DNA from: an uncultured cyanobacterium
GTDB taxonomy: Bacteria; Cyanobacteriota; Cyanobacteriia; Pseudanabaenales; Pseudanabaenaceae
DNA length: 64,000 nucleotides
NCBI GenBank assembly: GCA_963703315.1
Contig: OY969811.1
Coordinates: 3,712,001-3,776,000 of the forward strand
Reading direction: 5' to 3'
The position numbers and the translations under genes are program-made. Shown piece by piece: positions 1 to 64,000 of the stretch (its first letter is position 1; every line of letters starts with the position of its first letter). The notes below the pieces were generated by a model that ran no database searches, was not told where the DNA came from, and saw nothing but the letters and a program-made list of their open reading frames with translations.

Positions 1-22
1 AGTTTTCTGGAGATAACCTCTC

Positions 23-1414
23 GTGACGACGACCATTAACTTAAACTCGCTAGGAGTGGGCGGGCGTACACAGGATTCATCGGGCTTTGCTTGGTGGTCT
101 GGCAACGCACGACTCATTAACCTTTCTGGCAAACTGCTGGGCGCTCACGTTGCTCACGCTGGATTGATCGTATTCTGGGCTGGTGCAATGACTTTGTTTG
201 AAGTTGCACACTTTGTTCCTGAAAAGCCTCTCTATGAGCAAGGTTTTATCTTGCTACCTCACCTTGCTACTCAAGGTTGGGGTGTGGGTGCTGGTGGCGA
301 AATTGTTGATATATTTCCCTACTTTGTAGTTGGTGTTTTACACCTGATTTCCTCCGCAGTACTTGGCTTTGGTGGTATCTACCATGCTTTGCGCGGACCT
401 GAAGTACTTGAGAACTATTCTTCTTTCTTTGGCTACGACTGGAAAGATAAGAACCAAATGACCAATATCATTGGGTATCACCTAATTGTTTTGGGATTTG
501 GGGCGCTTCTGCTTGTATTTAAAGCGATGTTCTTTGGTGGACTCTACGACACTTGGGCTCCTGGTGGTGGTGACGTACGGGTAATTACCAACCCAACCAT
601 TAACCCTGTAATCATCTTCGGTTATCTCCTTAACTCACCCTTTGGTGGCGAAGGCAACATTGTTGGTGTTGATAACCTTGAAGATGTTGTTGGTGGTCAT
701 ATCTGGATTGGCTTGATCTGCATCACTGGTGGTATTTGGCATATTGTCACTAAGCCTTTCGGTTGGGCGCGTCGTGCCTTGGTTTGGTCTGGTGAAGCAT
801 ATCTTTCCTACAGCCTTGGCGCATTGAGCTTGATGGCATTTATCGCTACTTGCTTTGTATGGTTTAACAACACTGTTTATCCTAGTGAGTTCTTTGGTCC
901 TACTGGTGCTGAAGCTTCTCAGTCTCAAGCATTTACTTACCTTGTACGTGACCAAAAGTTAGGTGCAAACATCGCAACTTCTCAAGGTCCTACTGGTCTT
1001 GGTAAATACCTGATGCGTTCTCCTTCGGGCGAAATCATCTTCGGTGGTGAAACCATGCGTTTCTGGGACTTCCGTGGTCCTTGGTTAGAGCCTCTGCGTG
1101 GTCCTAGCGGTTTGGATATTGACAAACTCAAGAATGATGTTCAGCCTTGGCAAGTACGTCGTGCTGCTGAGTACATGACCCATGCTCCTTTGGGTTCCTT
1201 GAACTCAGTTGGTGGTGTTATCACTGAAATTAACGCAGTTAACTTCGTATCTCCTCGTTCTTGGTTGTCTACTTCTCACTTCGTATTGTCCTTCATGTTC
1301 CTAGTTGGTCACCTATGGCACGCTGGTCGCGCTCGCGCGGCTGTTGCTGGCTTTGAAAAAGGTATTGACCGTAAGACTGAAGCTGTACTGTCTATGCCTG
1401 AGCTTGATAAATAG
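23..1414 (+). CDS. psbC: Photosystem II CP43 reaction-centre protein
   Basis: [27 protein letters not shown] start region; full lumenal loop E ([21 protein letters not shown]), which IsiA lacks; GTG start with GGAG RBS at 9-12. Confidence 0.97.
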
Positions 1415-1429
1415 TCTCAAGTAAAGTTT

Positions 1430-1466
1430 CAATAAAAAAGGGGTGTCAGACACCCCTTTTTTATTG
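1430..1466 (+). terminator. Hairpin terminator after psbC
   Basis: CAATAAAAAAGGGGTGTC-A-GACACCCCTTTTTTATTG perfect inverted repeat with A/T tracts. Confidence 0.75.
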
Positions 1467-1479
1467 CTAAAAACAAAAA

Positions 1480-1571
1480 TACAGCCTATTAAGGCTTTAA
1501 GATAAACTTTTGAAAGCGCCGCTTTGCGGCGCTTTCAAAAGTTTATCTGTTTTTTAGCGCAAAGCGCTGTA
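1480..1571. mobile_element. MITE-like palindromic element, TACAGC...GCTGTA family
   Basis: Ends TACAGC/GCTGTA; central hairpin AGATAAACTTTTGAAAGCGCCGC-TTT-GCGGCGCTTTCAAAAGTTTATCT; related copy at 3142-3219 and end motif at 9771-9781. Confidence 0.6.
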
Positions 1572-1572
1572 A

Positions 1573-1872
1573 CTAGTTACTACCCGTAAATATGACATCA
1601 GGGAATTTGCCTTGGGCTTCTGTCATCGGACGATTTTTGCCCTCTTGCTGCCAGTAATTAATTACTTCGGTTGCCTTATTTAAAATTTCAATCCGATCTT
1701 GATCGGCAATCCAAGGCTTGCTTTCCATTTCTGATTTAAGTTGATCCCAAGCATCATCACGGGGCCAAAAGAAATACTTGGTGAGAGGGCTGAAACCTTT
1801 GCCAACGACTTGATCGACGGCAAGAGCTACGTTATTCTCTAACCATAAGATTTTTAGAATAAACTGGGACAA
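1573..1872 (-). CDS. ycf65: 30S ribosomal protein PSRP-3/Ycf65
   Basis: [18 protein letters not shown]...[15 protein letters not shown] motif; TTG start with GGAGG RBS. Confidence 0.93.
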
Positions 1873-1932
1873 TGCTACCTACCTCCAAGAAAAGTTAAAT
1901 TACATATTAAAGTAGCGATCTTCCAATATAAC

Positions 1933-2736
1933 ATGATTGAAACCTCTAAAGTTGGCTCCAAATTACTAAGCACAAGTATTTTTGTATTTGATATCGATGG
2001 TGTAATTCGCGATGTGTCGGGTTCGTATCGTCGTGCGCTCGCAGATACGGTCGAGTATTTTACTAATTCCGCATATCGCCCCACCTCAGAAGAGATTGAT
2101 GAGTTGAAGTCTGAGGGGATTTGGAATAATGACTGGGAAGCCTCGCAGGAGTTAATTAAGAGGCATTTTGATAGTTTAGGCAAGACAACCAAGGTATCCT
2201 ACGAAGAAATTGTGGCTTTTTTTCAGAGCCGCTATCGAGGTGTTGAGCCTGACTGGTCAGATGGCTATATTGCGACGGAGCCTTTGATTGCGACAACTAC
2301 ATATTTTCAAGACTTAACAGCATCGGGAATTGGTTGGGGCTTTTTTAGTGGGGCGACACGAGCTTCTGCTAGCTATGTATTGAGTCGTTTAGCGATCGCT
2401 GATCCTATATTAATCGCCATGGAGGATGCCGCAGGTAAGCCTGATCCTACAGGGCTTTTGCTAGCCGTCAAGCAAATTGAGACGCAACAAAATCAGTCGG
2501 CGAATTTGGTTGTATATGTGGGTGATACGGTGGCGGATATGCTGACTGTAGTAAAAGCGAGAACCTATGACACTAATTACAAATATTTGGCAGTTGGTGT
2601 GATCCCTCCCCATGTATCGGAGGATTTGCGCGATCACTATGCAGCTTTGCTGAAGGACAATGGCGCAGATATTGTTTTAAATAGCGTATTAGAGTTAACG
2701 CCCCAGCTTAATCTATTGCAAGATTTGGTAAGTTAA
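1933..2736 (+). CDS. HAD-superfamily hydrolase (TIGR01548-like)
   Basis: FDIDGVIRDV motif I, WNNDWEAS, GKPDPTGL, YVGDTVADM. Confidence 0.9.
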   Translation: MIETSKVGSKLLSTSIFVFDIDGVIRDVSGSYRRALADTVEYFTNSAYRPTSEEIDELKSEGIWNNDWEASQELIKRHFDSLGKTTKVSYEEIVAFFQSRYRGVEPDWSDGYIATEPLIATTTYFQDLTASGIGWGFFSGATRASASYVLSRLAIADPILIAMEDAAGKPDPTGLLLAVKQIETQQNQSANLVVYVGDTVADMLTVVKARTYDTNYKYLAVGVIPPHVSEDLRDHYAALLKDNGADIVLNSVLELTPQLNLLQDLVS

Positions 2737-2795
2737 ATAAGCGTTAACATAGATCTGGCTTTACAAGCCACTATCTTGTTAAGTTAAAAAAATCT

Positions 2796-3137
2796 ATGTC
2801 AGATTCCCAACAGTATTATTTTGTCGCGGCTAGCCGTAAATATTTGTGTGAAGACGAAGGGAAACCTTTGGGTGAAACTTTATCCGAGCGTCGTCGTAAT
2901 TTCGAGGCGCGTAATTTAGAAGTTAACTTTTGGTTGATTGAAAATCCTGCTTTTTTGGAAGCCCCTGAATTAGCAAATATTAAAAAGCAAATTCCTCAAC
3001 CTGCGGCAGCGATTGTCACAACCGATCCGAATACTATGCGTTGGTTGAAGCTAAGACTGGAGTTTGTCGCGACGGGTGAGTTTACTGCGCCAAGTGCCTC
3101 AATTCCTGATCCTTTGGCATCATTGGCGATCGCCTAA
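2796..3137 (+). CDS. ycf54: Ycf54, MgPME cyclase accessory protein
   Basis: YYFVAASRKYL...L.ERRRN...FWLIENPAFLE...WLKLRLEFV..GEF. Confidence 0.9.
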   Translation: MSDSQQYYFVAASRKYLCEDEGKPLGETLSERRRNFEARNLEVNFWLIENPAFLEAPELANIKKQIPQPAAAIVTTDPNTMRWLKLRLEFVATGEFTAPSASIPDPLASLAIA

Positions 3138-3141
3138 TTGA

Positions 3142-3219
3142 TACAGCGCTTTGTGCTAAATGAAAAACCAAAGAAATTTTTGAAAGCGCTACGAAGTGGC
3201 GCTTTCAAAAATTTCTTTG
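3142..3219. mobile_element. Partial MITE-like element, TACAGCGCTTTG family
   Basis: TACAGCGCTTTGTGCTAAA end plus hairpin AAAGAAATTTTTGAAAGCGC...GCGCTTTCAAAAATTTCTTT; reverse-complement match to 1500-1571. Confidence 0.55.
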
Positions 3220-3261
3220 TAGATAACTGCAATTTGCCGATCGCTAAACATCACAAAAACT

Positions 3262-4164
3262 GTGTCTAGTTATTTTCGCAATCTTCCTTCAACTGGTTTG
3301 CATACTCAATATGGGTATGCAAATTTTGGCTTTAAGGCGATATCAAGTGCTAGTCGTAAATATAGCGATCGCAATTTATATAATTTGACGAATGTAGTTG
3401 AGTCAAAAACTTTAAAGCAAGAGCAACCTGATTGTCGGTTTCACCTGATCCAAAAATTTTCAGTGCAGAAGGCAGGCAATGAGATCGCGGAATGTGAAGA
3501 TATTTGGGAGCAATCAGAGCAAGATCTGCGGATCTTGATTGCTTTGTCTGATGGGGCAACCGAATCTTCATTTTCGCGGGAATGGGCTAAGGAGCTAGTG
3601 ACAGGCTTTGTCTATGGCAATTCAAATCAATCTTCAGATTATGCAAATCACCATTGGCTGTTACCACTGCAAGCAAATTGGAAGCAATGGCTAGCAAATC
3701 AAAACTTATCTTGGTTTGCAAAACGTAAGGCAGGGGAAGGGGCTTTTGCCACTTTTTTAAGTCTAGAAGTTTTGCCTGATCTAAGTTGGAAATCGCTGGC
3801 AGTCGGTGACTCATGTTTATTCGTCGTGCGCGATCGCTGCTTACAAACTAGTTTTCCTTTACAAAATAGTGATCAATTTAATCATCGTCCGAGACTGATT
3901 GGCACTAATGTACAGGCGCAAAATATTCATATTTCCCGAATGTATGGAGAGGCAAAACTCGGCGATCGCTTTTACCTGACTACGGATGCGATCGCCTGTT
4001 GGGTGTTTCAGCAACTAGAAGCAAATCAAGAGCCTTGGCTAAAATTAGAGCAGCTTAGTTCACAGGATTTGTTTGTAAAATGGGTGAGCGAATTACGCGA
4101 TCGGCGTGAGATTGCTAATGACGATACAACCTTGCTATGTCTAGAAATTCGCTGTGAATCATGA
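3262..4164 (+). CDS. PP2C-family protein phosphatase (start uncertain, possibly TTG at 3385)
   Basis: ECED, ALSDGATES, AVGDSCLF, LTTDA and NDDTT metal-binding motifs; ATGA overlap with the downstream kinase. Confidence 0.85.
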   Translation: MSSYFRNLPSTGLHTQYGYANFGFKAISSASRKYSDRNLYNLTNVVESKTLKQEQPDCRFHLIQKFSVQKAGNEIAECEDIWEQSEQDLRILIALSDGATESSFSREWAKELVTGFVYGNSNQSSDYANHHWLLPLQANWKQWLANQNLSWFAKRKAGEGAFATFLSLEVLPDLSWKSLAVGDSCLFVVRDRCLQTSFPLQNSDQFNHRPRLIGTNVQAQNIHISRMYGEAKLGDRFYLTTDAIACWVFQQLEANQEPWLKLEQLSSQDLFVKWVSELRDRREIANDDTTLLCLEIRCES

Positions 4165-6083
4165 CCATTCAGACTTGGCCTTTAAATATTGATTTCACGA
4201 TCGCGGTGCAAAATCCCCAGCTTTGCTTTGCTGATCCTGATCTCAAACAAGCGAACGCTTCTAAAAATTCACGGGGCAGAGTTTTATTATGGTCGGGCAA
4301 TTTTGCCACTGTTTATAAGCTCACTAAGGGCGATCGCTCTTGGGCAGTGCGTTGCTTTACACGCACACCGCAATCAGATGTACAGCAACGCTATCGATTA
4401 ATCAGTGAATATCTGAGTCAGTATCCAATTGCTTATTTAGTGGATTTTGAATTTCTGACCCAAGGAATTTTAGTGAAAGGTGACTGGTATCCAGTTCTAA
4501 AGATGGATTGGATCGAAGGAGTTGAGCTAGATCGTTATATTGGTGAATATATTGATGACTCTCAAGTATTGTTGCGCCTAGAGCGACAATTGAAACAACT
4601 TCAGAAAGACTTGCAACAGATTGGTATTGCTCATGGGGATTTGCAGCATGGAAATATCATGGTGGACGATCAGGGCGAATTGAAGCTCGTTGACTACGAT
4701 GGTATGTATGTTCCTGCTTTGCGGGGAACGCCACCACTTGAGGTGGGGCATCCTAACTACCAACCACCAAAGCGATCGCCTAATGATTTTAGCGATCGCC
4801 TTGATGAATTCTCTTTTGAAGTAATTTCCCTATCACTACGGGCTTTGGCAACGGAGCCGAATCTCTGGGCAACCTTTCACGAAGACAACAAAAACTTAAT
4901 TTTCCGTCAAAATGATTTTCAAGAGCCTGAGCGATCTCCTGTATTTCAGGCGATCGCCAATATTCCTGACGATGAAACCCGTGAGTTATGCGATCGCTTA
5001 GTACGTCGATGTCAGGGTAAAGATGCTCAGCAACTGGAGTCAAAATCCCCGAAACTAGAATTTTCAATTAAACCATATCTGCCATTTTTAACGATCGCTA
5101 TATTTGCATTAGTTATTGTTGGTGTTTGGGGATTTTTAAAACAAAATCAATCACCATCAATTAGCCAATCTCCTCAAGCATTACCAACAGATAGCCCTCC
5201 CTCTCCTCTACCAATTAATACCAATAATCCCACTGTTTCCCTAACTCCAAAATTAACGCCGATTACAGGATCTAGCTTAATTACTAAGTATGCCGATGGA
5301 CAACGAGACTTTAGTAACGTAAAGCTTATAGGCTCTCAAGGTGAACAATTGCAGGGAAAAGACTTTAGCAATATTAATCTCAGTGGTTCAAGTTTAGAGC
5401 GTGTAGATTTACGTCAAGTCATCTTTAAAAATGCTAACTTGAATGGCATTAAAATTACTAAAGTAGATCTCAGGGGTGCAGATTTAAGTAATGCTAGTTT
5501 AATTGACGCAAACTTAGCCTTTTCTAATCTTACCGAAGCAAATTTATCGCAAGCAAATTTATTGCGAGCTAATTTATCGCAGTCAAAATTAGGCTCAGCA
5601 ATTTTGCAAAGAACAGAGCTAATGCGTGTCAATCTCAGTGAAGCAGATCTCAGTTCGGCAAATCTCAATGGTGCTAATTTAGTACTAGCCAATCTTCGCA
5701 AAACTAATCTTGCTCAAGCTAATCTGCGTGAAAGTAACTTAGCCGCCGCTAACCTCAGTGACGCGATCTTAGATGGAGCTGATTTATCTGTATCTGACTT
5801 GCGATCGGCTGAGTTACATTTGACTAATCTCTCCAATGCCAACCTGAGCTATGCCAATTTAACATCGGCAAAATTAGTTTTGATTGAGTTTGCCAGCACA
5901 AATCTAAGCGGTGCTAATTTTCGTAATGCGATCGTCGAAAACATTGGTAGCATCGAATCTGCCAACTTTACAAACAGCTTAAATCTTGCCCCTAATACCC
6001 GCAAATATTTCTGTTCTCTAGCCTCTGGTAACGTTGCAGAAACTGGTAATTCCACAAGATCAACCCTTAATTGTTCTCCATAA
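4161..6083 (+). CDS. Ser/Thr kinase-like protein with one TM helix and C-terminal pentapeptide repeats
   Basis: SGNFATVYK, AVRCF, HGDLQHGN, LVDYDG, GHPNYQ; hydrophobic helix LPFLTIAIFALVIVGVWGFL; Pro/Ser linker; A(N/D)LxX repeats. Confidence 0.88.
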   Translation: MTIQTWPLNIDFTIAVQNPQLCFADPDLKQANASKNSRGRVLLWSGNFATVYKLTKGDRSWAVRCFTRTPQSDVQQRYRLISEYLSQYPIAYLVDFEFLTQGILVKGDWYPVLKMDWIEGVELDRYIGEYIDDSQVLLRLERQLKQLQKDLQQIGIAHGDLQHGNIMVDDQGELKLVDYDGMYVPALRGTPPLEVGHPNYQPPKRSPNDFSDRLDEFSFEVISLSLRALATEPNLWATFHEDNKNLIFRQNDFQEPERSPVFQAIANIPDDETRELCDRLVRRCQGKDAQQLESKSPKLEFSIKPYLPFLTIAIFALVIVGVWGFLKQNQSPSISQSPQALPTDSPPSPLPINTNNPTVSLTPKLTPITGSSLITKYADGQRDFSNVKLIGSQGEQLQGKDFSNINLSGSSLERVDLRQVIFKNANLNGIKITKVDLRGADLSNASLIDANLAFSNLTEANLSQANLLRANLSQSKLGSAILQRTELMRVNLSEADLSSANLNGANLVLANLRKTNLAQANLRESNLAAANLSDAILDGADLSVSDLRSAELHLTNLSNANLSYANLTSAKLVLIEFASTNLSGANFRNAIVENIGSIESANFTNSLNLAPNTRKYFCSLASGNVAETGNSTRSTLNCSP

Positions 6084-6117
6084 AAAAGATTGCATAGCAA
6101 TCTTTTTATTTGTTTTT

Positions 6118-6639
6118 TTACTCACATTCTTGGAACTCTAATCGATATTTTACAGTTCCGCTACAACCAGCCAATGTATTATTTTCTAGCTCTAAAACCA
6201 TAAACACATCATCTGGTACAAGGTACTCACACTTTAAGCCATACTCTTTTGCTGTCACAAATCCAAAACGTGAATAGTAAGCGGGATAGCCCAACACAAC
6301 CACAGCTTGACAACCTAACTGCCGACATTGCTCTAAACCATATTTGATCAGTAGTGAGCCAATACCCTGACGTTGGTACTGAGGTAATACCGCTAATGGC
6401 GCTAATCCCAGCATGACTAATCCTTCAGGACATTTTCCATCGATCGCTACAGGACTAAAGAAAATATGCCCCACAATTTGGTCAGAGGCTTGGTCAGAGG
6501 CGATCGCCACAAAGGTCAGCGTATTAGCCACGCCTCGCAACCGATCAACTAAGTCAGCCTCATTTTCGCGCCCAAAGGCTGCCACATTGACGGCATGAAT
6601 TGCACTTACATCTTCAGGTTGCTCGGCTCGAATTTGCAT
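6118..6639 (-). CDS. GNAT acetyltransferase (YhbS-like)
   Basis: GHIFFSPV, LAPLAVLPQYQRQGIGSLL, VVVLGYPAYYSRFGF. Confidence 0.9.
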   Translation of the reverse strand: MQIRAEQPEDVSAIHAVNVAAFGRENEADLVDRLRGVANTLTFVAIASDQASDQIVGHIFFSPVAIDGKCPEGLVMLGLAPLAVLPQYQRQGIGSLLIKYGLEQCRQLGCQAVVVLGYPAYYSRFGFVTAKEYGLKCEYLVPDDVFMVLELENNTLAGCSGTVKYRLEFQECE

Positions 6640-6680
6640 AGACTTAGACTATTCACAGAACCATGCGTTAGATAATAGGC

Positions 6681-6848
6681 TACAGCGATCGCCAAATAAA
6701 ACCAAAACTAAAAATGGCTACGCCATTTTTAGTTTTGAAAACCCTTACTGGATTTGGGTTTTAATTCACAAAAGTGTTGTCACACTTTCGTGAATTGGTA
6801 TAAAACCCCAAAGTATAGTTGCGGAGCAGAGAGTCGCAACTATACTTT
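6681..6848. mobile_element. Nested MITE-like repeats (ACCAAA...ATTGGTAT element inside a TA(C/T)AGC-family remnant)
   Basis: Three hairpins; inner ends match 26189-26327; outer end TACAGCGATCGCCAAATA matches the reverse complement of 42847-42864. Confidence 0.5.
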
Positions 6849-6956
6849 AAATAGTAGAATTATTCTGATTGGCAAAAATCGTCAAAACGAACCTTAAAAC
6901 GTTAACTCTTACCAATTAACTGCTAGTCTAAAAAGCGCGAAAAGAGTATTACTGCA

Positions 6957-7721
6957 ATGATTGAAGAAGAAAATACACTAAGTTCTGACGACCTCATCGA
7001 TGAAGATGATGATGTACTAGAGTCAAGACTGCAACAACTTGCAGCCGAAGAACTACATCAAACCGCCCAACCAGAAGAAGTAAAAGATGGTACTCAGCCA
7101 TCAGCAACTACAGCTAGCGAACCTACAACTGAAGTTAGCAAAGCAAGTGCTGCTGCTGCCGCCACCCTTGAAAAAATTAATGCTTTAATCGCGGAGTCCA
7201 CCTCTCTAAGAGAGCAGTTAGACGATCGCAAGCAACAATACTTACGCCTATATGCCGATTTCGAGAATTTTCGCAAACGCACAGAGCGTGATAAAGAGGA
7301 GCAAGAAGGCACAATTACATCCAAGATTCTCAAAAAAATCTTGCCAGTAGTCGATGACTTTGAGCGGGCGCAATTACAAATTTCACCGAAAACAGATGGT
7401 GAAGCTCTAATTCATAAAAGTTATCAGTCGGTGTATAAGCAATTGCTGAAATGCCTCAAAGAGACTGGGGTAGCAAGGATGGAATGTGTCGGACAAGAAT
7501 TTGATCCGAATTTCCATGAAGCAATTATGCAAGAACCTTCTACAGAATATGACGAAGGCATAATTACTGAAGAGTTACGCCCAGGCTATCTAGTTAGCGA
7601 CGATCGCGTATTACGTCATTCACTAGTCAAAGTATCTTCAGGTAAAATTGATGGTGATAATAGTGGCTCTTCTGATGTTGCATCAGAAGATTCGACTGAC
7701 AATAGCTCCAATGAATCCTAA
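6957..7721 (+). CDS. grpE: Nucleotide exchange factor GrpE
   Basis: YLRLYADFENFRKRT, LPVVDDFERA, FDPNFHEA, VLRHSLVKVS. Confidence 0.96.
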   Translation: MIEEENTLSSDDLIDEDDDVLESRLQQLAAEELHQTAQPEEVKDGTQPSATTASEPTTEVSKASAAAAATLEKINALIAESTSLREQLDDRKQQYLRLYADFENFRKRTERDKEEQEGTITSKILKKILPVVDDFERAQLQISPKTDGEALIHKSYQSVYKQLLKCLKETGVARMECVGQEFDPNFHEAIMQEPSTEYDEGIITEELRPGYLVSDDRVLRHSLVKVSSGKIDGDNSGSSDVASEDSTDNSSNES

Positions 7722-7846
7722 GCGTAATTATTGCTAAATGTTTCAAGATGCGATCAAGATTGCATCTTGAAATGCAATCTTAGGGTACATTATTCAGAAA
7801 TTCACCAAGCTAAACTTTTAAAAAGCTTTTAACGGAACTGGCGATT

Positions 7847-9706
7847 ATGTCGAAAGTAATTGGGATCGACCTTGGTACGACAAACAGTTGTGTTTCGGTA
7901 TTAGAGGGTGGCAAACCTGTTGTCATTTCTAGTGCAGAAGGAGGGCGAACCACTCCAAGTATTGTCGCGTTTGTCAAAGACAGCAACGAGCGAATTGTTG
8001 GGCAGGTTGCCAAGCGTCAATCCGTCACCAATTCAGTTAATACGATTTATAGTATTAAGCGTTTTATTGGACGTAGTTGGAGTGAAACTGAGTCGGAGCG
8101 TAGTCGCGTTCCTTACACTGCGGTCAAAGGCAAAGATGAAACCGTCGATGTACAGATTGCTGATAAAACCTACACGCCCCAAGAAATTTCGGCGATGATC
8201 TTGCAAAAGCTGAGACAAGATGCCGAAAACTATCTGGGCGAAGAAGTCACTCAAGCTGTCATCACCGTACCCGCCTATTTCACCGATACTCAGCGCCAAG
8301 CGACAAAGGATGCAGGCGCGATTTCGGGCATGGAAGTGCTGCGAATAGTTAACGAGCCAACGGCGGCGGCACTAGCTTATGGACTAGATAAACAGGATCA
8401 AGATCAGATCGTTTTAGTATTTGACCTCGGCGGCGGTACTTTTGATGTGTCAGTACTGCAACTAGGCGATGGCATTTTTGAGGTTAAGGCGACTTCGGGT
8501 AATAATCACCTCGGTGGTGATGACTTTGATGCCGCGATCGTTGATTGGCTGCTTGCTGACTTTAAGCAAAAAGAAAATATCGACCTAACTACCGATAAAA
8601 CGGCAATCCAACGTCTCAAAGAAGCGGCGGAAAAAGCAAAAATAGAGCTTTCTAGCGCTCCTTCGACCTTAATTAGCTTGCCATTTATTGCCTCGAATGA
8701 AACAGGTCCAAAAACTATTGAGCTAGACTTCACTCGTTCCAAGTTTGATGAGATTACGGCGCACTTGGTGAAGGCAACTCTTGAACCTACGGCTCAAGCC
8801 TTAAAAGACGCAGGATTATTACCAAAAGAAATTAATCGGATTATTTTGGTGGGTGGTTCGACTCGGATTCCTTCAGTTCAAGATGCGATCTCTAAATTTT
8901 TTGATGGTAAAAAGCCAGATCAATCAGTTAATCCCGATGAAGCTGTAGCGATCGGTGCTGCCGTCCAAGCAGGGATTTTAGGGGGAGAAGTTAAGGATTT
9001 ATTGCTGTTAGACGTAATTCCTCTGTCGATTGGGCTAGAAACCCAAGGCGGCGTATTTACCAAAAACTTAGAACGCAATACCACCATCCCTACTAGCAAA
9101 TCGCAAATTTTCTCCACTGCCGTTGATAATCAATCCGCCGTAGAAATCCATGTCCTACAGGGCGAACGGGCAATGGCAAAGGATAACAAAAGCCTTGGTA
9201 AGTTTGAGCTAGAGGGCATCCGTCCCGCACCCAGAGGCATTCCTCAAATCGAAGTTTCCTTTGACATTGATGCTAACGGTATTCTGAAGGTTTCAGCGCG
9301 AGATATTGATACTGGAGTCGAGCAGAGCATTAGTATTACCAATACAGGCGGCTTGAGTCCTAGTGAAATTGAGAGAATGCGGATGGAGGCTGAAGTATAT
9401 TCCGAGGAAGATACTGCCCGTCGTGAATTGGCAAATATGCGTAACCAAGCATCTAACCTAATTCGTACTGTCGAAGAAATTCTCCGAGACAATGGACCGA
9501 CGGTAATTAGTCAGAGTATGCGCGAAGAGCCTCTCAAAAATATGGAAGCTCTTAAAAATTTATACGAATCAGAGGAGGCAACCTACGAAGATCTACAAAT
9601 TGCGATCAAGCCCCTCCAACAGTCATTGTTTGAATTGACTCAAGCGGTGGAGAAATACTCTCAAGTTGAGCGTGTTAAACAAAAGCCTAGTGATACTTTG
9701 GGATAG
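7847..9706 (+). CDS. dnaK: Molecular chaperone DnaK (Hsp70)
   Basis: [48 protein letters not shown]. Confidence 0.97.
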
Positions 9707-9708
9707 TG

Positions 9709-9732
9709 AAAAGGAGCAAATCGCTCCTTTTT
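9709..9732 (+). terminator. Terminator after dnaK
   Basis: AAAAGGAGC-AAATC-GCTCCTTTTT. Confidence 0.6.
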
Positions 9733-9799
9733 GCATCTGGGTTTAAACGCGATACCTTTATCTGAAGTGCAAAGCGCTGTATGATTACAGAGTCATACT

Positions 9800-9815
9800 T
9801 GTATTTTTAGCTACA
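9800..9815 (+). promoter_or_regulatory. Candidate NtcA box upstream of accD
   Basis: TGTA-TTTTTAGC-TACA matches TGTA-N8-TACA; a TATGAT -10-like hexamer lies at 9780-9785. Confidence 0.3.
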
Positions 9816-9871
9816 GTTGTTGTCTGTCAACATTGACAACTGAAAGCTTATTCTGTAAACCGTGAGCCGCT

Positions 9872-10840
9872 ATGTCACTGTTTGATTGGTTTGCCGAAAA
9901 TCGCTCACGCGCTAGTGAAGCATATCGCCGCAAAACCCCTAATCTAAATCAAGAATCTCAAGAAAGGGAAATTCCTGATGGTCTATGGCACAAATGTTCT
10001 AGTTGTGGTGCTTTGACTTATGTCAAGGACTTAAAGACTAATTTGATGGTTTGCCCTGAATGCGGACATCATAATCAAGTAAATGCCTACGAGCGGATTG
10101 CTCAACTGATTGATGCAGGGACATGGCAAGAAATGGATGCAGATTTGACATCCTGCGATCCCTTGGGTTTTAAAGATCGTAAGCCCTACATCGATCGCAT
10201 CAAGGAATATAAACAAAAAACTGGCTTAAGTGATGGGGTGATCACTGGAACTGGCAAAATCGATGGTAGTGATGCTGCTCTGGCGGTGATGGATTTTCGG
10301 TTTATGGGTGGCAGTATGGGATCAGTAGTGGGTGAAAAAATTACCCGTATGCTGGAAACTGCTACTGCGAAACGTATTCCTGCATTAATCTTCTGTGCAT
10401 CAGGTGGAGCGCGGATGCAGGAAGGGATTTTGAGCTTAATGCAGATGGCAAAAACTTCCGCAGCTTTGGAGCGCCATCGTCAGGCTAATTTACTCTATAT
10501 TCCAGTTTTGACTAATCCCACAACGGGCGGTGTAACTGCTAGTTTTGCGATGCTTGGTGATCTGATTTTGGCTGAGCCTAAAGCTTTGATCGGTTTTACA
10601 GGTCGGCGCGTAATTGAGCAAACTCTCAAGCAAAAAATTCCTGAAGGTTTTCAGTCATCAGAATATTTGCTCGATCATGGTTTTGTGGATGCGGTTGTGC
10701 CACGTACCAAGCTGAAGCAAAATTTGTCGATGATCTTGAAAATGCATCAACCTGCGATCGCTGCTAATGCTCACCTGAATGGTGCTGCCAAATCAGTTGC
10801 CCCGATTTTGTCTGATACCACGCTAGCCTCTGAGGTGTAG
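9872..10840 (+). CDS. accD: Acetyl-CoA carboxylase carboxyltransferase beta subunit
   Basis: PDGLWHKC..C zinc finger, [33 protein letters not shown]. Confidence 0.97.
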
Positions 10841-11780
10841 CATCATCTAAGTTAATTGCTTGGCGAGGAGCGGCGATCGCTAAGTTAATCGCTTGTTCTG
10901 GCTCGCAAACTTGCCATTTAACTAGGTTATTCACCGTATTGAGTAATGGAACTGTTGTACCTGAAAGCGTACCATCGGGTAGTCTAGCTGTGCCATCGGT
11001 GACCGTAATCGGGCGATCGTCCCAAGGATAAATGCCATCGGGTAAACCTAGTGGTGCAAGAGCATCACTAACGAGAAATATTTTGTTGGTCATCCGATAG
11101 AGCAGTTTCACCATTTGCGGCGAAACATGGACTCCATCAGCTATTAATCCACACCAGACGCGATCGCTTAATATTGCTTCGCCTAACAAACCCACATCGC
11201 GATGATGCAAACTCGGCATGGCATTAAAGGCATGAGTGACCATCGTTGCCCCTTGTGAGATCGCCATTCTCGTTTGTTCAGCATTAGCCGTGGAGTGACC
11301 AAGACTGACGATAATCTGGCGATCGCATAGATATTTAATAGTTACACCTGATGGATCGAGTTCAGGGGCAAGGGTGATCACTTTAATGATTTCGGTGTAG
11401 TCGCCTAATAATTGTTGAAGTGTATCGAGATTAAGCGGTAATAAATGTTGCTGAGGATGTGCGCCCCGCTTATCGGGATGTAAGCAAGAACCTTCGAGAT
11501 GGACACCTAAAATTTTGGCTGTGAGAGGATCAGGATTTTGCTTTTGATAGGCGATCGCTTCGGCTAGAAAAAATAGCGATCGATGGAATTGTTCGATAGA
11601 AGTAGTGACAAGGGTAGGCAGAAATCCATCAATACCCTGTTGATATAAAAAACGACAAATTTCTGGTAACTTGCTGGCGCGATCGCTGGTTAAATCATTA
11701 AAAGGAACTCCCAAAGCTCCATTAATCTGTAGGTCAATTGCCCCTTGGGTAAAGCAGATAAATTTGTGTGCGCCTGTCAT
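10764..11780 (-). CDS. nagA: N-acetylglucosamine-6-phosphate deacetylase
   Basis: [17 protein letters not shown]...KRGAH, TLAPE, SLGHS, THAFNAM, IADGVH, LVSDA. Confidence 0.9.
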
Positions 11781-11914
11781 GATTTCTAGCGATCGCTAAT
11801 TATTTTGATCGAATCTAGAGAGAGTAAGCCTCTTCGGGGCTTACTCTCTAGGATTGCTATAGATTGAGCTATTATGATTGGTAACATCACCCCAATTAAT
11901 CTAATTCTAATCTT

Positions 11915-12499
11915 ATGACAGTTCAATTGCTTACGCAAAACCAGAATAAGTTGGCGAATAAGTTCCTATTAACGACCCAGCAATATCATCTCATGCATGA
12001 AGCTGGTGTTTTCCAAGAGGGCGATCGCTACGAATTAATTAACGGAGAAATTACAAAAATGTCCCCAATTGGTAGAAAACACGCAGTCTGTGTGACTCGT
12101 TTACAAGAACTATTTATTAGTCGTTTATTAGGCAAAGTGCAGGTTTGGTCACAAAATCCGATTCTTCTGGATAATGGCTCAGAGCCACAGCCCGATCTCG
12201 CCATTCTCAAACGTCGTGAAGACTTCTATGCTGATAGATTGCCAACACCTGATGATATTTTGTTGATTATTGAGGTTGCTGATAGTTCCATTGATTACGA
12301 TCGCGATATCAAAGCGCCTCTATATGCGGCGGCAGGGATTCCTGAAATGTGGTTGTTTGATGTGAATAAAAAAGCGATCGAGGGATATTCGCAACCATCG
12401 GCAAATGGATATAAATTAATCAGACGTTACGATGAGAATGATACTTTATCAATGCTTGCTTTTCCTGATGTGACCTTCAATTGGAATGAACTTTTTTAA
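11915..12499 (+). CDS. Uma2-family (DUF820) endonuclease
   Basis: ELINGEI, SEPQPDLAIL, IEVADSS...DR..K..LYA.AGIPE.W. Confidence 0.92.
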   Translation: MTVQLLTQNQNKLANKFLLTTQQYHLMHEAGVFQEGDRYELINGEITKMSPIGRKHAVCVTRLQELFISRLLGKVQVWSQNPILLDNGSEPQPDLAILKRREDFYADRLPTPDDILLIIEVADSSIDYDRDIKAPLYAAAGIPEMWLFDVNKKAIEGYSQPSANGYKLIRRYDENDTLSMLAFPDVTFNWNELF

Positions 12500-12813
12500 A
12501 TAGTAGTTTTTTCGGTGTAGATGTTGATGCCAACGCGATCAATATGCTCCTTGAGCTTGGGTTCAGCGATCGCCTCATAATGCACGACATCAAAAAAGTA
12601 GGGTAATGGTTTTTCTTCATTAAGACAATCGGCAAATCGGGCTGTAATTTCGTAGGTAATGCGATCACCTTTTATCGCCAAATCCACATCAGAGCCTATT
12701 TTGTAATTCCCCTTTGCCCGCGAGCCAAACAAGATTACTTCGGCAATCTCAGGAAATTCTCGAATCGCTTCGTTGATATAAACAAAATCTCGCTCAATTA
12801 ATCCGTACTTCAT
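12496..12813 (-). CDS. Minimal nucleotidyltransferase (MNT) antitoxin
   Basis: LFGSRAKGNYKIGSDVDLA (GSx10DxD); ATGA-type overlap with the upstream HEPN gene. Confidence 0.9.
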   Translation of the reverse strand: MKYGLIERDFVYINEAIREFPEIAEVILFGSRAKGNYKIGSDVDLAIKGDRITYEITARFADCLNEEKPLPYFFDVVHYEAIAEPKLKEHIDRVGINIYTEKTTI

Positions 12814-13217
12814 AGAGTTGCTATTTTGTTCTGGAAATAGGCATACACTTCCGCCAGAAGTTGAAAATATTTATCTCTAATTTTGGCTTCGACTGCGATC
12901 GCGGTTTCTTCATTGTAAGTATGTGCAGTCAAGTTACGATCTTGAAAGGCATCGATCCAGTCATGTCCATTACTGATTAACCCTGACTGAAAAGCCTGTT
13001 TAATCGCTTCTCTAGGAGTTTTGACAATGAATCCTTCTGTTTCTTCATAGTCCTTGAGCAGTTTCCAAGCAAGTTCAAAGGTCATCTCAAAAAATTGAAT
13101 CAATCCTGCTCTTTCTAAAATGGAAAGTGGTTCTGTTTTGAGGGAGTCTTGCAATAAAAGGAATGCTCTCTCAAAGTTAGAAAATCTCTGTATCCATCGA
13201 ATATCTTCTTCTAGCAT
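12810..13217 (-). CDS. HEPN toxin (nucleotidyltransferase substrate-binding, HI0074 family)
   Basis: RWIQRFSNF, GLIQFFEMTFELAWKLLKD, RNLTAHTY (Rx4HxY). Confidence 0.9.
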   Translation of the reverse strand: MLEEDIRWIQRFSNFERAFLLLQDSLKTEPLSILERAGLIQFFEMTFELAWKLLKDYEETEGFIVKTPREAIKQAFQSGLISNGHDWIDAFQDRNLTAHTYNEETAIAVEAKIRDKYFQLLAEVYAYFQNKIATL

Positions 13218-13414
13218 AATTAACTTTGCTGTAGCTTAATCAGGGCTTGAGTTTTGGCAAGGCACACTAGATGTTCGATAAATTCATAATGCTGCCATAG
13301 ATAGTTGATTGACAATGAGTACGGTAATTAATAATCTGTTTTTTGAAATTTTCTTAACTCTTCTTGAGTACTTAAAGCAATTTGCAAAGCTTTATCAGAT
13401 AAGCAACAGCAACA

Positions 13415-14767
13415 CTATAACCTTTTCAAGACTTTACCTGATTTATCAATTAATAATTCTTCTTGCCCTAAACGTATACCTAAAAGATATCGATTATTTT
13501 TTACTTTGGCTTTACCATTCGCGAACTTTCCTGCAATATCAAATTGAGGTGTAATAGCTTCCTGTCCATTTTTATTAACATATCCCCACTTGTCATTAAT
13601 TCTCACAGCAACCATATCATCACTAAATTCAGCAGTATGGGTAACCTGATAAGTATCAACCTCAGAATATCTTGGCTTAATCATCCATTTCCCACTCTTG
13701 TCAATGGTTCCCCACAATCCTTTGCTTTTTGCAAAATAGAATTTTCTATTATCCATAGAATCTGAATCACCTCCCTCAATCACATCAAACAGAAAGTTTC
13801 CATTATTGTCAATAAATGCTAGCCAAGAACAACTTAGCGATTTATATTTCTCACTCTCAAGGCAGTATTCAATCTGGGCTATTCTACTATTAAATTTACC
13901 AGCTTTGTGAACCCTGAGAATTTTTTCTTGCTGCCAATCAAATAACCCACTTACTTGGCGATCTCGAAAATCTATAACAGTTTTTCCAGTTTTATCTATA
14001 TAAATCCAACTATCCTTAGGAGCGACAGATGCTAATCCCTCAGAGAATGGAGATGCCCGTAAGAATTGTGGTCGAATTACTATATTTCCTGTTTTGTCAA
14101 TATATCCATAAGTGTGGACAGGAATTTCCTTATACTCATCATAAGTGCTATAAGATATGATTGCTAAACCTTCATTGAAGTTTGTTAAAGTCCAATCCTT
14201 TCTCTCAAACTGAGTATTCAAAACTATTTGGTATGACTGATTAACATAGCAATATTTTTCGTCAACAATTGCTAGTGACAATCCTTCAGAAGACTCTTTA
14301 CTTAAAAAACTACCTTTGGGAATTTGAGCGACGATTCCATAGTTCTCATTGAGGATCACTAAATTTCCTTTAATTGTTGTGCGTAAAAGTCCATCACGAA
14401 ATTTTTCTGGTTCACCGATAAACTGTGGGGTAATAACAATATTACCATTCTTATCAATACATCCCCATTGCTCTTTCCCCCATTGTTGTTGAGACAGCTC
14501 TGCTAAAAGTTTTACTAGCGCAATTCCTTTTTTAAAGTCACGGGATTCATAGATCTCAAAATTAGTCCTAATGGCTATATTACCTAATGCATCAATATAG
14601 ACCCATTTATTATTCAGTTTAGCTGCTGCCAGTCCCTCTGAGAATCTACGAACTTCATCAAACAATGGCTGAATAACAAGCCGACCATTCTGATCTTCAT
14701 AGCCCCACTTACTACCAAGTTTTGTAGGCTTTAAATTAGGTTGGTTAGACATTGGAAGACCTAACAT
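13415..14767 (-). CDS. WG-repeat (KWG) protein
   Basis: Repeated F(S/N)EGLA...KWG(Y/C)IDKxGxxVI.PQF units. Confidence 0.88.
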   Translation of the reverse strand: MLGLPMSNQPNLKPTKLGSKWGYEDQNGRLVIQPLFDEVRRFSEGLAAAKLNNKWVYIDALGNIAIRTNFEIYESRDFKKGIALVKLLAELSQQQWGKEQWGCIDKNGNIVITPQFIGEPEKFRDGLLRTTIKGNLVILNENYGIVAQIPKGSFLSKESSEGLSLAIVDEKYCYVNQSYQIVLNTQFERKDWTLTNFNEGLAIISYSTYDEYKEIPVHTYGYIDKTGNIVIRPQFLRASPFSEGLASVAPKDSWIYIDKTGKTVIDFRDRQVSGLFDWQQEKILRVHKAGKFNSRIAQIEYCLESEKYKSLSCSWLAFIDNNGNFLFDVIEGGDSDSMDNRKFYFAKSKGLWGTIDKSGKWMIKPRYSEVDTYQVTHTAEFSDDMVAVRINDKWGYVNKNGQEAITPQFDIAGKFANGKAKVKNNRYLLGIRLGQEELLIDKSGKVLKRL

Positions 14768-14918
14768 TTGTGACCTCGATAGTTTACCTAAATCTAATAT
14801 GGTTGAGTTTGCGCTTGAGTAATTGCTTCTAGTTTAGCTTGTTTACACATTAACCAAACTCCTTTGTTCTTCAGAATATTCAGGGTGATCGCCTAAATTA
14901 CCCTGACCCTCAGCAAAA

Positions 14919-15137
14919 CTATGCAGCAACTTTGAGAACATTTGTAGATGATTTGACAAGGATTAAATCTTTAAGATCGACCTTACGACTAGCATTATCA
15001 ATATCAAATCCCACCAAATTTCCACTAGAATCATAATCTGCAACTACACCTTCAGAAATTTCAGAACTTTCTGCGCTAGGTTTATCTGATAAATGTATAT
15101 ACAAGGAATCAGTTTCAGGGTAGTAGCTTATCTTCAT
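14919..15137 (-). CDS. DUF2283-family putative antitoxin
   Basis: MKISYYPETDSLYI.L...S.EISEGVVADYD..GNLVG.DI. Confidence 0.88.
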   Translation of the reverse strand: MKISYYPETDSLYIHLSDKPSAESSEISEGVVADYDSSGNLVGFDIDNASRKVDLKDLILVKSSTNVLKVAA

Positions 15138-15376
15138 GGTTTAAATCCTCGATCTGGGAAAGCATTATGGATTGTTACTTTATCTTCTAGCGTAATTACA
15201 CGCAAAATCCGATTGTTTATCTCCTCAATAGCTCCAAAAAATCGAAATCTATTGTTTTCTTGTTCTTCAACCCGTATCGGATTCTCAATTACACGAATAC
15301 ACCACTCCTTTTGTAAGTACGGTCGTTTTTTAAAAACCTCGTTCTAAAAATAATCAGTAAATTTATATTCACCCAT
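15134..15376 (-). pseudogene. Putative toxin partner of DUF2283, broken by an in-frame TAG
   Basis: Hand translation MGEYKFTDYF*NEVFKKRPYLQKEWCIRVIENPIRVEEQENNRFRFFGAIEEINNRILRVITLEDKVTIHNAFPDRGFKP*; TAG at 15346-15344; ATGA overlap with DUF2283. Confidence 0.8.
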
Positions 15377-15454
15377 TGTTACATTCGCGTTGGAGTTAGA
15401 GTATTCATAAGCAAATATGAAAAAGATACTCATCATATTTTAGCCGCAAGATTA

Positions 15455-15497
15455 GGCGATCGCGCTTTTGGTTAGCTGATTTTATGGGAAAGGCGAT
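15455..15497 (+). repeat. 43-bp direct repeat, copy 1
   Basis: GGCGATCGCGCTTTTGGTTAGCTGATTTTATGGGAAAGGCGAT, identical at 16208-16250. Confidence 0.95.
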
Positions 15498-15558
15498 TCA
15501 TGACTTTTGACGATGCCTTATACTGAATAAATCAACTTGCACTTAGTCCATTACTTTT

Positions 15559-15768
15559 ATGCCTGAAGTTGTAGAAATCCCCATCGAACTAACCAAATTT
15601 CAGCTTCCAGAAGCGGTTCATGCAAGGCTTCAGTTTTTACTCGATTGCCAAGATTCAGGACATACGCTATCACAGAACGAAACACAAGAAGCTCAAGGAC
15701 TCATCGATTTAGCAGAATTTCTGTCCTTGCTTTTTTTGCGATCGCAACGAGTGCAAAAGTTTAGTTAA
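15559..15768 (+). CDS. Small putative antitoxin partner of the HNH nuclease
   Basis: FQLPEAVHARLQFLLD...L...E..EA..L pattern; abuts the HNH start. Confidence 0.75.
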   Translation: MPEVVEIPIELTKFQLPEAVHARLQFLLDCQDSGHTLSQNETQEAQGLIDLAEFLSLLFLRSQRVQKFS

Positions 15769-16182
15769 ATGTCATCAATTCCCGCGTCCCTCCGCAGATT
15801 AGTCATCCAGAGATCTAGCGATCGCTGTGAATATTGCTGCATCTCACAAATAGGTCAAGTAGCCACCTTTTATATTGACCATGTTATCCCCGTCGTTGCT
15901 GGCGGTGAAACAACTCCTGACAATTTAGCCCTTGCCTGCGTATCCTGTTCACTCAGAAAAGGCGCACGTCAAGAAATTGAAGACGTAGAAACAGGTGCAA
16001 CTGTGAATATTTTCAATCCCCGCCAACAGTCATGGAACAAGCATTTCCATTGGGAAGGTGTAAAAGTTGTTGGATTAACACCTACAGGAAGGGCAACTAT
16101 CAAAGCCTTAGACTTAAATAGAGCAACAATGTTAGCAATTCGCACTGAAGAAGAGTTATTAGGTCGCCATCCTCCGAGCTAA
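15769..16182 (+). CDS. HNH endonuclease (putative toxin)
   Basis: RCEYC, IDHVIP..AGG....NLALAC..C, FNPRQQSW..HF.W, GLTPTGRATI. Confidence 0.92.
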   Translation: MSSIPASLRRLVIQRSSDRCEYCCISQIGQVATFYIDHVIPVVAGGETTPDNLALACVSCSLRKGARQEIEDVETGATVNIFNPRQQSWNKHFHWEGVKVVGLTPTGRATIKALDLNRATMLAIRTEEELLGRHPPS

Positions 16183-16207
16183 AAGTTATATTTTTAGCTC
16201 GGAGGAT

Positions 16208-16250
16208 GGCGATCGCGCTTTTGGTTAGCTGATTTTATGGGAAAGGCGAT
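16208..16250 (+). repeat. 43-bp direct repeat, copy 2
   Basis: Identical to 15455-15497. Confidence 0.95.
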
Positions 16251-16311
16251 CGTAAAAGTTAAGTGGGCTAATATTAAAGTGTATGTACAGAGTTTAGATC
16301 CTTTAACAAAG

Positions 16312-16524
16312 ATGAAAACCTATAGCTTTGACAAAATCCTTGAATCCGTTGAAGAAATGTCTGATGAGGAACAACTTACCTTAGTTGAACTGATCGCCCA
16401 TCGCATCAGCGAAAGACGGAGAGATGCAATTGCTCTTAATATCATGCGTGCAAACGAAGACTACTCTCAGGGGAAAGTGTTTCGAGGCTCCGTAGCTGAT
16501 ATTATGGCGGAACTAGAGAGATGA
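16312..16524 (+). CDS. Putative type II antitoxin
   Basis: MKTYSFDKILESVEEMSDEEQLTLVELI; ATGA overlap with the RelE-like toxin; the ORF-track ATG at 16237 lies inside the 43-bp repeat, so 16312 is preferred. Confidence 0.75.
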   Translation: MKTYSFDKILESVEEMSDEEQLTLVELIAHRISERRRDAIALNIMRANEDYSQGKVFRGSVADIMAELER

Positions 16525-16805
16525 GATCTCTTGTATCAACTTCTTCATTCAAGCGAGCCTTTAAAGCCTTAATTCGCCGCAATCCCGAAATGAAAAGCCA
16601 AATAGCTCAACGATTAGAAATGTTAGCAGTTGACCCATTTCAGCCTGCTCTGAAAACCCACAAATTGAAAGGTAAGCTATCTGGCGCGTGGGCTTGCACT
16701 GTAGAATATGACTGTCGAATAGTCTTCAATTTTAAGAAAAATCCAGATTCAGACTTAGAAGAAATTCTTCTTATTGATATTGGTAGTCACGATGAAGTTT
16801 ATTGA
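16521..16805 (+). CDS. RelE/YafQ-family toxin
   Basis: SSFKRAFK, LKTHKLKGKL, YDCRIVF, IDIGSHDEVY. Confidence 0.9.
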   Translation: MRSLVSTSSFKRAFKALIRRNPEMKSQIAQRLEMLAVDPFQPALKTHKLKGKLSGAWACTVEYDCRIVFNFKKNPDSDLEEILLIDIGSHDEVY

Positions 16806-16896
16806 TTCTAAAAGTTCAATGCGATCGCCTTGAACTTTTAGAAAATTCAAAGCGATCGCCTGTTTAGAAATTTAGGTAGTCAGAATTGAACGTTAA

Positions 16897-17661
16897 TTAC
16901 ACAACTACTTGGTTAGCAACAGTGCTATCGATCGCTTCTCTAAGAGAACGAACAGTTGCAATCATCGAAACCACGTCATTCAATTGGTTAACAGCCGAAC
17001 CAACACCAACACCTGATGCTCCCGCAGCGATCGCCATTGGAGCGGTGATATTGCTCAAGCCAGATGCACACATTACAGGGATGGAAACTGCGCGGCTGAT
17101 GGCGTGGGCAGCGGCGAGGGTAGGTGATGCCTTTTCGATCGCACCGAGGACACCTGCATGGGTTGGAGCCGAGCTTGTACCACCTTCGGTTTGAATGATG
17201 TCAGCACTGATCGCTTCGAGTTTCTCGGCGAGGGTGACTTGCTCATCGAGAGGCAAGGTGTGGGGAACAGTTACCGAGATGGCGGTATGGGGCAGTAAGG
17301 CTCTGGTTTCAGCAGTGAGGGCAATGATTTCATCGGCGGTAAATATACGACCTTGAGCGTAGAAGCTGTCGTAGTTACCGATTTCGACGAGATCTGCACC
17401 ATTGGCAACGGCTTCTGCTAATTTGTGAGCCTCGACTGCGGACACACAAATGGGCAAGGAACAGTTAGCCTTAGCGATCGCAATTAACTCAGCATCAGCA
17501 GCGATGTCAACAAAAGTCGCACCACCACGCTCGGCGGCTTGCACGACCATTTTCACGGAATTGCGATCAAAGTTGTGAAGACCACTAATAATCTTGAGAG
17601 CGCTGCGACGGCTAAATGCGGTTGCTAAGGTAAGAGGTAAACGAGACATAAGCTTTGTCAT
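16897..17661 (-). CDS. ycf23: Ycf23/DUF561-family protein (start 17661 or 17649)
   Basis: ALKIISGLHNFD, GATFVDIAAD, LPICVSAV, EIGNYDSFY, IQTEGG. Confidence 0.9.
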   Translation of the reverse strand: MTKLMSRLPLTLATAFSRRSALKIISGLHNFDRNSVKMVVQAAERGGATFVDIAADAELIAIAKANCSLPICVSAVEAHKLAEAVANGADLVEIGNYDSFYAQGRIFTADEIIALTAETRALLPHTAISVTVPHTLPLDEQVTLAEKLEAISADIIQTEGGTSSAPTHAGVLGAIEKASPTLAAAHAISRAVSIPVMCASGLSNITAPMAIAAGASGVGVGSAVNQLNDVVSMIATVRSLREAIDSTVANQVVV

Positions 17662-17765
17662 CCTAATAGACTGAATATTTAGATGTAGGACTACTTTAAC
17701 GTGATTTTGCGTAAAACCCAAAGAGTGTGAGACGGCACGAAGCATCATCTCGCACTCTTTGGATT

Positions 17766-18326
17766 TTATATTTCAATACCAAAGAAATATTTCTGAATTA
17801 CCATACCTAATGTGGCATCTCCTAGAGGCAATTGACCGTTAAGCACATACTGATGATTCTGCCAAAGGGTTTGCAATTCCTGCTCTTTTAATTCCATTTC
17901 CGCAGCAGGAAGCAATTGTAAGTCCTGATCGTAGCGAATCATTTCTCTAGTACGTTCCAAATTAGACGATGAGAAGACCACTGTTTTCTCCCAATCTTCT
18001 ATCTCACCTTCTACGCACATCCAAGTTGATTGGCAACCATCAGAAAGCCAAGCTAATTTCCGCAAAATCACGCCATCTTGGGAATGTTCATAATCTAATT
18101 GATCATTGCTAGTATCGATCGCAATAAAAATCACTTCACCAAATTCTTCTGAAAGCTCTTGGGTCAAGTATCCCTCGCCCTCGAATACACCATCCATATA
18201 GCGATCGCCAAAATCGCAAACAATCCATTCCGTCTTCGGAATCCGTTCTAATTGTGAAAATCTCTCTTGTAATTGGGCGATCGGTTGCTGAGTTCTCACA
18301 AAGTAGGCATTATAAAATACGCTCAT
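17766..18326 (-). CDS. Hypothetical acidic protein
   Basis: 186-aa ORF co-oriented with its neighbours; no recognised motif. Confidence 0.7.
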   Translation of the reverse strand: MSVFYNAYFVRTQQPIAQLQERFSQLERIPKTEWIVCDFGDRYMDGVFEGEGYLTQELSEEFGEVIFIAIDTSNDQLDYEHSQDGVILRKLAWLSDGCQSTWMCVEGEIEDWEKTVVFSSSNLERTREMIRYDQDLQLLPAAEMELKEQELQTLWQNHQYVLNGQLPLGDATLGMVIQKYFFGIEI

Positions 18327-18408
18327 AGTTTATATATCCCAATCCTGACGTATTAAGCAATAATTCGGACATTAAAGGGTGGTGCTTTGCACCACCCTTT
18401 AATAATAT

Positions 18409-19995
18409 CTAGCTTGCTAAATCAAGTTCTCTTTCGGGAGCAGATTGGAGTTTTTTCAAGCGTTCTTCTTCTGCCCGATAGACAGTTAGCTGACCTTCAA
18501 TCTCTCTTCGCACGATATCGCGGTATTCCAAGAAATGTTCATTGTGAGCGCAGACAGTCAGATAATGATCCCATACCGCAGGATTGCGCTTAATCATGCT
18601 AAATAGATGATGCCAGAATTTCCAACGGGTGTTACGCTTAAAGCCTTGTCGCCATACCACGATCGCTAATGCTCTCAGATCAACTAAACTTGGTATTTTC
18701 GCAGGAGCCTCTACCCTTGGCTTACCGAGTTTGAGGAAGTAGCTGTAAATGCGATCGAGATAAGCATTGGGTTCATACAAAGCACAGAAGGCTTCGACAT
18801 ACTCATTCGCAATTTCTTCCACAGGTCTGGTCGGAATGAAATTCATCAGCGTTGTCTGATTGAGATTCCCATCTGGAGTTCGCAACCGTCCTTCTTTTTC
18901 CAGACGATGCCAAAGAGCCGTATGGGGTAAGGCTTGGAGCATCGCAAAGGTAGTAGTGGGAATGCCCGTAAGTTCGGCAAAACGCACAATGCGATCGCCT
19001 GCTCCCGACTTCTCTCCATCAAAACCAATAATGAATCCTGCCATGACTCGCAAACCAGTTCTGGTAATTGTCTCCACAGAATCTAAGAGAGAAGATCGAG
19101 TGTTCTGGAACTTCTTAGTTAGTTGCAAGCTATCTTCATCGGGTGTTTCAATACCAAGGAATACGGCTTTAAAGTTGCATTCCATCATCATATCCATCAG
19201 TTCTTGATCACCTGCCAGATCAATTGAGGCTTCAGTATCAAAAGCAAAAGGATAGTTATGTTCTTGTTGCCAAATCTTCAACTCTTGAAGCAGCAATCTC
19301 ACATTGCGCTTATTGCCAATGAAGTTGTCGTCCACCATGAAGACACCACGCCGCCAGCCCAGATTGTAGAGATATTCGAGTTCGGCTATTAGCTGAGCAG
19401 GGGTTTTCGTACGTGGTTTCCGTCCATACAATACGATAATGTCGCAGAATTCGCATTGGAAGGGACAGCCGCGTGAGAATTGCACCGACATCGAGTCGTA
19501 GGCTTCAAGCTCTAACAAGTCGTAGCGAGGCACTGGTGTACTGGTGACATCAGGTTTTTCACTAGTGCGGAAAATACCACTGGGTTCACCCTTAGCGATC
19601 GCCTCGACAAACATCGGCAAGGTAATTTCGCCCTCATCCAAAATCAGATAGTCTACACCTGCGGCAAGAGGCTCATCAGGTGTCGAAGTGGGATAGGGAC
19701 CGCCACAGGCAACTTTTTTACCCCGCCTTTTAGATTCCTTAATCAAGTCTAAAAGATCATTCTTCTGAACGATCATTGCCGAGATAATGACCATATCAGC
19801 CCATTGCCATTCTGCCTCGGTGATATCGCGCACATTGCGATCGACCAATTTAAAGTTCCATTCTTGGGGCAGAATTGCCGCAACCGTAATCAAACCTAGA
19901 GGCGGTAGTAACACTTTTCGGTTTACTAGCTCTAGGATTTTTTCGTAAGACCAAAATGTTTTTGGAAAAAGTGGGTAAACCAGTAGAACGTTCAT
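18409..19995 (-). CDS. B12-binding radical SAM protein (DUF4070 type)
   Basis: PPLGLITVAA, GGPYPT, SRGCPFQCEFCD (Cx3Cx2C), VDDNFIGN. Confidence 0.93.
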   Translation of the reverse strand: MNVLLVYPLFPKTFWSYEKILELVNRKVLLPPLGLITVAAILPQEWNFKLVDRNVRDITEAEWQWADMVIISAMIVQKNDLLDLIKESKRRGKKVACGGPYPTSTPDEPLAAGVDYLILDEGEITLPMFVEAIAKGEPSGIFRTSEKPDVTSTPVPRYDLLELEAYDSMSVQFSRGCPFQCEFCDIIVLYGRKPRTKTPAQLIAELEYLYNLGWRRGVFMVDDNFIGNKRNVRLLLQELKIWQQEHNYPFAFDTEASIDLAGDQELMDMMMECNFKAVFLGIETPDEDSLQLTKKFQNTRSSLLDSVETITRTGLRVMAGFIIGFDGEKSGAGDRIVRFAELTGIPTTTFAMLQALPHTALWHRLEKEGRLRTPDGNLNQTTLMNFIPTRPVEEIANEYVEAFCALYEPNAYLDRIYSYFLKLGKPRVEAPAKIPSLVDLRALAIVVWRQGFKRNTRWKFWHHLFSMIKRNPAVWDHYLTVCAHNEHFLEYRDIVRREIEGQLTVYRAEEERLKKLQSAPERELDLAS

Positions 19996-20028
19996 GCCTG
20001 TTTTGGGGTTAAGTGGGCGGATATTCTA

Positions 20029-20121
20029 CCCTCATCCCCCAATCCCTTTTCCCATAATAGGAGAAGGGGAGAAAGAAAATTTTCTTTCTCCCTCTCCTGC
20101 GGGAGAGGGCTGGGGTGAGGG
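20029..20121. repeat. CCCTC(A)CCCC...GGGAGAGGG double-hairpin intergenic repeat
   Basis: Outer arms CCCTCATCCCC/GGGGTGAGGG enclosing two purine/pyrimidine-tract hairpins. Confidence 0.7.
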
Positions 20122-20124
20122 CAT

Positions 20125-20586
20125 TTAGACAGCAGGAAAACCTGTACGGATGTCTTCGATGATGCCGTCACGAAGGACGATTTCTACACGCATTTGGGCG
20201 ATTAAGTTATCACCTTTAGCAGCAGGAAAATAGCTATCAAGTTGACCTTGCGAAACTTCTTGCTCTAGTTCTAGGTTCTGCACTTGGGTCAATTGAGTTA
20301 GCAATTGATTCTTTTGTTCTAGTAATTCGGCTTTCACCCGATTCATCTCTGCACGAATGCCTTCGATCGCATTGGCAACTTCCGCAGAAAATGGTTTGAT
20401 GCTTTGGCGTTCGATCTCATTGATTTGGCGAGAGCCTTGAGCATCGACTTGTTGTACTTGGGCATCAATTTGAGCAATTTGTTGTTGCAGTTGTTGCTGC
20501 ATTTCCTCTTTCCAGCGTTGCGTCACAATCACTTGAATATTGGCAGTGCGACGTAATAAAAGCTGATTAGAAAAATCGAAACTCAC
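20125..20586 (-). CDS. YlqD-family protein
   Basis: LLLRR...VIVT.RWKEE.QQQLQ, ELEQEV.QGQL, GDNLI..M.VEI.LRDG; typical neighbour of aas. Confidence 0.85.
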   Translation of the reverse strand: MSFDFSNQLLLRRTANIQVIVTQRWKEEMQQQLQQQIAQIDAQVQQVDAQGSRQINEIERQSIKPFSAEVANAIEGIRAEMNRVKAELLEQKNQLLTQLTQVQNLELEQEVSQGQLDSYFPAAKGDNLIAQMRVEIVLRDGIIEDIRTGFPAV

Positions 20587-20626
20587 AATTATCTCCAGAT
20601 TAGTAAGGTTGTTTTAATGCGATGCA

Positions 20627-22510
20627 TTATGAAGTAAACATTTTGACAATAATATCTTGATAACGCTCAAATACGATGTTACGTCTGATCTTGAATGTTT
20701 GCGTGAGAAACCCATTGTCGATGGTAAAGGGTTCGGGCAAGAACTCAAAAACGCCAATGCGATCGTTGATGCTATAGCCTGGGCGGTTTTGAACTTCACG
20801 GTTAAGTTCTTCCCGATAAAGATTGCGAATCTTGGGCTGATTTAACTCTGGCAAAATACTCGCTAAGTCAGACTCGGCAGGAATCAAACCTGCGGCTTCG
20901 AGAGCAGAGAGATTGGGAACAATCAAAACACCTAGTTGTTTTTGATCTTGCCCCACTAGCACCACCTGATCAATGTAGGGGCTACGAATACAAGCATCTT
21001 CGATGGGTTGTGGCTCAATATTTTCGCCATTTGTTAAAACGATCGTATCTTTAGCGCGACCTGTAATGATTAAGTCATCCCATTTACTGACATAACCTAA
21101 ATCTCCTGTGTCAAACCAGCCCTGCGGATCGATCGCTTTGGCAGTGGCTTCAGAATTTTTGTAATAGCCCTGCATCACTTGTGGACCGCGAATCAGGACT
21201 AGACCATGCTGACCGATTGGCACATCCTTGCGCGTGGATAGATCCACAATGCGAGTTTCAGTTTTGATCAAGGGTTGTCCATCACCACCGCGAATATTGC
21301 GAGCGGGGCGGCGGACATGGGTAATTGGCGAAGTTTCGGTTAAGCCATAGCCACCCAAAATCTCGATACCAACAATTTCATAAAAGTCTTCCAGATGTTC
21401 GGCGATCGAGCCGCCACCACTAACGATGTATTTAAAGTTGCCTCCCGTTGCTTCGCGGACTTTTTGGTAAACCAATTTATCTCCCAGCTTGTGAAACGCC
21501 CATAGCCCGATCACTAGAGGTAAGGCAAGCAATTTCTCGCCTAAGGAAGGATACAGATTTTCCACATTTAATCCTTGAAAAACTCGCTTAGCGACAATAT
21601 ATTTCTGACTAGCATTAAAGAAAAATTTAACTAGCCCTTGTTTATTTGCAGGTTGTTCACGGAAGTTTTTCTGGACACCTTCATAGATTGATTCCCATAG
21701 GCGCGGTACTGCCACCATGTAATGCGGTTTATGCTCTTTTAAATCCTTTTTGATGGTGCGAAGATTGGTGTAAATCTGGGTGCATCCCTGAGAAAAAATA
21801 AAATATTCAAAGGTGCGCTCGTAAGAATGCCATGTCGGTAAGATACTTAATACTTTTTCGTTCACATTTAGTTGTAAAACCTGTTGCGCTGCTTCCACTT
21901 CATAGAGGAAATTGCCGTGAGTGAGCATGACCCCCTTCGGTCTTGCGGTTGTGCCTGAGGTATAGATCAAAGTCGCAAGGGTATCGCGTTGAATTTGCGG
22001 ATTGCCCAAGTCTTTGCCACTACCCAATGCTAATAATTGCTGGAAGTTATAGGCTCCTTCGGGGGCGGGTTCATCAGAAAGCAAAATAATTTGCTTGACT
22101 GGTAATGTATGTAGTTCAGGTTCGAGCTTTTGGAGAGTGGCGAGATTTTCAACAACGATCGCCACGCTATCACTATGCTCGATGATATAGAGCAGTTCGC
22201 TACGTTCGGCTTGGGAACTGCGCGTTGCATTCGCCGCCCCGATCGCTAAAATCCCTTGATCAGCAATTAACCAACGTGGTGAGTTATCGGCAATTAACGC
22301 CACTTTGTCGCCAAACTGGACACCTAGCGATCTCAGCCCTGCCCCGAAAGCATTTATTTGCTCAAAGGTATCTTTATAGGAAATGCGGACAGGCGGCTTA
22401 GCATGAGGATCATGGAGGGCGATCGCATCAGGATGTGCTTTTGCACCCTGTTCCCATACTTGCCAGAGGCTAGTTGCGGAGGAGATAGCAAAATTATTTT
22501 CAGTAGGCAT
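20627..22510 (-). CDS. aas: Acyl-ACP synthetase / long-chain fatty acid ligase
   Basis: IYTSGTTARPKGVMLTH, GYGLTET, GWFDTGDLG, GRAKDTIVL.NGENIEPQPIE. Confidence 0.88.
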   Translation of the reverse strand: MPTENNFAISSATSLWQVWEQGAKAHPDAIALHDPHAKPPVRISYKDTFEQINAFGAGLRSLGVQFGDKVALIADNSPRWLIADQGILAIGAANATRSSQAERSELLYIIEHSDSVAIVVENLATLQKLEPELHTLPVKQIILLSDEPAPEGAYNFQQLLALGSGKDLGNPQIQRDTLATLIYTSGTTARPKGVMLTHGNFLYEVEAAQQVLQLNVNEKVLSILPTWHSYERTFEYFIFSQGCTQIYTNLRTIKKDLKEHKPHYMVAVPRLWESIYEGVQKNFREQPANKQGLVKFFFNASQKYIVAKRVFQGLNVENLYPSLGEKLLALPLVIGLWAFHKLGDKLVYQKVREATGGNFKYIVSGGGSIAEHLEDFYEIVGIEILGGYGLTETSPITHVRRPARNIRGGDGQPLIKTETRIVDLSTRKDVPIGQHGLVLIRGPQVMQGYYKNSEATAKAIDPQGWFDTGDLGYVSKWDDLIITGRAKDTIVLTNGENIEPQPIEDACIRSPYIDQVVLVGQDQKQLGVLIVPNLSALEAAGLIPAESDLASILPELNQPKIRNLYREELNREVQNRPGYSINDRIGVFEFLPEPFTIDNGFLTQTFKIRRNIVFERYQDIIVKMFTS

Positions 22511-22587
22511 ATTTTTTTAAATTTAAACAATAAATGATTTTTATAATGTTATGGGTGGCTCAAAGAGTCGCCCATAACCTCTTTTAT

Positions 22588-23439
22588 TCACAATTCATCG
22601 GGATTAATTCCCTGCGATCGCAAATAGTTAGCTAATTTTTCAGCACGCTCATTGGCTTGTTCGGCACGTAAACGCTCCTGTTCAGCAATTTGATGCTCCT
22701 GTTCAGCACGTAAACGCTCTTGCTCGGCACGTAAGCGCTCTTGCTCGGCACGTAAGCGCTCTTGTCCAGCAATTTGACGCTCTTGCTCAACTAGCTCCAC
22801 CGCCCAAGGCAAAATCCTGCCTAGCTCATCCCACCAACGTAGCCAGTAACCATTGCGTTGTTCTTTTTCACCTTGCCATATTCCTAAGTAAAGCTTCATC
22901 GACTCAATCCAGAAATGCCCTTCAGGATTGGGCTGAGCAAGTTCATAGCGATCTGCTTGCAGATTATGGACTTCTAAGTTCCCTGTCACTGGCTCAAAAA
23001 TAACGTAAACAGGTACACGTAAAATTTGCTCGTAAAAGAACCATTTACCTAAAGGGAAAGTTCGTTTCATGGAATATTCGCCTCCATCAGTATGAGACAA
23101 AAATTCCATGACTACGCTCGGTGTCGCCCCCTCAAGGATTGGTGTATAGCTACGGCGATCGCGAATAGTTTCGAGTTTCTGTACTGATGGCACATATAAC
23201 CAATCGGGAGCTTTGATGGCTAGCTGTTCGTTAACGGTGGCACATAGTCCGAAGTTAGAGCCAATCAACATTTCTGGCTGAATAAAGCCCACCAATTCCA
23301 AACTTTCGCGTAAAGCTCCTGCTAAAAGTGGTTGACCTTCATTTTCCACAGGTTCCTCCTCTAGCACTACATCATCTGGTAATTTTTCCCACTTAATTAT
23401 GAGGGGAGATTTCAAAATAGAAGGGGGTGTTGCAACCAT
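22588..23439 (-). CDS. Uma2-family endonuclease with coiled-coil tail
   Basis: KAPDW, VMEFLS, GKWFFYEQIL.VP.YVIF, WLRWWD; EQERLRA repeats. Confidence 0.9.
   Translation of the reverse strand: MVATPPSILKSPLIIKWEKLPDDVVLEEEPVENEGQPLLAGALRESLELVGFIQPEMLIGSNFGLCATVNEQLAIKAPDWLYVPSVQKLETIRDRRSYTPILEGATPSVVMEFLSHTDGGEYSMKRTFPLGKWFFYEQILRVPVYVIFEPVTGNLEVHNLQADRYELAQPNPEGHFWIESMKLYLGIWQGEKEQRNGYWLRWWDELGRILPWAVELVEQERQIAGQERLRAEQERLRAEQERLRAEQEHQIAEQERLRAEQANERAEKLANYLRSQGINPDEL
22658..22788 (-). repeat. 21-bp coding tandem repeat (EQERLRA heptads, about 6 units)
   Basis: Near-identical 21-mers such as CGCTCTTGCTCGGCACGTAAG. Confidence 0.85.
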
Positions 23440-23522
23440 ATATCCTCCAAAAACCTAGCCAAAAACCTAGTGAGCTAAAGCAGAATTTTGGGTAGCGCGG
23501 CTTTGCTGTGCTACCCAAAAAA

Positions 23523-23747
23523 TCAACTTTTAACAAAGGCGATCGCGTGTTGCCAAATCACAATCTTGTGACCAGAGACATCAATCCCTATGCACTGATC
23601 ATCAATCCACAGAATTTTGCCGCGCAGTTGGTCGCCTGTCATTAATTTTACTTCGATTTCACTTTTATCGCGAATCAGACCATGAATGCGGCGAATACTT
23701 GGCAGAGAGGTATTGAGTCCGATTTTGGTAGGTGTTGGGGCGCTCAT
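23523..23747 (-). CDS. hfq: Cyanobacterial Hfq-like Sm protein
   Basis: LPSIRRI..LIRDK..IEVKL.TGD.L.GKI.W.D...IW..AIAF. Confidence 0.88.
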   Translation of the reverse strand: MSAPTPTKIGLNTSLPSIRRIHGLIRDKSEIEVKLMTGDQLRGKILWIDDQCIGIDVSGHKIVIWQHAIAFVKS

Positions 23748-23798
23748 CTTCTTAACCTATGGCAGTTTTACGAATATTATCATTTTTAAGGAAAGTAA

Positions 23799-23902
23799 TA
23801 AGTAGCTCAGCATAGTTAAAAAACAAAACCAGAGCTTGTGCCGCCCGCTACGCGGGCGGCACAAGCTTCTAGGTTTTAAGTTTACTTATGCCTAGCTACT
23901 TA
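23799..23902. mobile_element. MITE-like element, TAAGTAG...CTACTTA family
   Basis: TIRs TAAGTAGCTCAGCATA / TATGCCTAGCTACTTA; central hairpin GCTTGTGCCGCCCGC-TAC-GCGGGCGGCACAAGC. Confidence 0.7.
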
Positions 23903-23963
23903 GTCTATTAAAATCTCCAAAAGATAAAGGCAGGGCAAAGCCCTGCCTTTATCTTTTGGATGG

Positions 23964-24818
23964 TTAAGTCTGAAAAAGATTGTTAAAATTAAGCGATCTT
24001 TGTCGCTCTGATAAAAAACGTTGGGTTTCGTCATCTATCTGTAGCGCAATTTCTGCGTCACTCTTAACAGGGGGCGGTGACGACTGCATTGCATTGAGTT
24101 TGAAGGTTACTTGCTGCACCATCAGTTGCCGAGCATTAAGGTCAACATTAACTTCTAGAGCTTGACTACCAAGAATTTCTGCGAGTTTTTTATTGACGAA
24201 GGATTCGGTTATGTTTTCGAGGGGCTGATTGAGTAACTGTCGATCGCCCAAAATGCTCTTTGTCAATAACTCTTCGATATTCCCAAATTGCAATAATTGT
24301 GACAACTTCTGTGCGATCGCTACGGACTCAGCGCCGATTACTTGCTCTAGGGCAGTTGATACATCAAATTTTGAAGTTACTTTTTGAATTAGCGATTCGA
24401 CTTCGGCTTTGCGGAGTTGGGTATTTTCAATTAGAGGAATAATCGATAAAACTGTCTTTGGTACATCTAATTCCTGATCTGGTTGAAAATTTTGGATGTA
24501 GGCGGTGAGGGTATTGAGTACCTGATTTTCTAGTGTTTGCCGCCATTGAGCGACATCTTGAATCAAGGTTGCGGTAGTTGAGTCCACAATGGAATTAACA
24601 GTATCTTTGGCGTTAAATTGTTGGACTGCCTGTTGAACCAAATGTTCATACTGTTCAGGAGCGATCGCGATATTTCCTTGTTTTTGTTGAAACCTTAAAA
24701 TCGAACTGGAGATGGCAGCGAGTTCTTCGGGGGTATTAGCTGTCTCAAAACGGCTCACATAGGCTTGGAGATTATTTGTCAGATTTTTGAATAGAGATTG
24801 GGCAGCACTATCAATCAT
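23964..24818 (-). CDS. Hypothetical alpha-helical protein
   Basis: 284-aa Gln/Leu-rich ORF with GAGGG RBS and a downstream hairpin. Confidence 0.75.
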   Translation of the reverse strand: MIDSAAQSLFKNLTNNLQAYVSRFETANTPEELAAISSSILRFQQKQGNIAIAPEQYEHLVQQAVQQFNAKDTVNSIVDSTTATLIQDVAQWRQTLENQVLNTLTAYIQNFQPDQELDVPKTVLSIIPLIENTQLRKAEVESLIQKVTSKFDVSTALEQVIGAESVAIAQKLSQLLQFGNIEELLTKSILGDRQLLNQPLENITESFVNKKLAEILGSQALEVNVDLNARQLMVQQVTFKLNAMQSSPPPVKSDAEIALQIDDETQRFLSERQRSLNFNNLFQT

Positions 24819-24881
24819 GGAACCCTCTTTACATTAAATATAAAACTCTAAAACCTGTGGCGATCGCCACAGGTTTTAGAA

Positions 24882-26102
24882 CTAGAAACTACCTCGCATG
24901 ACTTGATTGAGCATAGCCTCAACCTGCGTGCCAAGTTGCGTATTACTCATACCCAGTTGATCTAAAACACTCAGTGATAATTCTAGCGATCGCAAAGATT
25001 TACCTTGATATTGGTATTGAAAATGTGAATTACTACATAACTGATAGAGACAAGCCAAGTCGTATAGAGCTTTGGCATAGTCAAACATCATTCCCAACTG
25101 TTCAAAAATAAATGAAGCATCGAGTAATGAGTCTTGTGCGGTTTCGATCGCCTCTTCATTGAGGACATCTAGTCCTTCGAGCAAACGGTAAGTATAGATC
25201 CGACCTCGAATATGTTTGGCGATCGCCATGCCCCTTTGATATTCAAAGTTACGGAAACGAGCCAAAGCATTAGTTTTAATGCAGATTAGACTTTCTTCAA
25301 TTTGGAGATCGCCTAGTAATGCTTCAGCCAAATCACAATATAAGTAACCTAGTTCAATCGAATCAACAGGTTCTTTGAGTAAGACGATCGCATCTTTAAG
25401 TAAGGCGATCGCGGTTTGCCATTGACTCTCAGTGATGGCGACTTTTGCTAATCCTTTGAGAGCTTGGAGTCGCAAAAAGTTATCGGACGTAGTTAAAGAA
25501 ATGTCGAGTGTATTTTGAAAAAGACTTGTCGCTTGATTAATATCCCCCGAAGCTAAATATACTTGCCCCAGATAAGCATAGCTTTTACCTATAGCTGAAT
25601 CATTGGCGGTGGAGTCAAGTCGGATTGACAAAGCTCGTTCAAAACTCATTAAGGCAGATTGCAGATCATTGATGCGTAGATAATATTGACCGATCGCATC
25701 ATCAGTGAGGGCTTTTCCTTCAAACTGATTACCATACGCAGTATAGGCAGCTTGCAGAAGCGTGACAACGTCACTCAATTTCCCTAGTTCGAGTGCCAAA
25801 ATTGCCTTTACATAAAACAGATAAGCTTGCTGCTCATCATTTTCTGAGCCTTGATTGAAGGTATTATCTGCACGTTGAACAAGATCTGCTGCCCTTTGTA
25901 ATGATTCAGGTTGTTTAGTGGCAATTAACTCCACTGCTAAGTCAAGTAAAATTCTTACCTTCGTACTGGAATCAGATTCTGAACTTTTGCTAGTTGTGTT
26001 TTGTAGACATTGTTCAAAATAGGCGATCGCTAAAGTCCGATCTTGTTGCCGCAACTGCTGTCCTTGGATCAGAAATTCAGCTAACTTCATGGGAATCTCC
26101 AA
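24882..26102 (-). CDS. Tetratricopeptide-repeat protein
   Basis: TPR-like units such as IGQYYLRINDLQSALMSFERALSI and LGQVYLASGDINQATSLFQNTLDI. Confidence 0.8.
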   Translation of the reverse strand: MEIPMKLAEFLIQGQQLRQQDRTLAIAYFEQCLQNTTSKSSESDSSTKVRILLDLAVELIATKQPESLQRAADLVQRADNTFNQGSENDEQQAYLFYVKAILALELGKLSDVVTLLQAAYTAYGNQFEGKALTDDAIGQYYLRINDLQSALMSFERALSIRLDSTANDSAIGKSYAYLGQVYLASGDINQATSLFQNTLDISLTTSDNFLRLQALKGLAKVAITESQWQTAIALLKDAIVLLKEPVDSIELGYLYCDLAEALLGDLQIEESLICIKTNALARFRNFEYQRGMAIAKHIRGRIYTYRLLEGLDVLNEEAIETAQDSLLDASFIFEQLGMMFDYAKALYDLACLYQLCSNSHFQYQYQGKSLRSLELSLSVLDQLGMSNTQLGTQVEAMLNQVMRGSF

Positions 26103-26188
26103 AATTATGTATGCAAATCACCTATGCTGTAGGCTTTACAAGGCATATTTACTATCGTACCCAAAATCTTCTATGGAATTGTCAACTA

Positions 26189-26327
26189 ATACCAAAACAC
26201 AAAATGGCTACGCCATTTCCACTGAAAGAATAGGTGTTGTAAAGTGAATAATTAGTGGTGCGCGGCTCCGCCGCGCACCACTAATTATTCACTGGGAAGG
26301 GATTAGCACATTTTCGTGAATTGGTAT
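26189..26327. mobile_element. Composite MITE-like element ATACCAA...TTGGTAT with a different internal hairpin
   Basis: Ends match 6700-6801; interior has AGTGAATAATTAGTGGTGCGCGGC-TCC-GCCGCGCACCACTAATTATTCACT. Confidence 0.6.
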
Positions 26328-27091
26328 TATCTATTCTGGACTTTATGCTTGATAGAAGTAGCATGATTTGTAAGTTCTAAAGAATTCCAAAAAGAACGTA
26401 TTTGCTTGCTCAAGGGTTGCCATTGAAAGTAATGAAAAAAGTGCTTGCCCTGCTCACTTAACCAAAGGCGATCGCTTTCCTTAAGATGTGATTTCCATTT
26501 GTGATAAGCATTTTCGCCGCCACCAATTACATAATCATCCGATGCGCCACAGACTAGCATTGGCACTGAGATCGTTGTGGGGGCGATATAGGTGGGCGCA
26601 TAGAGAGAATGGGGAATCAAAGAATTGTCAAGATCTTGCTGGAGTAAGTTAGCTAGCCAATGCAGCATTTCTTTGTCACGATAGCCGAATAGATAGAAAG
26701 CATTTCGCATCAACATCGTTTCGCGACTGCAACTGAGTAACTGACGCTGCTCGTAATAGTGACTATGCCAACTAGTTGCCAAATTTACGCCTACCGACAA
26801 TAAAGTTAGCGATCGCACCTGTTCAGGATATTGACGTGCGTAAAGCCAACTGACTAAACCAGCAATGCCATGCCCCACTAAATGCACAGCCCCTTGAGTT
26901 TGTAAGTATTCATGGAGGGCGGCGATCGCCAAATTCAGATCAATTGGTTCATCGGGGTTTTGGCAATATTCCCATTGAGCGATCGCATATTGACGGGATA
27001 GCGATCGCAGCAAGGGCAAATCAAAACGTCGTAAAGATTGACTAGTACAAATTCCGACAACTTGAGGCTGGCTTGACTGTCTAAAGGACAT
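26327..27091 (-). CDS. Alpha/beta-hydrolase-fold protein, IsiC-like
   Basis: SLRRFD.PLLR.LS, QWEYCQ..DEP, VHLVGHG..GL, YARQYPE.VRSLTLLSVG, GKHFFHYF; resemblance to IsiC is from memory. Confidence 0.8.
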   Translation of the reverse strand: MSFRQSSQPQVVGICTSQSLRRFDLPLLRSLSRQYAIAQWEYCQNPDEPIDLNLAIAALHEYLQTQGAVHLVGHGIAGLVSWLYARQYPEQVRSLTLLSVGVNLATSWHSHYYEQRQLLSCSRETMLMRNAFYLFGYRDKEMLHWLANLLQQDLDNSLIPHSLYAPTYIAPTTISVPMLVCGASDDYVIGGGENAYHKWKSHLKESDRLWLSEQGKHFFHYFQWQPLSKQIRSFWNSLELTNHATSIKHKVQNR

Positions 27092-27097
27092 AGATTT

Positions 27098-27116
27098 ATT
27101 GATAAATATTATTAAT
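27098..27116 (-). promoter_or_regulatory. Candidate Fur box just upstream of the IsiC-like gene
   Basis: ATTGATAAATATTATTAAT, 19-bp imperfect palindrome. Confidence 0.45.
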
Positions 27117-27215
27117 AATTTACTGGCGAAGATCTATAGAGATAAAGGTAATTCGTGAATTTATATCCTGACCGTAGTTGTCTCTAAATGCTCTCGAATA
27201 ATTGATGATTGCTTT

Positions 27216-27323
27216 TATAGCCAAGCAAGTTAAGACATAAACCCAAAAGAGAGTTGCGGCGCTTCGCGCCGCAACTCTCTTTTGGGTTTTGGTTTTGTCC
27301 TGACATAACCGACTACAGCTATA
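27216..27323. mobile_element. MITE-like element, TATAGC...GCTATA family
   Basis: Near-identical to 28870-28984 and to the reverse complement of 48361-48474; central AAACCCAAAAGAGAGTTGCGGCGC-TTC-GCGCCGCAACTCTCTTTTGGGTTT. Confidence 0.8.
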
Positions 27324-27487
27324 AAAAAAGAAATGAGTGACAAATACTTATTTAAAAGCTGTTTCAGCAATCTTGGTAAAAAAGGCATCTGGTCACTCAT
27401 TCCTGTCAACGCATTTGAACTACAAAAAATAATGAGATGGACTTGAGTCAAATATCCATTTCAGAACTTGACTGCTATCTTAACCTT

Positions 27488-27506
27488 ATTGATTATATTT
27501 ATCAAT
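27488..27506 (-). promoter_or_regulatory. Second candidate Fur box
   Basis: ATTGATTATATTTATCAAT; its reverse complement differs from 27098-27116 at only two positions. Confidence 0.45.
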
Positions 27507-27583
27507 AGTAATTTAAAAATCAAGTAGAGAGTTGCGGTGCAACTCTCTACTTTGTCCCACATCAGACGACGCTTTGAGCCGTC

Positions 27584-28810
27584 TTATTTAGCAGTCTGGT
27601 GTAAACCCATCATGAAATACATTAAAATGCGCTTTAGGGGTGAAATTTGCAGAATTAGCAACCCAAAACGGCGCAATATCTTCAAAAACCAATTATGGTT
27701 AGAAAAAAGACGGTTAGAAATATCAGTGACCCAAATTACGCCCAAATTATCCCATTTACGTTTTGATTGGTAGCGCTTTAAAACGGCGATCGCCCCTAGA
27801 TCCTCATGATTTTGATGGGCAGCTTTCAACACATTGGCTAAGGCATTAACATCACGGATACCAAGATTCATCCCCTGACCTGCGATCGGATGTGTAGTAT
27901 GAGCAGCATCACCAATGAGGGCTAAACGGGGCTGAATATAGGTTTGGCTATGCATCCAACGGGGGACATAGTTAGCCCGTTCACGGGAAATTACTTTAAT
28001 ATTACCCAGCCTGTCCATCAGAGGCTTACCAAAGCGTTGTGCTAACTCTTGCAAAAATGTTGGTTCATCAAGGGCTAGCAACTGCGGTGTTTCCTCGGTG
28101 GTTGCTGTCCAGACGATACAAGCGCGATCGCTACCTAAGGGCAAAATCGCAAAAGGTCCACTAGCTTGAAAGCGTTCATAGGCAAAATTTTGATGGGGCT
28201 GATCGGATTGAATCGTAGTGACAATACAGGTTTGTGGGTAGAGGCGTTGATCAATTTCAATATTTGCTAATTGCCGCACTAGCGATCGCCCACCGTCAGC
28301 ACCGACTAATAATTTCGTTTCTAGATACTGCTCACCGATTTCAGAGCTTATTTTCACCCGCATGACATCGCGATCGCTTAGATGTTCGATATCTAAGATT
28401 TTGGCAGGGCAGATTAATTCAAGGTTGGAGCATTCCCGCGCAAATTCCCATAATGAAGCAAGCGTTACCGCATTTTCGACAATATAGCCTAATGCCTCCT
28501 GCCCCATGTCCTCGCGGCGCAATTGGACTTGATAGGGCAGATCTCCCTCAGAAACTTGGATCGTATGCATGGGCGTAACGCCTCGGCGCTGCATTCCACC
28601 CCAGACCCCGATATGTTGCCAAATTTGACTAGATCCCAAGGCGATCGCACTAGCACGACCATCAGACGTAAATTCTCCGCGCCAGAAATTACCATTACCT
28701 TCAATAATACCGACCTTAAGATCACGGTTTGAAGGGCAATTTTTGTCGCCTAGCGCACAGGCTAAACTTGCGCCCACCATTCCTGCACCGACAATAAGCA
28801 CATCAAACAT
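27584..28810 (-). CDS. UbiH/COQ6-family FAD-dependent hydroxylase
   Basis: IVGAGMVG, LLVGADG, AYERF..SGPFAILP, IGDAAH..HPIAGQGMNLGIRD. Confidence 0.93.
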   Translation of the reverse strand: MFDVLIVGAGMVGASLACALGDKNCPSNRDLKVGIIEGNGNFWRGEFTSDGRASAIALGSSQIWQHIGVWGGMQRRGVTPMHTIQVSEGDLPYQVQLRREDMGQEALGYIVENAVTLASLWEFARECSNLELICPAKILDIEHLSDRDVMRVKISSEIGEQYLETKLLVGADGGRSLVRQLANIEIDQRLYPQTCIVTTIQSDQPHQNFAYERFQASGPFAILPLGSDRACIVWTATTEETPQLLALDEPTFLQELAQRFGKPLMDRLGNIKVISRERANYVPRWMHSQTYIQPRLALIGDAAHTTHPIAGQGMNLGIRDVNALANVLKAAHQNHEDLGAIAVLKRYQSKRKWDNLGVIWVTDISNRLFSNHNWFLKILRRFGLLILQISPLKRILMYFMMGLHQTAK

Positions 28811-28869
28811 TGTTTAAATCACTTTTGAGGTTATTTTTTATGGCTATTGACAGCACCCTGCACCGCCAA

Positions 28870-28984
28870 TATAGCTATAGCCATTTTAGTTAAGACATAA
28901 AACCCAAAAGAGAGTTGCGGCGCTCCGCGCCGCAACTCTCTTTTGGGTTTTGGTTTTGTCCTAACATAACTGGCTACCGCTATA
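28870..28984. mobile_element. MITE-like element, TATAGC...GCTATA family
   Basis: Full-length copy with imperfect TIRs and central GCGGCGC-TCC-GCGCCGC hairpin. Confidence 0.8.
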
Positions 28985-29344
28985 AATCTTTGTATTTACT
29001 CATTATCGCTATTTTGTAAAGAAATATTGCAGAAACAAAGATATTTTTAACTATGGCGATAGTTAATGGCTCTAGGTCTGTAAAAAACAAATTCCAAATT
29101 TAAAGCAGAAATCATGCTCATAACTAGCAAAAACAGCTACAACTAACTAGTAAGTGGACTGGTATGGTATAGAAAACTATAGAGATTTTATGCTTGCCTC
29201 CTACTTAAGATTTCTGACTCTGTAACGACATTGCCTCAATACAATACAAATACAACCTTTGTTAACTGATAGTTGGGCAACAGAAGAGGACATCTTAAAA
29301 GTGGGAAAATTTTGGACTAGAAAGAAAATTTTGGAGAAAGTTGG

Positions 29345-32272
29345 ATGAGTTCCCCAGCAGCACTGTCAGCGTCATTAGTACAGATAGTCAATATAGAGAG
29401 CGATCTGCGTGCCGCTAATTCTCGTTTACGATATCGTCTCAAGCTAGTCGAGGATTTGTGGGAATCAGTCCTATTCAGAGAAAGTGGGCAAGAATTAGTC
29501 GATCTATTGCGCCAACTACGCGCCATGTGTTCCCCAGAAGGACAGGCTCCTGAATATCCTGCCCAAGAAGTTTTAAAAGTTGTCGAAAGCCTTGACTTAC
29601 ATCAAGCAACTACCGCCGCCCGCGCCTTTGCTCTGTTTTTTCAATTGATCAACATTGTTGAACAAGACCATGAGCAGGAGCAAACCAGCATTCATCGGAT
29701 TAGCCCTATTAATAGCGAAGCGGAATATCCCGTTGGCACATTTCGTTGGCTATTTCCTGAACTCAAGAAGCTGAATGTGCCACCACGTCAGATCCAAAAG
29801 GTGATCGATAATCTTGATATTCGACTCGTATTTACGGCTCACCCTACGGAAATTGTGCGGCATACTATCCGTGAGAAGCAACGGACGATCGCTAAGATGC
29901 TCAAGGAGCTAGATCGGATTATTGGCTTTAAGGGGGATGAACTCGCCACTCAAGCGATCGCCCTGAACTGGGAAGCCGCCTCATTGCAAGAGCAAATTGC
30001 TGAGGAAATTCGGCTCTGGTGGCGTACTGACGAGCTAAATCAAATCAAGCCCACAGTTCTAGACGAAGCTGACTATACCCTGCACTATTTTGAGGAAGTC
30101 CTATTTGATGCGATTCCTGTGCTTTACGATCGCATCGCTTCTGCAATTTCCGTCACGTTTCCTAAGCTGAAAATGCCGCGCTATGACTTTTGTAAATTTG
30201 GCTCATGGGTCGGCAGCGATCGCGATGGCAACCCTTATGTCACGCCCGAAGTCACATGGCAGACTGCCTGCTATCAGCGCAATCTCGTCCTGAATAAATA
30301 TATTAAGTCCGTTGATCGCCTCAGTCGATTACTATCCCTATCGCAAAGCCTCAGTGATGTTTCTGAAGATCTGCTTAACTCCCTTGGTGACGATCAAATT
30401 CATCTACCTGAAGTCTACGAAAAACATTCGATCAAGTTTCGGCAAGAGCCTTATCGTCTGAAGCTAGCCTATGTCAAGGCGCGTCTCGAAAGTACTCGCG
30501 ATCGCAACCAAAAGTTACGCCATAGTGGTTGGCAAGCCTCCGAAATGGAGCTATCCACTAAGGGACAAGAGCATCAGATCTATACCAATGTTTCGGAATT
30601 TCTGGCTGAGCTAAAACTGATCCAAGCAAGTTTAATCGAAACCAAACTCAATCCTAAGCCCCTTGAAAACCTGATCCGTCAAGTTGATGTCTATGGCTTT
30701 CATCTAGCCCATCTAGATATTCGGCAGGAAAGTACGCAGCATAGCAATACGATCGCCGAAATTGCAGCATCGCTCCAGCTTTTAGATAAACCTTATGATG
30801 ACCTCACTGAACCTGAAAAGGTGGTTTGGTTAACTCAGGAGTTAAAAACACGCCGCCCGATGATTCCTGCCAAGCTCCACTTCAGCCCCAAAACCAACGA
30901 AATTATCGAAACTTTTCGGATGGTGGCGAATGTGCAGCAAGAATTTTCAGTGGCAATTTGCAATAACTACGTGATCAGCATGAACCGTAGTGTCAGCGAT
31001 ATTCTGGAAGTATTACTACTTGCCAAAGAAGCAGGGCTTTACGATCCTGCAACGGGTAAAGGTACTCTCAGCATTGCGCCTTTATTTGAAACGGTGGAAG
31101 ATTTGCAGAGCGCCCCACCGATTATGACGGAGTTATTTGAGTTGCCACTTTATCGTGACTATCTCGAAAGCCATGAACATCTGCAAGAGGTGATGCTGGG
31201 ATATTCTGATAGCAATAAGGATTCGGGCTTTTTAAGCAGCAATTGGGAAATTTATAAAGCTCAGCGTGCCTTGCAAGATGTTTGTCAAAAATATCAAGTC
31301 GATCTGCGGATGTTTCATGGACGCGGTGGATCGGTCGGACGCGGTGGTGGTCCTACTTATGAAGCAATCTTGGCACAACCCGGACGGAGCATTGAAGGGC
31401 GCATCAAAATTACGGAACAGGGGGAAGTACTTGCTTCTAAGTATTCTTTGCCTGAGATTGCGCTGTACAACCTTGAGACGATTACCACTGCTGTCATCCA
31501 AGCAGCGCTATTACCTAGTAGTACCGATACGCTCGACTGTTGGTTAGATACGATGGAAAACATTTCCACGCGATCGCGCCAAGTTTATCGTCAGTTAATT
31601 TACGAGCAACCCAATTTGGTGGAATTTTTTCATCAAGTCACGCCGATTGAAGAAATCAGTCAGTTACAAATTAGCTCCCGTCCTGCCCGCCGTGCAGGAA
31701 AACGCGATCTAGCAAGCTTAAGGGCAATTCCTTGGGTCTTTAGCTGGACACAGAGCCGATTTTTATTGCCATCTTGGTATGGCATCGGTGCAGCCCTTGA
31801 AGAGTTTCTCCAAGAAAATCCTGCTGGTCATTTATCATTGCTGCAATATTTCTACAGCAAGTGGCCATTCTTTAAAACGGTGATCTCGCGGGTAGAGATG
31901 ACGATCGCTAAGACCGACTTGCAGATCGCGCATCATTATATGCGGGAGTTGACTAAAGAGGGCTATGAAGAAGCTTTTGTGGATATTTTTGCGGAAATTC
32001 TGGATGAATATCAACGGACTCGGAGGGTGATTCAATCAATTACAGGTCAAAAACAAGTCCTTGATAGCGATCGTGATTTACAGCGATCAGTACAGCTACG
32101 CAATGGGTCGATCGTTCCCCTTGGATTCATTCAAGCCTCGCTGCTGAAGCGGTTACGCCAGCACCGTCCTGATACTGTCGATCTGCGATCGCGCTATTCC
32201 AAAAATGAACTCTTGCGCGGTGCATTACTAACGATTAACGGTATTGCCGCAGGGATGAGAAATACGGGCTAG
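29345..32272 (+). CDS. ppc: Phosphoenolpyruvate carboxylase
   Basis: [65 protein letters not shown]. Confidence 0.98.
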
Positions 32273-32371
32273 CCCTAGAAAGCACCCTAAAGGTGCTTTC
32301 TATTTAGAACGCAAAGCGTTATACATCCATGTTACGATTTTGGACAAACTGAGTGTGTTTATTGAGCGTGT

Positions 32372-33430
32372 GTGAGGAATATGAGCCCCAATCGTAATTT
32401 CCACGATCCCATTCGGGTTGGTGTTATAGGTATCGGTAATATGGGGCAGCATCATGCAAGAGTACTCAGCTTGCTTAAGGATGCAGAATTAGTTGGCGTT
32501 TCTGACGTGAACTTAGAGCGTGGACGCGATACGGCTAGTAAACACCGCGTACTTTTTTTTGAGGATTATCACGAGCTTTTACCCCTAGTTGATGCCGTCT
32601 GTATCGCTGTTCCCACCCGCTTACATTACGATGTGGGGACGACTTGCCTCAAGGCTGGCGTTAATGTCCTGATTGAAAAGCCGATCGCCGCCACCATCGA
32701 AGAAGCCGAATCGCTCGTTAAAACTGCTACCGAACATAATCGCATTCTCCAAGTTGGGCATATTGAACGTTTCAACCCCGCTTTCCAAGAATTAAGCAAA
32801 GTTTTAAAGCATGAGACGATTTTGGCGATCGAAGCCGATCGCATGAGTCCTTACTCACAACGGGCTAACGATGTGTCGGTTGTGTTTGATCTCATGATTC
32901 ACGATATTGATCTAATCCTTGAACTAGTCCCCTCAGCGATCGTGCAAGTTTCAGCTCATGGCAATCGCGTTTCGCCAGAATCTAGCTATCTCGACTATGT
33001 GACTGCCACCATTGGCTTTGAAAATGGCGTAATTGCCACGCTGACTGCTAGCAAAGTTACCCATCGTAAAAAACGCAAAATTACTGCTCATTGCAAAAAC
33101 TCGCTTACAGAGTCAGATTTTCTAAATAACGAAATTTTAATCCATCGTCAAACCACTGCCAATTGGACTACTGATTACGGTCAGGTGCTATATCGTCAAG
33201 ATGGCTTTATCGAAAAAGTCTATACCAGCAATATTGAGCCGCTTCACGCGGAGCTAGAGCATTTTGTATCCTGTGTGCGCGACAAAGCCCAACCTTCAGT
33301 CGGCGGTGACCAAGCCCTAAAAACTTTGCGTCTTGCAAGTCTGATCGAACAAACAGCGATCGATGGTCAAGTCTGGCGCAGTTGCGATTTGCAATTACGT
33401 GAAATAGCTACAGCAGGGAGCTACCTTTAA
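32372..33430 (+). CDS. Gfo/Idh/MocA-family oxidoreductase
   Basis: VGVIGIGNMG, LIEKPIA, VGHIERFNP, DLMIHDID. Confidence 0.93.
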   Translation: MRNMSPNRNFHDPIRVGVIGIGNMGQHHARVLSLLKDAELVGVSDVNLERGRDTASKHRVLFFEDYHELLPLVDAVCIAVPTRLHYDVGTTCLKAGVNVLIEKPIAATIEEAESLVKTATEHNRILQVGHIERFNPAFQELSKVLKHETILAIEADRMSPYSQRANDVSVVFDLMIHDIDLILELVPSAIVQVSAHGNRVSPESSYLDYVTATIGFENGVIATLTASKVTHRKKRKITAHCKNSLTESDFLNNEILIHRQTTANWTTDYGQVLYRQDGFIEKVYTSNIEPLHAELEHFVSCVRDKAQPSVGGDQALKTLRLASLIEQTAIDGQVWRSCDLQLREIATAGSYL

Positions 33431-33465
33431 TACCTATTTTGGGGTGAACTCGATTGGTAGATTCA

Positions 33466-33753
33466 CTAATCACCCGAATGAGTAGATGAGACGAGAGATC
33501 GATGCTCACCAGAGATAACCGTTGTACTTAGTAGATGGTGTAAGGCTATCCCATCATCGAGTTCGTCCCACCATATTCCATAACCATCGGATTCAATACT
33601 AAAATTTTGTTGTTGTTCTTCAGCAGCTTGTTTAAGCCATTTCATATTCGTACAGGGAAATATGATAATTCTTCCATCGTTTAGAAAAACTGTAAGTAAG
33701 TCGTTGTGAAAGCAGGCATTCACAATTTTCGTGTTAAGAAAATAATTCATCAT
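33466..33753 (-). CDS. DUF2442-family protein (start uncertain)
   Basis: LTVFLNDGRII.FP....WL..A..EQ..NF.I...GYGIWWDELDDGI.L..LL. Confidence 0.8.
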   Translation of the reverse strand: MMNYFLNTKIVNACFHNDLLTVFLNDGRIIIFPCTNMKWLKQAAEEQQQNFSIESDGYGIWWDELDDGIALHHLLSTTVISGEHRSLVSSTHSGD

Positions 33754-33929
33754 GAATGTGTGGCGGTTCGCCGTGATCGCTTGAATAAAACTGAAATTTG
33801 AAGCCATTAACGATTTTTGATGGCACTGCGATTTATGCCTCAATTAGATTTTATCTTTGCTAATTATACGAATACTTGTAATTATCTCTAAATCTGACGA
33901 TAATGTGATAGTCCGCAAGTTTTAGCAAT

Positions 33930-34967
33930 ATGAACGATCCCTTAGCTGAAAAAATTGGTATTAACGTTCAGGGCGGTACTGTGAATGTGCAGAACCTTAA
34001 TATTGGGATTGCAGAAAGGTTAGAGAAATCAGGAGATGGCGTCAGAATTTTAGTAGTAGCAGCTAATCCTTTGGGATCGTCGCCTCTGAAGCTAGATCAT
34101 GAGGTGAAAACCATCCAAGAGGCGTTAAGGCGATCGCGCAAACGTGATAATTTTGTGGTGGAATATCGACTGGCGGCTACTCCTTCAGAATTGCGCCGTG
34201 CTTTGTTGGATTTGGAACCGCACGTTTTGCATTTTAGTGGTCATGGTGCGGGAGAGCAGGGTTTACTGTTTGTAAGTGATGAGTCGGCAGGGGCGATCTA
34301 TCGTTCGGATAGTGGCGAGGTGCGATCGCGTTCCACTAATACTAATGAAATTAAATTTGTTCCCGCACAACCACTGGCGAATTTATTGCAGCTTTGCGAT
34401 GAACATTTGGAATGTGTGGTTTTGAATGCTTGTTATTCGGATGTGCAGGGCAATGCGATATCTGCAAATATTCCGTTCACGATTGGGGTGCGCGATGTGG
34501 TTGAGGATAATGTGGCAATTAAGTTTTCGCAGGGGTTTTATGATGCGATCGGCGTGGGGAAGGGTTATGAAAGTGCTTTTAAATGGGGGAAGGTGGCGAT
34601 CGAGTTCGATCTGGCAGACGATGAAGCTGCTAAAATTTTAGTTTTAAGGAAAAATGAAAAAACAACAATGACATCTCCGCAATCTCAAGACAATCCGTCT
34701 ATTAAACAATCTGCCCTAGAAAATGTGACGGCTGGCGGCAATATTAATGTCACTATTCATCAGGCGGTTTCTGCCCAATCTACTAAGCAAAATACAAGTA
34801 GCAACATACGACAACAGATGCAACAACGACAGATTGAATCACTCAAAGCTGAAATCGAAGCGATTAGCAACCAGTGGAAATCTGCGCTCAGTGATGAACA
34901 GCGTTTACAATTACAAAGACGTATCGACCAAAAATTTAAGCAATTGGGGGAACTAGAAAATGTCTGA
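33930..34967 (+). CDS. CHAT (caspase-like) protease with a C-terminal helical adaptor domain (EAD9-like)
   Basis: ILVVAANP, L.LDHEV..I, VLHFSGHG (His), VVLNACYS (Cys), FSQGFYDA; C-terminal NQWKSALSDEQR coiled segment. Confidence 0.9.
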   Translation: MNDPLAEKIGINVQGGTVNVQNLNIGIAERLEKSGDGVRILVVAANPLGSSPLKLDHEVKTIQEALRRSRKRDNFVVEYRLAATPSELRRALLDLEPHVLHFSGHGAGEQGLLFVSDESAGAIYRSDSGEVRSRSTNTNEIKFVPAQPLANLLQLCDEHLECVVLNACYSDVQGNAISANIPFTIGVRDVVEDNVAIKFSQGFYDAIGVGKGYESAFKWGKVAIEFDLADDEAAKILVLRKNEKTTMTSPQSQDNPSIKQSALENVTAGGNINVTIHQAVSAQSTKQNTSSNIRQQMQQRQIESLKAEIEAISNQWKSALSDEQRLQLQRRIDQKFKQLGELENV

Positions 34968-36240
34968 TCAAAGACGCGAATCCCATGAAATGCTAATCAA
35001 AGCGCTGCAAGAAGAAATACAGATAGCTCAGAATCAGTGGAAATCAGAGACGAGTGATGAACAGCGCGAAAAACTTCTACTCAGAATAAAACAAAAACAT
35101 GACCAGATAAGCGTTTTGAAGGTTAATGGCAATAACAATCAGCAAGAACAGAAAAGTAGTCCTCAAAATCTAGTAGCGCGAAATCCTGCCATTGAAGAAG
35201 AAAAACTTGGGTCTGGCAATGTCAAAAAACAACCATTTATCCAAACAACAAATATTAAACGCTCTTTTAACAACTTATTGAAAATTGTATTTCTGACTGT
35301 TGTTACGGTTGGTGGTATTACTTATTTCTGGCAAAGTTCAAAATTTAAATCTTCTGAACTACCATATACACCTCCTGTCACTTCTGCTCCAATTCCTAAT
35401 CCTTCTTCAGTCAGTCAAGTCAGTCCCACTCCAAGCAGTAGTCCCACACTCTCCCCCACTTCTACTCCAATTACCAATCCAAGTCAAGTCAGTCCCACTC
35501 CAAGCATTAGCCTCACACCCTCCCCCGTTTCTACTCCAATCCCTAATCTTTCTATAAATTTTGAGAAGAAAGGGCGGGACAAAGCAGCTAAAGGAGATCT
35601 GCCTGGGGCGATCACCAATCATACAGAAGCCATTAGACTAAACCCAAACTATGCTGCTGCTTATAACAGTCGTGCATGGGCAAAATACCTACAAGGTGAT
35701 TTTCAGGAAGGATTAGTTGATGTTGATAAATCTCTTCTACTCGATTCAACAAATGCCAACGCTCAACATACCCGTGGGGCAATACTATTAGAACTTAATC
35801 GTTTTCAAGAAGCTATCGAATCTTTTAACTTTGCGATTAATCTTAATGGACAGTCTGCTATAGCATACCTAGATCGTGGTTTAGCTAAAGCTGAATTGGG
35901 ATACATTCAGGAAGCGATCAGCGACTACGACGAATCTATACGACTTAAACCTGACTATTCGCCTGCTTACAATAATCGCGGATTTGCCAAAGCAATGTTA
36001 GGAGACAATCAAGCAGCGATCATAGACTATACCAAAGCCATTGAAATAAATGCGAATTGGAGAACGAATAAGGGAAGATTACCCAATGTCTATTACAATC
36101 GTGGAAATGCTAACGCTGCATTAAGAAACCCACTTGGAGCATTAGCAGATTTCAGAGAAGCGTCTCGCCTTTTTCAGCAGCAAGGGAATACTGAATGGTA
36201 TAACAAATCTCGCGATAGGATTAAAGAACTAGGAGGATGA
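34960..36240 (+). CDS. Membrane-anchored TPR protein with an N-terminal helical adaptor domain (EAD9-like)
   Basis: N-terminal NQWKSETSDEQR segment; TM LLKIVFLTVVTVGGITYFW; Pro/Ser/Thr stalk; TPRs (AYNSRA, AYLDRG, AYNNRG, YYNRG); 8-bp overlap with the CHAT gene. Confidence 0.9.
   Translation: MSDQRRESHEMLIKALQEEIQIAQNQWKSETSDEQREKLLLRIKQKHDQISVLKVNGNNNQQEQKSSPQNLVARNPAIEEEKLGSGNVKKQPFIQTTNIKRSFNNLLKIVFLTVVTVGGITYFWQSSKFKSSELPYTPPVTSAPIPNPSSVSQVSPTPSSSPTLSPTSTPITNPSQVSPTPSISLTPSPVSTPIPNLSINFEKKGRDKAAKGDLPGAITNHTEAIRLNPNYAAAYNSRAWAKYLQGDFQEGLVDVDKSLLLDSTNANAQHTRGAILLELNRFQEAIESFNFAINLNGQSAIAYLDRGLAKAELGYIQEAISDYDESIRLKPDYSPAYNNRGFAKAMLGDNQAAIIDYTKAIEINANWRTNKGRLPNVYYNRGNANAALRNPLGALADFREASRLFQQQGNTEWYNKSRDRIKELGG
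35413..35506 (+). repeat. Internal duplication in the Pro/Ser/Thr stalk
   Basis: AGTCAAGTCAGTCCCACTCCAAGCA at 35413-35437 and 35482-35506 (69-bp period). Confidence 0.85.
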
Positions 36241-36299
36241 GGTCTGAGGCGATGGAATATAATGTTAAGTCCCAAGCAATAAGGCAATGGAGGTAAATT

Positions 36300-36557
36300 A
36301 TGAGTCCCTTATTAACTAAAGTTTTAGCCGCCGCAACTCAACTCAACCCCCAAGAGCAACTACAACTAGTTTCACATCTGGTAAATATTTGGCAGCAATC
36401 ACCACACCTCAATGAAATATCTAATCAAATATCTACCGATAAAACCACTAAAAGCCCAACATTAAGCCGCAAACATCTTTTTGGCTGTATGAAAGGCAAA
36501 ATAAAAATGGCTCCAGATTTCGATGCTCCCCTTGCTGATTTTGCTGAATATATGTGA
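36300..36557 (+). CDS. VapB-like antitoxin (DUF2281-like)
   Basis: C-terminal FGCMKGKIKMAPDFDAPLADFAEYM; overlaps the PIN gene. Confidence 0.88.
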   Translation: MSPLLTKVLAAATQLNPQEQLQLVSHLVNIWQQSPHLNEISNQISTDKTTKSPTLSRKHLFGCMKGKIKMAPDFDAPLADFAEYM

Positions 36558-36949
36558 TGAAATTATTACTGGATACTCATATTTTGATTTGGTTGTTAGA
36601 GGGCAATCAAAACCTTAGCCCTAGAGTCAGACAGGTAATAGAAGATGAAACCAATGCCCTGTATCTTAGCATAGTAAGCTTATGGGAAATTGCGATCAAG
36701 ACCAGCCTTAGCAAACTCCAATTAGAAACTCCACTAGAAAAAATTATCTGTGATTTTGTGTTGCCTAGTGGAATCAAGATTTTACCAATTGATATTGCAC
36801 ATTTACTAACACTACAAAACCTACCATTTCACCATCGCGATCCATTTGATCGCCTATTAATTGCTCAAGCAAAATCAGAAACTTTAATCTTAGTTTCTGA
36901 AGATCGCGTCTTTCGTCAATATCAGGTAAATGTACTCGGACAGAAGTAA
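36554..36949 (+). CDS. VapC PIN-domain toxin
   Basis: LLLDTHILIW, SIVSLWEIAIK, HHRDPFDRLLIAQA. Confidence 0.93.
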   Translation: MMKLLLDTHILIWLLEGNQNLSPRVRQVIEDETNALYLSIVSLWEIAIKTSLSKLQLETPLEKIICDFVLPSGIKILPIDIAHLLTLQNLPFHHRDPFDRLLIAQAKSETLILVSEDRVFRQYQVNVLGQK

Positions 36950-36955
36950 ACCTTA

Positions 36956-37071
36956 TATAGCAAAAAAAGTTGTGCTTAGGACACAAAACCCAAGAAGCGA
37001 GTTGCGGCGCTCCGCGCCGCAACTCGCTTCTTGGGTTTTAGTTTGTACTAACCAACTCTTGCTTTGCTATA
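36956..37071. mobile_element. MITE-like element, TATAGC...GCTATA family (divergent copy)
   Basis: TATAGCAAA/TTTGCTATA ends; AAAACCCAAGAAGCGAGTTGCGGCGC-TCC-GCGCCGCAACTCGCTTCTTGGGTTTT. Confidence 0.8.
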
Positions 37072-37076
37072 TAAGT

Positions 37077-37200
37077 ATGTGGCGGCAAGAGCGTCGAGAT
37101 CTTGACGACAGCACAGTATGGGTACGCAATATTCGAGAAAATGAGTGGTCAAAAGGTAATGACGAATCTCACAATCATTGATACAGATATCTTGATATAG
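37077..37200 (+). pseudogene. Remnant of a second VapBC module
   Basis: MW...DLDDSTVWVRNIRENEW resembles an antitoxin C-terminus; overlapping ATG 37159 gives MTNLTIIDTDILI*, a PIN N-terminal motif. Confidence 0.6.
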
Positions 37201-37412
37201 AAAAATAGATCTAGTAATTAGGTCAATTTGAGCAAGTTGCTTGGATATCCCTCACCCGTTAGCATGATTCTCTAAGGACAGAAACCATTCAAAAAGCCAG
37301 AAACCCACTCAGTGAGTGGGTTTCTGGCTTTTTGATCCTTCGGGAACTCTGGGAACAATGCCAATTCTCTCCAGTCAAAAGAGTCATGTTTAGCAGGAAA
37401 TCAAACAAGCTC

Positions 37413-37913
37413 ATGAAATCTCTTACCAAAATCTCTCTAGGAATCGCGATCGCTACTTCTGTTATTACCTCTTTTAGTGCGATCGCCTCAGCCGAAGAAG
37501 TCAAGACCCCTGGAAGCTATATTGGCGCAGGTGCTTCTCTCCAAAGTTTTGCTACAAACCCTTCTAATGTTGGCGCAAACATAGCTGGTCGCTACAAATT
37601 TGATGATGCACCTGTTTCGATTAGAAGTTCGGTTCTATTTGGTAATGGTGGTACTTCCGTTGTTCCTACCGTTTCCTATGACTTACCAGTAGGCGATCGC
37701 GCCAACGTTTATCTTGGTGCTGGAGCATCAATTAAAGTTGGTGGCGACAATAGCTTGACAGGTAATCAAACCGCTTTCGCTTTACAACCTGGCGCAGAAG
37801 TTAGTCTTACCAAGAATGTTCTCCTTTATGGCAACGCGGTAATTCCCTTCAACGGTCAAACTAATGGCTCCGCAGGTACTTCCCTCCAAGCAGGTGTTGG
37901 CTTGCAGTTCTAA
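37413..37913 (+). CDS. Outer-membrane beta-barrel protein
   Basis: Signal peptide ending ASA, SYIGAG, alternating beta strands, terminal GVGLQF; ATG 37413 preferred over TTG 37332. Confidence 0.8.
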   Translation: MKSLTKISLGIAIATSVITSFSAIASAEEVKTPGSYIGAGASLQSFATNPSNVGANIAGRYKFDDAPVSIRSSVLFGNGGTSVVPTVSYDLPVGDRANVYLGAGASIKVGGDNSLTGNQTAFALQPGAEVSLTKNVLLYGNAVIPFNGQTNGSAGTSLQAGVGLQF

Positions 37914-38017
37914 AAAATAATTCCACAAAGAGCAATGCTCTTTGTGGAATTTAAAAACCTTAATTGGTTTGATTTCCAATTCCCTGAAGTGTTCTTACAT
38001 TTCAGGGAATTGGCATA

Positions 38018-38368
38018 TTAAGCTTCCCAAAAACTACAGCCTTGGCAAGGTCCATCAGGATTTACGGCACAACGAATTATTTCTGAACAAGCATTATATC
38101 GACAACTACTATCCCCAATAATTAAACGCCCATTTACTAAACTTCTTTCCAAATTTTCAGGGGCGATCTGAACATATACTAAAATGCTAAATAAGTTATA
38201 TTTTCCTCCACGTAACTGATAGCGATGACGGCGCTCTAAAATTGTGTAGGTTTTGCCTTCTACATCAATATAGTTACCAGGTTGAGGCATCCAATCTAGA
38301 TATATTTTACCCAAAGTGCTTTCAGGATGAAGAGTCCGCACTTCTGTTGGCACTGTCGGTATTTCCAT
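38018..38368 (-). CDS. DUF6464-like Cys-rich conserved cyanobacterial protein (start uncertain)
   Basis: LDWMPQPG, ILERRHRYQL, IGD.SCRYNA.SE.IRCAVNP.GPC..C. Confidence 0.8.
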   Translation of the reverse strand: MEIPTVPTEVRTLHPESTLGKIYLDWMPQPGNYIDVEGKTYTILERRHRYQLRGGKYNLFSILVYVQIAPENLERSLVNGRLIIGDSSCRYNACSEIIRCAVNPDGPCQGCSFWEA

Positions 38369-38483
38369 AGAGTTTTGAAAGTTGGGTGGTTTAATTGCAA
38401 AAATGTTGTGATCGCCTGATTTTGATGCGTAATAGGTGTATTTCATCATAGACTGATTTTAGCTATCCCACCCGCAACTCTGT

Positions 38484-39500
38484 ATGTACCGTAAACGATT
38501 AGTAGCGATCGCCATCTTTATATTGACATTGGTGACATTAATCTTCTTGGCAGAACCAGCTAGAACTAAGGTCATCGCCGATGTCAAGCCGACAGGGACT
38601 CAAGTCAACCCAAAAAACACTAAAAAAATCGCCCAAAATCAAAATCTTAATTTCTCAGCAGCAGTAAATCAGGTTGCTCCAGTATTAGGTTGTGAAATCC
38701 AGCCCCCAGCCAATCCCCCCGATCCATCATTACCCGCAACACTTACTTCTGTTTCCATCACCTTAGATCGGTTTCGCAAACCCTCAATTTCCTCTACATC
38801 TAATATTAATTCTTCTCAAAAAGCGATCGCCTATACCCCTAAAGAAATGATTGCTTTGGCGGCGGCTTCTAACTATGGCGATCGCTATTTCAAGGATTTA
38901 TTTGGTAAACCAGCTAATAGTCAGCCGATTATCGTCCTCCATGAAACAGTCGGATCGGCAAATGGTGTGATTAACTTTTTTCAAGAGTTCCAAACTGATG
39001 AAGATAACCAAGCTAGCTACCATACCTTAATTGCTCTTGATGGAACAATTATCTACTTTGTGCCACCAGATAAACGTGCTTTTGGAGCAGGAAACTCTGT
39101 CTTTGTAAGTTCTTTAGGCAAAGAAGCAGTACAGACAAATCCTCGATATTCCAGTTCTGTCAATAATTTTGCCTATCACATTGCCCTCGAAACTCCTGCG
39201 GATGGAATACATAATGGCTATACCCATAGCGGATATACAGAAGCCCAATATCAATCCTTAGCATGGTTAGTTGCCAAAACAAATGTACCTCTAGAACGGA
39301 TTACCACTCATAGATCGGTAGACCTTTCTGGTTCTCGCATTGATCCACGTAGTTTCGATAAAAATCTCTTCCAAAAGCTACTGAGTGAATATCCTCGAAC
39401 CAATGAAATTATGATTGGTTGTCCATCAACTGTGCCAGATGCCAATGCGCCAACTTCCAAAAAAGTTTTACCAAAGAGTAAGCGATCGCCGTCAAACTAA
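38484..39500 (+). CDS. N-acetylmuramoyl-L-alanine amidase (Amidase_2 type)
   Basis: IIVLHET, ASYH.LI..DG.I, RAFGAG, YT.AQY.SLAWL, ITTH...D...R.DP; N-terminal signal or anchor. Confidence 0.88.
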   Translation: MYRKRLVAIAIFILTLVTLIFLAEPARTKVIADVKPTGTQVNPKNTKKIAQNQNLNFSAAVNQVAPVLGCEIQPPANPPDPSLPATLTSVSITLDRFRKPSISSTSNINSSQKAIAYTPKEMIALAAASNYGDRYFKDLFGKPANSQPIIVLHETVGSANGVINFFQEFQTDEDNQASYHTLIALDGTIIYFVPPDKRAFGAGNSVFVSSLGKEAVQTNPRYSSSVNNFAYHIALETPADGIHNGYTHSGYTEAQYQSLAWLVAKTNVPLERITTHRSVDLSGSRIDPRSFDKNLFQKLLSEYPRTNEIMIGCPSTVPDANAPTSKKVLPKSKRSPSN

Positions 39501-41228
39501 TAACTGATATTTCACCTGTGCCAATCGATAGAGTGGTCGCCACACCAGACGATTAGTCGTCACAACAAGCAACGACATGACAATTGTTGAAGCTAATAGC
39601 AGAGAAAAATCACCTACATCCGAAGCTTGGGTAATCGTCGAGCCTAAGCCCGTTGCGGTCAGTACTTTGCCCTGAAATTTAATATATTCTCCCGCGATAC
39701 TAGCATTCCACGCACCACCAACGGCGGTAATAATACCTGTAACTAGATAAGGAAAAATCCCTGGTAAAATCAAAGTTCGCCAACGTTCAAGAGATGAGAG
39801 TTTATAGACTCTAGCAGCTTCAAAAAGCTCTGAGGGGATGGCTTGCGCTCCTGCAATTACATTAAAAAGGATATACCACATACTCCCTAGAGTCATCAGA
39901 ATTACTGCGCCAATGTCTAATCCTCCTCCCACATTTGCTAAGCCTAATAAGAGAATTGGGAATAAAGCTGTAGCAGGAACAGAAGCCGCAATCTGCACAA
40001 TGGGTTGGAGAAACTGGGCTAACTTCGGACTACGCCCAATTGTGACACCAATTGGAACAGTGATTAACAACGACAAGATCAGAACTACTAAAACCCGAAT
40101 CGAAGTAAATAATGCTCCTTTAGCGACCTGTTGCCAAGAACTCAAGGGCATTTTACTCAGCAGCAAAACTGCTTCTAAAGTTCCACCTATAACAATAAAA
40201 CCAACAAAACCAATCAGTATCCAGTTCAACCAATTTAGCCATTTAGATGCTTGATAGGGATGGAGATCAGAACTTTGATGTTTAGTACTAAAGCCGCGAT
40301 TGAATGTTTCCGATATGGGCGTAAATAAGCGATCGCCGATAATTCGCATTGTGGGCGATCGCCTTAAAAAGTCGAGAACTCGCGATTCAGGGACTTGAGT
40401 TGCTTCGACAGTCTCATGTTTAAACTTTTCTGCCCAAGCGATCATCGGTCGCCAAATAAAATAATCAATGATCGTAATGATGCCAATTAAAACAATAATC
40501 CCCCAGAGAATCGCTACATTATCACCTTTGTCTGCTGCCGCCTTCAGAAATGATCCCAATCCTGGTAGCGTAAAGTTACGATTGGAAAGTGTAAAAGATT
40601 CCGTTTGCATGAGAAAGAACCATCCTCCTGCGACGGACATTACACTATTCCAGACTAGTCCTACCACACCCGAAGGTAATTCTAAAGTCCAAAAGCGTTG
40701 CCATGCACTAAGTCGATAAACTTGGCTAGCTTCGATCAGTTCATTAGGAATACTACTTAGAGATTGATAGAAACTAAAAGTCATATTCCAAGTCATACCC
40801 GTAAAAATCAGCAAGATCGAAGCAAGTTCGATTCCTAACCTTTGTCCAGGGAATACACCGACTAAGGCAAGCACCACCGCAGGTAAAAACGACAGTACAG
40901 GAATAGATTGGAGAATATCTAGTAAGGGAATTAGCACTTTCGACCATGTTTGAGAACGATAGGCAACATAGGCATAGGAGAGACTAAATAGTAAGGATAA
41001 TCCGTATGCAGCAAGCATTCTCACCAAAGTTTGCAATGCATAAGCAGGTAAGAAACTGAGTGATAGATTAATTACATATTCGCTGTCATAAGTACCTGTA
41101 AATTTACTAGCCGTCTGCACAATGATGAAAATCAAAGAGATAATTGCTAAGGGTAGTAAAACATCGCCAATGCTCCAGCGCGTGCGAAATTCTGACTTGG
41201 GATCGATAGTGGGTTGATACATAAGCAA
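39492..41228 (-). CDS. ABC transporter permease (duplicated NitT/TauT-type domain)
   Basis: LDILQSIPVLSFLP, two EAA-like loops (ELIEAS, ELFEAA). Confidence 0.9.
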   Translation of the reverse strand: MLMYQPTIDPKSEFRTRWSIGDVLLPLAIISLIFIIVQTASKFTGTYDSEYVINLSLSFLPAYALQTLVRMLAAYGLSLLFSLSYAYVAYRSQTWSKVLIPLLDILQSIPVLSFLPAVVLALVGVFPGQRLGIELASILLIFTGMTWNMTFSFYQSLSSIPNELIEASQVYRLSAWQRFWTLELPSGVVGLVWNSVMSVAGGWFFLMQTESFTLSNRNFTLPGLGSFLKAAADKGDNVAILWGIIVLIGIITIIDYFIWRPMIAWAEKFKHETVEATQVPESRVLDFLRRSPTMRIIGDRLFTPISETFNRGFSTKHQSSDLHPYQASKWLNWLNWILIGFVGFIVIGGTLEAVLLLSKMPLSSWQQVAKGALFTSIRVLVVLILSLLITVPIGVTIGRSPKLAQFLQPIVQIAASVPATALFPILLLGLANVGGGLDIGAVILMTLGSMWYILFNVIAGAQAIPSELFEAARVYKLSSLERWRTLILPGIFPYLVTGIITAVGGAWNASIAGEYIKFQGKVLTATGLGSTITQASDVGDFSLLLASTIVMSLLVVTTNRLVWRPLYRLAQVKYQLLV

Positions 41229-41313
41229 TCTAGACTAAAAAATAAGTTAAGTGACTTACTTATAGATATAGGAATGACAACGCAATGCGTTGTCATTCCT
41301 ATATCTATAGGTT

Positions 41314-42660
41314 TTATTCGGACTCTTCAGTTTCAGGATTACTTTCTTCAATAAAGATCTCTCCTGAAGGCTCGTCATAGCTAAATAATTCAGCATAGCG
41401 TCCCCAATCCATCGCCGTCCTGAGTTGACGCTGAGCTTCTTTGCTGGTGAAATAGTTCTCTAAAATATCAAGAACTAGTTCTTCCGAAATGCGATGATTA
41501 CGCTTAGCTTGCAAAAGCTGACAAATCTGTTGGACTAAGCGAATATATTTTTGTAATAGCTCACGAATAATTGCTTTGCGCTCGTCAATATTACTATTGA
41601 TGAACTTCTCGCCGATCGCTGATAGTTGAATGTCACCTTCATTAATAGCAACTAATTCCATTAATTTACTAGCATCCACAATCGGCAACAAATCATCAAC
41701 TTCTAATAATAGTTCTTGAGCAATGCGATAAATATCTTTCTCTTGACGACCTTCTAAGAGTTCTAATAAACCTGCTACAGAACCAATTCGCACATGGGGT
41801 AAAGATTGATATTTTGGCTGAGAAGGCGGTTTGGGTTCAGCAGTCGAAATTGTGGTCGTTGGTTGCGGTAAATCAGGGAGATCAGGATTTGTGAGAATTT
41901 TATAAACTTGGTCAACTAAAGCTTGAAATTCTGGACTTTTGCGATCGCGGTAATGGGGCAGAGTAATTGGTAAGTCCGCCCGAATCCTTCCAGGGTTACG
42001 ACCTAAAACAATTACGCGATCGGCTAAAGTTACAGCTTCTTCGATCCCGTGAGTCACGATCAAAATTGATTTGGTGGGGATGCGTTTTTCTAACCAGAGG
42101 TCAAGCAATTCAAAGCGCAAGTTTTCCGCAGTCAGCACATCTAGTGCCGAAAATGGCTCATCCATACATAAAAGCTCAGGCTCCACCGCTAAAGCCCTTG
42201 CAAAACCAACTCTTTGCCGCATTCCACCCGAAAGCTCTTTAGGATAAGCATTTTCAAACCCATCAAGACCAATCACATCGATCATTCGGAGTGCCTTTTG
42301 CACTCTTGTATCTTTCGGTTCACCTTTAGCTTTTAAACCTAGTTCCACATTTTCGAGAACCGTTAACCAAGGATACAGTGCGAAATTTTGAAAGACGATC
42401 GCCACTCCTGGATTTAAACCCATGAGAGGGCGATTGTAGTACAACACCTTGCCGCTAGAAGGTGGAATCAACCCTGCAATCATTCGCATTAATGTCGATT
42501 TACCTGATCCTGAAGGTCCAAGCAAAGCAATTATTTCACCTACTTGCAACTGGCAATTAATATTTTCAATAATCGAGATAGTCTGCCCATTTGGTTGTAA
42601 GTAAGACTTCCCAATATTCTCTAAAGAAATAAAGCTGGTTTTTGCGGCGTTTTGAACCAT
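41314..42660 (-). CDS. ABC transporter ATP-binding protein (NitT/TauT type with C-terminal extension)
   Basis: GPSGSGKST, LSGGMRQR, LCMDEPF, VTH, C-terminal WGRYAELF. Confidence 0.93.
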   Translation of the reverse strand: MVQNAAKTSFISLENIGKSYLQPNGQTISIIENINCQLQVGEIIALLGPSGSGKSTLMRMIAGLIPPSSGKVLYYNRPLMGLNPGVAIVFQNFALYPWLTVLENVELGLKAKGEPKDTRVQKALRMIDVIGLDGFENAYPKELSGGMRQRVGFARALAVEPELLCMDEPFSALDVLTAENLRFELLDLWLEKRIPTKSILIVTHGIEEAVTLADRVIVLGRNPGRIRADLPITLPHYRDRKSPEFQALVDQVYKILTNPDLPDLPQPTTTISTAEPKPPSQPKYQSLPHVRIGSVAGLLELLEGRQEKDIYRIAQELLLEVDDLLPIVDASKLMELVAINEGDIQLSAIGEKFINSNIDERKAIIRELLQKYIRLVQQICQLLQAKRNHRISEELVLDILENYFTSKEAQRQLRTAMDWGRYAELFSYDEPSGEIFIEESNPETEESE

Positions 42661-42977
42661 AGTGTTATCTGTGCAGGTATTGTGAGCTACATAGATAGGG
42701 AAGTTTTCGCTACCCAACCCAATACATTATCAGCTAAGAGCGCTCAGAATTTGCATTACAGGCTTTTTTTGACATCCAAAGACCAAGAAACAAGTTATGT
42801 TGCTTCTCTTAGTCTTTGTCCTAGATATTTAGTTTTTGTCCTAAAATATTTGGCGATCGCTATACAAGCTATACAATAGACTATTCTCACCTTTCCTCAT
42901 TTGGCACTATTAAACCTTTGGTTGCGTCAAAGTGGGCTGCTCACCAACCAACTTAAATTTTTCGGCTTTGCGATTAA

Positions 42978-44246
42978 ATGTCCTATTCTCTTGTTCCCGT
43001 TCCTGTAGGTTCATTACAAATTAATGAACTTATCTATTCTGACAATATCTCTACAAATGATCAGGATATTCAAGATAGTTCTGGGTTGAGTTCTCAACTA
43101 TCAGTTACTTTTTCTTTAGTGATCCCAACCTATAATGAGAGCAAAAATCTAGAGAAGTTAGTTGAAGTTCTGAGCCAACTTTTAGATAGTCATTGGTATG
43201 GAGATTACGAATTAATTATCGTTGATGATGACAGTCCCGACTTAACATGGAAAGTTGGACTGGACTTGATGCCTCACTATCCGCAGTTGCGAGTGATGCG
43301 TCGGCAAGAAGAAAAAGGGCTGTCAACGGCAGTAATTCGAGGATGGCAAGCTGCACAGGGAGAGATCTTAGGTGTGATTGATGGCGATCTGCAACATCCA
43401 CCTGAGACGCTCATTAATATGCTCAATCAAATGAAAGATGGAGCCGATTTAGCGGTTGCGAGTCGCCATGTGGAAGGCGGTGGTGTGAGTGATTGGGGAT
43501 TTATACGGCGGGTTCTGTCACGGGGAGCGCAGATGCTTGGCTTACTGATTTTGCCGAATGTGATTGGCAGGGTTTCTGATCCAATGAGTGGTTATTTTAT
43601 GGTCAAGCGTAGTGCGATCGCCAATTGCCTGATGAATCCTTTAGGTTACAAAATTTTGATTGAAGTTTTAGGACGAGGCAATATTGGCTCCGTTGCCGAA
43701 GTTGGCTATATCTTTCAGGAACGCCAAGAAGGTGAAAGTAAAGTAACGTGGCGGCAATATGTGGATTATATTTTGCATTTGTTGAGATTGCGATCGCGCG
43801 GCAGAATTACTAAGTTACGCGAAAAATGGCGGCTTCCTGTCAAACGTTTTTTAAAATTTGGCATCGTTGGTTTTAGTGGAGTGTTTGTCGATATGTCTCT
43901 TCTATACCTATTGAGTGATGCTTCCACATTAGGCTGGGGATTGACACGCAGCAAAATTATTGCTTCAGAAGTAGCGATAATCAATAACTTTATCTGGAAC
44001 GATGTTTGGACATTTAAGGATTTGGCAAGTCAGCAAAGAGAAAAACAAAAACGCATCAAGCGATTTTTAAAGTTCAATTTCATTTGTTTACTCGGCATTG
44101 GCTTAAACTTGATTATTCTCAACGTTCTGTATAACTATTTTGGGATTAATAAATATCTGGCTAATCTGATTGCGATCGCGATCGTCACGGTTTGGAACTT
44201 CTGGTTTAACCTTAAACTTAGCTGGCGAGTTACCCAAACCAAATAA
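42978..44246 (+). CDS. GT2 polyprenol-phosphate mannose synthase-like protein fused to a GtrA domain
   Basis: VIPTYNE, VDDDSPD, IDGDLQHPPE, SDPMSG.F; C-terminal NNFIWN..WTF and WNFWFN. Confidence 0.92.
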   Translation: MSYSLVPVPVGSLQINELIYSDNISTNDQDIQDSSGLSSQLSVTFSLVIPTYNESKNLEKLVEVLSQLLDSHWYGDYELIIVDDDSPDLTWKVGLDLMPHYPQLRVMRRQEEKGLSTAVIRGWQAAQGEILGVIDGDLQHPPETLINMLNQMKDGADLAVASRHVEGGGVSDWGFIRRVLSRGAQMLGLLILPNVIGRVSDPMSGYFMVKRSAIANCLMNPLGYKILIEVLGRGNIGSVAEVGYIFQERQEGESKVTWRQYVDYILHLLRLRSRGRITKLREKWRLPVKRFLKFGIVGFSGVFVDMSLLYLLSDASTLGWGLTRSKIIASEVAIINNFIWNDVWTFKDLASQQREKQKRIKRFLKFNFICLLGIGLNLIILNVLYNYFGINKYLANLIAIAIVTVWNFWFNLKLSWRVTQTK

Positions 44247-44280
44247 TATCTAAAGGGTTGCAAAGCAACCCTTTAGATAT

Positions 44281-44365
44281 TAAAAAACACAATAGAGTTG
44301 CGGAGCGAAGCGCCGCAACTCTATTGTGTTTTTTGATTTTGTCTTAACATAACTGGGACAGCTAT
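44281..44365. mobile_element. Truncated TATAGC-family MITE-like element
   Basis: Hairpin with GCGAAGC loop plus right end TTTTGTCTTAACATAACTGGGACAGCTAT. Confidence 0.65.
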
Positions 44366-44385
44366 CATCTTGAAACTTAAGTTTT

Positions 44386-44922
44386 ATGACTTTCTCCACA
44401 ATTACGCTACCAACTTGGGTTACTCTATCCCGCCTCATTGCCATTCCGATCATTTTTGGATTATTCATTTGGCAAGATAGTGAACTCACTCGCCTCATTG
44501 CCCTGAGTGTATTTATCATTGCGGCGATTACAGATTGGTTAGACGGATATTTAGCAAGAAAACTTAATCAAATTACCGAGCTAGGAAAATTTCTCGATCC
44601 TCTTGTCGATAAAGTCCTAACGATCGCCTTATTTCTGTTGTTTATCGAATTAGGGCAAGTCCCCGCATGGGCAGTATTTTTAATTATTACCCGTGAGTTA
44701 TTAATCACAGCTTGGCGCGGCGCTCCTAGCCCTACGAGTGAAGCTAGCACCACCAAAATTATTGCCGCAAATTTTTGGGGGAAAGCGAAAACTGTGATGC
44801 AAATTGTGGCGATCGCCGCTTTATTGGTCAAAATACCCTATGCGATCGCCTTTTTCTGGATCGCAGTTGCACTCACGTTAATTTCTGGCATTCTCTATGT
44901 TGTGCCAACGGCAAAGGGCTAG
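44386..44922 (+). CDS. pgsA: Phosphatidylglycerophosphate synthase
   Basis: TDWLDGYLAR..NQITELGKFLDPLVDK, RELLIT, GKAKTVMQ. Confidence 0.95.
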   Translation: MTFSTITLPTWVTLSRLIAIPIIFGLFIWQDSELTRLIALSVFIIAAITDWLDGYLARKLNQITELGKFLDPLVDKVLTIALFLLFIELGQVPAWAVFLIITRELLITAWRGAPSPTSEASTTKIIAANFWGKAKTVMQIVAIAALLVKIPYAIAFFWIAVALTLISGILYVVPTAKG

Positions 44923-44996
44923 TTATAATCCAATGCGATATGTAAGCCATCGCATTGGATTATAATTAAACAAGTTGTGGTTGGAGTAAGGTTCTC

Positions 44997-46931
44997 ATGG
45001 CGACATCACCAACAATAGGTAAAGCGTTTGGCAATCTGTTAGGCGGACGCTTTCGAGTTGTGCAGACGATCGCTGATGATACCTACACTCAGACCTACTT
45101 GGTTGAAGATACAGTAGCGGCGGAGATGCCACGCTGGATTGCCAAAAGTTTTTGTCTAATTAACAAAACTAATCTGCAATTAGATTGGGCGCGATCGCTA
45201 TTTCGGAATGAGGTTCCTAAATTGCAACAACTGAGCGATCGCAGTGATAACTTTCCCAAAATCACTACTTATTTTGAACAAGAGGAGGAATTTTATATCG
45301 TTGAAGAAGCGATCGATGGCACAAGACTGAGTGCGGAAATTGCCACAGGCAAGTTGTATAGCGAAGCAGAAGTCATTCAATTTCTGAGAGAACTGCTGAC
45401 CAATTTGAATATTGCCCATAGTTCTAATATGGTGCATGGTGATATCAATCCTCGTAATCTGATCCGCCGCAAAAGTAATAATGGAACAGATCAGCATTTT
45501 GTCCTCACTAACTTTGCAGTTCTCAAAGGTATTTATGCAACGGCGGCTCAAAATGGAGTTGTTCTCGGCACACCTAGCTATATGCCCTTTGAGCAAGCTT
45601 TAGGACAATTCACTCCTAGCTGCGATATCTATGCCCTTGGTTTAACCGCCATTCAATTACTAACAGGTTTACATCCAAGTCAACTAGTCCGTCGTGAAGA
45701 TCTCAATCTATTGAACTGGCAAATGGGATCAGCAATTAGTCCAGAGCTAGCAACCATTCTCAATCGCATGGTTAAGCACCATCCTGAAGACCGTTATCAA
45801 ACTGCTCAAGAAGTTCTCTACGATCTTGATAATAATCTATCTACCTATCAAGATGCTCCTAGCTTTCAAATGCCTAATTTTTCGGTGAGCAACAATACTA
45901 GTAAGTGGGCGATCGCTCTAGTTTGTATCGCAGGGCTGAGTTGGGGAGCGATTAATTATTTACCAAAATCACCTCTGTTTCCTGTCGCTACACCTACGGC
46001 AACTACACCGCCTATTCCAATTGTTACAACAGCTTATAAACTACGTCTGAACCTCACAGGACATACAGGTTGGGTTAGGGCAGTTACTTTTTTCCCGAAT
46101 GGATTTAGCTTCGTAAGTGGTAGCTACGATCGCACCTTACGACTATGGAATGTCCGCAATAACCAATCTTTCGGCACTTTATCCAATCACCTCGGCTCGA
46201 TTTCGGGGATTAATGCGATCGCTGTGCATCCCAATGGCAACACCTTCGCGACCGCCTGTATTGATAAATCAATTAAGTTATGGAACTTCCGTAGTGGTCA
46301 GCCAATTCGCAATCTCGAAGGACATGAAGGACAAGTTTTTAGTGTTGCCTATAGTCCCAACGGGAAAAACCTGATTAGTGCTAGCGCTGATCGCACGATC
46401 AAACTTTGGAATTGGAATAGAGGTCGTCTCTTACAGACCTTTGAAGGACATCAGGATAAAGTAGTATCAGTGGCTTTTCATCCTGATGGTCAACGTTTTG
46501 CCAGTGCCAGTTTCGATAAAACGATTAAAATCTGGGATGTGAATACTGGCAAAGAAATTATGAACATTACAGGACATAATGCCCCTGTCAATGCGATCGC
46601 CTTTAGTCTCGATGGCAAACTGCTCGCTAGTGGTAGCCAAGACCAAACCGTGAAAATTTGGGATGTAAGCACTGGCAAAGTTGTGCGTACCCTGACAGGT
46701 CACACAGGCGGTGCATTAGCTGTAGCCTTTAATCGGGATGGTAGTGCGATCGCCTCTGGTGGTGTTGATAAAACTATTCGGATTTGGAATGTAAAAACAG
46801 GAGAAGTCAGGCAAGTTCTTAATAATCATGAAGCGCCAGTCCTATCCCTCAGTTTTAGCCCTAAAGACGACACTCTAGTTAGTGGTAGCGCTGATCGCTC
46901 AGTTAAAGTTTGGCAACTATCAGAGAAATGA
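44997..46931 (+). CDS. Ser/Thr (pseudo)kinase - TM - WD40-repeat protein
   Basis: HGDINPRN, GTPSYMPFEQ, DIYALG; seven GH...WD/WN repeats. Confidence 0.9.
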   Translation: MATSPTIGKAFGNLLGGRFRVVQTIADDTYTQTYLVEDTVAAEMPRWIAKSFCLINKTNLQLDWARSLFRNEVPKLQQLSDRSDNFPKITTYFEQEEEFYIVEEAIDGTRLSAEIATGKLYSEAEVIQFLRELLTNLNIAHSSNMVHGDINPRNLIRRKSNNGTDQHFVLTNFAVLKGIYATAAQNGVVLGTPSYMPFEQALGQFTPSCDIYALGLTAIQLLTGLHPSQLVRREDLNLLNWQMGSAISPELATILNRMVKHHPEDRYQTAQEVLYDLDNNLSTYQDAPSFQMPNFSVSNNTSKWAIALVCIAGLSWGAINYLPKSPLFPVATPTATTPPIPIVTTAYKLRLNLTGHTGWVRAVTFFPNGFSFVSGSYDRTLRLWNVRNNQSFGTLSNHLGSISGINAIAVHPNGNTFATACIDKSIKLWNFRSGQPIRNLEGHEGQVFSVAYSPNGKNLISASADRTIKLWNWNRGRLLQTFEGHQDKVVSVAFHPDGQRFASASFDKTIKIWDVNTGKEIMNITGHNAPVNAIAFSLDGKLLASGSQDQTVKIWDVSTGKVVRTLTGHTGGALAVAFNRDGSAIASGGVDKTIRIWNVKTGEVRQVLNNHEAPVLSLSFSPKDDTLVSGSADRSVKVWQLSEK

Positions 46932-47017
46932 GAGAGAGAGAGGCGCTTCGCGCCACTCTCTCTCATCAGTTATAATTTTTGTAAAACCAGTTACAATTTC
47001 GGGAAATTACAGGATTT

Positions 47018-48127
47018 ATGGACGTAAAAGCCGCCGTCGCCTTTGCCGCAGGACAACCACTCAAAATTGAGACCGTCCAACTCGCACCACCCAGAGCAGG
47101 GGAAGTCTTGGTGGAAATCAAAGCGACAGGAGTATGTCATACTGACGCATTTACCCTCTCAGGAGCCGATCCTGAAGGCTTATTTCCCACCATCCTCGGA
47201 CATGAAGGTGCAGGGGTCGTCGTCGAAGTCGGTGCAGGCGTAACCTCTCTCAAAGCAGGCGATCGCGTGATTCCTCTCTACACTCCTGAATGTCGAAATT
47301 GTTCCTATTGTCTCAGTGGAAAAACTAACCTCTGCCAAGCGATCCGCGTTACTCAAGGTCAAGGCTTGATGCCCGATGGAACTAGTCGCTTCTCTATCAA
47401 TGGCGAAAAAATCCATCACTATATGGGAACTTCCACTTTTGCCAACTATACCGTTCTCCCTGAAATTGCCCTCGCCAAAATCCGTGACGATGCTCCCTTT
47501 GAGAAAGTTTGCTACATCGGCTGTGGTGTCACCACTGGTATCGGTGCAGTGATTAACACTGCCAAAGTAGAATATGGCTCCAATGTCGTTGTATTTGGAT
47601 TAGGTGGCATTGGCTTAAACGTCATCCAAGCCAGTCGCATGGTTGGCGCAAATATGATCGTTGGGGTGGATATTAATCCCCAAAAACGCGCCCTTGCCGA
47701 AAAAATGGGGATGACCCATTTTGTGAATCCAAAGGAAGTAGAAGGTGATCTCGTTCCCTATCTCGTAGATCTCACCAAAGGCGGCGCAGACTATAGCTTT
47801 GAATGTATCGGCAGACCTGAAACCATGCGTCAAGCCCTAGAATGCTGTCACAAAGGTTGGGGTGTCAGCATAATTATCGGCGTAGCGGGAGCAGGTCAAG
47901 AAATCAGTACTCGTCCGTTCCAATTAGTCACAGGTCGGGTTTGGAAAGGAACCGCTTTTGGTGGTGCAAAAGGACGTACTGATGTTCCTAAAATTGTCGA
48001 TTGGTATATGGAAGGTAAAATCGATATCGATAGTTTGATTACAAATGTTATGCCGATTGAGCAGATTAATGAGGCATTTGACCTCATGCACAGAGGCGAT
48101 GCAATCCGTACCGTACTGACGTTTTAA
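47018..48127 (+). CDS. frmA: S-(hydroxymethyl)glutathione dehydrogenase / class III alcohol dehydrogenase
   Basis: [44 protein letters not shown]. Confidence 0.96.
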
Positions 48128-48360
48128 AGGAAAAAGACTCTAATCCATAGGTTCTATACTTTGCGATCGCCCATCTAGAGTAATCTACAAAAAAGCGATC
48201 GCTTTTCCACAAATGTGACACGCTACCCATAATTTTAGGACTTAGGCAAAGGGAAAGAATGATGTAAAAATGAAACACCTTGTCCGCAAACAGACAAGGT
48301 GTTTCATTTTTTCCTAGGACTTCATTAGATGTAAGTACTTCTATTACTCATTTGGAAATA

Positions 48361-48474
48361 TATAGCTGTAGTCAGTTATGTTGGGACAAAACCAAAAACC
48401 AAAAGAGAGTGGCGGCACTTCGCGCCGCCACTCTCTTTTGGTTTTATATCTTAACTTGCTTGGCTATGGCTATA
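48361..48474. mobile_element. MITE-like element, TATAGC...GCTATA family
   Basis: Reverse-complement copy of 27216-27323; abuts the stop codon of the giant gene. Confidence 0.8.
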
Positions 48475-51400
48475 TTAGCTGAAATTGAAGGTCGTAGAAA
48501 TGGAGCCAGCCAAGATGTTGTCATTGATATTGCTGGAAGCAAATCCAGTGACTCCATTTAAGGTTAGCAAGAGTGAGCCATTCGCAAATCCACCATTACC
48601 ACTAACACCATCACCTAAGCGGAACTGAGTGTTGCCACCGACAGTACGCACATCAATGGCAGCAATGTTATTGAACTGGAGCAAGTCACCTCCAACTCCA
48701 CGTAGGAATTGATTCACCACATCACTATCATCACCAAGGTTATAGACAACCCTATCAGTAGCTCCGTCATTGAGACCTAGGAAGAGAGTATCATTCCCAA
48801 ATCCACCAATCAAGATATCGGAACCGAGACCGCCAGTTAGGGAGTCGTTACCGAATCCACCACTGAGAGTATTGTTACCACTGTTGCCTGTAATAACATT
48901 ATTGACACTATTACCAGTACCATCAATGTTTGAGCTGCCCGTTAGAGTCAAGTTCTCGATGTTATCGAACAAAGTCCATGACACACTTGATTGAACCAAG
49001 TCAGTACCTTGGTTCAATTTTTCAATAATGGAATCACCCAAGTTGTCGATGATATAAGTGTCATTACCTAGACCACCAACCAGAGCATCTGCACCAACTC
49101 CGCCATCAAGGATATTGTTCCGACTGTTTCCAGTAATGAGGTTATTCAGATCGTTACCAGTTCCATTGATCGTACCATTGCCAGTGAGCGTAAGGTTTTC
49201 TACATTAGCTTCCAAAGTGCGGGTGACGCTTGAAAGAATAGTGTCTGTACCTTCGTTCTCCAGCTCATTGACAGTGTCATTGGCATTATCAACAATGTAG
49301 GTGTCATTGCCTAAGCTACCGAACAATGCATCAGCGCCACTCTTTCCATCAAGGATATTGTTGCCAACGTTACCAATCAGGATGTTGTCAAGGTTGTTAC
49401 CAGTGCCGTTGAGATCAGCATTACCAGTGAGCGTGAGATTTTCGAGGTTGTTACCTAAAGTCCAGTTAATGCTGGATAGAACCGTATCAATTCCAGAGGA
49501 ATCAGAGATAGTGTCATTGGTGTTATCAACAATGTAAGTGTCATTGCCTGCTCCACCAATTAAGTTGTCAGCACCTAAATCACCATCTAAGATATCGTTG
49601 CCAACTCCGCCACTAAGGGTATTGTTTCGGAAGTTACCTGTGAGGATATCGTTTCCGAAGCCACCCGTGACGTTCTCAATATTAGCGATCGCTGTAAAAC
49701 CAGATGCAGTGCCAGTGGTTAAGTTAACTGTCAGATCGGCGGTTGTAGCGCCATAGTCTAGGGTATCAACTCCACCCCGTAAATCGGCAGTCACCGATTC
49801 AACGTTGATTAATGTACCACCTGCAATCAGCGAAACTGGCGTACCGTTGAAGACTACCTTCAGAGTTTCGTCATCGACTGTACCAAGGATGTTTAGGGTA
49901 TCGTTGCCTGCACCACCATCAACGGTATCTTTACCATCGCCAATCGTATAGCGGAAGATGTCATCACCATCAAGCCCGTTGAGAGTATCGTTACCTTCAA
50001 GTCCAGCAATGATATCTTGACCGTTAGTGCCTGTGTAAGTATTGACATTAGCAGTGCCAACGAAGAAGTCCCCAGTAACAATTGTTGGGACTGAGGTCAG
50101 AGTTTCCAATGTGCCTTGATCGTCGGTGTAGCTCACTACCACTCGCAATTGGCGATTGACATGAGCTTGAGTGGGGGTAAAGGTGCTATTGGTCGCGCCT
50201 ACGATGTTGGTGAATGTTGTGCCGCCGCCAATATCTGATTGTTGCCATTGATAGGTATAGAGGGCATTAACTAAACCATCAGCATCAGTAAACAAGTTGC
50301 TAGCAACAAGCTGTTGCGCTTCCGTTGGAGTGGTATCTGAAATCGATACTGCGCCGACTGGTGCATCGTTAACAGCCGCGATCGCAATGGTTTGGGTTGC
50401 AGATACTGAGCCGCCCTTACCATCGATGACGTTATAGCTCAGGTTAACAGTGCCATTGAAGTTTGCATCGGGAGTAAAGCTGTAAGTACCGTTTCCATTA
50501 TTGGTGAGAGTCCCGTTCGTGGCTGTGAGTTGAGCCACTGATAGAACATTGTTGTTCACGTCGGTATAGCCCGCCAGTAGATCTGCTTCTGCGATCGCAT
50601 AGGTTGTATCTTCTTGACCAGCAGCAAGGATGGCAGGAGTACCTGTCAGCACTGGTGGGCTATTCGTTACGGATGTAAATACTTGATCTTGACGGACGCT
50701 GAGATTTTGGATGCGTGTATCAAGGTTAGCGGCAACATCCGCAGCATTGAAAGGATTAGTACTAAACTGATCGCCGAGGTATTCTGCAAATGCGTCCTGC
50801 TCAGAACCTGCGGCGGCAAAAGTGAATTGACCTGCGGCTAGGGCTATTGCTGGGTCAACCACACCGTTACCATTAAGGTCAATCGATTCACCGCGTAAAT
50901 CTACGCGATTAGCGATCGCCGCATTGTCTCTCACAAATTTAGGGAATGGATAGTTATCACCGCCAAGCCCACCTGTGCTGCTTGTTCCTGCGAGGAAGTT
51001 CAAGGTCACCATGCGGAAGGTGCGGCTAGCGTCGCCAACCAATACACCATCGCGAACAATTACATCCTTAATCGATCCATCGTCATTGAGTACGACCAGA
51101 TTTTGAACTCGGCTGCCTTGGGTGGTGACTTCACCAGTACTACTATTAAAGGCGATCGCTGTTTTGGTGGGGTCAAAGCTAAACTTCAAACCGCCTACCT
51201 GTGGGAACTGCCCAGGAGTACTTCCAGAACGAGTCCCAGCCACAGCATGTTCGATTACCCACTGAAGTTGTTGCGCCGTAACCGTGATCAAGCTCAACCC
51301 GTTATTAAATCGTAGGGAATTCTCAACATCCAACTGAGAAACATCACCAGTTTGTTTATTTGGCGCAAGGGGATTGGGCTGCGTTGGTAGTTTCTGAATA

Positions 51401-54400
51401 TCATCACTATTGACTGCACCTGAAGATGCCGAAACTACGCCAATGTTGTCGCGGATGCCACCACCATTTTTTAAGGAAATGACAACGGTAGGATCGATTT
51501 GCTTAGCTAGCCAGAGGTTGGCATCAGCAGTGAGATTCCCAAAATTGGTTTCTTGAGTACGCACATCATCGCGAGTTCCATTCAGGAATACGCTTGATTT
51601 GCCCACAATCAAATTGTCCTTAGTAGCAATGACATTGCGGATACCATCGGTGATTGCCACAACATTCGGATTCGCCACGTCTCTTGGATTTACATCAGTA
51701 CCATAAACGCGATCGACACCCGCTTCATCTGTAGCATAGGCTCCATTGATGCTGCTATTGAGTGCGTTGACATTGAGAATGCCATTACTGTCAAACTCAG
51801 TGATTAAGCGACCCACATACTTGTAGTTCCCATCGGTATTCGCGACCAGCACAGGATTGCCATCGGCTCCAGTTCTCACAACTGGGTAAACACCATCGCT
51901 AGCATCTCCCGATCGCAAAACATCATTACTATCTGACAGCAATGTGTTTGATCCACCTGCAAGGATAATATCCACATCACGTAAGCGAGGAGCAAGCTCA
52001 TCGCGTTCAATGTTGAACTGCTGCATATGGGACAGCAAAATGATTTTATTGATACCTTGAGCCTTGAGAATATTTACAGTAGATTGAATCTCGGCGGCTA
52101 AAGCATCATAATCAGTCGGATTAGATGGCGAGATGCCAATACTGCCACTAGATGAAATATTCGCCAAGGTAGGAGTTGTTGCACCGACAATACCGATCCT
52201 TTGATCGTCCGCATTTCCTGCAACTCCATCATTACCCGCTAAGGTAATTACGGTACTCTTCGCCAACTTACCTTTGATGGTATTGGCTTCGGCAGTGGTT
52301 TGATTGGTAGCTAGATCTGATGTACCGAGGTTGCCCGCAGTAATTTCGGGACTGAAATTCAGGTTGGTGCTGAGATAGGGGAACGCTGTGCCAGGATTAC
52401 CGCTGCCCGTGCGGATAACGTCGCGAACTTGCCTTACTCCTAAATCAAACTCATGATTACCCAAGGCCGATGCTTGAATTCCAAAAGCATTGAGAATGCC
52501 AATGTCGCCGCGACCAATTACTGGAGCAGAGTTTGTTCCTAATCCGCCCACACCGTTGAGACTAAGATCACTGGAAGCATTGAAAAAAGCACCAGGGATG
52601 TAATTGTCTCCTGAAGATAATGTCAAGGTATTGGGAATGATACTACTTGGCAAGTTAGGATCGGTTCTTAAACGATTCAGAACCGCAGAAAATCTCACCG
52701 CATCATCGATCGCTGGAATTCCACCTTCAAAATCGGAAGCATGGAGAATTTGCATTCTGAAAGGCGCATTAGGATCGGGGATTGTTGGCAGATTAAACCT
52801 TGCCACAATAGGATCGTGGTCGCTAATTTGATCGGCAAACTCAGAGTTAATGTGAACCACATCAAAACCATCTAGTTTGCTGCTGAGATTGTTGCTAGCT
52901 AAAATGTGATCCAGTGTCTGGGCGTTGCCTTGGAAGTTGTAGGTATAGCGCTCATTAGCTGGCAGAGTTTCGACTAAAGTATTCAACCCACCACTTTCTA
53001 AAATGCTGAGGGGATTAGAGAACTCGAAATCATTCAAGTCACCTGCTACCACGACATTAGCATTGGGGTTGGTTGCCAACAGTCCTTGTACGAAGTCTTT
53101 GACAATGGTGGCTTGCTGGTTGCGCTGTACTTCGCTGTTTAGCGTCGGTGATTGGTTAGGTCCAAATAGAGGTTGATCGCCGCCTTTGGAATTGAAGTGA
53201 TTACCGATGACGGTTACTTCTTGTCCATTGAACTCAAATTTACCGACGAGAGGTTTGCGGCTGCTAGCGAAAGCATCACCATCAGTCAGATTAGTGTCGG
53301 TCAAGCGTTGCAGCGAACCTTCCACAAAATTCACGCGATCGCGATTAAATAGGAACGCTACGCGGATGTTGCCACCAGGCTCGCCACCATCTTGATTGTT
53401 GACGGGGTTGATTTGACGATATTCGTATGTAGGACCGCCTGCGGCTGCGATCGCATTAATCAGCGTTTGCAGAGTTTCATTTGCATCAACCGTCCCATTA
53501 TTAGTTGCGCCATTGTTGTCCTGAATCTCTTCGAGATTGATAATGTCGGGGGACTTCATGTTGGTGACAATTGCACTGGCGATCGCATTAAATGTCGTGT
53601 CGCTAGGATCGAGGTTTTCCACATTGAAAGTAGCTACCGTCAATTGTGTGGCACTGCCCGTTAGGTTGGTGACCTCTTTTTCTAAAGTGGAGGGCTGCAC
53701 TACCGTTGGCGCATTTGAAACCAACACTTCGTAGTTATTGAAGTCGTAGCTGACCACACCTGTAATCGAGCTAAGCTGAGCGCCGACATTTACCTCAGGC
53801 AATACCAAAGAGTTATTCAGATCATCAATCTGAATCCGTTCTGGGTTGAAGTCGTTAGCAGTAATCAAGCTGCCGCCCTCGCTAGTACGGCTGGTTGCAT
53901 TAGCGCCATTGTCAGCCAGCACCCAAATTTCTTCAGATGATCCAAAGTTGGCGGTGGGTGAAGTTGCTACAGGATTGTTTACTTGCACCAGCATTCCTTC
54001 TAAACTTTCGTAGAAGTCAATCCCATCTTGAGCAGGATCGAACACAGTACCAGCATTCTCCACATTGCCACTAGCTGCATCATTGCTAATGATCTGGTTA
54101 GGAATTGCCCGTCCACCATTACCGAGAACAGTTGCAGCAGGCAAAGCATTACCACTGGAAAGCTTGGTAATCACGGGACTAACAATCTGAGTGATTGTTA
54201 GGTTGTTCGCCGATCCACCTGGACGGAACTCACTCACATTCCCGTTAACCAATATTGAATCTCCCACTTGTACTGTTGGCGCAGAAGATGTAAATACAAA
54301 AATGCCTTCAGAAGTAGCATCATTGGCATCAGGATTGGGGTCTTGCAAGTAGAAGCCGTTAGAAGCGATCGCGGTGACAATCCCTGGTACAGCCGTAACA

Positions 54401-56994
54401 GACTGACCAACTAAAGGTGATCTGTGTCCACTGCCCTGAATGTCACTAATCCGAGTTCCTGCGTTAACGTTATAAACCGCCACGGTATTGCTGACTTCAT
54501 TGGCAACTACCAGTAGAGGCTGATTGTTCGGACTATCGCTTGCAGAGATAAAGGTAAGCCCTTCGGGACCAGAGTCACCAGCTACAGCAGCACTGAAATC
54601 GCGGGTATTGAGATACTGCACAAAAGCGGGCTGATTGGGATTGGTCACTTCATAGACCATAACTCCGCCAATGCGCTCTAAGCCAATAAAGGCATAGGTG
54701 CGACCATTGATCACGCCGACGGTCACGCCTTCTGGTTCTGGACCTTTGTTGTCGCTGCGATCGTCGAAGTTGTTATTGTCGTTGCTAGCATTAAATCTAG
54801 TTGGGAAAGCCGCAGCCGTAATCTGCTCTAGATCGTCGCCACTGTCATAAACCCGATTACCGTTGCTATCCCAGATTGAGAAGGAACGAGCGCCAAAAGC
54901 TTGGATTTGATCAATATCGCCATCACCATCTAAATCGCCCGTTGCATTAGTAAGTTGAAGTCTTCCCAGATTGGCATTGTTTTTAAGCGTAGCAGCATCA
55001 GGGAAAACGGTTGGGTCAAGAACATAACCAGCAGCTCCAACTCGTACCTCTTCAGAGAAGCCAGTATATCCGCGAGAATCGCCTTCATTGGCTGTGACGT
55101 AGTAAGTTTGACCGTTAAAGCTGTAGGAAGCAATGGCATCAGGTTGATAGAGTCCAACTACCGGCCAGTTTTGAATATTGATTTTACCCGCATTGCCAAC
55201 CCCTAAATCGCGATCGCTAGCATCAAATCCATTGCCGTTAAGACTGTGATCCTTAACGCCCAATGGTCGAATTGATTCCACCGTCGCAGTAGCAATGTCA
55301 ACTACAGCGATCGCATTGTTTTCCTGTAAAGTTACCCAAGCCTTGGTTCCATCACCTGAGAAAGCGATATACTCTGGTTCCAAATCCTGAGCCACACTCA
55401 CTGTATCTGTCAGATCGGCGGTGCTGAGGTCTGGTCCAAAGATGCGAACGCCTGCTGCCTGCAAAGTAGCCTTTTGATCGTTGAAGGGAATAAAAGAGGC
55501 TTCCTGTACAGTGGCGGAGGCTATGCCATTCGCGAGATTGATGATGCTAATTGAACCTTCAGGATCAAAGGTGTAAGCATTGTTGGGTTGACCTTCATTG
55601 GCAACCAAAATCTTTGTGCCATCGGGTGTGAAGGTAAGCATATCTGGTAAGTAACCCACAGATACCTTGCCTAGAAACGCACCATCCGCAGCATTGAAAA
55701 ACTGCACTTCACCAGGATTGTCGTTAGCGGTAGTTGCATTGGTAATCGCGATCGCCACAGCGACAATTCCTGCGCTCACAGTTCCAGCTTTACCGACAGC
55801 GACACTATTAGGAACAAGTGCAAAGCCTCCTGCTGTAGCACCATCAGGATCGCCAGTAGTATCAAAAGCTAAGTCACCGATTTTGGTAGGACTTGCAGGA
55901 TTTGCCAAGTTAAGAATTTCTACTACAGAACCCGCGACAACGAAGAGGCGATCGCTTGCTGGATCGAAGGCAGGAATTTCAGCGCCGTTAGTGCTGCTAT
56001 AACCACCAATTTTGGTTAAAAAGTTAGATGCGTTAGGTTCAGTAATATTTGCGGTGATGCTGCTAATCGAAAGCCCATTGTAGTTCGCGTCACTGCTAGT
56101 AACTGTATGGGTAATATTCCCTGTATGCGCTCCCTCTGGAACGGCATCATTAATGGCTGTAACCGTTACATTTTGAGCAATATTCCAGTTAGCAGGTGTA
56201 AATGTAATTGTTGTAGGACTAGTTGTAGTTTGGGCAGTATTTCCGATCGCGATCGTGACATCTGCCGTTGGTTGAGTATTAAGAACAACCGTGTAGCTGT
56301 CACTGGCTCCGCCTTCCACTACACTAGTGTTACCACCCGACTGAGTAATGGTCACGCCAGCTAGTGGGGGGACAACGCCTGAAATCGCGAAATTTGTTGT
56401 ATTGGGAACAGTCGTAGTATAAATACCATCAGTTTGATCGACCGTCCAGTTAGCAGGATTAAAGACTAGAGATTTATAGTTTTCAATACTGGATTGTCCA
56501 TTCCTAGGGCCAGCATATTCACCATAGTCAGCACTTGTTCTTAATAGTGTTGCGTTAACTCCAACTGTCAATCCTGCATTTGTAATTGGATCGCCAGTCG
56601 TTACAGTGTCTCCCGTTGATACAGCAGTTAAAATCTTAGTTGGAACATTCGCGCTTGAACCGAGAAAAGCGTAGATAACATCACCACCAGCAGCGAGTCC
56701 ATAATTTGTACTACCTGAGACAGTAGTTCTAGAGAGCGTACCAACTGATGCAGCAAGAGAAGTGGCGTTATCAACAGCACTAAAGCGAATCACTGTTCCA
56801 GCACTGATTAAATTAGATCCTGATGTCCACTGAAAATAAGACTCGCCAGTGTTAAATGATGTCGGGCTAGTAGCTTCGTTGTCAGTGAAATAAACGGTTG
56901 TATTTGGATCTATGTCTACAAACGTGACAATTGACCATCCATCTTCATCAGCATTAAAAGATATAAATGCAATATCGCCTGAATTTAGAGCCAT
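48475..56994 (-). CDS. Giant secreted multi-domain phosphatase/nuclease with RTX repeats
   Basis: Choice-of-anchor-I/atypical PhoA module (ANEG, DLEPEY, TLQENNA, RSDNKGPEPEG); OB-fold + EEP nuclease (ATFNVENL, NHFNSK, GDLND, SDHDP); 5'-nucleotidase (LHASD, GDNY, GNHEFD, NGGGIR, FPQVGG); cadherin-like; GGxGxD repeats. Confidence 0.92.
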   Translation of the reverse strand: MALNSGDIAFISFNADEDGWSIVTFVDIDPNTTVYFTDNEATSPTSFNTGESYFQWTSGSNLISAGTVIRFSAVDNATSLAASVGTLSRTTVSGSTNYGLAAGGDVIYAFLGSSANVPTKILTAVSTGDTVTTGDPITNAGLTVGVNATLLRTSADYGEYAGPRNGQSSIENYKSLVFNPANWTVDQTDGIYTTTVPNTTNFAISGVVPPLAGVTITQSGGNTSVVEGGASDSYTVVLNTQPTADVTIAIGNTAQTTTSPTTITFTPANWNIAQNVTVTAINDAVPEGAHTGNITHTVTSSDANYNGLSISSITANITEPNASNFLTKIGGYSSTNGAEIPAFDPASDRLFVVAGSVVEILNLANPASPTKIGDLAFDTTGDPDGATAGGFALVPNSVAVGKAGTVSAGIVAVAIAITNATTANDNPGEVQFFNAADGAFLGKVSVGYLPDMLTFTPDGTKILVANEGQPNNAYTFDPEGSISIINLANGIASATVQEASFIPFNDQKATLQAAGVRIFGPDLSTADLTDTVSVAQDLEPEYIAFSGDGTKAWVTLQENNAIAVVDIATATVESIRPLGVKDHSLNGNGFDASDRDLGVGNAGKINIQNWPVVGLYQPDAIASYSFNGQTYYVTANEGDSRGYTGFSEEVRVGAAGYVLDPTVFPDAATLKNNANLGRLQLTNATGDLDGDGDIDQIQAFGARSFSIWDSNGNRVYDSGDDLEQITAAAFPTRFNASNDNNNFDDRSDNKGPEPEGVTVGVINGRTYAFIGLERIGGVMVYEVTNPNQPAFVQYLNTRDFSAAVAGDSGPEGLTFISASDSPNNQPLLVVANEVSNTVAVYNVNAGTRISDIQGSGHRSPLVGQSVTAVPGIVTAIASNGFYLQDPNPDANDATSEGIFVFTSSAPTVQVGDSILVNGNVSEFRPGGSANNLTITQIVSPVITKLSSGNALPAATVLGNGGRAIPNQIISNDAASGNVENAGTVFDPAQDGIDFYESLEGMLVQVNNPVATSPTANFGSSEEIWVLADNGANATSRTSEGGSLITANDFNPERIQIDDLNNSLVLPEVNVGAQLSSITGVVSYDFNNYEVLVSNAPTVVQPSTLEKEVTNLTGSATQLTVATFNVENLDPSDTTFNAIASAIVTNMKSPDIINLEEIQDNNGATNNGTVDANETLQTLINAIAAAGGPTYEYRQINPVNNQDGGEPGGNIRVAFLFNRDRVNFVEGSLQRLTDTNLTDGDAFASSRKPLVGKFEFNGQEVTVIGNHFNSKGGDQPLFGPNQSPTLNSEVQRNQQATIVKDFVQGLLATNPNANVVVAGDLNDFEFSNPLSILESGGLNTLVETLPANERYTYNFQGNAQTLDHILASNNLSSKLDGFDVVHINSEFADQISDHDPIVARFNLPTIPDPNAPFRMQILHASDFEGGIPAIDDAVRFSAVLNRLRTDPNLPSSIIPNTLTLSSGDNYIPGAFFNASSDLSLNGVGGLGTNSAPVIGRGDIGILNAFGIQASALGNHEFDLGVRQVRDVIRTGSGNPGTAFPYLSTNLNFSPEITAGNLGTSDLATNQTTAEANTIKGKLAKSTVITLAGNDGVAGNADDQRIGIVGATTPTLANISSSGSIGISPSNPTDYDALAAEIQSTVNILKAQGINKIILLSHMQQFNIERDELAPRLRDVDIILAGGSNTLLSDSNDVLRSGDASDGVYPVVRTGADGNPVLVANTDGNYKYVGRLITEFDSNGILNVNALNSSINGAYATDEAGVDRVYGTDVNPRDVANPNVVAITDGIRNVIATKDNLIVGKSSVFLNGTRDDVRTQETNFGNLTADANLWLAKQIDPTVVISLKNGGGIRDNIGVVSASSGAVNSDDIQKLPTQPNPLAPNKQTGDVSQLDVENSLRFNNGLSLITVTAQQLQWVIEHAVAGTRSGSTPGQFPQVGGLKFSFDPTKTAIAFNSSTGEVTTQGSRVQNLVVLNDDGSIKDVIVRDGVLVGDASRTFRMVTLNFLAGTSSTGGLGGDNYPFPKFVRDNAAIANRVDLRGESIDLNGNGVVDPAIALAAGQFTFAAAGSEQDAFAEYLGDQFSTNPFNAADVAANLDTRIQNLSVRQDQVFTSVTNSPPVLTGTPAILAAGQEDTTYAIAEADLLAGYTDVNNNVLSVAQLTATNGTLTNNGNGTYSFTPDANFNGTVNLSYNVIDGKGGSVSATQTIAIAAVNDAPVGAVSISDTTPTEAQQLVASNLFTDADGLVNALYTYQWQQSDIGGGTTFTNIVGATNSTFTPTQAHVNRQLRVVVSYTDDQGTLETLTSVPTIVTGDFFVGTANVNTYTGTNGQDIIAGLEGNDTLNGLDGDDIFRYTIGDGKDTVDGGAGNDTLNILGTVDDETLKVVFNGTPVSLIAGGTLINVESVTADLRGGVDTLDYGATTADLTVNLTTGTASGFTAIANIENVTGGFGNDILTGNFRNNTLSGGVGNDILDGDLGADNLIGGAGNDTYIVDNTNDTISDSSGIDTVLSSINWTLGNNLENLTLTGNADLNGTGNNLDNILIGNVGNNILDGKSGADALFGSLGNDTYIVDNANDTVNELENEGTDTILSSVTRTLEANVENLTLTGNGTINGTGNDLNNLITGNSRNNILDGGVGADALVGGLGNDTYIIDNLGDSIIEKLNQGTDLVQSSVSWTLFDNIENLTLTGSSNIDGTGNSVNNVITGNSGNNTLSGGFGNDSLTGGLGSDILIGGFGNDTLFLGLNDGATDRVVYNLGDDSDVVNQFLRGVGGDLLQFNNIAAIDVRTVGGNTQFRLGDGVSGNGGFANGSLLLTLNGVTGFASSNINDNILAGSISTTFNFS

Positions 56995-57420
56995 TTTTTG
57001 TTGCCTTGATAGATTTGGAGGAATGAGAGGGAATAGTTATTAAACAAAAGAAAAATATGCACTTATAAAAATGCATGTCAAAACTGCATAACAATCACTT
57101 GTAATGAGCCTTTAGAATTGCGATCGCAATTGCTAAGTAATTATGTGCAATTAGTTTTAATACTTACGAGAAGATGCTTAAATCCTCGTAGTTGAGGTGG
57201 ATTTCAGGATCAAGCCCAGAAATAGAAATGTTCTATTGATCTCCAATAAAATACTTGCCCAGTAGCAATATCAAGCAGTAATGGGGAGTATCTCACCAGA
57301 GATAAAATTAAGATTTTGTAAGCACCTAGAACCTAACTATTTACTGACACCTAAAACATATGTATTTTCTTGAACTCTAATTTTTTCCTTAATTAGCCTA
57401 CAGGAAATCTCTATAAGCTT

Positions 57421-57462
57421 GGGTTAAGAGAATCCTACAATTTTGGTTAAGAGAAGGATAAA
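57421..57462 (-). promoter_or_regulatory. Candidate SphR Pho box
   Basis: Minus strand TTTATCCT-N3-CTTAACCA-N15-CTTAACCC, matching PyTTAAPyPy(T/A) units in roughly 11-bp phase. Confidence 0.6.
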
Positions 57463-57773
57463 TATTGAGGCTCACAAGAGTTTATTTTCTGCAATCGTCT
57501 CTTGTTTGGGTATGAATACGATCGCTGTTGGAATTTGGTTGACGCGATCGCTATTTGATGAGATTTAAGAGCGATCATTTTTAATTTATGAAATTTGATA
57601 CTCAGGATAATTAATAGTTAGGGTAACTAATAGTCAAATTAGCAGCCCTGAGTATTAGCCACAAAACTGGGAAAAAATTTAATTCAATACCTTATAACTT
57701 TGTCAGTTTTTTTGGCAAAATTGCCATATACTAGATAGGCTGTCAAGTTTTCAACAGTAACAAGGAAGGAGCT

Positions 57774-58382
57774 ATGTCCCGTTATAGAGGTCCGCGCCTC
57801 AGAATCGTCAGAAGACTCGGAGAGCTTCCCGGTCTTAGCCGCAAACAGCCTAAGCACGCTTATCCACCTGGACAACATGGTCAAGATCGCAAAAAGCGTT
57901 CTGAGTATGCTGTGCGTCTCGAAGAAAAGCAAAAACTACGCTTTAACTATGGTTTAACCGAAACTCAACTGTTGCGTTATGTACGTCGCGCCAGACGGGT
58001 TAAGGGTTCGACAGGACTCGTATTGCTACAATTGCTAGAAATGCGTTTAGACAATACAGTTTTTAGACTAGGATTAGCACCAACTATTCCTGCGGCTCGC
58101 CAATTGGTAAATCATGGACACGTCACCATTAACGGTAAGAGTGTAACTATTCCTAGCTATGGTGTCCGCCCTGGTGAAGTAATTAGCATTAAAGATAACG
58201 AGAAGTCTCGCAAGATTGTCGAGCGTAACCTTGAATTTCCTGGTTTGTCGAATATTCCTAGCCACTTGGAATTTGATAAGGCTAAATTTACGGGCAAGGT
58301 CAATGGCGTTGTTGAGCGCGAATGGGTAGCTCTGCAAGTGAACGAACTGCTGGTTATTGAGTACTACTCACGCCAAGCTTAA
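57774..58382 (+). CDS. rpsD: 30S ribosomal protein S4
   Basis: [39 protein letters not shown]. Confidence 0.98.
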
Positions 58383-58487
58383 GGTTGAAGCGATCGGCTA
58401 CGGGCTTTGTTAATCTCAGATAAATTGCTTGTAGCTGAACGCCATCCAACTGGGTAAACTCTATTAGGTTCAACTTCACTGCGAATT

Positions 58488-59075
58488 ATGCAGTTAAATA
58501 TTTCTGCTCCCACTAACCTCGATTTACAGGTTCCTAAAGACTTTGTTAGGGGTTGTCCCCGCAGTGTCCGCATGGATATTGATCATCTGCTTCTAGCGAT
58601 CGAGGCGCTGGATTTAGAAGCAGTTGAGGTCATGCTAGTTTTGATAGAGCAGTTAAAGTTAGAAAAGACGATTCCTAGTCGTGTAGCTTTTTGGCGACTG
58701 CGTAATACTAATCCTTTGCGGCGTAACTATCAGCGAGCGAGTCTAAGCTGGGATGAGTTAAGGGCTTTGGTAAAAATTATTTGCACGATCGCTAAGCAAC
58801 TAGATACAGGTTTGCGGTTGCTAATTAGTACCCATCAACAAATGATTGAGGGCAAGATCGAGGCATTAGGTTTACAGCAAAATCAAGGTTTTTTAGAACA
58901 TTATATTGATCGCTTTACATCCTTATATATAGGACGGATGCGATCGCCCTCACCCCTCAATAAAGAAGAAATCCGCGAGTTGGCTTTGCAATTGCTGACA
59001 CGTTTATTACTTTGTAGCGGTGTGGCAGGTGAATTTCGCCTTTGGAATAGTTTGTTTGATGGAGCGATCGCCTAA
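58488..59075 (+). CDS. DUF3038-family protein
   Basis: ID.LLLAIEAL, RVAFWRLRNTNPLRR, LL.CSG.AG..RLW.SLFDG. Confidence 0.85.
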   Translation: MQLNISAPTNLDLQVPKDFVRGCPRSVRMDIDHLLLAIEALDLEAVEVMLVLIEQLKLEKTIPSRVAFWRLRNTNPLRRNYQRASLSWDELRALVKIICTIAKQLDTGLRLLISTHQQMIEGKIEALGLQQNQGFLEHYIDRFTSLYIGRMRSPSPLNKEEIRELALQLLTRLLLCSGVAGEFRLWNSLFDGAIA

Positions 59076-59740
59076 TGATTCAGCGTAGCTATAGTTTGCC
59101 GAGTTGTACTTTGCTGATTGATGGGATCATCACGGGCGGCGATGTGGTGTCGATTTTAACTAGTTTTAGTTGTCGCTTTAGTCATCATGCGGAACCGATT
59201 GTGGGTGGGCTGGAGCTACTCAATGCGCTGGTTAAAGTAGTGGGAGCCTATGCTCAAGCTTTAAAAAGTAATACTTTGGTGGCAATTCCTGAAAAGCAGG
59301 TGCGTCTAGAGCCAGAGGGTAAACATTTACATATACTGTCAGTGTTGCTGAATGAAGCCGATGCTCACAATCCTAAGCAGTTACAAATCAAGCTCAATAC
59401 GATTCAGCTTTTTGATCTAATGGAAAGTTTGGATCGTCTCTGCTGCGACCCGACAACTTTGCCTGATCTCAAGTTAATAACGCAAATTTCTGACTATCGA
59501 TCGCAGTCTCAGTTAAATAATCAGGCAATACCAGCGATCGCGGGTGTGTTTAGTTTAGCGATCGCCGCCACAGTTTTATATTTTATCCCCACACCAAAAC
59601 CAGAAACCAAACCCACGCCAACAGTACCAGTCCAAACTAAGCCCTTACCAAAGAAGTCAAACCCTCCCACAGTCTCCCCAAGTCCTAGTGATAGTCCTGA
59701 AAGTTCTCCAAGTCCTAGCTCTAGCCCAAATTCAAATTAG
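59075..59740 (+). CDS. DUF4335-family membrane protein
   Basis: IQR.YSLP.CTL, L.TIQLFDL.E.LD....DP.TLP; TM and Pro-rich tail; coupled to DUF3038. Confidence 0.8.
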   Translation: MIQRSYSLPSCTLLIDGIITGGDVVSILTSFSCRFSHHAEPIVGGLELLNALVKVVGAYAQALKSNTLVAIPEKQVRLEPEGKHLHILSVLLNEADAHNPKQLQIKLNTIQLFDLMESLDRLCCDPTTLPDLKLITQISDYRSQSQLNNQAIPAIAGVFSLAIAATVLYFIPTPKPETKPTPTVPVQTKPLPKKSNPPTVSPSPSDSPESSPSPSSSPNSN

Positions 59741-59790
59741 CCATAGGAAAATTCTGTTGACTCAACAATAATTAATTAATCTATATAGTT

Positions 59791-61746
59791 ATGTTTGTTC
59801 AAAAATTTCAAGTCCAGAACTTTAAATCATTTCAAGACATAACTATATATTTTAATAAGGATGTCAATGTACTCACAGGAAAAAATAATTCTGGCAAAAC
59901 TACAATTCTTGAAGCTCTATCTCTATGGCATGAATGCTTTGCCAAACTTCTGACTCAGGCAGCCAGAAATCAAAAAAATTATAAAAAAGGAGATTGGATA
60001 TTAGGATCAAGATCAAATCTAAGCTATAAATATCGAAGCTATAAATTTGAACAGCTTAATAGTATCCGTATCCCCAATCTTGAAGATATATTTTATGAAG
60101 GTATATATAAGAACAAAATAAAGTTAGGCATAACCCTTCAAAACAACAAAAATGCTAGTTTAAATATTCAATTTACTATTGGTAAATCAGGAGATAATTA
60201 TACAATTGACTTAGATAAATCTGTAGATTTTGATATTCAAAAGTTTAATTCGTTTATTAAATTATTTCCAAATCCATTTAGTATTTATTACGCTTCACCC
60301 GTATCAACTATAAATACGTTAGAAAAATATATAGCATTATCTGAGATTGAAGCAGCTTGCCTAGAAAAAAAATCTGTCTCAGTGATCCGCAATAGATTAT
60401 TACAGCTCTCTCAATTCAAAGTAGCTTTTGATCTATTTCAAAGAGATTTAGCCTACATTCTATTTAATAATCAAAGTAGAATATTATTGGATTTTACTTT
60501 TGATGACGAACAAGAGAGTCATATTATTGCTAAATATAAAATTCAATCAAATGAACATCCTAAAGACATTTCATTGTTAGGTAGTGGAACATTACAATTA
60601 ATTGAAATACTAGTTAATTTCTATCTCGTAGACTTGCAAGGTAAAGAACTTCGATTGATTATGCTCGATGAGCCTGATAGCTATATTCATCGAGACATTC
60701 AAAAACGTTTAATTGAAATAATTAGTAGGTTTGCTAGCAACACCCAAATTATAATTTCTACTCATAACGAATCCTTTATTCGTTCGGTTCCTGTTGAACA
60801 ATTGTTCCATTTAGATGGCAAATCTATCGGTGAATATCACCCGATCAATGAAACTGAAATCGAGAAATTACAACCACGCTTTAAAGGAATTTATCCATCC
60901 TTAATCAATCCAATTATTCGCACAGTGGGTGAAATAACGGGGTTAGATTTTATTAATGCTATAGAATGCGATCGCTTAATTTTTGTCGAAGGTGAAGATG
61001 ATGCTAGGTATTTCAATGTGCTACTAAAACAGCAGTTAGGTATTAGAAAGCGCTATATGTTTTGGGTGTTGGGAGGCATTAGTGAAGTATTTGAAAATAT
61101 ACTCGCTTATAAAACTGTATTTTCGGCGATTAAAAATGGTCAAAATCTATGGCAAAAGTCCTGTGTAGTAATTGACAAAGATTTTCTCAATCATGATCAT
61201 AAACAAGCAATTATTGATAAGTTTAAAGAAAAACATCAACTAGATGTATTTCTTTGCGATGCTTATACATTTGAGTCTACTATTTTTGAGGATTTAGAAT
61301 TATTATCTTCTCTGATTAGCCAATGGCTAGAGATTAAAACTAATCGTGAAATCGATAGAAATGAAATATTAATATCTCTTCAAACTGAATATGCTGAGGT
61401 TAATTTAAAATTGCAGACAAAATATACTGATAAATTTATTGAAGAAGAAGCTCAAAGGTACATCAATATTAGAGAAAAAACAAATAGATTATTTGGCAGT
61501 AAGCCATCGATTATTCCAAAAACCGATAATCAATTAAATACTGTAGTCAGAAGGAATTTACAAAATACCTTAGAAACGGGTAATTATTATTGGTTAATGC
61601 GTAAAGATGATGTTGAATTGGTTATTAATGCAGTTACTCAACGATATGAAGTTAAGTTTGCCTGTGAGACTGATTTGATCGAACTCATTAAAGCTGTAAC
61701 CAAAGCTACTTGGATGAATCAATGGAATTTCTTGAATAGACTTTGA
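59791..61746 (+). CDS. OLD-like ABC-ATPase/TOPRIM nuclease
   Basis: Walker A GKNNSGKT, signature LGSG, Walker B IMLDEPD, STH, TOPRIM FVEGEDD and IDKD; very AT-rich. Confidence 0.85.
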   Translation: MFVQKFQVQNFKSFQDITIYFNKDVNVLTGKNNSGKTTILEALSLWHECFAKLLTQAARNQKNYKKGDWILGSRSNLSYKYRSYKFEQLNSIRIPNLEDIFYEGIYKNKIKLGITLQNNKNASLNIQFTIGKSGDNYTIDLDKSVDFDIQKFNSFIKLFPNPFSIYYASPVSTINTLEKYIALSEIEAACLEKKSVSVIRNRLLQLSQFKVAFDLFQRDLAYILFNNQSRILLDFTFDDEQESHIIAKYKIQSNEHPKDISLLGSGTLQLIEILVNFYLVDLQGKELRLIMLDEPDSYIHRDIQKRLIEIISRFASNTQIIISTHNESFIRSVPVEQLFHLDGKSIGEYHPINETEIEKLQPRFKGIYPSLINPIIRTVGEITGLDFINAIECDRLIFVEGEDDARYFNVLLKQQLGIRKRYMFWVLGGISEVFENILAYKTVFSAIKNGQNLWQKSCVVIDKDFLNHDHKQAIIDKFKEKHQLDVFLCDAYTFESTIFEDLELLSSLISQWLEIKTNREIDRNEILISLQTEYAEVNLKLQTKYTDKFIEEEAQRYINIREKTNRLFGSKPSIIPKTDNQLNTVVRRNLQNTLETGNYYWLMRKDDVELVINAVTQRYEVKFACETDLIELIKAVTKATWMNQWNFLNRL

Positions 61747-61839
61747 TATTAATGCGTAAATTAGATTAATCTAGACTTGCCAAGTTAATCAAGCAAATAG
61801 TCAGCTAATAGCCCAAAAAAAGCCCACAAGTGAGAACCT

Positions 61840-63228
61840 ATGACTAGAACTGAACGCGACTCAATGGGGGAAATGTCCCTGCCTGATGATGTTTATTATG
61901 GTATTCAAACCGTTAGGGCGATCGCTAACTTTCAAATTAGTGGACTGAAGCCCCTGCCAACCTTTGTGGATGCTTGTTTGCTGATTAAGAAAGCAACTGC
62001 CTTAGTTAATGCTGAGCTTGGTTGTATTCCTGTCGGTATGGGTATGGCGATCGCGGCGGCGGCGGATGAAATACTAGATGGACAGTTGCGCGATCAGTTT
62101 GTGGTGGATGTGTATCAGGCAGGTGCTGGCACATCCCACCACATGAATATCAATGAAGTTTTAGCCAATCGCGCCCTTGAGATTTTTGGCGATGTGAAGG
62201 GCAATTACGCAAATATTAGCCCTAATGATCATGTGAATTATGGACAATCAACCAATGATGTAATTCCGACAGCGATTCGGATTGGGGCTTTATTAGCCTT
62301 GGATCAGGTGCTGTTCCCTGCGTTAGCAAATCTGGATGAACAGCTACGGATTAAGGCGATCGCCTTTGAAAATATTGTTAAGTCTGGACGTACCCATTTA
62401 CAGGATGCTGTCCCCGTCAGACTCGGTGATGAATTTCAGGCCTATGCTCAAATTATTAGTGATCACGGGAAGCGCATTCACCAAGCTGCTAATGACCTGA
62501 AAACTTTAGGTTTAGGTGGTAGTGCTTCAGGCACTGGTTTAAATACGCATCCCCAATATTGCGATCGCGTGGCTGAGAAACTAAGCGAAATTACAGGATT
62601 TGAACTCAAGCCAGCCCCAAACCTGATGGCAGCAATGCAGAGTATGGCTCCCTTTGTGAATGTATCTGGCGCAATTCGGAATCTGGCTCAAGATACGAGC
62701 AAAATTGCTAACGACTTACGTTTGATGGATTCAGGTCCCAAAACAGGTTTACGGGAAATCCAATTACCACCAGTTCAACCGGGGTCTTCAATTATGCCAG
62801 GGAAATATAACCCTGTGATTGCGGAAATGACGAATATGGTTTGTTATCAGGTGATTGGCTATGATACGGCGATCACCTTTGCGGCACAGGCTGGTCAATT
62901 AGAATTGAATGTGATGATGCCTTTGATTGCTTACGACTTGATTCATAGCATTGAGATTTTGGGCAAGGCGATCGATACTCTGGCAACTAAGTGCATCAGA
63001 GGCATCACCGCAATAGAGGATCGATGTTTAGCCTATGCTGAAGGTAGTCTTTCCCTAGTCACAGCCCTGAATACTCACATTGGTTATCTCAATGCGGCGG
63101 ATGTTGCTAAGGAATCTCTCGCTTCTGGTAAATCTTTGCGTCAAGTAGTTTTAGATAAAGGACTCCTCACCGAAGAGAAGTTAGCGGAAGTTCTCAATCT
63201 TGAACAGATGAGCCGTCCTAATGGTTAA
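61840..63228 (+). CDS. Aspartate ammonia-lyase / class II fumarase superfamily enzyme
   Basis: RTERDSMG, QAGAGTS, KSGRTHLQDA, GSSIMPGKYNP, GQLELNVM; aspA versus fumC not resolved. Confidence 0.93.
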   Translation: MTRTERDSMGEMSLPDDVYYGIQTVRAIANFQISGLKPLPTFVDACLLIKKATALVNAELGCIPVGMGMAIAAAADEILDGQLRDQFVVDVYQAGAGTSHHMNINEVLANRALEIFGDVKGNYANISPNDHVNYGQSTNDVIPTAIRIGALLALDQVLFPALANLDEQLRIKAIAFENIVKSGRTHLQDAVPVRLGDEFQAYAQIISDHGKRIHQAANDLKTLGLGGSASGTGLNTHPQYCDRVAEKLSEITGFELKPAPNLMAAMQSMAPFVNVSGAIRNLAQDTSKIANDLRLMDSGPKTGLREIQLPPVQPGSSIMPGKYNPVIAEMTNMVCYQVIGYDTAITFAAQAGQLELNVMMPLIAYDLIHSIEILGKAIDTLATKCIRGITAIEDRCLAYAEGSLSLVTALNTHIGYLNAADVAKESLASGKSLRQVVLDKGLLTEEKLAEVLNLEQMSRPNG

Positions 63229-63310
63229 TCACAATGTACAAAATGGCGTAGCCATTTTGTACATTAGTAACAATTGCCAAAACTTGACCTGAAATTGTGA
63301 CTATAGATCC

Positions 63311-63691
63311 ATGATTACTTCTATCTATGCAGCACTGTCATCGCTCTTGATTGTATGGCTGTCGTTCAATGTCGTTAAATTGCGTCAATCTGGGCGCGTC
63401 ATCTTGGGTGATGGTGGCAATCCTGATCTACAGGTAGCGATCCGCGCCCAAGGTAATGCCACAGAGTATATTCCCATTTCGTTGATTTTACTCTTGTTAT
63501 TAGAACTGAGTAAGGGCAACGCACTGATGTTACATATTGGTGGAATCGCTTTACTGATCGGGCGATCGCTTCACGCCTACGGACTAACAACAAGCAATTT
63601 AAAGCTTCGTGTATCAGGAATGGCTTTCACGTTTGGCAATATCATCTATTTGGCGATCGCCAATCTTGTGTATCTCTACTTTAGGACATAG
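63311..63691 (+). CDS. MAPEG-family membrane protein (YecN-like)
   Basis: LGDGG, AIRAQGNATEYIP, GR.LHAYG, RVSGM. Confidence 0.88.
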   Translation: MITSIYAALSSLLIVWLSFNVVKLRQSGRVILGDGGNPDLQVAIRAQGNATEYIPISLILLLLLELSKGNALMLHIGGIALLIGRSLHAYGLTTSNLKLRVSGMAFTFGNIIYLAIANLVYLYFRT

Positions 63692-63748
63692 AATGAGCGC
63701 CGCCCATTCTATGTCTAACTTAATTAAATCAGAAAGGAAAAACAAAAA

Positions 63749-64000
63749 ATGTTAGCAGTAGCAGTATTAGCGGCGGGGAAAGGAACTCGCATGAAATCAA
63801 GTTTACCAAAAGTATTACAACCTTTAGGTGGTAAATCCTTAGTCGAGCGTGTTCTCAAGGCAACCGATCCCCTGAAAGCCGATCGCTGTATTACCATCAT
63901 TGGTTATGAACGTGAACAAGTGCGGACGGCTTTAGCCAATTATCCAAACATAGAATTTGTAGAACAAATTGAACAACTAGGTACAGGACACGCCATTCAG
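63749..64000 (+). CDS. glmU: GlmU, 5' part (runs off the window)
   Basis: Hand translation [36 protein letters not shown]...[13 protein letters not shown]. Confidence 0.93.

Follow-up and report, generated by a model that had tools for sequence, protein, structure and literature searches.

How a caspase-like protease is linked to a sensor when no NTPase core is encoded nearby is the question raised by a two-gene locus in the window, the 64,000-nucleotide stretch of DNA from an uncultured cyanobacterium of the Pseudanabaenaceae that was analysed here. The first gene (gene A) encodes a CHAT protease ending in the small helical domain EAD9, and the second (gene B) a TPR protein that begins with a related domain (Table 1). 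The reading towards which we lean slightly is that the locus is a split CHAT-protease/TPR protein of the Pseudanabaena type, in which the two EAD9 hairpins likely bind each other and thereby take the place of the covalent linker present in the fused relatives.

Table 1. Features of the locus and its flanks, numbered from the first letter of the window.
Feature	Position	Strand	Basis or occurrence
DUF2442 gene, lone, divergent, not a constant neighbour	33466..33843	-	Pfam
Gene A, CHAT caspase-like protease with C-terminal EAD9, 345 aa	33930..34967	+	ORF and Pfam
Motif 1, residues 3-25, AEKIGINVQGG type	33936..34004	+	common to two NB-ARC/TPR N-termini and the C-terminal end of a 139-aa protein encoded elsewhere in the genome
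CHAT domain of gene A	34038..34658	+	Pfam PF12770; PDB 8tl0, E 1.5e-18; PADLOC chat and SAVED_CHAT models
His105 codon of gene A	34242-34244	+	
Cys168 codon of gene A	34431-34433	+	
Motif 2, residues 258-283, ALENVTAGGNINV type	34701..34778	+	also N-terminal in both NLRs of the genome; precedes EAD9 in caspase-EAD9 proteins
EAD9, protease-side copy, two-helix hairpin	34794..34958	+	Pfam PF19962 above cut-off
Gene B, EAD9-TM-stalk-TPR protein, 426 aa	34960..36240	+	ORF and Pfam; orthologue P0035 at 67%
8-bp stop/start overlap of genes A and B	34960..34967	+	same overlap in G068, L064, G033 and G002
EAD9, sensor-side copy, diverged member of the B-type clade	34963..35121	+	alignment to gene A; 13-row clade
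Predicted single transmembrane helix, residues 106-124	35275..35331	+	hydropathy 1.78
Pro/Ser/Thr-rich stalk	35338..35532	+	sequence; pLDDT below 50 at residues 127-191
About six TPRs and a capping helix	35542..36228	+	Pfam TPR families; structure model
DUF2281 + PIN toxin-antitoxin-like pair	36300..36949	+	Pfam

The protease and its predicted membrane partner

Gene A scored 34.5 bits against the Pfam CHAT model (cut-off 24). The His and Cys motifs to which the original prediction had drawn attention (HFSGHG and LNACYS) form an intact dyad; H105 and C168 align to the corresponding motifs of PDB 8tl0 and are unchanged in all eight CHAT-EAD9 proteins compared. With a CHAT domain and a His-Cys dyad, gene A is by its sequence a member of the CHAT/caspase-HetF group, and proteolytic activity is predicted. 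The fold model of the CHAT domain was poor (pLDDT 41.5), too low for an assessment of dyad geometry or a fold search. PADLOC matched single domains of the operon (chat, SAVED_CHAT) and no whole system, and the operon encodes neither a substrate nor a death effector. The full architecture of gene A is also present in P0001-P0006 and at locus L064.

Gene B had been described as an adaptor followed by a transmembrane helix, a Pro/Ser stalk and TPRs, and exactly this order was found. Its one hydrophobic stretch has a modest Kyte-Doolittle 19-mer value (2.19 in the orthologue P0035) and follows a hydrophilic N-terminus of 105 residues. The charges flanking it are balanced in gene B (2 versus 2) and lean towards a cytoplasmic N-terminus in homologues (3/1, 3/0 and 5/3). 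In this allele the N-terminus would probably be cytoplasmic, with the TPRs facing the periplasm or the thylakoid lumen. The structure model shows six helix pairs plus a cap; the capping helix is common to the fused CHAT-TPR proteins of congeners, several of which end with it. A fold search with gene B returned generic TPR proteins only.

Fused relatives in the genus

A CHAT domain of the gene A type was found in 18 of 48 genomes of the genus. At all 18 congener loci other than the window's own, the CHAT domain lacks EAD9 and the tail continues in cis; 16 of these tails have TPR-like repeats, four a clear transmembrane helix and one a weak one. Judged by these sequences, the window locus is a split version of the fused CHAT-tail gene of its congeners. 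Congeners fuse CHAT, in some cases via a transmembrane helix, to TPRs, which by the Rosetta-stone argument strongly supports joint action of the protease and the TPR protein. Breaks or truncations occur in several fused alleles (L004/L073, L011/L079 and L014); together with the loss of the protease in genome G068, they fit a locus of fast turnover that is partly decaying. A class-wide search with the subfamily profile matched 10 of 401 genomes, and the matches outside the genus were weak.

The two EAD9 copies

The ungapped match of the CHAT C-terminus to the N-terminus of the next gene, counted by hand as 21 of 41 residues, was reproduced by recomputation: residues 302-342 of A against 13-53 of B form the best ungapped 41-residue window, with 21 identities, and BLASTP of the shared segment gave 23 identities in 53 positions (E 1e-9). 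The local score is 105, whereas 5000 shuffles averaged 31.5 (sd 5.9) and never exceeded 62. The protease-side copy (residues 289-343) passes the Pfam EAD9 profile with 31.5 bits (cut-off 25). The gene B copy alone has no Pfam match, but its clade-mates pass or nearly pass (P0029 25.6, P0032 24.6 and P0045 24.3 bits), so the earlier comparison with EAD9 holds for both segments, directly for one and through its clade for the other. A single-sequence search with residues 1-60 of B matched none of 5 candidates at E 0.01, while a profile search did find relatives. Helices were modelled at residues 291-317 and 322-343 of A (pLDDT about 80) and at 3-29 and 33-65 of B (above 90 across most of the hairpin). 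The EAD9 hairpin carries invariant QW and QR residues.

The sensor-side copies form one clade of 13 rows, a CHAT-specific B-type with support 98/99, apart from the protease-side copies. The pair is thus not a fresh local duplication, and recent tandem duplication was rejected. In most rows, the highest score of a C-terminal EAD9 copy is with an N-terminal copy from the same system type. The EAD9 of gene A scores 105 with its own gene B, against 135-151 with non-cognate B-type copies and 116-123 with nSTAND-type copies, and of the CHAT-side partners scored, the sensor-side copy in the window has diverged furthest. Where estimable, dN/dS over both copies was 0.05-0.34, indicating purifying selection; protease-side copies gave 0.05-0.12, and the highest value, 0.34, belongs to the window's sensor-side copy. 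The genome holds only the EAD9 copies of genes A and B, and docking of one on the other would probably tether the protease to its partner. Of 599 candidate stretches from viral contigs, none was confirmed as a B-type relative, and no plasmid match was obtained; at the sensitivity of these searches, nothing points to a phage decoy or to plasmid carriage.

The junction and recurrence of the split

Genes A and B overlap, as had been noted, and may be translationally coupled through the shared 8 bp. Since the two frames lie one base apart at a short A run and fused relatives exist, a single gene split by a one-base error in the assembly, or one whose frames are joined by frameshifting into CHAT-EAD9-EAD9-TM-TPR, had to be considered. 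Five independent loci have the identical 8-bp overlap, however, G001 has a stop-start abutment instead, and the stop lies at the same place in six protein clusters. One contig of run X1, which may be the source sample, moreover covers positions 33400-36027 with 0 differences and 0 gaps. The artefact was rejected as largely refuted by the conserved overlap, and this explanation as a whole is very improbable. In the small-share runs X2-X4 the A/B junction was not bridged; X3 covers parts of gene B at 96-98%. A promoter scan gave 7 sites, against 10.5 expected by chance.

The pairing recurs in other genomes. At L064, an intact CHAT-EAD9 gene is overlapped by 8 bp by an EAD9 ORF. G068 retains the last 99 residues of gene A followed by EAD9-TPR, hence both EAD9 copies and no protease; at its junction the CHAT tail directly follows sequence that usually lies upstream of CHAT, which points to a deletion of CHAT. 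Full CHAT-EAD9 proteins fall into six 90% clusters, and three further pairs (P0001/P0029, P0006/P0028 and P0012/P0036) were inferred from equal sizes of their longest contigs. The metagenome scan yielded 596 candidates among the matches listed, at least 3 of them confirmed, and recurrence of the split is accordingly a lower bound. The protease is constant and its partners vary, being TPR, TM-TPR, TM-FGS or TM-COP23 proteins. A transmembrane helix directly follows EAD9 in 5 of 11 partners, the commonest metagenomic partner has none, and a membrane-bearing partner could be placed beside a CHAT-EAD9 gene only in this window.

The same EAD9/EAD9 junction and the motif-2-EAD9 unit also occur in caspase operons of G033, G002, G001, G023 and G027; congeners G001, G023, G031 and G034 have canonical EAD9 operons, and G033 and G002 nSTAND1 ones. 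The junction of a caspase-EAD9/EAD9-NTPase operon could therefore have recombined into a CHAT-TPR gene as a by-product of module shuffling, leaving halves that no longer cooperate, and shuffled products are indeed known (P0008, P0009 and P0034), as is the divergence of the window's B copy. We consider this improbable, as the A/B arrangement has been retained while synonymous sites diverged almost to saturation (pS up to 0.86), both copies are under purifying selection, the B-type clade of 13 rows is specific to CHAT, and one CHAT-EAD9 protein was found on 47 contigs and the partner inferred for it on 58.

Motifs common to gene A and the NLRs

Gene A is the top non-seed match in the genome for two short motifs that also head its two NB-ARC/TPR proteins: for motif 1 it scored 49.3 among 15,639 ORFs (next 39.0) and for motif 2 60.5 (next 29.5). 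Both motifs look amyloid-like, and motif 1 would be of the amyloid-signalling kind. Because gene A carries both motifs, a second input from the two NLRs is possible, and the "minimal two-gene design" proposed earlier may be incomplete. Published BASS motifs, of about 25 residues and rich in G/N/Q/V/I, are likewise common to NLR N-termini and effector-like proteins, and have been reported in Pseudanabaena and next to CHAT domains, as outlined in 10.1101/2020.01.06.895854.

It may even be that NLR-templated, BASS-like assembly through the two motifs is the main activator and that the EAD9 partner localises the protease or serves as a second input. The CHAT protein of G429 starts with a motif-1-like stretch, two genes away from a small protein with the same motif near its C-terminus, and P0008, P0010 and P0011 have motif 2 ahead of NB-ARC. 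Against this, the NLR genes lie far from gene A on the chromosome, whereas published BASS motifs, as described in the same source, are C-terminal on the effector and belong to adjacent gene pairs; motif 1 is N-terminal and motif 2 internal, and both could be relics of module shuffling. We regard NLR templating as the main route as decidedly unlikely. A broader scheme is unlikely too: a constant CHAT protease that docks via EAD9 on whichever outward sensor the strain has (TPR, lectin-fold FGS or COP23) and is also recruited by cytoplasmic NLRs via amyloid-like motifs, so that extrinsic and intrinsic death signals would converge on one enzyme in a filamentous cyanobacterium.

Comparison with known systems

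Homotypic coupling through EADs, with EAD9 recruiting signalling peptidases, has been a computational proposal since 2020 (Kaur, Burroughs, Iyer, Aravind 2020, PMC7159879; 2021, PMC8195603, in the sections concerned with EADs), and the literature searched contained no EAD9 experiment, on binding or otherwise. In the searched supplement of PMC7159879, EAD9 gave 0 matches; its source-data architectures may still include the present arrangement. The locus shares with EAD9 systems (PF19962) the small helical domain encoded twice on adjacent genes, at the C-terminus of a peptidase and the N-terminus of its partner and the direct fusion of the same peptidase to its partner in other genomes; a greater likeness of cognate copies holds by system type in most rows, while the window's own pair scores below its non-cognate combinations. 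It differs in the partner, which is a VMAP, iSTAND or NTPase core in the systems set out in PMC7159879 and here a TPR, TM-TPR, TM-FGS or TM-COP23 protein without NTPase. Membership in the MoxR-vWA ternary (VMAP/iSTAND) systems was rejected; the core genes are absent from the neighbourhood, and G001 proteins of MoxR, iSTAND and vWA type, one query each, gave no tblastn match in the genome at E 1e-5.

EACC1 System 4, as presented in PMC7159879, also consists of two genes, pairs a peptidase of the caspase superfamily with a membrane protein that is the proposed sensor, and has variable fused domains. There, the transmembrane protein is constant and the variable domains are on the caspase, mainly in actinobacteria, whereas here the protease is constant, the sensor variable and the link an EAD9 pair. 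Membership was rejected, the 5' gene being the protease and a Pfam scan of both genes being without the EACC1 transmembrane domain.

The closest solved relative of the protease domain is SAVED-CHAT of type III-B CRISPR (PDB 8tl0); the His and Cys motifs of gene A align with motifs of 8tl0 that lie 47 residues apart, the spacing of the H375/C422 dyad given for that protein. The window operon differs in being without a SAVED domain, cyclic-nucleotide input, CRISPR or PCaspase. CHAT activation by oligomerisation has been described in the part of 10.1101/2023.06.23.546230 devoted to it. By analogy, a ligand that clusters the TPR proteins might bring CHAT domains together and activate them, a step we think quite possible but would not assume; that cleavage of a substrate then drives a response to invaders or to stress is about as likely as not.

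In animals, death receptors of the Fas/TNFR type signal through FADD to caspase-8. The locus had been called death-receptor-like, and the logic agrees, also with bacterial CARD-like/gasdermin systems as sketched in PMC10312443: an outer sensor (here a predicted one), one transmembrane helix, a homotypic helical adaptor and a caspase-fold protease. The parts differ. Both EAD9 copies, of about 55 residues, were modelled as two-helix hairpins and not as the six-helix Death fold, and the Death-domain superfamily was rejected; the predicted topology is N-in with a TPR ectodomain, there is no separate adaptor protein, and no gasdermin was seen in the operon. As the membrane anchor is optional, "death receptor" fits one allele of a polymorphic system. 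The locus is best described as a variant of the published EAD-coupling principle, a death receptor by logic and not by membership.

Because the locus consists of two small genes without an NTPase, it makes the EAD proposal directly testable, and the genus offers a natural control series of fused, split and protease-deleted forms, some membrane-anchored and others not. Should the membrane alleles pass signals across the membrane, they would represent a bacterial sensor-TM-adaptor-caspase module built by convergent design from parts unrelated to Death domains, and swappable sensors would hint at what filamentous freshwater cyanobacteria monitor at the cell surface.

Gene neighbourhood

As predicted, no NTPase core is encoded in the gene neighbourhood. 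Of the toxin-antitoxin genes expected on both sides, the downstream DUF2281 + PIN pair is firm, whereas upstream there is only the lone opposite-strand DUF2442 gene, whose toxin-antitoxin role is putative. Such surroundings bring to mind a brake, in which EAD9 docking would silence the protease or sequester it at the membrane until it is freed, in toxin-antitoxin fashion, by a signal such as competition or the TPR protein being lost or cleaved. Toxin genes (PIN, PemK and TumE) adjoin most related loci, 13 of 15 neighbour ORFs hand-picked for their toxin-like look match toxin families, and the presumed tight translational coupling of A and B would suit an inhibitor; the fused forms, the majority in genomes, could however free the protease only by cleavage, and the partners vary far more than a dedicated inhibitor needs. 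A brake is thus rather unlikely, and coupling of protease and sensor through the EAD9 pair remains our preferred reading. The DUF2281 + PIN pair is also found downstream of the TPR gene at L003, L009, L014, L055 and L076.

Results

Architecture of the gene pair

The ORFs of gene A, a CHAT caspase-like protease with a C-terminal EAD9, and gene B, an EAD9-TM-stalk-TPR protein, overlap by 8 bp. The adaptor segment originally predicted to be shared by both was recovered exactly, with 21 identical residues over 41 positions aligned without gaps, a BLASTP E of 1e-9 and an alignment score of 105, against a shuffle maximum of 62 (n=5000). In line with the predicted EAD9 type, residues 289-343 of gene A pass the Pfam EAD9 cut-off; the N-terminal copy of gene B had no Pfam match. 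Pfam furthermore assigned a CHAT domain to gene A and TPR families to gene B. The predicted catalytic residues are kept, H105 and C168 being invariant in all eight CHAT-EAD9 sequences. The nearest solved chain to gene A is 8tl0 (E 1.5e-18), which we take as SAVED-CHAT since SAVED-CHAT papers go with 8TL0 and its His and Cys lie as far apart in the alignment as H375 and C422, the dyad given for SAVED-CHAT in 10.1101/2023.06.23.546230. Gene B was modelled at a mean pLDDT of 76.7, with its parts in the proposed order: residues 3-65 form a two-helix hairpin, the hydrophobic segment is helical, the stalk is disordered, and a capped set of six helix pairs follows. The nearest named relatives are for the most part from Pseudanabaena.

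Positions of the gene pair and of other features in the window, the own genome (G000) and related loci
Feature	Location	Positions	Strand	Content
Gene A	Window	33930-34967	+	ORF, CHAT-EAD9
Gene B	Window	34960-36240	+	ORF, EAD9-TM-stalk-TPR
Helical-repeat protein	Window	24882-26102	-	406 aa, ~8 kb upstream of locus
Inverted repeat	Window	36953-37035		Long, perfect
Antitoxin/PIN remnants	Window	~37080-37200		Apparent remnants of another pair, after inverted repeat
NB-ARC/TPR protein (L087)	G000:C1	38842-41232
NB-ARC/TPR protein (L086)	G000:C1	1060379-1063882
Whole L086 locus	G000:C1	1060379-1066074		Small gene pair and apparent insertion sequence between 139-aa protein and NLR
TPR gene resembling that of L014	G000:C1	509553-510494
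Further CHAT gene	G000:C1	2359565
Further CHAT gene	G000:C1	457202
L014		4962-6562		Broken CHAT, then signal-peptide-like TPR protein, before same DUF2281/PIN pair as window
L033	G020	5384-9654		Caspase-motif 2-EAD9 gene; NLR three genes on, N-terminus nearly identical to window CHAT linker
L059	G023	5105-6052		HTH, TRADD-N-like, repeated motif 2, EAD9
L094	G429	534-2392		After CHAT, 139-aa and 148-aa proteins with common C-terminal Q/N-rich motif; motif 1 also in 148-aa protein

Fused relatives in the genus

The CHAT subfamily was present in 18 of the 48 genus genomes searched, own genome counted. All 18 loci outside the own genome lack the EAD9 tail, the protease continuing in the same frame; in 16 it is followed by TPR-like repeats, identified by eye, one continues as a TM with another helical domain, and one has a short broken tail. 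A clear TM separates protease and outer part in four (hydropathy 2.2-3.7), and a weak one in a fifth. The capping helix of gene B also ends many of these relatives. Genes A and B together thus correspond to one fused congener protein, cut at the site of the two EAD9 copies. In the accessible text of PMC7159879, such a fused/split pattern is the argument of Kaur et al. for EADs as coupling adaptors, and EAD9 is named among the EADs recruiting signalling peptidases.

Recurrence of the split form

The predicted neighbourhood recurs in other genomes as a CHAT-EAD9/EAD9 pair, but the TM partner was placed beside CHAT-EAD9 in the window only; none of the other TM partners could be placed adjoining a CHAT-EAD9 gene. 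Full CHAT-EAD9 occurs in six 90% clusters (6 of 11 matches), one having 26 members, with a protein on 47 contigs. Among the matches listed, metagenome locus L064 carries an intact CHAT-EAD9 followed, with the same 8-bp overlap, by an EAD9-starting ORF interrupted by the contig end. From longest contigs of equal size we infer that clusters P0001/P0029, P0006/P0028 and P0012/P0036 are paired; as a check, the longest contig of P0027 equals the contig of genome G068, which does encode P0027. There, a free ORF corresponds to the C-terminal 99 residues of gene A, and is accompanied by an EAD9-TPR gene lacking a TM and the same DUF2281/PIN pair as in the window. Upstream, the pre-CHAT sequence of the window, L002, L006 and L010 directly abuts the CHAT tail, and thus the protease was deleted in G068.

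An assembly frameshift is excluded because the overlap has identical form in the window, G068, L064, G033 and G002; a contig of sequencing run X1, which may be the source sample, also agrees with the window junction. dN/dS was 0.05-0.34 for both EAD9 copies in the four unsaturated comparisons of six. A tree of 38 EAD9 segments and only 56 columns supported a clade of the 13 B-type (sensor-side) copies (98/99); support for the CHAT-side group was not strong (84/79). The split pair is real, recurrent and selected.

Variable partners and class membership

B-type EAD9 is followed by TPRs with no TM (P0027, P0028, P0036), TM-stalk-TPR (window, P0035, P0045), TM-FGS (P0032), TM-COP23 (P0047), TPRs with a late TM (P0030) or tails without domain assignment (P0029, P0048). 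A TM comes immediately after EAD9 in 5 of 11 partners; the most widespread, P0036 (58 contigs), has none. Shuffled products were also seen: CHAT joined straight to B-type EAD9 (P0034), motif 2 preceding CHAT (P0009), and CHAT tail, motif 2 and NB-ARC (P0008). The L059 protein and P0007, the latter being the one whose domains were scanned, look like a regulator that has joined this adaptor family.

The locus belongs to the EAD9-coupled class. Congener EAD9 pairs serve known systems, namely caspase or trypsin with an iSTAND-like protein, MoxR and vWA (G001, G023, G031, G034), or caspase with nSTAND1-FGS (G033, G002). From EAD9 pairs with iSTAND the present locus is set apart by its missing core and by its series of fused and split forms. 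The own genome holds two EAD9 copies only, those of genes A and B, and tblastn with the G001 MoxR, iSTAND and vWA proteins gave no match there, by which ternary MoxR-vWA membership was rejected. EACC1 and Death superfamily membership were likewise rejected.

Cyanobacterial caspase homologues that span the membrane and carry outer sensor domains are already described (PMC3501461). EADs are also known to occur in pairs in NTPase-FGS systems (PMC8195603), and CARD-like adaptors have been tested by experiment (PMC10312443). The searched, largely open-access literature on EAD9, effector-associated domains with caspases, and cyanobacterial CHAT/TPR/transmembrane proteins described no NTPase-free CHAT-EAD9/EAD9-sensor pair; the source data of Kaur 2020 may list this arrangement.

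Motifs shared with NLRs

Both NB-ARC/TPR proteins (NLRs) of the own genome open with two short motifs in tandem, the second of which, motif 1, also ends a 139-aa protein ~2 kb upstream of one of them, a candidate amyloid-signalling pair. With profiles built from these seeds, gene A ranked first among non-seed ORFs (of 15,639) for both motif 1 (residues 3-25; 49.3 vs 39.0 for the runner-up) and motif 2 (residues 258-283; 60.5 vs 29.5). G429, from another genus, has a CHAT with a similar N-terminal motif and a frameshifted EAD9 tail, a small protein two genes away with the same motif near its C-terminus, and an EAD9-NB-ARC-TPR gene on a different contig. The L094 genes are possibly a chain of motif-linked effectors. 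The small motif-bearing proteins, without match in a Pfam scan, are presumably Bell-like. This sharing of motifs resembles BASS amyloid signalling; according to 10.1101/2020.01.06.895854, BASS motifs occur in Pseudanabaena and also next to CHAT domains. The motifs could provide a second input to the protease.

Proposed mechanism

Most likely, proteins A and B, putatively translationally coupled, would assemble via their EAD9 hairpins, so that the protease sits on the inner side of the membrane, below TPRs arrayed on the outside. Ligand-driven clustering might then activate CHAT, much as SAVED-CHAT is activated by filament formation (10.1101/2023.06.23.546230). Strong comparative evidence from sequence argues for EAD9-EAD9 docking. 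The TPRs probably lie outside, the topology being weakly marked in the window allele (flanking charges 2/2). Some observations speak against this mechanism: the EAD9 of the window's gene B has diverged furthest among the CHAT-side partners scored, and non-cognate copies reach higher scores with gene A; G068 keeps the EAD9 pair although its protease is gone; and alleles are often broken. What is known of the family, together with the patchy distribution, the variability of the sensors and the toxin-antitoxin genes nearby, suggests the activation mode, the ligand, the substrate and a role in defence; of 15 neighbour ORFs, a hand-picked and biased choice, 13 match PIN, PemK or TumE.

Other observations

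The inverted repeat downstream of gene B, multi-copy in runs and relatives, is REP-like or a terminator. The two further CHAT proteins of the own genome have intact-looking His/Cys motifs and are fused to AAA-like domains, and a large AAA-like gene comes after each.
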